From positions 1,890,001 through 1,922,000 of the forward strand of contig OZ252279.1 of assembly GCA_965250005.1 (NCBI GenBank): a stretch of 32,000 bases of DNA, in the 5' to 3' direction. This document shows positions 1-32,000 of this stretch, piece by piece. The position numbers and the translations under genes are program-made. The notes below the pieces were generated by a model. It was not told the origin of the DNA. It did not search any database and saw nothing but the letters and a program-made list of their open reading frames with translations. The stretch comes from Demequinaceae bacterium (lineage in GTDB: Bacteria > Actinomycetota > Actinomycetes > Actinomycetales > Demequinaceae). How positions within the stretch are numbered: the stretch's first letter is position 1; each line of letters starts with the position of its first letter.

Positions 1-3000
1 ACATCGAAGTCGAATATGCCCGCGATATTGATGGTGTTGGCGACGCAGATCCAGACGACCCGTACGGGCTGACAGTCTGTGAAGCCGATGGATTCGTCAA
101 CGAAGCAGCGATCGACACGTACTACGACACCGTTTTCGCGAACGGTTGGGACGAAAACAGCCAACTGTGCTCCCCGTCCTCGAACGCAGACGACGCACCC
201 ACATTCCACAAATATATGGTCACCGAAGTACGCCTCGTCGATGCGGTGGCGCCCGTACCTGTTGATGCAGACGAAGACGGCGACTTTGAGGAAGCAACAT
301 CGAGCGACTTTTTTGACTACCTGACCACCGTTAACCGATACGACTACATCGGTGAGCCTGCCTGGGCTTACGCCGATTCGATCATGTCGGAGCGCGGCCA
401 GGGTGGACAAACATGGAACGTGTTCCGTGGCTACGAAATTGTTGAATCCTGGGTAGGTGAGAACCTCACCGACTATGCGGTCACCCGCAACCAGTATTAT
501 CGCGGAACATCTGGGGGATACCTCGAAAATGGCACGCTCGCGTCAACAGTCGAACTGACACGTATCAGTGACGGCACAACAGTTGAAGACCTTGCAGACC
601 TGTCTGGCATGCTTGCCGCAACTTCGACGGTGCGCCGCGAAGTTGATGGCCAAACGGTCACCGATACGCTCGCAACAGCCTCACACAGTGACTACACAAT
701 TGAGCGGGCTGTCGCACTCGATGTGCGTGAAGTAGACCTCAATCTTGGGGTCGGTGCAGAACTGATCGAAGTTGGTGACGCAAACAACGACGGCAACGCG
801 GACCTACTTGCCTGGCTTGCCGACAAGTCGTTGGTTCTGTATTACGGTGACGGCAACGGTGGCGTGACCGACGTTGACGGCACCGTTGTGTCTGCCGCAT
901 GGAGCACAACGGCAGACAAAATTATTGCACCCGGATCGTGGGATTCAACCGTCGACGATTATGTAGACCTCATCGAAGTCAAAGACGGATATTTGCGACT
1001 ACATCGCGGTGCTGGCGATGGCACATGGGCGTCAACGAGCACCCAGATCGGTAGCGGTTGGGGCAGCTTCTTGGACATTTTGGTGCCAGGTGACTGGAGT
1101 GGCGACAGCAAACCTGACATCCTGCCCATTCAAACGGACAGCGACCTTCGGTTGTATACCGGCAACGGCACCGCCACATCCCCCACAACAGTCGGCGTCA
1201 TTGCCCAAATAGTTGATGAAGACTACATGCGTTTTGGCGACTTCGACGGCGACGGCAAAACTGATGCCGCACACCACTACGACACCGACTGGCATGCATC
1301 ATATTCTGGGACCGGCGACTGGATATTCCTTGGTGGCTCGCAATATGGGGCCGATCAGGTCCGTTTCGATGGCGACTTCGACGGCAACGGCACAACCGAT
1401 ATGGCAATGCACACGTCGAGCGGGTGGCGTGTGCAATGGGACTCCAACAGTTCCTGGGAATACATCAACGACAGCACCATTACCGCAAATCTGTGGTTCG
1501 TGGATGTTGGCGTCAAAACTGCAGGCGACCCCACCGGTGTGGATGACATCGTTTGGTTTACCGGAAGCAAATTTTCTGTGCGTTGGTCTGGCCAAGGAAA
1601 CTGGGTAGACCTCAACACGTCCACATTGGGTTCCGACAAATCCTTTGCCGATATTGACGGCGACGGTGAAGCCGACATGATCAAACAAAACACGCTCGGC
1701 TGGCTAGTGTGGTGGTCCGGTAAAGGCCCCTACGAATACATCAACACTGATCTCAGTGCTGGCGACAATGTTATGTTCGGCGACTTTGATGGTGATGGCA
1801 GCGACGATTTGGTGCGCCGACGCAACGGCAACTGGGAATACAACTCTGCTTTGTTAGCTGACAGTGCCGCCGAATGGACCCACCTCATAGCCGAAGGTGG
1901 CACCAGCGGTGAAGGTGGTGTCTACGACTACGACGACTTCCACTATGAGGTGTGGGATTTTGATGGCAACGGCACATCAGATCTTGTCCGCTCCGGTGAC
2001 GGCGGCTGGATGGTCCTATACGACGGCACAGGCAACTGGCAACAAATCGCAGCCTCCCAATGGGCCCAATACGACACTTTTGTTGACGGCGGCGACTACA
2101 ACGGTGACAGCATTGCAGACATTATTGCCATCTCCGCCATCGGCAACGTCGATGTTCTCTACGGTGAAGGCGACAACGGTCCACCCGCCAACGCCCAAAA
2201 AACTGTCATAACCAACATTGGCGACGCCCAACAACTCGTCGCACCCGGAGACTGGAACGGCGACAACGTACCCGACCTACTCCTACTTGAAGCCGACGGA
2301 ACACTCATGCTTCACGGCGGCACCCCCCACACCACCAGCGGTGACGGCTCCTACTACAGCCAAACCATCCACTCCGAAACGTCATGGTCGATGGTCACCG
2401 AACCAGGACTTACCGTGCCGTGGGTGAAAACCTCAACCTCGACCACCGCGTTTGACGGCCAAAACCTGCCCATCACATCCGAATCAACCGTGATCGAAAC
2501 AGTCGACGGCATCCAAACAGCAGGCTCACCGTTCACATCCTGCACGGCCATGGAACATTTGTGGCGTGTTGACGACGACGCCGCTACGGGAGATACCAAC
2601 ATCGGATGGGATGCTGTAGACGGCTGGGGTGGAGACATCTACCTGTCAGCAACATGGCGCACCCGCACACATGAAGGCGCCTGTGACGACTCAGAGAAAA
2701 TCCTGACCGGTGTTTCAGAAACCTATTTTGATGGCGCCACCTGGGATGACAACGAACCCCAAGACCTGTTAACACGAGGTTTAGTAACAACAGAAATTGC
2801 GTACCCCATCTATGAAGGCGCCACCGCTGCCGCCAAACGTGGCAACGCCGCAATCTCCGTCGCAGAATATGATGCCCGCGGCCGTATCGCGAAAGCATGG
2901 ATGCCCAACGACGTCTCCTTGAACGCCACCACCGGAGCACTAGAAACCAACAACAGCTTCACCACATGGACATACGGTGCGTTCGCCACGTCGGGTGACC

Positions 3001-6000
3001 ACGCAGGCTTGGCGGAATTGACGGTAGGCACCACCGTTGAGTGGGCTGAAGGTGTGCCGACAACGTATTCGACGTCGCAATGGGTGGAGCCCACGCGCGG
3101 TAGTGGGGTGAAGTCCATTGACCTCAACGAGCACTACACGCATTACCGATTCGACCCGTTCGGCCTGCTTGAGGCGGGTTACGCGTCCACGACGTGGGAT
3201 GGCGCCACGGCTCCGTGGTTGGAGTCCAGTTATGTGATTCCGACGGCGTCGTTTGAGTACGACGTGTACGCCCCTGGTGTGGGCGTGCGTTCCACACCTG
3301 TGACAGTCACCTCTGCCCAGCATGCAGGCTACGACGCGGCCGCCAATGCCGGTGCAGGCCAATGGGTCTGCCAAGAAGCCGCCTGCTTCGTGAAACGTTC
3401 CTACATGTTCCTCGATGGATGGGGGCGTGCCGTCGAACAGCACCGTGTTGCACCAGACGGATCCGGTGGACGGCTAGTCTCCGCGACCAGGTACAACAAA
3501 CTCGGGCACATCGAGTTTGTTGCCTCAACGTTCTGGAACGAAGATGCCGCACAGCTGTCGAACGGAAGAGTTGACCCCGTCCTAGGTCAACTAGACCAGT
3601 TTGCGACCACAACGGTGGATTGGGCTGGCAGGGCTACCACCCAGTCGGTGTGGTACCGGGACCCGACTCTCGGGTTGTTGGAGACAAAGACCGACACCGT
3701 GTTCCTTGGCAACATCAGTCAGGTGGAGGCTGCCTCCGGTGCGATCACGGAGACCAAGAACGACGTGTTGGGTCGTTTGGTGCGGCAGTCGCAACACCCG
3801 GAGACCGGTTACGAGCTCGCCGAGGCATTCAACACCATCTACTCCTATGAAACTCTGACGGATGGCGGTAGCAAAGTCACCGTCACGGACCCCGACGACA
3901 ACGACACCGTGTTTGTGTCGAACATGGCGGGTCAGCGCACGTCGCTGGACGACCCGAACTCGGGCCTTTCGGCGTACACGTATGACTTGAACGGGCAAAC
4001 GACCTCGGTGGACTCCGAGGCTGGATTGATCATGATGGTCTATGACACGTTGGGTCGCATGATTGAACGTTACGGATTCCGTCCGGGTATCGATCCGGAC
4101 GACTCCGGTACGGTGTGGGCTGACTATTTGACCGCGGAGTGGACGTACAACGTCGGTCAGGCGGGTCTACCTGCGGCGGCTCCGGACGGTGCGTTGGTGG
4201 CGACATCGGCGACCACGTGGGTGCCCGATGGCGGCACAGGGTTCGATAGCTATGTGACGATCCAGACCACCGACGATTGGGACGCACTAGGCCGCCCCAC
4301 CGAATCAACCCTGACGCTACCGACAACATTGAACCTGGGGGAGCTCTCTGGCGACATGGATGCCGGAAAGTACACCCGGACCATTGAATACGACGAACTA
4401 TCCCGTCCGACGGTGACATTGCCCGCGATCGCTGGCCTGCCGGAACAAACCATTCTGAATGGTTACAACCGATTCGGTACGCCAGTGACGTTGGACGTGT
4501 TGAATAACCCAGGCCCCTCGCAAACGGTGACACCTATTGTTACGGGTGTTGGACTGGATGAGTTGGGTCGGTTGACGTCACGGTCGTATGCGAACACGGT
4601 GGACAGGTTGATTCAGTACGACGCCCAGTGGGGCGCACCGGAACGTATCGCTGCGGTGTTTGATCCGGGTACGGGTGACATTGCCATCCAGGATGACGTG
4701 TTTGTACGTGACGATGTGGGTCGCGTGACGTCGATTCAAGATGATTCAACATATGAATCGGCAAACCCACATGAAGCCCAATGTTTCGTCTATGACGGCC
4801 ACAACCGGCTCGCAAATGCGTGGACTGAAGCAACAGATGGATTCACGGACACGTGCGACACGTTTGCGACGTTGCCGACCACTCAGACTGAGTGGGATGC
4901 GAGTGCGTGGGCTGCGTCTGCTGGACCATATGCAACCACCTGGGAGTACTCAGATTCGGGTCGGATTGAGTCCATCACGAACCTCATCGAGGATGGCCTG
5001 TCAGGTTCCACAGAATCGGTGCAAGCCTTCGAATATGACTCCGACGGCAATGGCACAGAACTGTCGGTAAACGATTTGCCGCATGCGGTCTCCGGTGTAG
5101 ACAACGATGGCGACAGCACTGTCGATGACACGTTCGAATATGGCACCGCTGGCCGTCAAACGGTTCGCACCGTCGATGGGGTTACCTCCACGTTGACGTG
5201 GGATGTGTCCTCCAACCTTGTGAAAGCCGTCGTCGATGATGGCACGAATGAGGCGACGTGGGTGTATGTGTATGACGCATCTGGGCAGCGGGTCACCAAA
5301 ATCCAGCTCGATGGATCAACTCCAATAGATGCGACTGCATATTTTGGTGAAACTGAAGTCACCGACACAGACACCAGCACTGATGGTGCTTCAGACGTGA
5401 CCGCGGTGCGCTACTATCAGTTTGGTGGCGCCACGGTCGCCCTCGAACAGTCTGTTGAACACCCCACCAGCCCCACCGTGGACCTGTTCTACCTGTTTGG
5501 TGACTTCCAAGGCTCCGCACAGGTGATGATGTCTGATGCTCGAGACGTCAACGGTAACCCCGACCCCACAAACGCAGACATCTTGCGCAACGCCTACACC
5601 CCCTATGGGGCACAACGGTCGATAGATGTTGACGTCGACACCAACCCCGACCCAAACCTGCCCACCGAACGTGGCTGGCTATCCCAAATCAGGGACGAGC
5701 CCACCGACACCGCAGGTACCCTCGGCACTGGGCTGACATATTTGAACGCCCGCTACTACGACCCGGTAACAGCACGCTTCCTGTCCCCGGACCCACTCAT
5801 GAACCCCCAGGATCCACGCACCCTGGATCCATACCGGTATGCGGATAACAACCCTGTGCTCTACACAGATGCATCTGGGCTGTGCACCAATATGGCGATG
5901 GCGACGTTCGCCGCGCACAAAGCGTGCGAAACGTGGAACGCCAACAACGGTGATGGGGGCATCACAGGAGGCAACGACGGCGGTTCGGATGGTGCCGGAA

Positions 6001-6758
6001 ACTCCGGAGGGGCCGGTAGCTCGACGCAGCCTTCGGAAGATCAGGCGTTCGACTGTGGGACGTTTTCTTGGTACGACGGATGCTCAAACGATATTCCCGC
6101 GGGAGACTTCAACGAGCGCCTGGGGTTCGTCGAAGGGCTATCGATCGCGGGATGGGGCTTCACAAACTTCTGGGTCGGCGTGGGGAACGCAGGTCTCGGC
6201 GTCATAAACTTTGCCCGATGCTCCTTCAACTATGCGGGAGGCATGGGGCCACAATTAGCTGCAACAACATGCGGGGCTGCCACCATAGGAAATGGCGGAT
6301 ACGTTCCGGGAGGGTACTATTTCGGGCCCGTTGGCCCAGACGACGAACTATACGAACTTAGTATGGACATCGGGAAAATTACAACCGAGTCGGTAGCGCT
6401 CTCCGCAGCGAGTGGATTGGCAGCTGGAACTGCCTTAACAGTGAGTCGCACGACTGCCAATCTCGGGGCAACCGGCACGACACAATTGGGGACCTATCCC
6501 ATCTATATAGACCGCGCCCGCGCGACAGGCGCCAGCTACTTCAATGTGGGTAATGCCTGGAATTGGACGACGCGGGGTGCTCGGGCCGCCGCCAATACTC
6601 GATTCTTGAACACCACGATTGCGAATGCGGACCGGGTCCTGACGACAACGCCAAGGATCGCGATTCAAGAAGGCACGGCCTTGTATTCCGAGATTGCATA
6701 TCTTGAAGCCAACGGATATCGGTGGGTTAATCAATGGGCGCTGGTGCTATCGGGATGA
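1..6758 (+). CDS. Rhs-family polymorphic toxin (FG-GAP/VCBS repeats + YD repeats + RHS core + variable C-terminal toxin domain); 5'-partial, continues upstream of the window
   Basis: Frame 3 has no stop between nt 3 and the first Met at 216, so the ORF is open to the left window edge. At least 11 FG-GAP-like Asp-rich motifs are present (GDANNDGNADLL, GDFDGDGKTD, GDFDGNGTTD, DIDGDGEADM, GDWNGDNVPDLL). About 15 YD repeats are present (EYDARGRI, VYDTLGRM, FVYDGHNRL, YVYDASGQRV). The RHS core ends ...LNARYYDPVTARFLSPDP...YRYADNNPVLYTDASGL and is followed by ~291 aa of unrelated sequence. Confidence 0.93.
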   Translation, partial: IEVEYARDIDGVGDADPDDPYGLTVCEADGFVNEAAIDTYYDTVFANGWDENSQLCSPSSNADDAPTFHKYMVTEVRLVDAVAPVPVDADEDGDFEEATSSDFFDYLTTVNRYDYIGEPAWAYADSIMSERGQGGQTWNVFRGYEIVESWVGENLTDYAVTRNQYYRGTSGGYLENGTLASTVELTRISDGTTVEDLADLSGMLAATSTVRREVDGQTVTDTLATASHSDYTIERAVALDVREVDLNLGVGAELIEVGDANNDGNADLLAWLADKSLVLYYGDGNGGVTDVDGTVVSAAWSTTADKIIAPGSWDSTVDDYVDLIEVKDGYLRLHRGAGDGTWASTSTQIGSGWGSFLDILVPGDWSGDSKPDILPIQTDSDLRLYTGNGTATSPTTVGVIAQIVDEDYMRFGDFDGDGKTDAAHHYDTDWHASYSGTGDWIFLGGSQYGADQVRFDGDFDGNGTTDMAMHTSSGWRVQWDSNSSWEYINDSTITANLWFVDVGVKTAGDPTGVDDIVWFTGSKFSVRWSGQGNWVDLNTSTLGSDKSFADIDGDGEADMIKQNTLGWLVWWSGKGPYEYINTDLSAGDNVMFGDFDGDGSDDLVRRRNGNWEYNSALLADSAAEWTHLIAEGGTSGEGGVYDYDDFHYEVWDFDGNGTSDLVRSGDGGWMVLYDGTGNWQQIAASQWAQYDTFVDGGDYNGDSIADIIAISAIGNVDVLYGEGDNGPPANAQKTVITNIGDAQQLVAPGDWNGDNVPDLLLLEADGTLMLHGGTPHTTSGDGSYYSQTIHSETSWSMVTEPGLTVPWVKTSTSTTAFDGQNLPITSESTVIETVDGIQTAGSPFTSCTAMEHLWRVDDDAATGDTNIGWDAVDGWGGDIYLSATWRTRTHEGACDDSEKILTGVSETYFDGATWDDNEPQDLLTRGLVTTEIAYPIYEGATAAAKRGNAAISVAEYDARGRIAKAWMPNDVSLNATTGALETNNSFTTWTYGAFATSGDHAGLAELTVGTTVEWAEGVPTTYSTSQWVEPTRGSGVKSIDLNEHYTHYRFDPFGLLEAGYASTTWDGATAPWLESSYVIPTASFEYDVYAPGVGVRSTPVTVTSAQHAGYDAAANAGAGQWVCQEAACFVKRSYMFLDGWGRAVEQHRVAPDGSGGRLVSATRYNKLGHIEFVASTFWNEDAAQLSNGRVDPVLGQLDQFATTTVDWAGRATTQSVWYRDPTLGLLETKTDTVFLGNISQVEAASGAITETKNDVLGRLVRQSQHPETGYELAEAFNTIYSYETLTDGGSKVTVTDPDDNDTVFVSNMAGQRTSLDDPNSGLSAYTYDLNGQTTSVDSEAGLIMMVYDTLGRMIERYGFRPGIDPDDSGTVWADYLTAEWTYNVGQAGLPAAAPDGALVATSATTWVPDGGTGFDSYVTIQTTDDWDALGRPTESTLTLPTTLNLGELSGDMDAGKYTRTIEYDELSRPTVTLPAIAGLPEQTILNGYNRFGTPVTLDVLNNPGPSQTVTPIVTGVGLDELGRLTSRSYANTVDRLIQYDAQWGAPERIAAVFDPGTGDIAIQDDVFVRDDVGRVTSIQDDSTYESANPHEAQCFVYDGHNRLANAWTEATDGFTDTCDTFATLPTTQTEWDASAWAASAGPYATTWEYSDSGRIESITNLIEDGLSGSTESVQAFEYDSDGNGTELSVNDLPHAVSGVDNDGDSTVDDTFEYGTAGRQTVRTVDGVTSTLTWDVSSNLVKAVVDDGTNEATWVYVYDASGQRVTKIQLDGSTPIDATAYFGETEVTDTDTSTDGASDVTAVRYYQFGGATVALEQSVEHPTSPTVDLFYLFGDFQGSAQVMMSDARDVNGNPDPTNADILRNAYTPYGAQRSIDVDVDTNPDPNLPTERGWLSQIRDEPTDTAGTLGTGLTYLNARYYDPVTARFLSPDPLMNPQDPRTLDPYRYADNNPVLYTDASGLCTNMAMATFAAHKACETWNANNGDGGITGGNDGGSDGAGNSGGAGSSTQPSEDQAFDCGTFSWYDGCSNDIPAGDFNERLGFVEGLSIAGWGFTNFWVGVGNAGLGVINFARCSFNYAGGMGPQLAATTCGAATIGNGGYVPGGYYFGPVGPDDELYELSMDIGKITTESVALSAASGLAAGTALTVSRTTANLGATGTTQLGTYPIYIDRARATGASYFNVGNAWNWTTRGARAAANTRFLNTTIANADRVLTTTPRIAIQEGTALYSEIAYLEANGYRWVNQWALVLSG
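774..2325 (+). other. FG-GAP/VCBS-like repeat region of the Rhs protein (predicted beta-propeller)
   Basis: DxDxDG-type motifs recur every ~45-60 aa. Two subtypes are visible. The outer repeats read D..PD(L/I)L...DG.L.LY.G.G. The six inner repeats read GDFDG(D/N)G..D.....GW.V.W(S/D)G.G.W..(I/L). Confidence 0.75.
2860..5300 (+). other. YD/RHS-repeat shell region
   Basis: Repeated Y(D/N)xxG(R/Q) motifs: AEYDARGRIAKAW, TRYNKLGHIEF, YTYDLNGQTTSV, MVYDTLGRMIERY, IEYDELSRPT, FVRDDVGRVTSI, WEYSDSGRIESI, YVYDASGQRVTKI. Confidence 0.85.
5407..5882 (+). other. RHS repeat-associated core domain, ending at the predicted autoproteolysis or toxin-demarcation motif
   Basis: VRYYQFGG...FYLFGDFQGSAQVMM...AYTPYGA...GLTYLNARYYDPVTARFLSPDP...DPYRYADNNPVLYTDASGL. 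The canonical DPxGL motif is DASGL here. Confidence 0.8.
5883..6755 (+). other. Variable C-terminal (toxin) region of the Rhs protein; family unrecognised
   Basis: This is the sequence after DASGL. It has a Gly/Asn/Asp-rich linker (NNGDGGITGGNDGGSDGAGNSGGAGSS), a Cys-containing segment, and two Gly-rich hydrophobic segments (nt 6120-6215 and 6387-6443). The terminal ~90 aa (nt 6486-6755) contain no His, Cys, Lys or Met. Confidence 0.6.
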
Positions 6759-7138
6759 ACGATCGAGATCGGTGGGCAGACTTAACGAGGAGGAGGCTTC
6801 CGCGGCAAATGCGTCGTTTTGTGCGCATCTCCCGCGGGGCTCTTTCGGAGGCCGGGTTTGTGCCGACGTCGGTGTCGGTTTCTGCGGTCAACGGTGGGGC
6901 GGCAGCGATTCAGTTCAGCAGTAGCGAACTCGATATCGAAGTTGTATGGGAACGAGGGCACATCGCAGCGTGGGTGCGAAGAGACGTGCGTGGGAAGCGA
7001 AAGCTCGTGAAGATGACGGACGTGCACCGCGTTTCGGAACTTGGGTCCCGCACAGATCCGCTTCGTGTCGCGGGGATGGCGCGTCTGTTACGGGCAGTCG
7101 CACGTGACTTGCCCAAGATCATTGCAGACTTGCCGTAG
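6734..7138 (+). CDS. Hypothetical protein; candidate cognate immunity protein of the Rhs C-terminal toxin
   Basis: It lies immediately downstream of, and overlaps, the rhs 3' end. The ATG at 6734 is preceded by GGTGGG 7 nt upstream. An alternative in-frame ATG at 6755 forms an ATGA overlap with the rhs stop (6756-6758). The product is 127-134 aa, Arg-rich, with no signal peptide or TM segment and no recognisable motif. The assignment is by position only. Confidence 0.55.
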   Translation: MGAGAIGMNDRDRWADLTRRRLPRQMRRFVRISRGALSEAGFVPTSVSVSAVNGGAAAIQFSSSELDIEVVWERGHIAAWVRRDVRGKRKLVKMTDVHRVSELGSRTDPLRVAGMARLLRAVARDLPKIIADLP

Positions 7139-7505
7139 CTGAAATCGAGGCGGTTCGTCGTTCTGAGGGTCACGAGGGCGAAACGGGCTACTTGGTCCCG
7201 CCGGCCGCCTTGATCGCAATAGCGATGGGGGCTGGTGCAGGAACTGGTGACAGTTGGAGCCAACCCCGCTTTCCCGGACACGGGGTGTGTGTTGATCATG
7301 CCGCAATTTCGGCATGGGTGTGAAGTGCTTCGAATGTTGCGGGGCTGACGGAAACCGCCGCCAATACGCCCCCGCCGTATAGGAGCCACCGCGTGATGCG
7401 GTCGGGAGGGGCAGTGGTTGTCGCGAAGCCGCCGTGCAAGAATCAGAACATATGTAGCGTCGCGGAATCATCCGCGCGGGCGATACCGCGTTCGCGTGTA
7501 TTCGT

Positions 7506-7532
7506 GGGAACATGGGTGTACCCAGAACCGTT
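7506..7532 (+). promoter_or_regulatory. Candidate ECF (SigE/SigH-type) promoter: GGGAAC-N17-CGTT
   Basis: GGGAAC lies at 7506-7511 and CGTT at 7529-7532, with 17 nt between. This matches the actinobacterial ECF consensus GGAAC-N16-18-(C/G)GTT. It ends 8 nt before the sigE ATG at 7541. Confidence 0.4.
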
Positions 7533-7540
7533 GAGCAGAC

Positions 7541-8152
7541 ATGGAGACGCAGATGCAGCAAGTACCTGCGCGTCCCGTCGCGCTCAGCGACCAGGTCACA
7601 GCCCCGGCAATTCCGGACCTCACGTGGGAAGGGATCGTCCGCGATCACTCTCCCCGGGTCTACCGCTTGGCGCTGCACCTCACCGGCAACCCGCATGACG
7701 CGGAAGACCTCACACAAGATGTGTTCGTCCGCGTCTTCAACTCGTTGTCCCAGTACAAGCCCGGCACCTTCGAGGGTTGGCTGCACCGCATCACCACCAA
7801 CCTCTTCCTTGACCGCGTGCGCCGCAAAAAGCGCATCCGGTTCGACTGGATGGGGGACAACGCCGACGGCGTCGCGACATCGGACTCTTTCGATCGTCAT
7901 GAGCGCAGCGGCCAGCCTGAAGATGCCTTCGACATGGGAAACCTTGGAGACGACATCATCGACGCACTCGGGGACTTGCAGCCCGAGTACCGCGCGGCTG
8001 TGGTGCTGAGCGACATCGAAGGCCTCTCCTACGAGGAGATTGCGGCAACTCTGGGGATCAAGATGGGCACCGTCCGCTCGCGGCTTTCGCGGGCGCGGGC
8101 AAAACTCCGTGAATCCCTAGCGCACCGTGCTCCCTCGGAGGGAGCAGTGTGA
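7541..8152 (+). CDS. sigE: ECF RNA polymerase sigma factor, SigE-like
   Basis: Sigma-70 region 2 (DLTQDVFVRVF...FEGWLHRITTNLFLDRVRRKKR) and region 4 (YRAAVVLSDIEGLSYEEIAATLGIKMGTVRSRLSRARAKLRE) are present. The sigE/anti-sigma/htrA/tatB order matches M. tuberculosis Rv1221-Rv1224. Confidence 0.9.
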   Translation: METQMQQVPARPVALSDQVTAPAIPDLTWEGIVRDHSPRVYRLALHLTGNPHDAEDLTQDVFVRVFNSLSQYKPGTFEGWLHRITTNLFLDRVRRKKRIRFDWMGDNADGVATSDSFDRHERSGQPEDAFDMGNLGDDIIDALGDLQPEYRAAVVLSDIEGLSYEEIAATLGIKMGTVRSRLSRARAKLRESLAHRAPSEGAV

Positions 8153-8991
8153 CAGCCCGTCACCTCGGAAACCGGATACACGATCTCGTAGACGGCAGGC
8201 TTTCGCGCGCCGACACGTACGGCGCCATGGCGCACCTCGCAGACTGCGACGAGTGCGGCAGCGAATGGGAGCAGCTTCGCAAGGAGCGCGCCGCACTCCA
8301 AACGTCCGGCACCGGCATCGACATGTCCTTTGCTCGTACACTGCTGGATCGCGACCGCATCGCAGAAATCGCGAAGGTTGAGCCCCGCCGCCACCAGAAA
8401 GTATCGAAGGGTCCTGGCATCAATGTCGCGTTGGTCGTGAGCGTCTCCGTCATCGCTGGGGGGCTTGGGCTCGGCGGCCTCTACATGTTGGGTGCGCCCA
8501 GTGAGGCCCGCCTCGACTTTGACGGCGCGTCTCCCGTCGCAGGTCAAAGTGTGCAGTACATGAACGCCCCGAGCATGCGCACCGGCGAGCACCTGAACTC
8601 GTGGCTACACCCGGAATGGCAATCCAGCGGTTTAGTTCCTATCGAGGCGATGCTGCTTCAGGCTGAAGACGGCTCGACGGTGCTCGTGGCGCGCATCCTC
8701 AGCGGACTCGAAACGGTGACGGTGACCGAGCAGCACGGACGGCTTCCCGTGGGCATTGGCGAGACCTTTGGGCCTGGCAGCACCGGGGACCTGGAGTCGT
8801 TCGTGGTGCGTGAGGAGCCCGCAAGGATTGTTTTCGAAGCCGGCGACACCGTGGTCACTCTTGGGTGCGAGTGCGCGCTTGAGGTGCTCGAAGATATTGC
8901 CGAAGAATTTCCCGATGGTGAGGATCCGAGTGTGATCGAGCGCATCGGTGACGGCTTCGACTCCATCACAAGCGCCATCGTTGGCGACTAG
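8149..8991 (+). CDS. Membrane-anchored zinc-binding (ZAS, zf-HC2) anti-sigma factor
   Basis: The GTG start overlaps the sigE stop (GTGA at 8149-8152) and GGAGGG lies 5 nt upstream. An H-x3-C-x2-C motif is present (AHLADCDEC). There is one TM segment (INVALVVSVSVIAGGLGLGGLYML), followed by ~165 aa predicted to be extracytoplasmic. Confidence 0.8.
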   Translation: MTARHLGNRIHDLVDGRLSRADTYGAMAHLADCDECGSEWEQLRKERAALQTSGTGIDMSFARTLLDRDRIAEIAKVEPRRHQKVSKGPGINVALVVSVSVIAGGLGLGGLYMLGAPSEARLDFDGASPVAGQSVQYMNAPSMRTGEHLNSWLHPEWQSSGLVPIEAMLLQAEDGSTVLVARILSGLETVTVTEQHGRLPVGIGETFGPGSTGDLESFVVREEPARIVFEAGDTVVTLGCECALEVLEDIAEEFPDGEDPSVIERIGDGFDSITSAIVGD

Positions 8992-9005
8992 AGGAGGACC
9001 CTTGC

Positions 9006-10277
9006 ATGGATGACAGTCTTTTTGCGCCCCCCGGCGACGGCAAGACCCCCGCTAGCGTGGTGCCAGCGAAGCAACCGGTCGCCGCCGTCGTGAGCGCGCC
9101 GGCCGCGCTCACGACGCCCGTCATCGTTCCGACTCTCGCAACCGACGGCGCCGGACGCAACGACCGCCAATCGCTGAGCGTAAGCCCCGGCTGGATTGCG
9201 CTGATCCTGAGCCTTGCCTTGGTGGTGGGCGCGCTCGGTGGGGTGGGCGCTTACCTAATCGCGGACAATGCCCGAACGTCCGTCGATCTCCCCGGCACCG
9301 TGAGCAGCACCGAGTTTGACCGTCCAGAGGGTTCCGTCGCAGCCGTTGCGGCGGCCGCCTTGCCCTCGGTGGTGGCGATCGACTCGACCAACGGCGGCGC
9401 CATCATTGCTTCGGGCTCCGGGTTCGTCATTCACGCCGACGGCTACATACTGACCAATCATCATGTGGTCGCATCCAGCGACGGCACAGTGCGCATCGTC
9501 TACGCGGACGGCGAAGTCGAGACCGGCACCGTGGTGGGCAGCACCGCCGACTACGATCTTGCCGTAGTTAAAGTCGACCGCGAGGGCCTGGTGCCGCTGG
9601 TCCTTGGAGACTCGAGCGCGCTCGTCGTAGGCGACCCGGTGATAGCGATCGGTTCGCCCCTTGGCCTCGACGCGACCGTGACAACGGGCATTGTGAGCTC
9701 CCTCCACCGGCCCGTAGGCGGTTCCGGCGGAGGCTCGTTCATCGACGCCATTCAGACGGACGCGGCGATCAACCCAGGTAACTCTGGCGGGCCGCTGGTG
9801 AACGCGGTCGGGGAAGTCATCGGCATCAACTCTGCCGTCGCCGCCCTTCCGGGGGCGACGCAGGCTTCGGGCGCCGGCTCGGTTGGTCTCGGCTTCGCGA
9901 TTCCGTCCAATCAGGCGCGACGCACTGCCGAAGAGATCATTGAGACCGGCGAGGCCACATACCCGGTGGTCGGCGTCCTCCTGGACGAGACGTACCTGGG
10001 CCAGGGCGTGCGCATCATCGAAGACGATCCCGCGGCAGGAGTCCGCGCCGTCGTCCCCGGCAGCCCCGCAGACCTTGCTGGCCTCCGGGCCGGCGACATC
10101 ATCATCTCGATCGATGGCCGGCCCGTGACGCGGCCATCGGAGCTGGTGGTGGCGATCCGCGCGCACGCACCGGGCGACGTGGTTGTTCTCGAAATCTCTG
10201 ACGACGGCACCGTCACGACGGTCTCTATCGAACTGACGGCCAACGTCAACATCGTCTTCGAAGACGGTTCCGAGTAG
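9006..10277 (+). CDS. htrA: HtrA/PepD-family trypsin-like serine protease with C-terminal PDZ domain
   Basis: Catalytic triad contexts are TNHHVV, DLAVVKV and GNSGGPL. The PDZ-like segment reads GSPADLAGLRAGDIIISIDGRPV. There is an N-terminal TM segment, and GAGGAGG lies ~8 nt upstream of the ATG. Confidence 0.92.
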   Translation: MDDSLFAPPGDGKTPASVVPAKQPVAAVVSAPAALTTPVIVPTLATDGAGRNDRQSLSVSPGWIALILSLALVVGALGGVGAYLIADNARTSVDLPGTVSSTEFDRPEGSVAAVAAAALPSVVAIDSTNGGAIIASGSGFVIHADGYILTNHHVVASSDGTVRIVYADGEVETGTVVGSTADYDLAVVKVDREGLVPLVLGDSSALVVGDPVIAIGSPLGLDATVTTGIVSSLHRPVGGSGGGSFIDAIQTDAAINPGNSGGPLVNAVGEVIGINSAVAALPGATQASGAGSVGLGFAIPSNQARRTAEEIIETGEATYPVVGVLLDETYLGQGVRIIEDDPAAGVRAVVPGSPADLAGLRAGDIIISIDGRPVTRPSELVVAIRAHAPGDVVVLEISDDGTVTTVSIELTANVNIVFEDGSE

Positions 10278-10320
10278 CTCCGGCTGGCGCGGCGGCGCCG
10301 TCGCGCGGCACAATTGAGTC

Positions 10321-10665
10321 ATGTTCGACATCAACGGCGCGGAGATCCTGGTGATCCTCGTGATCGCGCTTGTGATTGTTGGCCCGGAGCGCCTCCCCAA
10401 GTACGCTGCGCAATTCCGTGCCGTAGTGCGCAAGGCTCGGGATTTCACCCGCGACGCAGAGTCGTCGGTGCGCACCGAACTGGGCGATGCCGACCTCGCC
10501 TCGCTGGACCCCCGCCAGTACGACCCGCGCCGCATCGTCCGCGATGTTATGGCAGACGACCCTGCGCCTAGCGTGACGACACGACCCACAGGCCCGGCGA
10601 AGCGTACAAGCGCGACCGCTCGGAGTGCAAGCGCGCCTGCACCGTTCGACCCAGACGCCACCTAG
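10321..10665 (+). CDS. tatB: Twin-arginine translocase subunit TatB
   Basis: The N-terminus MFDINGAEILVILVIALVIVGPERLPKYAAQFR is a TatB-type TM plus amphipathic helix. Its position after htrA matches mycobacteria. Confidence 0.85.
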   Translation: MFDINGAEILVILVIALVIVGPERLPKYAAQFRAVVRKARDFTRDAESSVRTELGDADLASLDPRQYDPRRIVRDVMADDPAPSVTTRPTGPAKRTSATARSASAPAPFDPDAT

Positions 10666-10698
10666 GGGCCGGATCGCGGCGGCACGACCCAAACGTGA

Positions 10699-11739
<1,041 letters not shown>

Positions 11740-11773
11740 TGCGTTTTGGGCCGCGACCGCCTAACGTCGGAAT

Positions 11774-13138
11774 ATGCGAACAGCACGGTTTGCCACAGCG
11801 GCCACACTGACGGGCGTTCTGGCGCTGTCCGCATGTAGCGACCCATACGAAGATCCGTACCGCGAAGCCCAGCCGCCGCCGCCCGCTGCGGATGTGCTGG
11901 AATACATCAATCTGGCGGCGGTCGGTCTGCGCAGTTACGAATGCGACCTCTTTGAGGCGCCGCAGAGCCGCTGCTACGACGCCGCCCGGTGGGGGTCAAT
12001 CCGCGCGGGTCGTGAGACGCTCGCGCACGTGCATCGAGAGTTACTCGCCGCGGGGGCCTGGTACTTCGGAGGCTCCGAGCACACCCGGGCCGACGAGGCG
12101 CCCGAGGTGTCTGGCCTCAATCTAGGCTGCTATTTCGACTACGCGGCGCAGGACTACGCGCTCCGGGTCGCCGTTGTTGGTCCGTCTGGCGAAGGGCTGA
12201 GCTGCAAGAACGGCCTTCCCGCGGATGGGGTCAGCGAGGTGTGGGTCATCGCAGCGGAGTTTGACGCCGAAGAAATCTATGAACGCGTGGAGATTCCGCT
12301 GGGCTTCGAACTGCTGCTGCGGTCGCTGCCTCACCGGCCTACTCGCTCGAACGAGGTTTACGGCGGCCAGTCCGCCACGGCGACAGGGTACGAGGGACCC
12401 GAGTTGCCGGCGCTAGGAGACGGTGCTGGAGTGCACGTGCTTCCCGAGACGCTTTCCGTCCGGGACGGCGTTGTCCGTGGATTAGTGCAGTACCGTGGAG
12501 CAGCTCCCACGCTCTCGGTTCTGAACGAAGATGATGGACCTGAAGCGACCGCCGGGCCCGGCCAGATTGTGACGGTGCAGCGGGAGACGTCGGGCGCGTG
12601 GGGAATTGTTATTGGCGTGGCAAACGAGTCGACCACCATCCCTATCGTGGTGCGACCGGGGGAGTCGGCCCCCTTCGAGCTCCCGCTTCCTGAGGGCTTC
12701 ACGGCCGAGGACGTCCACGTCTTGACCGGTTGGCAGCATGTCGAAGAGGACTGGCGTGGGGCACTCTGGCTTGCCGGCCCGGAGGTCAACTCCGACTGCG
12801 GGGCGGGCCAGCAAATTGGCGGTGAGCCCGTGGAGGCCCTCATCCCCGCCACGGGTCAGGAGTGCCTAGAGGTGTTTTCTCAGGCCACGACCACGGTGGG
12901 CGACCGCATCATTGTGGACGGACTAGTCGCGATCTTCAACGAGGATGGCACCATCTACGACGTGCTTGAGCCGTATGTGATCCGCGAAGACGGCGGCCAA
13001 CCGGGACTGATTCGCTTGAACACCAACAGCCCGGACCTGCGATTCGCGTGGGTCTCGCCTGCGGGATTCGCGGATTCCGTAGGAATCTGGATGCGCTACG
13101 CAAAGTTGCGTGAGCTGGCAAACTCCCCAGCCGTGTAA
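11774..13138 (+). CDS. Hypothetical lipoprotein
   Basis: Signal peptide with lipobox: MRTARFATAATLTGVLALSAC-SD. Third-position GC is high throughout. I recognise no domain. Confidence 0.7.
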   Translation: MRTARFATAATLTGVLALSACSDPYEDPYREAQPPPPAADVLEYINLAAVGLRSYECDLFEAPQSRCYDAARWGSIRAGRETLAHVHRELLAAGAWYFGGSEHTRADEAPEVSGLNLGCYFDYAAQDYALRVAVVGPSGEGLSCKNGLPADGVSEVWVIAAEFDAEEIYERVEIPLGFELLLRSLPHRPTRSNEVYGGQSATATGYEGPELPALGDGAGVHVLPETLSVRDGVVRGLVQYRGAAPTLSVLNEDDGPEATAGPGQIVTVQRETSGAWGIVIGVANESTTIPIVVRPGESAPFELPLPEGFTAEDVHVLTGWQHVEEDWRGALWLAGPEVNSDCGAGQQIGGEPVEALIPATGQECLEVFSQATTTVGDRIIVDGLVAIFNEDGTIYDVLEPYVIREDGGQPGLIRLNTNSPDLRFAWVSPAGFADSVGIWMRYAKLRELANSPAV

Positions 13139-13162
13139 CTCTGCCCCCGACGGGCGCGCCGG

Positions 13163-13933
13163 CTAGATCTGTCCGGTAGTAAGCGCCTTCTTCACCTGAG
13201 AGATCGCCTCGGTGACTTGGATTCCGCGCGGGCACGCCTCGGTGCAGTTGAAGACCGTGCGGCATTTCCACACGCCCGCCTTGTCGTTGAGGATTTCGAG
13301 TCGCTCCCACTCGCCTTCGTCGCGCGAATCAAAGATGAAGCGATGGGCTCCCACGATCGCGGCGGGGCCAAAGAACTGGCCGTCGGTCCAGAACACCGGG
13401 CACGAGGACGTGCACGCGGCGCAAAGGATGCACTTGGTCGTGTCGTCGTACTTTGCGCGGTCCTCGGGGGACTGCAGGCGCTCGCGCGCAGGCTGGTCCC
13501 CGCTCGGCATCAGGAACGGCATGATCTCACGGTAGGACGCAAAGAATGGCTCCATGTCAACCGTCAGATCTTTGACAATGGGAAGGCCAAGGATGGGCTC
13601 GACGGTGATCGGCTGGTTGAGATTGAGGTCCTTGAGCAGCACCTTGCAGGCCAGCCGGTTCTTGCCGTTGATGCGCATCGCGTCAGAGCCGCAAACGCCG
13701 TGCGCACAGGAGCGGCGGAACGTGAGCGAGCCGTCCTGCTCCCACTTGATCTTGTGTAGCGCGTCAAGCACGCGATCGGTTGAGAACATTTCTAGGGCGA
13801 AGTGCTCCCAGTATTCTTCGCCGGGCGCGCGGCTGTTGTTGCCGTCGGGGTCCATGCGGCGGACCTTGAGTTCGACCTGAAATGTTTGCGGAACGTCCGT
13901 GGTTCCGGGCGTCGCGGTGTCGGTGGCAGTCAT
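13163..13933 (-). CDS. sdhB: Succinate dehydrogenase iron-sulfur subunit
   Basis: Three Cys clusters are present: CAHGVCGSDAMRING, CILCAACTSSCP and CRTVFNCTEACP. GGAGAG lies upstream of the ATG. Confidence 0.95.
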   Translation of the reverse strand: MTATDTATPGTTDVPQTFQVELKVRRMDPDGNNSRAPGEEYWEHFALEMFSTDRVLDALHKIKWEQDGSLTFRRSCAHGVCGSDAMRINGKNRLACKVLLKDLNLNQPITVEPILGLPIVKDLTVDMEPFFASYREIMPFLMPSGDQPARERLQSPEDRAKYDDTTKCILCAACTSSCPVFWTDGQFFGPAAIVGAHRFIFDSRDEGEWERLEILNDKAGVWKCRTVFNCTEACPRGIQVTEAISQVKKALTTGQI

Positions 13934-13950
13934 CGGCTCTCCGTGCGTTC

Positions 13951-15738
13951 CTAGTACTTGCGTTCCATGGGCTGATACTTGGTGACCGTCACCGGCTTGT
14001 AGTCGAGCTTCACGCCCTTGGCGCTCACGTACGCCATGGTGTGGCGCATGAACTTCTGGTCATCGCGGGTGGGGAAATCCTCGCGGTAGTGGCCGCCGCG
14101 GCTTTCCGTACGCGCGAGGGCGCCAGCGATGATCACCTCGGACAGGTCGATGAGGAAGCCCAACTCGATCGCCTCCAGCAGGTCCGTGTTATAGCGGGCA
14201 CCCTGGTCGTGGATCGCGACCTTCGAGAACCGCTCGCGAACAACCGCAACCGCGGCCTGGGCTTCATGGAGGCTGTCATCAGTGCGAAACACCTGGACGT
14301 TGCGGTCCATGGTTTCCTGCAGTGCCTTGCGCACGTCAGCGACGCGCTCGGTTTCTGCACCCTCTTTGTGGCGAGTGTTGACCGACTCCAGCAGCGCGTC
14401 GACCGTCTTGAACACGGCCGCTGCCGCATCGTCCCTGAGCGGAAGGGTCGCTGCCTTGGCGTCCAGCGCGTAGTCCGCGGCAGCGATGCCTGCCCGGCGC
14501 CCGAAGACGTTGATGTCTAGTAGCGAGTTGGTGCCGAGGCGGTTTGCGCCGTGGACGGAGACGCAGGCGCACTCGCCTGCTGCGAACAGACCACCAATGA
14601 TGTCCGTGTTGTTGCGCAGCACCTCGCCGTTCACGTTGGTCGGGATGCCGCCCATGGCGTAGTGAGCAGTGGGGTACACGGGCACGGGCTCGGTATAGGG
14701 CTCGACGCCCAGGTACGTGCGCGCGAACTCGGTGATGTCGGGCAGCTTCGCGTCGATGTGCGCCGGCTCAAGGTGAGTGAGGTCCAGATGTACGTAGTCC
14801 TTGTGCGGGCCACATCCGCGGCCTTCGCGCACCTCGTTGGACATGGCACGCGCGACCATGTCGCGCGGCGCGAGGTCCTTGATGGTGGGCGCGTAGCGCT
14901 CCATGAAGCGCTCGCCCTCGGAGTTGCGCAGGATGGCACCCTCGCCACGTGCGGCCTCGCTCAAGAGAATCCCGAGGCCGGCGAGGCCCGTCGGGTGGAA
15001 CTGAAAGAACTCCATGTCCTCGAGAGGAATCCCGGCTCTCAGCGCAATCGCCATGCCGTCGCCGGTGAGCGTGTGGGCGTTCGACGTGGTCTTGTAGACC
15101 TTGCCTGCGCCGCCCGTGGCGAAGATGACAGATTTGGCGGCGAACTCGTGGATCTCTCCGGTCGCGAGCTCGTACGCGACCACGCCGGTGACGGCGACGG
15201 CAGAACCCTTGCGGGTGGCCTGCGGGTCCTTGTCGAGGATGAGGTCAAGGACGTAGAACTCGTTGTAGAACTCAACCTTCTGTTTGACGCACTGTTGGTA
15301 GAGCGTCTGCAGGATCATGTGACCGGTGCGGTCCGCGGCGTAGCAGCTGCGGCGGACAGCCGCCTCTCCGTGCCCACGGGTGTGGCCGCCAAAGCGACGT
15401 TGATCAATCTTGCCGTCGGGCGTGCGGTTGAATGGCAGGCCCATCTTCTCGAGGTCGAGAACGGCGTCCACGGCCTCTTTGCACATAATCTCGGCAGCGT
15501 CCTGGTCGACCAGGTAGTCGCCGCCCTTGACGGTGTCGAAGGTGTGCCACTCGGCGTTGTCGTCCTCTACGTTGGCGAGGGCGGCACCCATGCCACCCTG
15601 GGCCGCTCCTGTGTGCGAGCGGGTGGGGTAGAGCTTGGTCAGCACAGCGGTCTTGGCCCGCGGCGATGACTCGAGGGCGGCGCGCATTCCGGCACCGCCA
15701 GCGCCCACGATGACAACGTCGTATTCGTGCTTGGCCAT
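13951..15738 (-). CDS. sdhA: Succinate dehydrogenase flavoprotein subunit
   Basis: Start is taken at MAKHEYDVVIVGAGGAGMRAA (ATG at 15738, GAGGAG upstream) rather than the ORF-track start at 15876. The covalent-FAD His context is RSHTGAAQGG, with typical SdhA/FrdA sequence throughout. Confidence 0.95.
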   Translation of the reverse strand: MAKHEYDVVIVGAGGAGMRAALESSPRAKTAVLTKLYPTRSHTGAAQGGMGAALANVEDDNAEWHTFDTVKGGDYLVDQDAAEIMCKEAVDAVLDLEKMGLPFNRTPDGKIDQRRFGGHTRGHGEAAVRRSCYAADRTGHMILQTLYQQCVKQKVEFYNEFYVLDLILDKDPQATRKGSAVAVTGVVAYELATGEIHEFAAKSVIFATGGAGKVYKTTSNAHTLTGDGMAIALRAGIPLEDMEFFQFHPTGLAGLGILLSEAARGEGAILRNSEGERFMERYAPTIKDLAPRDMVARAMSNEVREGRGCGPHKDYVHLDLTHLEPAHIDAKLPDITEFARTYLGVEPYTEPVPVYPTAHYAMGGIPTNVNGEVLRNNTDIIGGLFAAGECACVSVHGANRLGTNSLLDINVFGRRAGIAAADYALDAKAATLPLRDDAAAAVFKTVDALLESVNTRHKEGAETERVADVRKALQETMDRNVQVFRTDDSLHEAQAAVAVVRERFSKVAIHDQGARYNTDLLEAIELGFLIDLSEVIIAGALARTESRGGHYREDFPTRDDQKFMRHTMAYVSAKGVKLDYKPVTVTKYQPMERKY

Positions 15739-15760
15739 GAGTCTCCTCGTTGAATCCGGG

Positions 15761-16213
15761 CTAGTCAGTAATGGTGTGGCAGAAGCTGGGCAGGCTTTCG
15801 GTCTCGCCGCCAGCGGGGCACGGGTCGAACGTGAAGATGACGAGCGTGCCAAGGACGACGGTGATGGTGAAGCCAACGCCGAGTGCCGCCTTGAGAAGTT
15901 TGTTGGTCCACGCCCGGCGGGCGTAGTCGTTGACCAGAACGCGCATGCCGTTGGTGCCGTGAATCATCGCTAGCCACAGCATCACGACGTCCCACCACTG
16001 CCAGACAGGGCTTGCCCACTTGCCCGCGACGAACGCGAAGTCGATCGCGTTGACGCCGTCGCCCCACCACAGGTTGAAGAAGAGGTGGGTGAAGATCAGC
16101 GTTACCAGGATGACGCCGCTGATCCTCATGAACAGCCAGGCCCACTTCTCGAAGTTCGAGTGGGATGGCTGCGCGCGGCGAAAGCGGGGCGGGACCCGCG
16201 TGGGGGCGTTCAC
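15761..16213 (-). CDS. sdhD: Succinate dehydrogenase hydrophobic membrane anchor subunit
   Basis: Three hydrophobic helices are present (WAWLFMRISGVILVTLIFTHLF..., WWDVVMLWLAMIHGTNG, LGVGFTITVVLGTLVIF). The likely GTG start at 16213 overlaps the sdhC stop by 1 nt. The upstream part of the ORF-track ORF lies inside sdhC. Confidence 0.8.
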   Translation of the reverse strand: MNAPTRVPPRFRRAQPSHSNFEKWAWLFMRISGVILVTLIFTHLFFNLWWGDGVNAIDFAFVAGKWASPVWQWWDVVMLWLAMIHGTNGMRVLVNDYARRAWTNKLLKAALGVGFTITVVLGTLVIFTFDPCPAGGETESLPSFCHTITD

Positions 16214-16620
16214 TATTCGGCCCCAAACACGTGGCCGAGGTGGCGTGGCAGGAAGCCAGCCATCAGGATGACCCAGATGGCCCACACGGTGATGCTCAGC
16301 ACAGCCTGCTTGCGTGCGGCCCACAGCCAGGAGTCGATGGCCACGATGCGTAGCCCGTTGAACGCGTGAAAGATGATCGCAGCGACAAGGCCAGCCTCGA
16401 TTACGCCCATGATTGGGGTCTTGTAGGTGGCGATGATTTCGTTGTAGGCCTCGGGGGAGACCCGCACGAGCGCGGTGTCAGTGATGTGGACCAGGAGGAA
16501 GAAGAAGATCGCCACGCCGGTGGCGCGGTGGGCAAGCCACATCCACATGCCAGGCTGCCCTCGATAGAGGGTGTGCGTGGCTGACACTCTGACTCCCTGC
16601 ATAGGCGTTACATCGGTCAT
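16213..16620 (-). CDS. sdhC: Succinate dehydrogenase cytochrome b subunit
   Basis: It is the first gene of the sdhCDAB order. Three TM helices are present, with His-containing segments (AHRATGVAIFFFLLVHITD, AAIIFHAFNGLR). Confidence 0.85.
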   Translation of the reverse strand: MTDVTPMQGVRVSATHTLYRGQPGMWMWLAHRATGVAIFFFLLVHITDTALVRVSPEAYNEIIATYKTPIMGVIEAGLVAAIIFHAFNGLRIVAIDSWLWAARKQAVLSITVWAIWVILMAGFLPRHLGHVFGAE

Positions 16621-16640
16621 TACATCCTAGTCTTGTGTGC

Positions 16641-17732
16641 ATGACGTCCCTCACAAGCGCACCAGGCCACATCGACGGCTTCGTCGCCGTAGTTCCGGCA
16701 GGCGGAGTAGGCAGCAGGCTGTGGCCATTGTCCCGGCCCGACCGGCCCAAATTCCTGCTCGACCTGCTTGGCACCGGCAGCAGTCTCATCCAGGACACGG
16801 AAGCGCGGCTAGTGCCGTTGGCTGAGCGCGTGATCGTGGTGACCGGCGAGTCGCACGTCGACGCCGTCCGCGAGCAACTCTCGGATGTCGAGGCCGAAGA
16901 CGTTCTCGCCGAACCCAGCCCCCGCGACTCCATGGCCGCGATCGCCTTGGCAGCTGCGGTCATCCAGCATCGGCACGGCTCGCGCGTCATGGGCTCGTTC
17001 GCCGCAGATCATGTGATTCGCAAACCCGCGGCTTTCGCAGCGGCAGTCAGGCTCGCAGCGCAGGCCGCCAAGGACGGCGGCATCGTGCTTATTGGCATCG
17101 AGCCGACTGAACCGTCCACCGCATTTGGCTACATGCGAGCTGAGGGCGAGCGGGCGGACCACGCTGGCGTGCTGGCCGTCGCGGCATTCACGGAGAAGCC
17201 CGACCAAGTGACAGCGACGCAGATGCTCGAGCAGGGCGACTTCTTCTGGAACGCGGGCATGTACGTGGTGCGAACGGACGTGCTGCTTGGACATGTGGAG
17301 CGGCTCATGCCGGAAATGCACGCCGGAGTGACGGAGCTCGCCGCCGCATGGGACGGGACCGAGCGGGGCGCGGCGCTTGAGCGCATCTGGGGCGGCCTCA
17401 CCAAAATCGCCATCGATCACGCGATTGCTGAGCCTGTCGCGGCCGAGGGTGGCGTGAGCGTTGTGCCCGCTTCGCTCGATTGGCACGACGTGGGTGACTT
17501 CGCTGCGTTGGCCGATCTCGTCGAGCCGGGAGGCGACGGGGTTGTCCGCATATCCCGCGATGCGTCTGTGACGCTGGTAGACGCCACAGACGCCCTGGTG
17601 GTTGGCGGGACCAAGCCGGTGGCGGTAGTCGGATTGGACAATGTTGCCGTTGTCGAGACGCCGGATGCGATCCTGATTCTCGGCCTTGATGCCGCCCAGC
17701 GAGTCAAGGCTGTCGCCGACGTTTTAGGTTGA
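16641..17732 (+). CDS. Mannose-1-phosphate guanylyltransferase-like nucleotidyltransferase
   Basis: The N-terminal NTP-transferase motif is VVPAGGVGSRLWPLSRPDRPKFL, and the ~360 aa length is ManC-like. The ATG at 16641 is preferred over the GTG at 16635. Confidence 0.75.
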   Translation: MTSLTSAPGHIDGFVAVVPAGGVGSRLWPLSRPDRPKFLLDLLGTGSSLIQDTEARLVPLAERVIVVTGESHVDAVREQLSDVEAEDVLAEPSPRDSMAAIALAAAVIQHRHGSRVMGSFAADHVIRKPAAFAAAVRLAAQAAKDGGIVLIGIEPTEPSTAFGYMRAEGERADHAGVLAVAAFTEKPDQVTATQMLEQGDFFWNAGMYVVRTDVLLGHVERLMPEMHAGVTELAAAWDGTERGAALERIWGGLTKIAIDHAIAEPVAAEGGVSVVPASLDWHDVGDFAALADLVEPGGDGVVRISRDASVTLVDATDALVVGGTKPVAVVGLDNVAVVETPDAILILGLDAAQRVKAVADVLG

Positions 17733-17825
17733 CGCGACTGTCGGCCGCAGATTTCGGGCGCACGGCGTTGGCCAAATCGTTATCTGCCAGCTGTCATTCG
17801 TTCCACATTTTCCACCGCACGCGCA

Positions 17826-17837
17826 ACGTCCGGACGT
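17826..17837. promoter_or_regulatory. Perfect 12-bp palindrome ACGTCCGGACGT upstream of the nucleoside-transporter operon (candidate operator)
   Basis: The palindrome was read directly. It abuts and overlaps by 1 nt a TANNNT-type hexamer, TAGCAT, at 17837-17842. It lies 65 nt upstream of the start codon at 17902. Confidence 0.2.
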
Positions 17838-17901
17838 AGCATGGAGATACGCATAGGCCTGGCGTTAAACAGGCACGATACAACTGAATGAGGAAACTCA
17901 A

Positions 17902-18942
17902 ATGAAGAACATGATGCGTATCAGCGCTGTCGCGGCTACCGCCGCAATCGCGCTTGCGGCATGCTCGGCGGCCCCGGAAGAGACTCCGGACCCGACGGAC
18001 ACCACCACTGCTCCTGTCGAGGATGCCTACAAGGCATGCATGGTGTCTGACTCTGGCGGCTTCGACGACAAGTCATTCAACCAGTCCGGCTATGAAGGCC
18101 TCGTGCGTGCTCAGGATGAGCTCGGCGTGGAAATCACGACAGCCGAGTCGACGGATGACGCCGACTACTCGCCCAACATCGACGCGATGATCGCGGCCGA
18201 GTGCGACCTGATCATTACGGTCGGATTCCTGCTGGCGGACGCAACGCAGGCTGCTGCGATCGCTAACCCCGACCAGGACTTCGCAATCGTCGACGCAGCG
18301 TTCTTCGGCGCCGACGGCCCGATCGAGTATGACAACGTCAAGTCGCTGCTGTTCGCAACGGACCAGGCCGCGTTCCTCGCGGGCTACGCCGCCGCGGGCC
18401 ACTCCACGACCGGAACGGTCGCCACGTTCGGCGGCGGAAACTTCCCTGGAGTCACCGACTTCATGGACGGCTTCCTGTTCGGCGTGAACCACTACAACGC
18501 TGAAATGGGCGCCTCTGTAGCCGTTCTCGGTTGGGACGGCGAGGCAGGTTCCGTTGACTCGGGCTTCGCTGACCAGACCGTTGGTCAGACCCTCGGTACC
18601 GGATTCATCGAGCAGGGCGCGGATATCATTCTGCCCGTCGCTGGACCGGTTGGCCTTGGTACTGCGCAGGCGGCACAAGAGGCTGGCATCCAGATCATCG
18701 GAGTTGACTCCGACTGGACGCTGACCGCACCTGAGTATGCGGACGTTATTTACGGTTCCGTGCTCAAGCAGATCGGTGCAGCCGTGTTCGAGACCGTTTC
18801 TGAGGCCACGTCGGCTTCGGGCTTCTCGAATTCCGCCTACATCGGAACGCTGGAGAACGATGGTGTTGGACTGGCCGGCATCACCGGTGACTTCGCCGAT
18901 CTGATCGCCGGAATCGCATCGGGCGCTATCGCCACAAAGTAG
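17902..18942 (+). CDS. BMP-family (PnrA/Med-like) ABC transporter substrate-binding lipoprotein, probable nucleoside-binding
   Basis: The lipobox is AIALAAC-SA, with BMP-like sequence (KACMVSDSGGFDDKSFNQSGYEGL). Context with the ABC ATPase, two permeases and cdd-deoA supports the call. GAGGAA lies upstream of the ATG. Confidence 0.85.
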   Translation: MKNMMRISAVAATAAIALAACSAAPEETPDPTDTTTAPVEDAYKACMVSDSGGFDDKSFNQSGYEGLVRAQDELGVEITTAESTDDADYSPNIDAMIAAECDLIITVGFLLADATQAAAIANPDQDFAIVDAAFFGADGPIEYDNVKSLLFATDQAAFLAGYAAAGHSTTGTVATFGGGNFPGVTDFMDGFLFGVNHYNAEMGASVAVLGWDGEAGSVDSGFADQTVGQTLGTGFIEQGADIILPVAGPVGLGTAQAAQEAGIQIIGVDSDWTLTAPEYADVIYGSVLKQIGAAVFETVSEATSASGFSNSAYIGTLENDGVGLAGITGDFADLIAGIASGAIATK

Positions 18943-18958
18943 TAACAAGTAGATCAAG

Positions 18959-19000
18959 CGAGGGGCGTGCTGCGTAGACCGCAGCACGCCCCTCGTGTTT
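18959..19000 (+). terminator. Strong intra-operon hairpin (16-bp perfect stem, 5-nt loop) with a short T-rich tail; attenuator or partial terminator
   Basis: CGAGGGGCGTGCTGCG (18959-18974), loop TAGAC, then CGCAGCACGCCCCTCG (18980-18995), followed by TGTTT. It sits between the binding-protein gene and the ATPase gene. Confidence 0.6.
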
Positions 19001-19047
19001 GACTGGCACGAAGCACCATCGATTGCGCGAGCGAGCGGAGGCTGGAC

Positions 19048-20559
19048 GTGAAACTCGAATTAAAGGGCATCACCAAGCGATTCGGGGCGTTCACCGCCAA
19101 TGACGCAATTGACTTAGTAGTTGAGCCAGGTCAAGTGCACGCGCTGCTCGGCGAAAATGGCGCAGGCAAGTCAACGCTCATGAATGTGCTGTTCGGCTTG
19201 TACGACGCCGATGCAGGCCAGATCCTCCTCGACGGAAAAGCTGTCGACTTCGACGGCCCCGGCGACGCGATGTCCGCAGGCATCGGCATGGTCCACCAGC
19301 ACTTCATGCTGGTGCCCCCGTTTACCGTGGCCGAGAATGTGATGCTCGGCCACGAGGACAGCGGTCGGGGCGGGATGCTCGACTTTGACGCCGCCCGCCG
19401 CCGCGTCAACGAGCTGTCCACCAAGTTTGGTTTCGACGTCGATCCCGACGCTGTCGTCGAGAACCTGCCCGTCGGAGCTCAGCAACGCGTAGAGATCATC
19501 AAGGCCCTGTCCCGTGACGCCAAGGTGCTCATCCTCGATGAGCCCACTGCCGTCCTGACCCCTCAAGAGACCGATGAACTGCTCGGAATCATCAAGGAGC
19601 TCGCCAAGTCTGGGACCGCGATTGTGCTCATCACCCACAAGCTCCGCGAGGTCAAGGCTGTCGCGGACACGGTCACCGTGATTCGCCGCGGCAAGGTGGT
19701 GGGGACAGCCAAGCCCTCCGCCACGCGTGAGAAGCTCGCGTCCTTGATGGTTGGGCGCGACGTCTCGATGACCGTCGACAAGTCGAAGGCGAAGCCCGGA
19801 AAGGCCATGCTTGAGGTGTCTCGCTTGAGCGTCATTGATGAGGCCGGCGTTGCGCAGCTCCGCAACGTGTCGTTCGATGTTCATGCAGGCGAGATTTTCG
19901 CGATCGCGGGGGTCCAAGGCAATGGGCAGACGGAACTCACGGAGGCCCTGCTCGGGCTGTCGCGACCGGTGTCTGGTCGGGCCAAGCTCGACGGCGAGGT
20001 CATCACCGGCAAGTCCATCAAAGAAGTGCTGCTCTCGGGCGTCGGGTTTGTTCCCGAGGACCGCACCGAGGACGGCATAGTCTCCACCTTCACGCTCGAA
20101 AACAACCTTGTCCTAGATGTGCACGATCAGCCCCCATTCGCGCGCGGCCTCGCACTCCAGATGGACCAAATTGTCGAGCACGCTGCGCGGCTCATCGAGG
20201 AGTTCGACGTGCGGACCACGAGTCCGCGGGCGACCGGCGGATCGCTGTCCGGTGGAAACCAGCAGAAGCTAGTGCTCGCCCGCGAGATTTCGCGTCCCCT
20301 CAAGCTCCTTATTGCCTCGCAACCCACGCGCGGGCTCGACGTGGGCTCTATCGAGTTTGTGCACAAGCGAATAATCGCCGAGCGGGATTCCGGAGTCGCC
20401 GTCCTCATCGTCTCGAGTGAACTCGACGAGGTCACGGCGCTGGCCGATCGAATCGCCGTCATGTATCACGGGCAAGTTGTCGGCATTGTCCCGCCCACCA
20501 CGAGCCGCGACAAACTTGGACTCATGATGGCCGGCGCAACCGAGGGAGCTAGGGCATGA
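19048..20559 (+). CDS. ABC transporter ATP-binding protein with duplicated ATPase domains (BMP/nucleoside type)
   Basis: GTG start. Walker A is GENGAGKST. The second nucleotide-binding domain has GVQGNGQTEL and the signature LSGGNQQK. Walker B is ILDEPT. Confidence 0.93.
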   Translation: MKLELKGITKRFGAFTANDAIDLVVEPGQVHALLGENGAGKSTLMNVLFGLYDADAGQILLDGKAVDFDGPGDAMSAGIGMVHQHFMLVPPFTVAENVMLGHEDSGRGGMLDFDAARRRVNELSTKFGFDVDPDAVVENLPVGAQQRVEIIKALSRDAKVLILDEPTAVLTPQETDELLGIIKELAKSGTAIVLITHKLREVKAVADTVTVIRRGKVVGTAKPSATREKLASLMVGRDVSMTVDKSKAKPGKAMLEVSRLSVIDEAGVAQLRNVSFDVHAGEIFAIAGVQGNGQTELTEALLGLSRPVSGRAKLDGEVITGKSIKEVLLSGVGFVPEDRTEDGIVSTFTLENNLVLDVHDQPPFARGLALQMDQIVEHAARLIEEFDVRTTSPRATGGSLSGGNQQKLVLAREISRPLKLLIASQPTRGLDVGSIEFVHKRIIAERDSGVAVLIVSSELDEVTALADRIAVMYHGQVVGIVPPTTSRDKLGLMMAGATEGARA

Positions 20560-21758
20560 CCACCAAGAAGCCAGCACGCAACTTCCGTTCGGTTCTGACG
20601 GAGATCACCCAGAGCTCGTCGCTGGTTGTCGCGGTGGCGATTCTGGCATCGCTGCTCCTGGGAAGCCTCCTGGTGATCGCTGTCGACCCGACCGTTGCAG
20701 AGGCCGCCGGCCACTTCTTCGCTCGTCCAAGCGACTGGTTCTCCGCCGCTGGCGATGTCATCGGCGGGACGTTCACCGCGATGTTCGAGGGCGCCATCTT
20801 CAACGCAGGTGGGGAGACGTTCGCGGACAGAATGTTGCCGCTCACCCAGACGCTGACGGTTGCCACGCCGCTGATCTTTGCGGGCCTGGGCCTGGGCGTC
20901 GGCTTCCGGGCGGGCCTGTTCAATATTGGAGCACAGGGCCAGATGATCATGGGAGCCCTGCTCGGTGGCTACATCGGGTTCGCCTGGCACCTGCCCGTGG
21001 GCCTGCACCTTTTGCTCGCTGTGCTCGGTACCGCGATCGGCGGTGCTTTGTGGGGCTTCGTCCCCGGCCTCCTGAAGGCGAAGACGGGCGCACACGAGGT
21101 CATCACCACGATCATGCTTAACTACATCGCACTCAACCTGATTCGGTTTGCGCTCCAACAGGATTCTTTCCAGCGCCCGAACAGCGACTTCCCCAAGTCG
21201 CCCATCGTCGACGAGGCAGCGCAGTACCCGCTCATGTTCGGATGGGTTGACGACATCAACATTCGCCTGCACGTGGGCTTCCTGCTCGCACTCCTTGCCG
21301 CATGGGGCGTGTGGTGGCTCATGGAGCGATCCACGTGGGGCTTCCAGTTCCGCGCGGTGGGCGCCAACCCGAACGCCGCTAAGACCGCGGGCATGAGCGT
21401 CGGGCGCGCGTACATCCTGGTCTTCATCATCGCCGGCGCCCTCGCGGGCCTTGCTGGCTCCGCCCAGGTGCTGGGCACGGAGAAAGCCCTAACGGAGGGC
21501 ATCGCGGCTAGCTTTGGGTTCGATGCGATTACCGTCGCGCTGCTGGGCCGTTCCCGGCCTCTTGGCACGGTGCTCGCTGCAGTCTTGTTTGGCGCGTTGC
21601 GGGCCGCGGGCCCGACGCTCCAAATACAGGCCGGCTTGCCGAGTGACATTGTGCTCGTGATTCAGGCGCTCATTGTGCTGTTCATCGCCGCCCCGCCGTT
21701 GGTGAGGTTCCTGTTCCGATTGCCCAAGCCGGTGCGCGAGGAAGTGGTGACCTCGTGA
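20556..21758 (+). CDS. ABC transporter permease (BMP/nucleoside type)
   Basis: ATGA overlap with the ATPase stop. The product is a multi-TM protein of 400 aa. Confidence 0.88.
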   Translation: MTTKKPARNFRSVLTEITQSSSLVVAVAILASLLLGSLLVIAVDPTVAEAAGHFFARPSDWFSAAGDVIGGTFTAMFEGAIFNAGGETFADRMLPLTQTLTVATPLIFAGLGLGVGFRAGLFNIGAQGQMIMGALLGGYIGFAWHLPVGLHLLLAVLGTAIGGALWGFVPGLLKAKTGAHEVITTIMLNYIALNLIRFALQQDSFQRPNSDFPKSPIVDEAAQYPLMFGWVDDINIRLHVGFLLALLAAWGVWWLMERSTWGFQFRAVGANPNAAKTAGMSVGRAYILVFIIAGALAGLAGSAQVLGTEKALTEGIAASFGFDAITVALLGRSRPLGTVLAAVLFGALRAAGPTLQIQAGLPSDIVLVIQALIVLFIAAPPLVRFLFRLPKPVREEVVTS

Positions 21759-23044
21759 CCGCGGTGGCGCAGAAGCCCGCGCCCAAGGTCGAGGACGGCG
21801 CCCTGATCGCACCGCGAAGTTGGAAAGCGCCAATTATCTACGGGGCCGTCGCGCTCATCGCGTTGTTCGCGTTCGGGCTCGGTTCCGCGGCGGGAGTGGA
21901 CACGTCGTTCCACCTCGCACGCGACTCTGACGCGTTCGCCATTCCCGACTTCTCCCTGCCGTCGCGGTCATGGGCCACGGCGCTCGCCCTGATTGCGGGC
22001 GGCCTCGCCGGACTCTCGGCGTGGTCGGTGTGGAATCGCCGACTCATTGGTGCTTGGCTGCCGTCGTTCTTCGGACTGGCGATTGTCCTCGCCCTGCTGC
22101 TCTGGGCCGGGGCGGGCAAGGAAACCACCAACATCAACCTGACAGGGCTCCTCGCTGGAGGGTTGGTCTTCGCGGGGCCGCTGGTACTTGGCTCCCTTGC
22201 GGGCATGATTTGCGAGCGATCCGGTGTCATCAATATCGCGATCGAGGGGCAGCTTCTGTTCGGGGCGTTCCTCGCGGCTGTAGCGGCGAGCGCGACCGGA
22301 AACCCGTGGGTAGGCATCCTCGCCGCGCCCGTTGCCGGAGCGCTCGTAGGAGCGGCTCTAGCGTTGTTCGCCGTGCGTTACTGGGTCGATCAGATTGTGG
22401 TCGGTGTGGTGCTTAACGTGCTAGTGATCGGGCTCACGGGGTTCTTCTTTGGAACGGTGCTGCGCACGAATCCGGAGCTCAACGTGCCGACGGGCCTCGA
22501 CGCGTGGCCGGTGCCACTGTTGTCTCAGATCCCCGTGCTCGGCCCGGTCTTGTTCGACCATTCGCCGCTCATCTACATCATGTTCGCTGTTGTCGCGGTG
22601 CTGCACGTGATGCTCTTCAAGTCTCGCTGGGGCCTGAGGGTGCGTGCGGTTGGCGAGCATCCCAAGGCAGCAGACACCGTTGGAATCAACGTCAACAGGA
22701 CGCGCATTCGCAACACGATTCTTGGAGGAGCAGTCGCTGGACTGGGCGGCGCCTTCTTCACCGTATCCGCGGGTCTCGCGTTCGGCAAGGAGATGACCGG
22801 AGGCAAAGGCTACATCGCGCTAGCCGCCATGATCCTTGGTCGATGGTCGCCCAAGGGAGCCCTTGCCGCGGCACTGCTCTTTGGTCTTGCGGACCAACTC
22901 CGCCGCGACCTGGGAATTATCGGGTCCAGCATTCCGGGCGAGTTCATCAGCATGCTTCCCTATCTCGCCACCATTTTCGCCGTCGCAGGAGTGGTGGGTC
23001 ACGTGCGCCCGCCAGCGGCTGAGGGCAAGCCGTACAAGAAGTGA
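21755..23044 (+). CDS. ABC transporter permease (BMP/nucleoside type)
   Basis: GTGA overlap with the preceding permease. The product is a multi-TM protein of 429 aa. Confidence 0.88.
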   Translation: MTAVAQKPAPKVEDGALIAPRSWKAPIIYGAVALIALFAFGLGSAAGVDTSFHLARDSDAFAIPDFSLPSRSWATALALIAGGLAGLSAWSVWNRRLIGAWLPSFFGLAIVLALLLWAGAGKETTNINLTGLLAGGLVFAGPLVLGSLAGMICERSGVINIAIEGQLLFGAFLAAVAASATGNPWVGILAAPVAGALVGAALALFAVRYWVDQIVVGVVLNVLVIGLTGFFFGTVLRTNPELNVPTGLDAWPVPLLSQIPVLGPVLFDHSPLIYIMFAVVAVLHVMLFKSRWGLRVRAVGEHPKAADTVGINVNRTRIRNTILGGAVAGLGGAFFTVSAGLAFGKEMTGGKGYIALAAMILGRWSPKGALAAALLFGLADQLRRDLGIIGSSIPGEFISMLPYLATIFAVAGVVGHVRPPAAEGKPYKK

Positions 23045-23445
23045 CTAGCGCAGAGGGCATCAACTGGGAGACGCTGCGCGATGCGGCGCGCGAGGTGGCG
23101 AAGAGCGCGTACGCGCCGTACTCGAACTATCCGGTTGGCGCAGCGGGCCTCACCGCCGACGGCCGCGTAATCGCCGGGTGCAATGTGGAGAACGCGAGTT
23201 ACGGGCTCACCCTGTGCGCGGAGTGCTCGGTGGTTTCTCAGTTGCACGCGACAGGCGGCGGGAGGCTCGTCGCGCTCGCGGCTGTCGACGGTGAAGGAGC
23301 ACCACTCACCCCGTGTGGCCGCTGTCGCCAATTGCTGTTTGAGCACGGCGGCCCCGGTCTACTCGTTGACTCCGAGCACGGCCACACGACAATAGCCAGG
23401 CTCTTGCCCGACGCGTTCGGGCCCGATCACTTGGAGCAAGAATGA
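23041..23445 (+). CDS. cdd: Cytidine deaminase
   Basis: Zinc-ligand motifs are CAECSVV and PCGRCRQLL. Length is 134 aa. GTGA overlap with the permease gene. Confidence 0.92.
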   Translation: MTSAEGINWETLRDAAREVAKSAYAPYSNYPVGAAGLTADGRVIAGCNVENASYGLTLCAECSVVSQLHATGGGRLVALAAVDGEGAPLTPCGRCRQLLFEHGGPGLLVDSEHGHTTIARLLPDAFGPDHLEQE

Positions 23446-24749
23446 CGACGGAGCAACACGACGCGGTTGACGTCATCGTCACCAAGCGAGACGGCGGGGC
23501 CCTTTCCGACGCTCAGATTGACTGGGTCGTGGACGCGTACACGCGCGGCGCCGTCGCTGACTATCAAATGGCCTCGCTTGCGATGGCGATCCTGCAACGC
23601 GGTATGACGATGCACGAGACCTCCCGCTGGACGCACGCCATGATCGACACGGGCGAGAAGCTCGACTTCTCGAGCCTCTCGCGTCCCACCGCGGACAAGC
23701 ACTCGACAGGCGGTGTCGGTGACAAGATCACGCTCCCGCTCGCACCACTCGTGGCCTCGTGCGGGTTGGCGGTGCCGCAACTATCGGGCCGGGGCCTGGG
23801 GCACACGGGAGGAACGCTCGATAAGCTTGAGTCGATTCCCGGCTGGCAGGCCGAGGTGACCACCGAGCAGATGCTCGCCCAACTCGAAGACGTCGGGGCC
23901 GTGATCTGCGCGGCAGGGTCGGAACTGGCGCCGGCTGACAAGAAGCTCTACGCACTCCGTGACGTCACGGGAACCGTCGAGTCGATCCCGCTTATCGCGT
24001 CGTCGATCATGTCCAAGAAGATCGCTGAGGGAACCGGCGTGCTCGTGCTCGACGTCAAGGTGGGGTCGGGCGCATTCATGAAGGACCTCGCTGGTGCTCG
24101 CGAGCTCGCGCGCGAGATGGTCGCGCTTGGCACCGACGCCGGCGTCACCACGTCGGCGCTACTCACGGATATGTCGACGCCGCTTGGCCGCACGATCGGC
24201 AATGCGCTTGAGGTGGTCGAGTCGGTCGAGGTGCTCGCGGGCGGCGGCCCGGACGACGTGGTCGAACTCACCGTTGCGCTCGCACGCGAGATGCTGGACC
24301 GAGCCGGCATGACCGCGAAAGATCCAGCCGCCGCACTGACAGACGGCACGGCGATGGATTCCTGGAGGGCGATGATCTCGGCACAGGGCGGCGATCCAGA
24401 TGCGCCGCTGCAGAAGGCCCGGCACTCTGACGACGTCACGGCCACTGCTGACGGAGTCGTTACTCGAATGGACGCACTTGGAGTGGGGGTGGCCGCTTGG
24501 CGTCTCGGCGCTGGCCGCGCGCGCAAGGAAGACGACGTGCAAGAAGGCGCCGGGATATTCCTTCACAAACAACTGGGCGACACTGTCAAGGCGGGCGAAC
24601 CGATCATGACCCTGTACTCGGATGACGAACCGCGCTTCGCCCGTGCCCACGCCGCGCTCGCCGAGGCGTGCGGAGGCGAGGGGGCCCTCGCGATCGGCGC
24701 GAAAGCTCCGGAGCGCACGATCATCCTCGACCGGGTGAACCCGGTCTAG
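23442..24749 (+). CDS. deoA: Thymidine/pyrimidine-nucleoside phosphorylase
   Basis: DKHSTGGVGDKITL motif, 435 aa, ATGA overlap with cdd. Confidence 0.93.
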   Translation: MTTEQHDAVDVIVTKRDGGALSDAQIDWVVDAYTRGAVADYQMASLAMAILQRGMTMHETSRWTHAMIDTGEKLDFSSLSRPTADKHSTGGVGDKITLPLAPLVASCGLAVPQLSGRGLGHTGGTLDKLESIPGWQAEVTTEQMLAQLEDVGAVICAAGSELAPADKKLYALRDVTGTVESIPLIASSIMSKKIAEGTGVLVLDVKVGSGAFMKDLAGARELAREMVALGTDAGVTTSALLTDMSTPLGRTIGNALEVVESVEVLAGGGPDDVVELTVALAREMLDRAGMTAKDPAAALTDGTAMDSWRAMISAQGGDPDAPLQKARHSDDVTATADGVVTRMDALGVGVAAWRLGAGRARKEDDVQEGAGIFLHKQLGDTVKAGEPIMTLYSDDEPRFARAHAALAEACGGEGALAIGAKAPERTIILDRVNPV

Positions 24750-24763
24750 ATTCGGCCGTACTC

Positions 24764-25792
24764 ATGGGCTGGCAACTGACAACGGCGCTCGCGCGCGCAG
24801 GCCGTGCGCTGGGTCTACGCCGACGCTGGAGTGGCGAACGCGCCCTGGGGCTGACTCAGCGGCGCTCCAAGGGCAGAGCCGACGTCTTCAACCGCGCGCA
24901 CGCCCGCGCGCTGGCGGCCCTGTCGGAGGACGATCGATTTGCCGCATCCAAGGCCATGGTCGACCTTGATCCGAGCGCCCGCGGCCCCGTCGAACGCGTG
25001 CTCGCCACGGGCGTCCCTGCCGCAGTAGTGATCGAGTTTGCTCACGCCTGGGAGTCGCTGGGCGCCACAGAGAAGTCGCTCGCGACGGATCCCGTCGGCC
25101 GGTCCACGCCAGGGCCGGTCGCGTGGGGCGCAACCGAGGCGTGCCAGGTGGATTCGACCACGTGCGGCGCCGCGGCAATGGCGATGATGCTCATGATCGG
25201 CGACCCGCTCGTGGGTGTGTGGGTGGCCAGTGGGAGGGTCATTCACAACCATCGGCCACCTGAGGTCGAGCGCATGGCGAACGCAGCCACGCTCACCTCG
25301 ATTGAGTCTAGGTGGGGGGCGTTGCAGCGGTCCATCCACGCGTCGACGACGCGACGGGGACTGGGATTTTTGCCATGGCCCCGCTCGCTAGGGACGCCGC
25401 CGTGGCGCGTCAACAACCAGACCCGATTTCTAGGACTCGGCTTTCGCGGTGCGGTCGTGGACGACACTGACCGGGAGGACCTCAGCGCGCTCTTGTCGCA
25501 CGCGACCGCGGCTATCAACGACGGCATCCCTGTGCCGGTCTACGCGTCGGGGGACTCTGGGCGCGGACTCGACTCCGTGATCCCGCGGCACGTGGTCCTG
25601 TTGACGCACCGCATGGAGGATGGCTTCCTTGCGTACGAGCCCGGCAACGCCGCACTTCACGCGGTTTCAGACCAACAGCTGCGCGATGGCGGGGCCGCGC
25701 TCCGCGCGCTCGGAAACTGGTCGCACGTCTCGTGGATGATTCTGCCCCGCGGACGCCGCCGCCCGGCGCAAGGATTAGCCTTGGAAGCATGA
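24764..25792 (+). CDS. Hypothetical protein with papain-fold / peptidase-C39-like cysteine hydrolase motifs
   Basis: High GC3 coding signal runs from the ATG at 24764; the start is uncertain and no SD is visible. In QVDSTTCGAAAMAMMLMIG, the Gln sits 6 residues before the Cys, as in papain and C39 enzymes. A later IPRHVVLLTH...YEPGN segment supplies a His and Glu/Asn. The stop overlaps the add start (ATGA at 25789-25792). Confidence 0.6.
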   Translation: MGWQLTTALARAGRALGLRRRWSGERALGLTQRRSKGRADVFNRAHARALAALSEDDRFAASKAMVDLDPSARGPVERVLATGVPAAVVIEFAHAWESLGATEKSLATDPVGRSTPGPVAWGATEACQVDSTTCGAAAMAMMLMIGDPLVGVWVASGRVIHNHRPPEVERMANAATLTSIESRWGALQRSIHASTTRRGLGFLPWPRSLGTPPWRVNNQTRFLGLGFRGAVVDDTDREDLSALLSHATAAINDGIPVPVYASGDSGRGLDSVIPRHVVLLTHRMEDGFLAYEPGNAALHAVSDQQLRDGGAALRALGNWSHVSWMILPRGRRRPAQGLALEA

Positions 25793-26865
25793 CCGTTACT
25801 GACGCACAAATCGCCTCCCTGCCCAAGATTGCGCTACACGAACACCTGGACGGAGGACTCCGCCCGGCCACCATGATCGAGCTCGCCGCCGCGGCGGGCC
25901 ACTGGCTCCCCGCGACCGATGCCGACGAGCTGGGCGCATGGTTCCTCGAGGCTGCGAGCTCAGGAACCCTTGAGTTGTACCTCGAGACGTTCGCCCACAC
26001 GGTCGCGGTGATGCAGACTGCCGAGAATCTCACGCGCGTGGCTCGCGAGGCGGTGGTGGACCTGGCGGCCGACGGAGCGATCTACGCGGAGCTACGGTAC
26101 GCGCCAGAACAGCACCTCGAGGGAGGCCTCTCGCTTCAGCATGTGGTCGAGGCGGTACAGGTGGGTATAGACGCTGGCGTGGCCGAGGCGGCGGATGCCG
26201 GTCACACGGTCCACGCCGCCGCGCTGCTGACCGCCATGCGGCACGCCAGCCGTGGCACCGAGATCGCACAGCTCACGGTCGCCAACCGCGGCAAGTGCTG
26301 CGTCGGCTTCGACATCGCGGGGGCCGAAGACGGCTTCCCGCCGTCGCTGCACGCGGAGGCGTTCGCGCTGCTGCGCGACGCGCACGTGCCCGTCACCATC
26401 CACGCAGGTGAAGCTGCGGGAGTGGAGAGCATCTCAGAAGCCGTCGGACTGGGCGCCGCGCGCCGCATCGGCCACGGCGTCAGGATCCCCGAAGACATCG
26501 AGGGCTTTGAGTCAGACGAGCCCGTGTTCGGCCCCGTCGCTGCATTCGTACGCGACAACCGGATCCCCCTCGAACTATGCCCGTCTTCCAACGTACAGAC
26601 GGGCGCAGCGCCGTCCGTTGCAGGGCACCCCATTACGCGCCTACGCGACTTGGGCTTCGCCGTGACCATCAACTCAGACAACCGGTTGATGTCCGGAACA
26701 TCCCTGTCGCGCGAGATGTCGCTGCTCGCGTCCGAAGCCGGCTGGGGGCTCGCCGACCTCGAACTCGCGACTCTCGACGCCGCATGGGCCGCATTCCAGC
26801 CGCACGACGTGCGACAAGCCCTTGTCCACGCCGTATTCGAGGCGTATATGGGTATCGAGGAGTAG
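25789..26865 (+). CDS. add: Adenosine deaminase
   Basis: Start is taken at MTVTDAQIASLPKIALHEHLDGG. Motifs include HAGE and an SDN/SDD-type segment (INSDNRLMS). The ORF-track start at 25732 lies inside the upstream gene. Confidence 0.92.
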   Translation: MTVTDAQIASLPKIALHEHLDGGLRPATMIELAAAAGHWLPATDADELGAWFLEAASSGTLELYLETFAHTVAVMQTAENLTRVAREAVVDLAADGAIYAELRYAPEQHLEGGLSLQHVVEAVQVGIDAGVAEAADAGHTVHAAALLTAMRHASRGTEIAQLTVANRGKCCVGFDIAGAEDGFPPSLHAEAFALLRDAHVPVTIHAGEAAGVESISEAVGLGAARRIGHGVRIPEDIEGFESDEPVFGPVAAFVRDNRIPLELCPSSNVQTGAAPSVAGHPITRLRDLGFAVTINSDNRLMSGTSLSREMSLLASEAGWGLADLELATLDAAWAAFQPHDVRQALVHAVFEAYMGIEE

Positions 26866-26926
26866 CGATGGCCGCGCGGTCGGTCACTAGCGGCTCATGG
26901 GTGAACCAGTGGCGGCTGGCCCTGCT

Positions 26927-28645
26927 CTAGAGCCCGAGCGCTGAGTGGACGTCTGACTCGAGTTCTGCCATGAGCGTCTGCGCAATGGCCTCGGCTCTCG
27001 CAATGTCCGAGCCATCCACCGGAACGATCACCTCAAGGTACGCCTTGACCTTGGGCTCGGTCCCTGACGGGCGTATGATGACACGCGCTCCCGATCGGGT
27101 GGTGAGCCGCAGCCCCGTGGTGCCCGGCAGTCCGTCGATTCCCTTGCTCATGTCATCCGTCGAATCTACGGGTGAACCGCCGAGCGAGGTGGGCGGATGG
27201 GTGAGGAGGGCCTTCATGGTGGACTGGACCGTCTCGGTGTTGTCGAACCTCGCCGCGACCTGGCGGCTGAGGTGATGGCCGTATGTCTGCGAGATGAAGC
27301 CCAGAGCGTCGGCCAGGGTGTTGTTCTTGGATTTGAGGCTCGCGACCATCTCGGCGATCACCACCGCTGCAGAGATGCCGTCCTTGTCCCGTACCACCGC
27401 GGGGTCGACGCAGTAGCCGAGAGCCTCCTCGTATCCGAAGATCAGGCCTGGGGCGCGCGAGATCCATTTGAAGCCCGTCAGGGTGGCCTCGTACCGATGG
27501 CCGTGCGCGTGCGCGATCTTGGCAAGCAACTGCGACGAGACGATCGAGCTAGCGAGCGTTTGCGACCCTGGCGCCATTCGAAGACGCGCCCCGTGCGAGG
27601 CGATGTGCTCTCCGAGGAGGCCCCCGATCTGGTCTCCGTGGAGCGTGGTCCACCGCCCGTGCAGCTTGGTTGCCACCGCGCACCTGTCCGCGTCTGGGTC
27701 GTTTGCTATGACGACGTCGGCGTTGACCTGATCGGCCAAGGCGAGCGCGAGGTCCATCGCGCCTTTCTCTTCGGGGTTGGGGAAGGCGACCGTGGGGAAT
27801 GCGGGGTCCGGGTCAGCCTGCTCCGCCACCATGTGCAGGTCCGTGAATCCCGCTTCTTTGAGTGCGGCCAGGATGGTCGCGCCTCCGACGCCGTGCAACG
27901 GAGTGACGACAATCCGCGTGGTTGCGCGCGTGGACTTGTTCTCGTCAGTCAGGGGCGCCACGCATGCGGCGGCGGTGTGCACGTAATTCTCGGCGACGTT
28001 CTCACCAAGGACGGTCCAGCCCGCGTCCGCGCGCGCCACGGACTCGACACTCGTGATGTCTTCTATCCGCGATGCGATGGCTGCGTCGTGCGGGGGCACT
28101 ATCTGCGCGCCCTGACCGGCGTCGTTGACGATACGGCCGCCGAGGTACACCTTGTAGCCGTTGTCTTGAGGCGGGTTGTGCGATGCCGTAACCATGACAC
28201 CGGCGTCGGCGCTGAGAGCGCGCACGGCGTACGCGACCAGCGGAGTGGGTAGCGCGGACGGCAGCAACAGTGTGTCGTGGCCGGCGGCTGCCATGACCGC
28301 GGCGGTATCCAGCGCGAACTGGTCGGATTTGAAGCGGGCGTCGTACCCGATCACCACGCGCCCTGGCCCGGCGAGCGCGTCGGTCATGTACTGGGAGAGT
28401 CCCGCGGCGGCACGGATCACCACTGCGCGGTTCATGCGGTTGGAGCCGCCGCCTAGCGTGCCGCGCAGGCCTGCCGTGCCGAACTGCAGGAGGCCATCGA
28501 AGCGGTCTTCGAGCTCGCTGCGCGGTCCGGGGCCGCTCTTCTTGGCGCGCGCCTGCGCCAACAGATTGCTCAACTCGCTGGCAGTCTCCTCGTCAGGGTC
28601 GTCAGCAATCCAGGCTTCGACTCTCCCAAAGAGGTTTGCGCTCAC
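26927..28645 (-). CDS. Phosphohexomutase-family phospho-sugar mutase (PmmB-like; possible phosphopentomutase role)
   Basis: The active-site loop is VTASHNPPQDNGYK. Length is 572 aa. The GTG start overlaps the stop of the upstream PNP gene (GTGA). Confidence 0.85.
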   Translation of the reverse strand: MSANLFGRVEAWIADDPDEETASELSNLLAQARAKKSGPGPRSELEDRFDGLLQFGTAGLRGTLGGGSNRMNRAVVIRAAAGLSQYMTDALAGPGRVVIGYDARFKSDQFALDTAAVMAAAGHDTLLLPSALPTPLVAYAVRALSADAGVMVTASHNPPQDNGYKVYLGGRIVNDAGQGAQIVPPHDAAIASRIEDITSVESVARADAGWTVLGENVAENYVHTAAACVAPLTDENKSTRATTRIVVTPLHGVGGATILAALKEAGFTDLHMVAEQADPDPAFPTVAFPNPEEKGAMDLALALADQVNADVVIANDPDADRCAVATKLHGRWTTLHGDQIGGLLGEHIASHGARLRMAPGSQTLASSIVSSQLLAKIAHAHGHRYEATLTGFKWISRAPGLIFGYEEALGYCVDPAVVRDKDGISAAVVIAEMVASLKSKNNTLADALGFISQTYGHHLSRQVAARFDNTETVQSTMKALLTHPPTSLGGSPVDSTDDMSKGIDGLPGTTGLRLTTRSGARVIIRPSGTEPKVKAYLEVIVPVDGSDIARAEAIAQTLMAELESDVHSALGL

Positions 28646-29442
28646 GCGATCTTCCCCACGATGTCGGCCAGCAGGCGCGAGATGCGTGGACCCGCGTCGC
28701 GGCCCGCATCGAGCACTTCCTGGTGGTTGAGCTCGCCTCCAGATATTCCGGCGGCCAGGTTGGTGACGAGTGAGATTCCGAGGATTTCGAGTCCAGCCTC
28801 GCGGGCGGCGATCGCCTCAAGCGCGGTGGACATGCCGATCAAGTTCGCGCCCATCGTTGCAGCCATGCGCACCTCGGCGGGCGTCTCGTACTGCGGCCCG
28901 GAGAACTGCATGTACACGCCATCAAGCAGGCTTGGGTCTAACTCGCGCGCGAGTTCCCGCAGCCTCGGTGAGTAGACGTCGGTCAAATCAATGAACGTGG
29001 CACCCGTGAGTGGCGTCGCGCCCGTGTAGTTGATGTGGTCTGCGAGCAACACGGGAGTGCCGGGGCCCACGTCGGTTCGCGTCGACCCACACCCGTTGGT
29101 GAGGACGATTGTGTGGCAGCCCGCAGCCGCCGCCGTCCGCACGCCGTGCACCACGACCTGCGCGTCGCGGCTCTCGTAGAAGTGGTGCCGCGCGCCCAGG
29201 ACGAGCACTTTGGTTCCGGACGCCGTCAGGATTGACCGCACGTTGGAGCCGTGGCCTGGAACCGCCGCGGCCTTGAATCCAGGCACGTCTTCAGGGGCAA
29301 TAGATGCGACCTCGTCGCCCAGGAGCCCGGCGGCTTCGCCCCACCCGGAGCCCAAAACGAGGGCGATTTCGTGTGTGGCAACGCCCGTCGCGGAGGCGAT
29401 GGCGGCAGCCGCTGCTACGGCGAGATCATGTGCGGCAGTCAT
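28642..29442 (-). CDS. punA: Purine nucleoside phosphorylase (PNP family, PunA/DeoD of actinobacteria)
   Basis: Motifs are GPQYETPAE, GMSTALEA and LGSGWG. Length is 266 aa. Confidence 0.9.
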   Translation of the reverse strand: MTAAHDLAVAAAAAIASATGVATHEIALVLGSGWGEAAGLLGDEVASIAPEDVPGFKAAAVPGHGSNVRSILTASGTKVLVLGARHHFYESRDAQVVVHGVRTAAAAGCHTIVLTNGCGSTRTDVGPGTPVLLADHINYTGATPLTGATFIDLTDVYSPRLRELARELDPSLLDGVYMQFSGPQYETPAEVRMAATMGANLIGMSTALEAIAAREAGLEILGISLVTNLAAGISGGELNHQEVLDAGRDAGPRISRLLADIVGKIA

Positions 29443-29802
29443 CTCTTGAGGGTATCCCGCGTCGGCGCCCTATGCCGCGATCCTGCGACTGATTTAGCCG
29501 AAGAGGCTCGCTCCAAGTGGGTGCGTCTCGCTGAACCCTGGGAGAATCAGGAAGGTCCCCGAGGCCACGGTGGTTGAAAACGCCATCAGGTCGTCAGTTT
29601 CATCTCCACGTCGTCGAGCCTGAGTTGGCGGATGAGGCAAATAGTTCCGCCCGCGGCGGGTCCGTGCCGGTGGGCTTGGCTGATAGAACGCAGCCTAACC
29701 CCGCCAGCACGGTTGCTGGCGCTGAGAAAGTGATGCCCAGGTAGGGTGGCATATTCGCCTCGTCGCTAGTCGAGGCACCTGACCGCTCGGAACAGGAGAC
29801 AC

Positions 29803-31200
29803 GTGCAGACTCGGCTCACGATCGTTGGCGGCGGCCCCGGAGGTTACGAGGCGGCGCTCGTTGCGACCAAGCAGGGCGCCGAAGTGACGTTAATCGAGCG
29901 CCAGGGTGTGGGCGGCAACGCGGTGCTTACCGACGTGGTGCCTTCCAAGACCATCATTGCGACGGCAGAGTGGCGGACAATCGCCGACCGCGCCCCCACT
30001 CTTGGAATTCGCAACGCCGACGGCTCAGACTCTGAGGAGATCAGCCCTCATCGAGTCGACATGGCAGCTGTGAACGCGCGGATCCGCAAGCTCGTCGGGA
30101 AGCAAACAGGTGACATTCGCGCGCGTCTTGAGTCCGACGGCGTCAGCATCGTTGAGGGCGAAGGCCGCATGGTGGGGCCTTTCAGTGTCGCGGTCCGGGA
30201 CGAGCAGATCGAATCCGACGTCACGCTGCTCGCGCTCGGGGCCAGGCCTCGCGTGCTGCCGGCGGCACTCCCTGACGGCGACCGCATCTTCACCTGGACG
30301 CAGCTCTATGAGCTCACGGAGGTCCCCGAGCGGCTGGTGGTGGTCGGCTCAGGCGTGACCGGGGCAGAGTTCGCTGGCGCCTACCAACTTCTCGGCTCCC
30401 ATGTCACGCTCGTATCCTCCTCAGATCGCGTTCTGGGAAAGCAGGACCCTGAGGCCGCGCAGTTCATCCAGGACGTCTTCGATGGCCGTGGAATGACGAT
30501 GGTGACGGGGTCACATGCCGCGACGGTCGAGAACGTTGGCACGGGGGTCAAAGTCACGTTGGTCGACGGCCGGATCGTCGAGGGCTCGCACTGCCTCATG
30601 GCGGTCGGCTCAGTTCCGAATACCGACGGTGTGGGCCTGGAAAACGCGGGTATCGCCGTAGACGAGCACGGGTTCGTTGCGGTGGACCGCGTATCGCGCA
30701 CGAGCGTGCGCGGCGTCTACGCCGCCGGTGATTGCACGGGACTACTGCCCCTGGCGTCTGTAGCGGCCATGCAGGGCCGCATAGCGGTTGCTCACGCGCT
30801 CGGCGACGCCGTGCAGCCGATCGAACTGTCCCACGTGGCCGCGAACGTCTTCACCACCCCGGAGATCGCGACGGTGGGTGCTACCGAGCAGCAGCTCAAG
30901 GATCGAGGCATTTTCTACAAGGTCTCGCGACTGGAGTTCGCGCGCAACCCCCGCGCCAAAATGCTCGGAATTGATCACGGATTCGTGAAGATCTTTGGCC
31001 ACACGGTCACCGGCATGGTGCTGGGTGCGGTGATCGTCGGCCCGCGAGCGGGCGAACACATTTTCCCGTTGGCGCTCGCCGTCACGCACCGTCTTACGGT
31101 CGACGATGTCGCTTCCACATTTACCGTGTACCCGTCGCTCAACGGCACGATCGCTGAGGCCGCGCGTCGGCTGCACAACATGACCGATCCCACGCGCTGA
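29803..31200 (+). CDS. lpdA: LpdA-like flavoprotein (pyridine nucleotide-disulfide oxidoreductase family member lacking the redox disulfide; probable NAD(P)H quinone reductase)
   Basis: GTG start with GGAGAC upstream. The FAD motif is IVGGGPGGYEAA. The position of GGTCLNxGCIPSK reads GGNAVLTDVVPSK, with no Cys. The second Rossmann motif is VVVGSGVTGAEFA. The C-terminal HPT..E position reads YPSLNGTIAE. Confidence 0.8.
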   Translation: MQTRLTIVGGGPGGYEAALVATKQGAEVTLIERQGVGGNAVLTDVVPSKTIIATAEWRTIADRAPTLGIRNADGSDSEEISPHRVDMAAVNARIRKLVGKQTGDIRARLESDGVSIVEGEGRMVGPFSVAVRDEQIESDVTLLALGARPRVLPAALPDGDRIFTWTQLYELTEVPERLVVVGSGVTGAEFAGAYQLLGSHVTLVSSSDRVLGKQDPEAAQFIQDVFDGRGMTMVTGSHAATVENVGTGVKVTLVDGRIVEGSHCLMAVGSVPNTDGVGLENAGIAVDEHGFVAVDRVSRTSVRGVYAAGDCTGLLPLASVAAMQGRIAVAHALGDAVQPIELSHVAANVFTTPEIATVGATEQQLKDRGIFYKVSRLEFARNPRAKMLGIDHGFVKIFGHTVTGMVLGAVIVGPRAGEHIFPLALAVTHRLTVDDVASTFTVYPSLNGTIAEAARRLHNMTDPTR

Positions 31201-31215
31201 CCCGACACACGAACG

Positions 31216-31255
31216 CAGCAGCGGCGACCGCCCCGAAGAGCTGCCGCCGCTGCTG
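31216..31255. terminator. Hairpin between convergent genes (11-bp perfect stem, 18-nt loop); candidate bidirectional terminator
   Basis: CAGCAGCGGCG (31216-31226) pairs with CGCCGCTGCTG (31245-31255). It lies in the 66-nt gap between the lpdA-like stop and the EEP gene stop. There is no clear U-tract. Confidence 0.35.
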
Positions 31256-31266
31256 AGAAGCAGTTG

Positions 31267-32000
31267 CTAGTTGTCGACAGCCACCGTGAAGCTGAAGCTG
31301 AAGTGATCTGACAGCGGAGAGTCGCCAATCACAAAATCGGTGATGGTGACGCCCTCGTAGAACGCGTAGTCGATCCGCGCGTGGAAGTCGGCACCGTTGT
31401 AGGTGTCCGCCTCGCCAACGAGATCGTCCTGAGCGCTAGCGAACCGCTCGAGCATGAGCTCGATGACTTCGCTCTCGGGGGTGTCGTTGAAGTCGCCAGC
31501 GACCACAGCAGCGGGCGCATCGGACACCTCGGCAAGGAACGCCTCGGCCTGCTCTACGCGCGTCGAGTCGTCGTCCTTGTGCTGCAGGTGGATTGCCGTG
31601 AACTGGATTGGACCCGAAGCCGTTTCGATGCTCGCGACCATCGCCGATCGACCCTGCGGGCCCGTTCCATAAGGAAGCGTGATGCGTTGCACGTCAGTGA
31701 ATTCGTAGCGCGAGAGGATCGCGTTTCCGAACTGGTGGTCGTGGGCGCCTACGTACACGTAGTGCATGTTGAGTGCATCGGCGAGGTACTGGAGTATGTC
31801 TGTTCCGCCAGCGAGGATCCAGCCGCGCGTCACCTCTTGGATCATGACAACGTCGGGGTTCTGGGACGCGATTTCTGCGGCGATCGCATCGAGATCGACG
31901 TCTGGTCCGCCCCCAAGTCCGGGAGTGACGCCGTAGTGAACGTTCCAGGACACCATCTTGAGTTCGCTGGGAAGCCCCGACGGGGCACTCCCGGCTCCGT
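31267..32000 (-). CDS. Endonuclease/exonuclease/phosphatase (EEP) family protein; N-terminus probably off-window
   Basis: Motifs are SWNV, VMIQEV and AGDFNDTPES. The reading frame stays open upstream of the first Met (31956) to the right window edge. Confidence 0.75.
   Translation of the reverse strand, partial: GAGSAPSGLPSELKMVSWNVHYGVTPGLGGGPDVDLDAIAAEIASQNPDVVMIQEVTRGWILAGGTDILQYLADALNMHYVYVGAHDHQFGNAILSRYEFTDVQRITLPYGTGPQGRSAMVASIETASGPIQFTAIHLQHKDDDSTRVEQAEAFLAEVSDAPAAVVAGDFNDTPESEVIELMLERFASAQDDLVGEADTYNGADFHARIDYAFYEGVTITDFVIGDSPLSDHFSFSFTVAVDN

What the first reader, a model, noticed from the sequence alone, without database searches (positions are those of the whole stretch)
5883..7138. 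Rhs C-terminal toxin domain of no recognisable family, with an overlapping candidate immunity gene
After the RHS core boundary (..NNPVLYTDASGL, nt ~5882) the protein continues for ~291 aa that match no toxin family I can name. The terminal ~90 aa (QLGTYPIYIDRARATGASYFNVGNAWNWTTRGARAAANTRFLNTTIANADRVLTTTPRIAIQEGTALYSEIAYLEANGYRWVNQWALVLSG) contain no His, Cys, Lys or Met. That argues against HNH/AHH-type nucleases, His-dependent RNases, deaminases, Cys proteases and Zn-metalloenzymes. The available chemistry is left to Arg, Asp, Glu, Tyr and Trp. A 127-134 aa ORF overlaps the rhs stop, via ATGA at 6755-6758 or an SD-preceded ATG at 6734. This is the standard position for a cognate immunity gene. 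Its product is basic and lacks a signal peptide or TM segment, which suggests a cytoplasmic target. I regard this as the most likely place for undescribed toxin biology in the window.
Basis: partly seen in the sequence, partly recalled or inferred. Interest (0 to 1): 0.72.

Follow-up and report, generated by a model that had tools for sequence, protein, structure and literature searches.

The report
Uncatalogued Rhs toxin domain with immunity gene
The tail of a giant Rhs protein carries a ~100-residue toxin domain from a large, widespread family that no protein database names, and the gene after it is a very divergent copy of that family's usual antidote gene, so this is a real toxin-antidote pair whose way of killing is still unknown.

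Summary
The Rhs core ends at nt 5882 (TIGR03696), and 291 further residues match nothing in Pfam, NCBIfam or the PDB. Only the last ~104 aa (nt 6444-6755) form a domain. The preceding 187 aa are a Gly-rich linker with no homologues.

The domain belongs to a large uncatalogued polymorphic-toxin family:
- It has 1660 cluster representatives and always sits at the C-terminus.
- It is fused to Rhs, PT-HINT, PT-TG or PT-VENN scaffolds in many phyla.
- AlphaFold gives a confident alpha/beta model (pLDDT 90) with no significant Foldseek neighbour.
- One Glu is invariant. Lys and His are dispensable.

In 73 of 75 related loci the toxin is followed by one of two unnamed cytoplasmic immunity families, A (60 loci) or B (13). 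The window ORF 6734-7138 is a remote family A member (HMM E 1e-4 among 479 window ORFs; hhalign 86%; 0 of 2000 shuffles reach its score). It is unusual in being C-terminally short and very basic. Its start may be the ATG at 6809.

The enzymatic activity is unknown. My best guess is a Glu-dependent nucleotide/NAD N-glycosidase, resting on weak TIR/NDT fold hints (about 0.25-0.3). A nuclease is about equally likely. This is a new toxin family within a known kind of system.

The parts
3..5882 (+). Body of the Rhs/YD-repeat protein. It has FG-GAP-type repeats in the N-terminal part, then the YD-repeat shell. The reading frame is open to the start of the window, and the first ATG is at 216.
   Evidence: Searches show the frame open from nt 3. 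Pfam FG-GAP_3 matches at E 2.3e-18 with 7 stretches. TIGR01643 YD repeat scores 17.9 bits (cutoff 15.8). GC is 57% against 63% for the window.
5727..5882 (+). RHS-associated core domain, ending ...RYADNNPVLYTDASGL. This is the expected autoproteolytic boundary that releases the C-terminal toxin; cleavage is inferred, not shown.
   Evidence: TIGR03696 matches at E 1.7e-13, 50.8 bits against a cutoff of 32.5, residues 1838-1889.
5883..6443 (+). 187-aa Gly-rich, mildly hydrophobic linker or pre-toxin segment (46 Gly in the 291-aa tail). It has no detectable homologues.
   Evidence: only the terminal domain found a relative; phmmer against all fetched loci and proteins found nothing below E 0.4; hydropathy. 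Pfam found no PT-TG match.
6444..6758 (+). Toxin domain of ~104 aa plus the stop codon, a member of an uncatalogued polymorphic-toxin C-terminal family with the signature ...GASYF(D/N)xG..W...N..FL...D.V(L/T)(S/T).P(K/R)...L..E..YL...GYxWVNQW.L. The invariant Glu (domain residue 83, protein residue 2159) is the codon GAG at 6690-6692.
   Evidence: Searches cover homologues and conservation. AF2 gives pLDDT 89-90 and pTM 0.81-0.83.
6734..7138 (+). Candidate immunity gene. The ORF is 134 codons from ATG 6734, with alternative starts at ATG 6755 (ATGA overlap with the rhs stop) and ATG 6809. It is a remote, C-terminally shorter and unusually basic relative of immunity family A.
   Evidence: Searches support homology. 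The codon-position GC pattern 0.66/0.52/0.64 is coding-like. pI is 11.6.
6787..6796 (+). Shine-Dalgarno-like GAGGAGGAGG, 12 nt upstream of ATG 6809 counted from the last GGAGG.
   Evidence: Read directly from the sequence. Homology to family A starts at codon 25-26 of the ORF, nt 6806-6811.

Best explanation
Nt 5883-7138 encode the variable killing end of an Rhs polymorphic toxin and its antidote.

Supported by family membership (TIGR03696 core match); encapsulation, autoproteolysis and delivery themselves follow from published Rhs work:
- The YD-repeat shell encloses the C-terminal region.
- The aspartyl autoprotease of the RHS core cuts after ...DASGL (nt 5882).
- The released 291-aa tail is delivered into a competitor cell.

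Shown here by homology:
- Only the last ~104 aa of the tail are a folded, conserved domain.
- This domain belongs to a large, previously uncatalogued family of C-terminal toxin domains with a compact alpha/beta three-layer fold (b1-a1-b2-a2-a3-b3-a4-b4-b5).
- The family has a single invariant Glu (E83 of the domain). Y21, S31, N51, D63 and Y92 are nearly invariant.

Inferred:
- The toxin acts in the target cytoplasm. Both immunity families that travel with it lack signal peptides and transmembrane segments.
- The producer is protected by the product of the next gene (ORF 6734-7138, possibly starting at 6809), which binds and blocks the toxin. This ORF is a very divergent member of the family's main immunity family.
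- Activity (weakest step, about 0.25-0.3): a Glu-dependent hydrolase of the Rossmann-like N-glycosidase type, as in TIR NADases and nucleoside deoxyribosyltransferase/DNPH1. It would destroy NAD(P)+ or another essential nucleotide. A metal-independent nuclease is about as likely.
For: Rhs core boundary:
- TIGR03696 ends at nt 5882.

Toxin family:
- P0001, another Rhs C-terminus, is 43% identical over the last 98 aa. Thirteen further relatives are 36-52% identical.
- The exhaustive profile search found 1660 representatives with E<=1e-3 and 866 with E<=1e-10.
- The domain is terminal in 146 of 148 complete copies.
- It is fused to RHS/YD, PT-HINT, PT-TG and PT-VENN scaffolds across Actinomycetota, Chloroflexota, Acidobacteriota, Bacteroidota, Planctomycetota, Verrucomicrobiota, Spirochaetia and Proteobacteria.
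- Conservation over 160 sequences: E83 100%, Y92 99%, G16 99%, Y21 98%, N51 97%, S31 97%, D63 94%. All of these are retained in the window copy.

Fold:
- AF2 gives pLDDT 89.1 and 90.0, pTM 0.81 and 0.83.

Immunity:
- 60 of 75 loci have family A and 13 have family B directly downstream.
- Orphan immunity genes sit behind toxin stumps in L026, L070 and L075-78.
- Neither immunity family has hydrophobic segments.
- The family A HMM ranks the window ORF first of 479 six-frame ORFs (E 1.1e-4, next best 1.1).
- 0 of 2000 shuffles reach its score, and hhalign gives 86% probability over 104 columns.
- phmmer with the ORF returns family A genes as its top 8 hits.
- The control against family B gives 0.1%.

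Activity hint:
- The best Foldseek TM-score is to the TIR protein ThsB (0.47). DNPH1 scores 0.36-0.38.
- A phage N-deoxyribosyltransferase ranks second in BFVD (probability 0.57, E 0.13).
- The best local profile alignment to real phage NDTs places E83 on the NDT Glu nucleophile.
Against: Activity assignment:
- No fold match is significant. All PDB hits have E>0.6 and TM<0.5. The best BFVD hit has E 0.04.
- Profile-profile comparison with NDT gives probability 0.2% and P 0.25. Comparison with TIR gives <1%.
- GNAT acetyltransferases appear as often as NDT or TIR among the weak hits.

This particular copy:
- It replaces second-tier conserved residues: D34N, K24R, D56N, L67T, S68T, K71R, H53R.
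- Its immunity ORF lacks the last ~26 residues of family A.
- The ORF has pI 11.6 against a family median of 5.9.
- The ORF has no detectable homologue by direct search.

Not tested here: cleavage, delivery route, toxicity and neutralisation.
Confidence: 0.8

Rival explanations
1. The domain is a nuclease, most likely a metal-independent RNase or tRNase and less likely a DNase, rather than a nucleotide or NAD glycosidase.
For: - From published work on polymorphic toxins, most characterised Rhs/CDI/LXG toxins with cytoplasmic immunity are nucleases. This is prior knowledge, not tested here.
- Toxin domains of the family are mostly basic (median pI 8.9; window copy 10.0) and family A immunity proteins are mostly acidic (median 5.9).
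- Weak matches to the ~100-aa derived-Rossmann ring nuclease Csx16 recur in three libraries: Pfam PF09652 in 6 members with best E 0.018, NCBIfam TIGR02620, and PADLOC Csx16 with best E 0.0028.
- Csx16 is a metal-independent cA4 phosphodiesterase with a 5-stranded sheet flanked by helices (PMC12409355).
Against: - The Csx16 matches cover only 27-47 residues.
- They align toxin strand b1-b2 to the middle of the Csx16 model, so they are out of register for a global match.
- They are all below family thresholds.
- The family has only one invariant acidic residue and no conserved His, so it shows no two-metal or His-dependent nuclease signature.
- No nuclease fold appears among the Foldseek hits with a meaningful score.
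Confidence: 0.3
2. This particular copy is a decaying or inactive module. The toxin has lost activity through substitutions at conserved positions, and the downstream ORF is a truncated remnant of an immunity gene.
For: - The window copy is the only one of 151 aligned members that combines D34N, K24R, D56N, L67T, S68T, K71R and H53R.
- The ORF stops ~26 residues before the family A C-terminus.
- The ORF is strongly basic (pI 11.6) whereas 80% of family A is acidic.
- Neither the ORF nor the linker has a close relative anywhere.
Against: - The toxin is fused in frame to a complete Rhs shell and core with no frameshift or stop.
- Every residue conserved at >=94% is retained.
- Each deviating substitution also occurs in other members, and all are conservative (K to R, D to N, S to T).
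- AF2 folds this sequence with pLDDT 89-90.
- The ORF is intact with a coding-like GC pattern.
- Reading through its TAG does not improve the match to family A, and no remnant of the missing C-terminus lies downstream.
- L036, the closest Rhs relative, shares the LTTPR variant, so this is a subclade trait rather than random decay.
Confidence: 0.12
3. ORF 6734-7138 is not an immunity gene. It is either a chance ORF in GC-rich DNA or an unrelated small basic protein.
For: - No homologue was found by the word-index search of 5.8 billion proteins.
- It has no Pfam or NCBIfam match.
- BLASTP against one family A member found nothing.
- Overlapping minus-strand ORFs exist (6910-7389 and 7088-7900).
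Against: - It is the top hit of the family A profile among all 479 window ORFs (E 1.1e-4), and 0 of 2000 shuffles reach its score.
- hhalign gives 86% over 104 columns against 0.1% for the unrelated family B.
- In the reciprocal phmmer search the top 8 hits are all family A genes.
- Its position directly after the toxin stop matches 73 of 75 related loci.
- Its codon-position GC pattern is like that of the rhs gene.
Confidence: 0.07
4. The domain is a minimal GNAT-like acyltransferase that inactivates a target by acetylation, as the TacT/AtaT toxins do to aminoacyl-tRNA.
For: - GNAT proteins are the most frequent class among the top Foldseek hits in both libraries. In the PDB these are 3gy9, 2k5t, 1wwz, 4pv6, 1xeb and 7k09. 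In BFVD they are several small phage acetyltransferases of 104-110 aa.
- The segment b3-loop(IRPGS)-a4-b4 resembles the GNAT b4/pyrophosphate-loop/a3/b5 pattern. This is my own reading of the sequence.
Against: - All these hits have E>=0.4, TM 0.26-0.35, and 63-110 aligned columns with rmsd 4.7-8.2.
- A 100-aa domain cannot contain a full GNAT fold.
- The 'loop' residues are only 47-67% conserved.
- No Pfam GNAT model matches any of ~100 members even at E<=10.
Confidence: 0.04

Closest known systems
Rhs/YD-repeat polymorphic toxins with cognate immunity (for example T6SS-linked Rhs effectors such as Tre23/RhsP2-type toxins, and WapA of Gram-positive bacteria)
   Same: - YD-repeat shell, RHS-associated core ending in a DPxGL-type motif (here DASGL), a variable C-terminal toxin, and an immunity gene immediately downstream.
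- Orphan toxin-stump and immunity arrays occur in related loci.
- GC is lower than in the neighbouring genes.
   Different: - The toxin domain and its immunity partner belong to families absent from Pfam, NCBIfam and the PDB.
- The N-terminal part carries FG-GAP-type repeats.
- No PAAR, VgrG, LXG or signal-peptide element is visible within the window, and the N-terminus lies outside it, so the secretion route is unknown.
Rossmann-like N-glycosidases: TIR-domain NADases (ThsB, SARM1) and nucleoside 2-deoxyribosyltransferase/DNPH1
   Same: - Compact three-layer alpha/beta domain.
- One essential Glu at the start of the helix that follows a central strand, and a conserved Tyr in the b1-a1 loop.
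- These are the best, though weak, structural neighbours: ThsB TM 0.47, DNPH1 0.36-0.38, and a phage NDT with probability 0.57.
- The best local profile alignment puts E83 on the NDT nucleophile.
   Different: - There is no significant sequence or profile similarity: hhalign gives 0.2% for NDT and <1% for TIR, and no Pfam TIR or NDT hit.
- All TM-scores are <0.5.
- The domain is one beta-alpha unit shorter and ends in a b4-b5 hairpin carrying the family's GYxWVNQW signature.
Csx16 / CARF7-type minimal ring nucleases
   Same: - About 100 aa, a derived Rossmann fold with a 5-stranded sheet flanked by helices, and metal-independent chemistry (PMC12409355).
- Sub-threshold HMM matches recur in three libraries.
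   Different: - The matches are local (27-47 aa), out of register and below every curated threshold.
- The family is not CRISPR-associated.
- It is always the C-terminus of secreted polymorphic toxins and is paired with immunity genes.
Recently reported uncharacterised polymorphic-toxin domains (PT1-PT9, bioRxiv 10.1101/2021.10.19.465003; Tox1-Tox24 behind W10XG/PT-TG, PMC13483458)
   Same: - Short C-terminal domains found by architecture, with novel predicted folds.
- Cytoplasmic immunity genes lie directly downstream.
- They are fused to many trafficking domains, including PT-TG.
   Different: Identity with any of them could not be tested. No sequences are held in the text or supplements available here, and the motif strings WVNQW and GASYFD occur in neither paper nor anywhere in the library. 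The taxonomic ranges described for PT5 and PT6 overlap this family only partly.

Membership tests
Rhs / YD-repeat polymorphic toxin | RHS-associated core domain (TIGR03696) ending in a PxxxxDPxGL-type motif, immediately before the variable C-terminus | tested here: met
   TIGR03696 scores 50.8 bits (cutoff 32.5) over residues 1838-1889, ending at nt 5882. The motif variant is DASGL.
Rhs / YD-repeat polymorphic toxin | Multiple YD repeats forming the shell | tested here: met
   TIGR01643 scores 17.9 bits (cutoff 15.8). Many YDxxGR-type motifs are visible in the translation. The shell region is 41% identical over 407 aa to another Rhs protein, L036. Pfam PF05593 itself did not report a hit on the whole protein.
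Rhs / YD-repeat polymorphic toxin | Autoproteolytic release of the C-terminal toxin and delivery into a target cell | not testable with these tools
   Inferred from the family. The secretion determinant would lie upstream of the window.
GYxWVNQW C-terminal toxin family (unnamed; defined here) | Profile match over the whole ~100-aa domain at the extreme C-terminus | tested here: met
   The window copy is 36-52% identical to 14 members. P0001 matches at E 1.3e-13 in a single-sequence search. The domain ends 0-6 aa from the protein end in 146 of 148 members and in the window.
GYxWVNQW C-terminal toxin family (unnamed; defined here) | Invariant or near-invariant residues E83, Y21, Y92, N51, S31, D63, G16 | tested here: met
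   All are present in the window copy.
GYxWVNQW C-terminal toxin family (unnamed; defined here) | Second-tier conserved residues D34 (90%), K24 (82%), S68 (86%), K71 (81%) | tested here: not met
   The window has N, R, T and R at these positions. Each change occurs in 3-9% of members, but the combination is unique.
Immunity family A (unnamed; defined here) | Profile match and position directly downstream of the toxin | tested here: met
   HMM E 1.1e-4 (16.9 bits), first of 479 window ORFs. 0 of 2000 shuffles reach the score. hhalign gives 86% over 104 columns. The match is remote, since direct BLASTP finds nothing.
Immunity family A (unnamed; defined here) | Full length of ~133 aa including the C-terminal helix ...LKxLxxxRxKxxFG, with a mostly acidic charge | tested here: not met
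   The window ORF ends at family position ~109 of 135. Its pI is 11.6 against a median of 5.9. No remnant of the missing part lies downstream.
TIR / nucleoside deoxyribosyltransferase (Rossmann-like N-glycosidases) | Sequence or profile similarity to the family | tested here: not met
   hhalign of the toxin profile against a profile of 9 real phage NDTs gives probability 0.2% and P 0.25. Against TIR and DNPH1 sequences recalled from memory it gives <1%. No Pfam TIR or NDT hits appear at E<=10.
Csx16 / CARF7 ring nucleases | Match to Csx16 models at or above threshold over most of the model | tested here: not met
   Only 27-47-aa local matches were found, with E 0.003-0.1 and 12-14 bits against a Pfam cutoff of 25. 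They map to model positions ~30-83 of 90-98.
Named toxin families (HNH/AHH, Ntox, Tox-REase, deaminase, ART, TNT, RES and others) | Pfam or NCBIfam profile match | tested here: not met
   No toxin-domain model matches the window tail or ~100 family members. Only pre-toxin domains upstream were hit.

The most novel reading that the evidence does not exclude
The ~100-residue domain is a new minimal Rossmann-like enzyme fold with a toxic activity not yet described for polymorphic toxins. One example would be a Glu-dependent N-glycosidase acting on a nucleotide, cofactor or nucleic-acid base other than the known NADase targets. It would define one of the larger still-unnamed toxin families (1660 cluster representatives) and would come with two dedicated, equally unnamed immunity families.
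Probability: 0.3. Interest if true: 0.7.

Novelty: new variant of a known kind. Interest (0 to 1): 0.55.

Why it matters
Rhs and related polymorphic toxins have been a productive source of new enzymology, including NADases, RNA ADP-ribosyltransferases, (p)ppApp synthetases and the DNA deaminases used for base editing. This domain is small (~100 aa), folds confidently, is spread over at least eight phyla on at least four delivery scaffolds, and has one invariant Glu, yet no database names it and no solved structure resembles it. It also comes with two unrelated immunity families, which gives ready-made specific inhibitors and a clean genetic test. Defining its target would annotate more than a thousand protein clusters at once. 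It might also add a compact new enzyme to the toolbox. The window copy has diagnostic value of its own. It shows which conserved residues (both Lys, the His, D34, S68) can be replaced, and how far an immunity protein can drift while keeping its place.

Tried and rejected
Database and structure searches that found nothing:
- Pfam, NCBIfam, PADLOC and PHROGs scans of the window tail, the ORF and up to 88 family members found no toxin-domain or immunity model. Only upstream PT-HINT, PT-TG, PT-VENN and RHS domains were hit.
- PDB sequence searches with single sequences and profiles of the toxin and of immunity A found nothing below E 0.01.
- Foldseek against the PDB (two models) and BFVD found nothing significant.

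Homology hypotheses tested:
- Homology to NDT/DNPH1 and TIR was tested by hhalign and is not significant. I keep it only as a weak structural lead.
- Csx16/CARF7 homology is rejected as a global relationship, because the matches are local and out of register.
- The YdgH/BhsA hits are about 20 residues long and were rejected.
- A direct homologue search with the ORF found nothing.

Checks on the immunity ORF:
- The family B immunity profile finds nothing in the window.
- I considered read-through of the ORF's TAG, or a frameshifted C-terminus. Neither gains any score.

Other checks:
- I considered selection against Lys, for example to evade pupylation. It is not needed, because the whole Rhs protein is Lys-poor (1.3%) and the chance of no Lys in 104 aa is 0.26.
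- The linker has no homologues.
- Promoter, terminator and Rfam scans of 5500-8000 were uninformative.
- Exact-match look-ups of window proteins, and plasmid and phage tblastn searches, found no source record.
- The literature holds no occurrence of the family motifs.


Full report
**What is in the window.** A very long reading frame on the + strand ends with TGA at 6756-6758. The frame is open back to nt 3, so the 2180 aa counted from ATG 216 are a minimum. Its N-terminal part carries FG-GAP-type repeats (Pfam FG-GAP_3, E 2.3e-18). The rest is full of YD-type repeats. The NCBIfam RHS-associated core model TIGR03696 matches residues 1838-1889 at 50.8 bits against a cutoff of 32.5. A further 291 aa follow (nt 5883-6755). 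They match nothing in Pfam, NCBIfam or PDB sequences. The last 104 aa contain no His, Cys, Lys or Met. An ORF of 134 codons (6734-7138) overlaps the rhs stop. The ATG at 6734 and the ATGA at 6755-6758 are both present.

**Only the last ~104 aa are a domain.**
- A search with the full 291 aa found one relative, P0001. It is the C-terminus of another Rhs protein and is 43% identical over the last 98 residues only.
- A two-sequence profile then found 13 more relatives at 36-52% identity.
- An exhaustive profile search of 1.84 billion representatives found 1660 proteins with E<=1e-3 and 866 with E<=1e-10.
- In 146 of 148 complete copies the domain ends within 6 residues of the protein's end.
- The upstream parts differ widely: Rhs/YD shells, PT-HINT, PT-TG, PT-VENN, and large proteins of 1600-3400 aa.
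- Genome hits come from Actinomycetota, Chloroflexota, Acidobacteriota, Bacteroidota, Planctomycetota, Verrucomicrobiota, Omnitrophota, Spirochaetia and Proteobacteria.
- A conserved module at the extreme C-terminus of many unrelated scaffolds is the signature of a polymorphic-toxin domain.
- The 187 aa between the Rhs core and the domain (nt 5883-6443) are Gly-rich and mildly hydrophobic, and they have no homologue even among the fetched relatives.

**The domain is uncatalogued.**
- No Pfam, NCBIfam, PADLOC or PHROGs model of known function covers it, either in the window copy or in about 100 relatives scanned one by one.
- Source annotations say only 'hypothetical protein'.
- Profiles of 15 and 88 members find no PDB sequence.
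- AlphaFold2 gives confident models with a 15-row alignment (pLDDT 89.1, pTM 0.81) and an 88-row alignment (pLDDT 90.0, pTM 0.83). Both show the same order of elements: b1(12-15) a1(20-28) b2(31-32) a2(36-41) a3(44-60) b3(64-67) a4(79-89) b4(92-96) b5(99-102).
- Foldseek finds no neighbour with E<0.6 in the PDB or E<0.04 in BFVD.

**Conservation.**
- Over 160 sequences E83 is invariant. The near-invariant residues are Y92 99%, G16 99%, Y21 98%, N51 97%, S31 97% and D63 94%.
- A second tier is D34 90%, S68 86%, D56 86%, K24 82%, K71 81% and H53 67%.
- The window copy keeps the whole first tier. It replaces the second tier with N, T, N, R, R and R, a combination unique among the 151 aligned members.
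- Nine of 146 members have no Lys and nine have no His, so neither residue is catalytic.
The argument from this one copy was weak, however, because the whole Rhs protein is poor in K, H, C and M.

**The partner gene.**
- I fetched 78 loci encoding the domain.
- In the 75 loci with at least 300 nt downstream, 60 have a ~133-aa protein of one family (A) starting at or just after the toxin stop. Thirteen have an unrelated ~120-aa family (B), and two have something else.
- Neither family is in Pfam or the PDB.
- Both lack hydrophobic segments.
- Family A is mostly acidic (median pI 5.9) and the toxin is mostly basic (median pI 8.9).
- Several loci hold only a stump of the toxin followed by a complete family A gene, or tandem stump-immunity units (L026, L070, L075-78). 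This is the usual picture of orphan immunity genes.

**The window ORF and family A.**
- The window ORF has no direct homologue.
- The family A HMM, searched against all 479 six-frame ORFs of the window, ranks it first. With 17 sequences E is 2.2e-3. With 49 sequences E is 1.1e-4 at 16.9 bits, and the next hit has E 1.1.
- None of 2000 shuffles exceeds 8.1 bits.
- hhalign gives 86% probability over 104 columns, aligning ORF 25-132 with family positions 3-109.
- The control against family B gives 0.1%.
- The reverse search with the ORF returns family A genes as its eight best hits.
- The ORF is therefore a remote family A relative in the canonical position.
- It is atypical in two ways. It ends about 26 residues before the family's C-terminal helix, and its pI is 11.6.
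- No remnant of the missing end lies downstream, and reading through the TAG gains nothing.
- Homology begins at codon 25-26. An ATG at 6809 sits there, preceded by GAGGAGGAGG at 6787-6796. The true start may therefore be 6809 rather than 6734 or 6755. This is not settled.
- The codon-position GC pattern (0.66/0.52/0.64) resembles that of rhs.

**How it most likely works.**
- Supported by family membership (TIGR03696 core match); the steps themselves are known from published Rhs systems, not tested here: encapsulation of the tail in the YD shell, autoproteolysis after the core motif, and delivery to a competitor.
- Shown by homology: the toxin domain and the immunity pairing.
- Inferred: a cytoplasmic site of action, from the cytoplasmic immunity proteins.
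- The activity is the open question.

**Evidence on the activity.**
- The only structural hints are weak but recur in two independent libraries. The highest TM-score in the PDB is to the TIR protein ThsB (0.47). DNPH1 scores 0.36-0.38. A phage N-deoxyribosyltransferase ranks second in BFVD (probability 0.57).
- A single invariant Glu on the helix after a central strand, plus a Tyr after b1, fits Rossmann-like N-glycosidases.
- I tested this. A profile built from nine real phage NDTs aligns to the toxin profile with probability 0.2% (P 0.25). That is not significant, although the best local alignment does place E83 on the NDT nucleophile.
- TIR and DNPH1 sequences recalled from memory gave <1%.
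- Weak matches to the small ring nuclease Csx16 recur in three libraries, but they are local and out of register (Csx16 properties from PMC12409355).
- GNAT proteins also recur among the weak fold hits.
- I commit to a Glu-dependent nucleotide/NAD N-glycosidase at about 0.25-0.3 and a nuclease at about 0.3. The remainder is spread over other activities.

**Context.**
- The rhs gene has 57% GC against 63% for the window.
- It is followed by an ECF sigma factor, a zf-HC2 anti-sigma factor, an HtrA-like protease and TrpRS. This points to an acquired module next to housekeeping genes in a GC-rich, probably actinobacterial genome. The taxon is my inference.
- The closest Rhs shell, L036, is 41% identical over 407 aa. 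It carries the same toxin family with the same LTTPR variant but a family B immunity gene. Immunity type therefore switches even within a subclade.
- The source genome is not in the searchable collections.

**Novelty and verdict.**
- The system type is well known.
- The toxin domain and both immunity families are, as far as every library here can tell, unnamed and structurally unmatched.
- Papers reporting new polymorphic-toxin domains (bioRxiv 10.1101/2021.10.19.465003; PMC13483458) could not be compared, because no sequences are held. The family's motif strings occur nowhere in the library. Prior description under another name cannot be excluded.
- I rate it a new variant of a known kind, with interest 0.55. 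It is a solid, testable lead of a type that specialists meet fairly often. It stands out for the family's size and breadth, its small confident fold, and its single invariant Glu.

Noticed in passing
window 1-330: The Rhs reading frame is open from nt 3, so the protein's N-terminus lies upstream of the window, along with any signal peptide or PAAR, LXG or WXG element. The sequence after ATG 216 shows no signal peptide (max KD19 0.73).
   Followed up: partly
window ~1200-2300 (Rhs residues ~340-690): Seven FG-GAP/VCBS-type repeat stretches (Pfam FG-GAP_3, E 2.3e-18) precede the YD shell. Pfam RHS_repeat itself gave no hit on the whole protein, although NCBIfam YD and RHS-core models did.
   Followed up: partly
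window 216-6758 versus 7541-13138: The rhs gene has 57% GC and weak GC3 bias (0.64). The neighbouring genes have 62-67% GC and GC3 of 0.74-0.80. This suggests the toxin locus was acquired horizontally.
   Followed up: partly
window 7541-11739: Downstream lie an ECF sigma factor (7541-8152), a zf-HC2 anti-sigma factor (8149-8991, overlapping by 4 nt), an HtrA-like Trypsin_2-PDZ protease (9006-10277) and tryptophanyl-tRNA synthetase (10726-11739). This is a sigE/rseA/htrA-like housekeeping cluster.
   Followed up: partly
L010, L016, L019, L025, L035, L036, L038-L041, L045, L048, L061, L068 (directly after the toxin stop): A second, unrelated immunity family (B, ~120 aa, motif W..YS.DKR.TP.WY ... 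AC..FI) follows the same toxin domain in 13 of 75 loci. It is also absent from Pfam, and hhalign of A against B gives 0.2%.
   Followed up: partly
L036:1125-3517: This metagenomic Rhs has the shell closest to the window protein (41% over 407 aa). It shares the unusual LTTPR variant of the toxin but pairs it with family B immunity, so the immunity type has switched within one toxin subclade.
   Followed up: partly
L026:7766-8485; L070:1121-2299; L075-L078: These loci hold orphan arrangements. The last 20-50 residues of the toxin domain are followed by a complete family A immunity gene, in tandem in L070. In L002 a toxin stump and immunity gene sit between a Y1 transposase and a DDE transposase. 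In L003 an Imm26 gene and a resolvase follow the pair.
   Followed up: partly
window 7139-7213: Read in frame past the ORF's TAG, the sequence gives LKSRRFVVLRVTRAKRATW. By eye this recalls the family A C-terminal motif LKxLxxxRxKxxFG, but adding it does not raise the HMM or hhalign score.
   Followed up: yes
window 7139-7540: There is a gap of about 400 nt between the immunity ORF and the sigma-factor gene. It holds no toxin or immunity remnant and no Rfam match. The long minus-strand ORFs here (6910-7389, 7088-7900) look like shadows of the plus-strand genes.
   Followed up: partly
family alignment: Nine of 146 family members have no Lys in the domain and nine have no His. In the window copy both ~81-82%-conserved Lys positions and the 67%-conserved His are Arg, and it has no Lys at all. 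I considered a link to evasion of Lys-directed tagging (pupylation), but it is not required by the statistics.
   Followed up: partly
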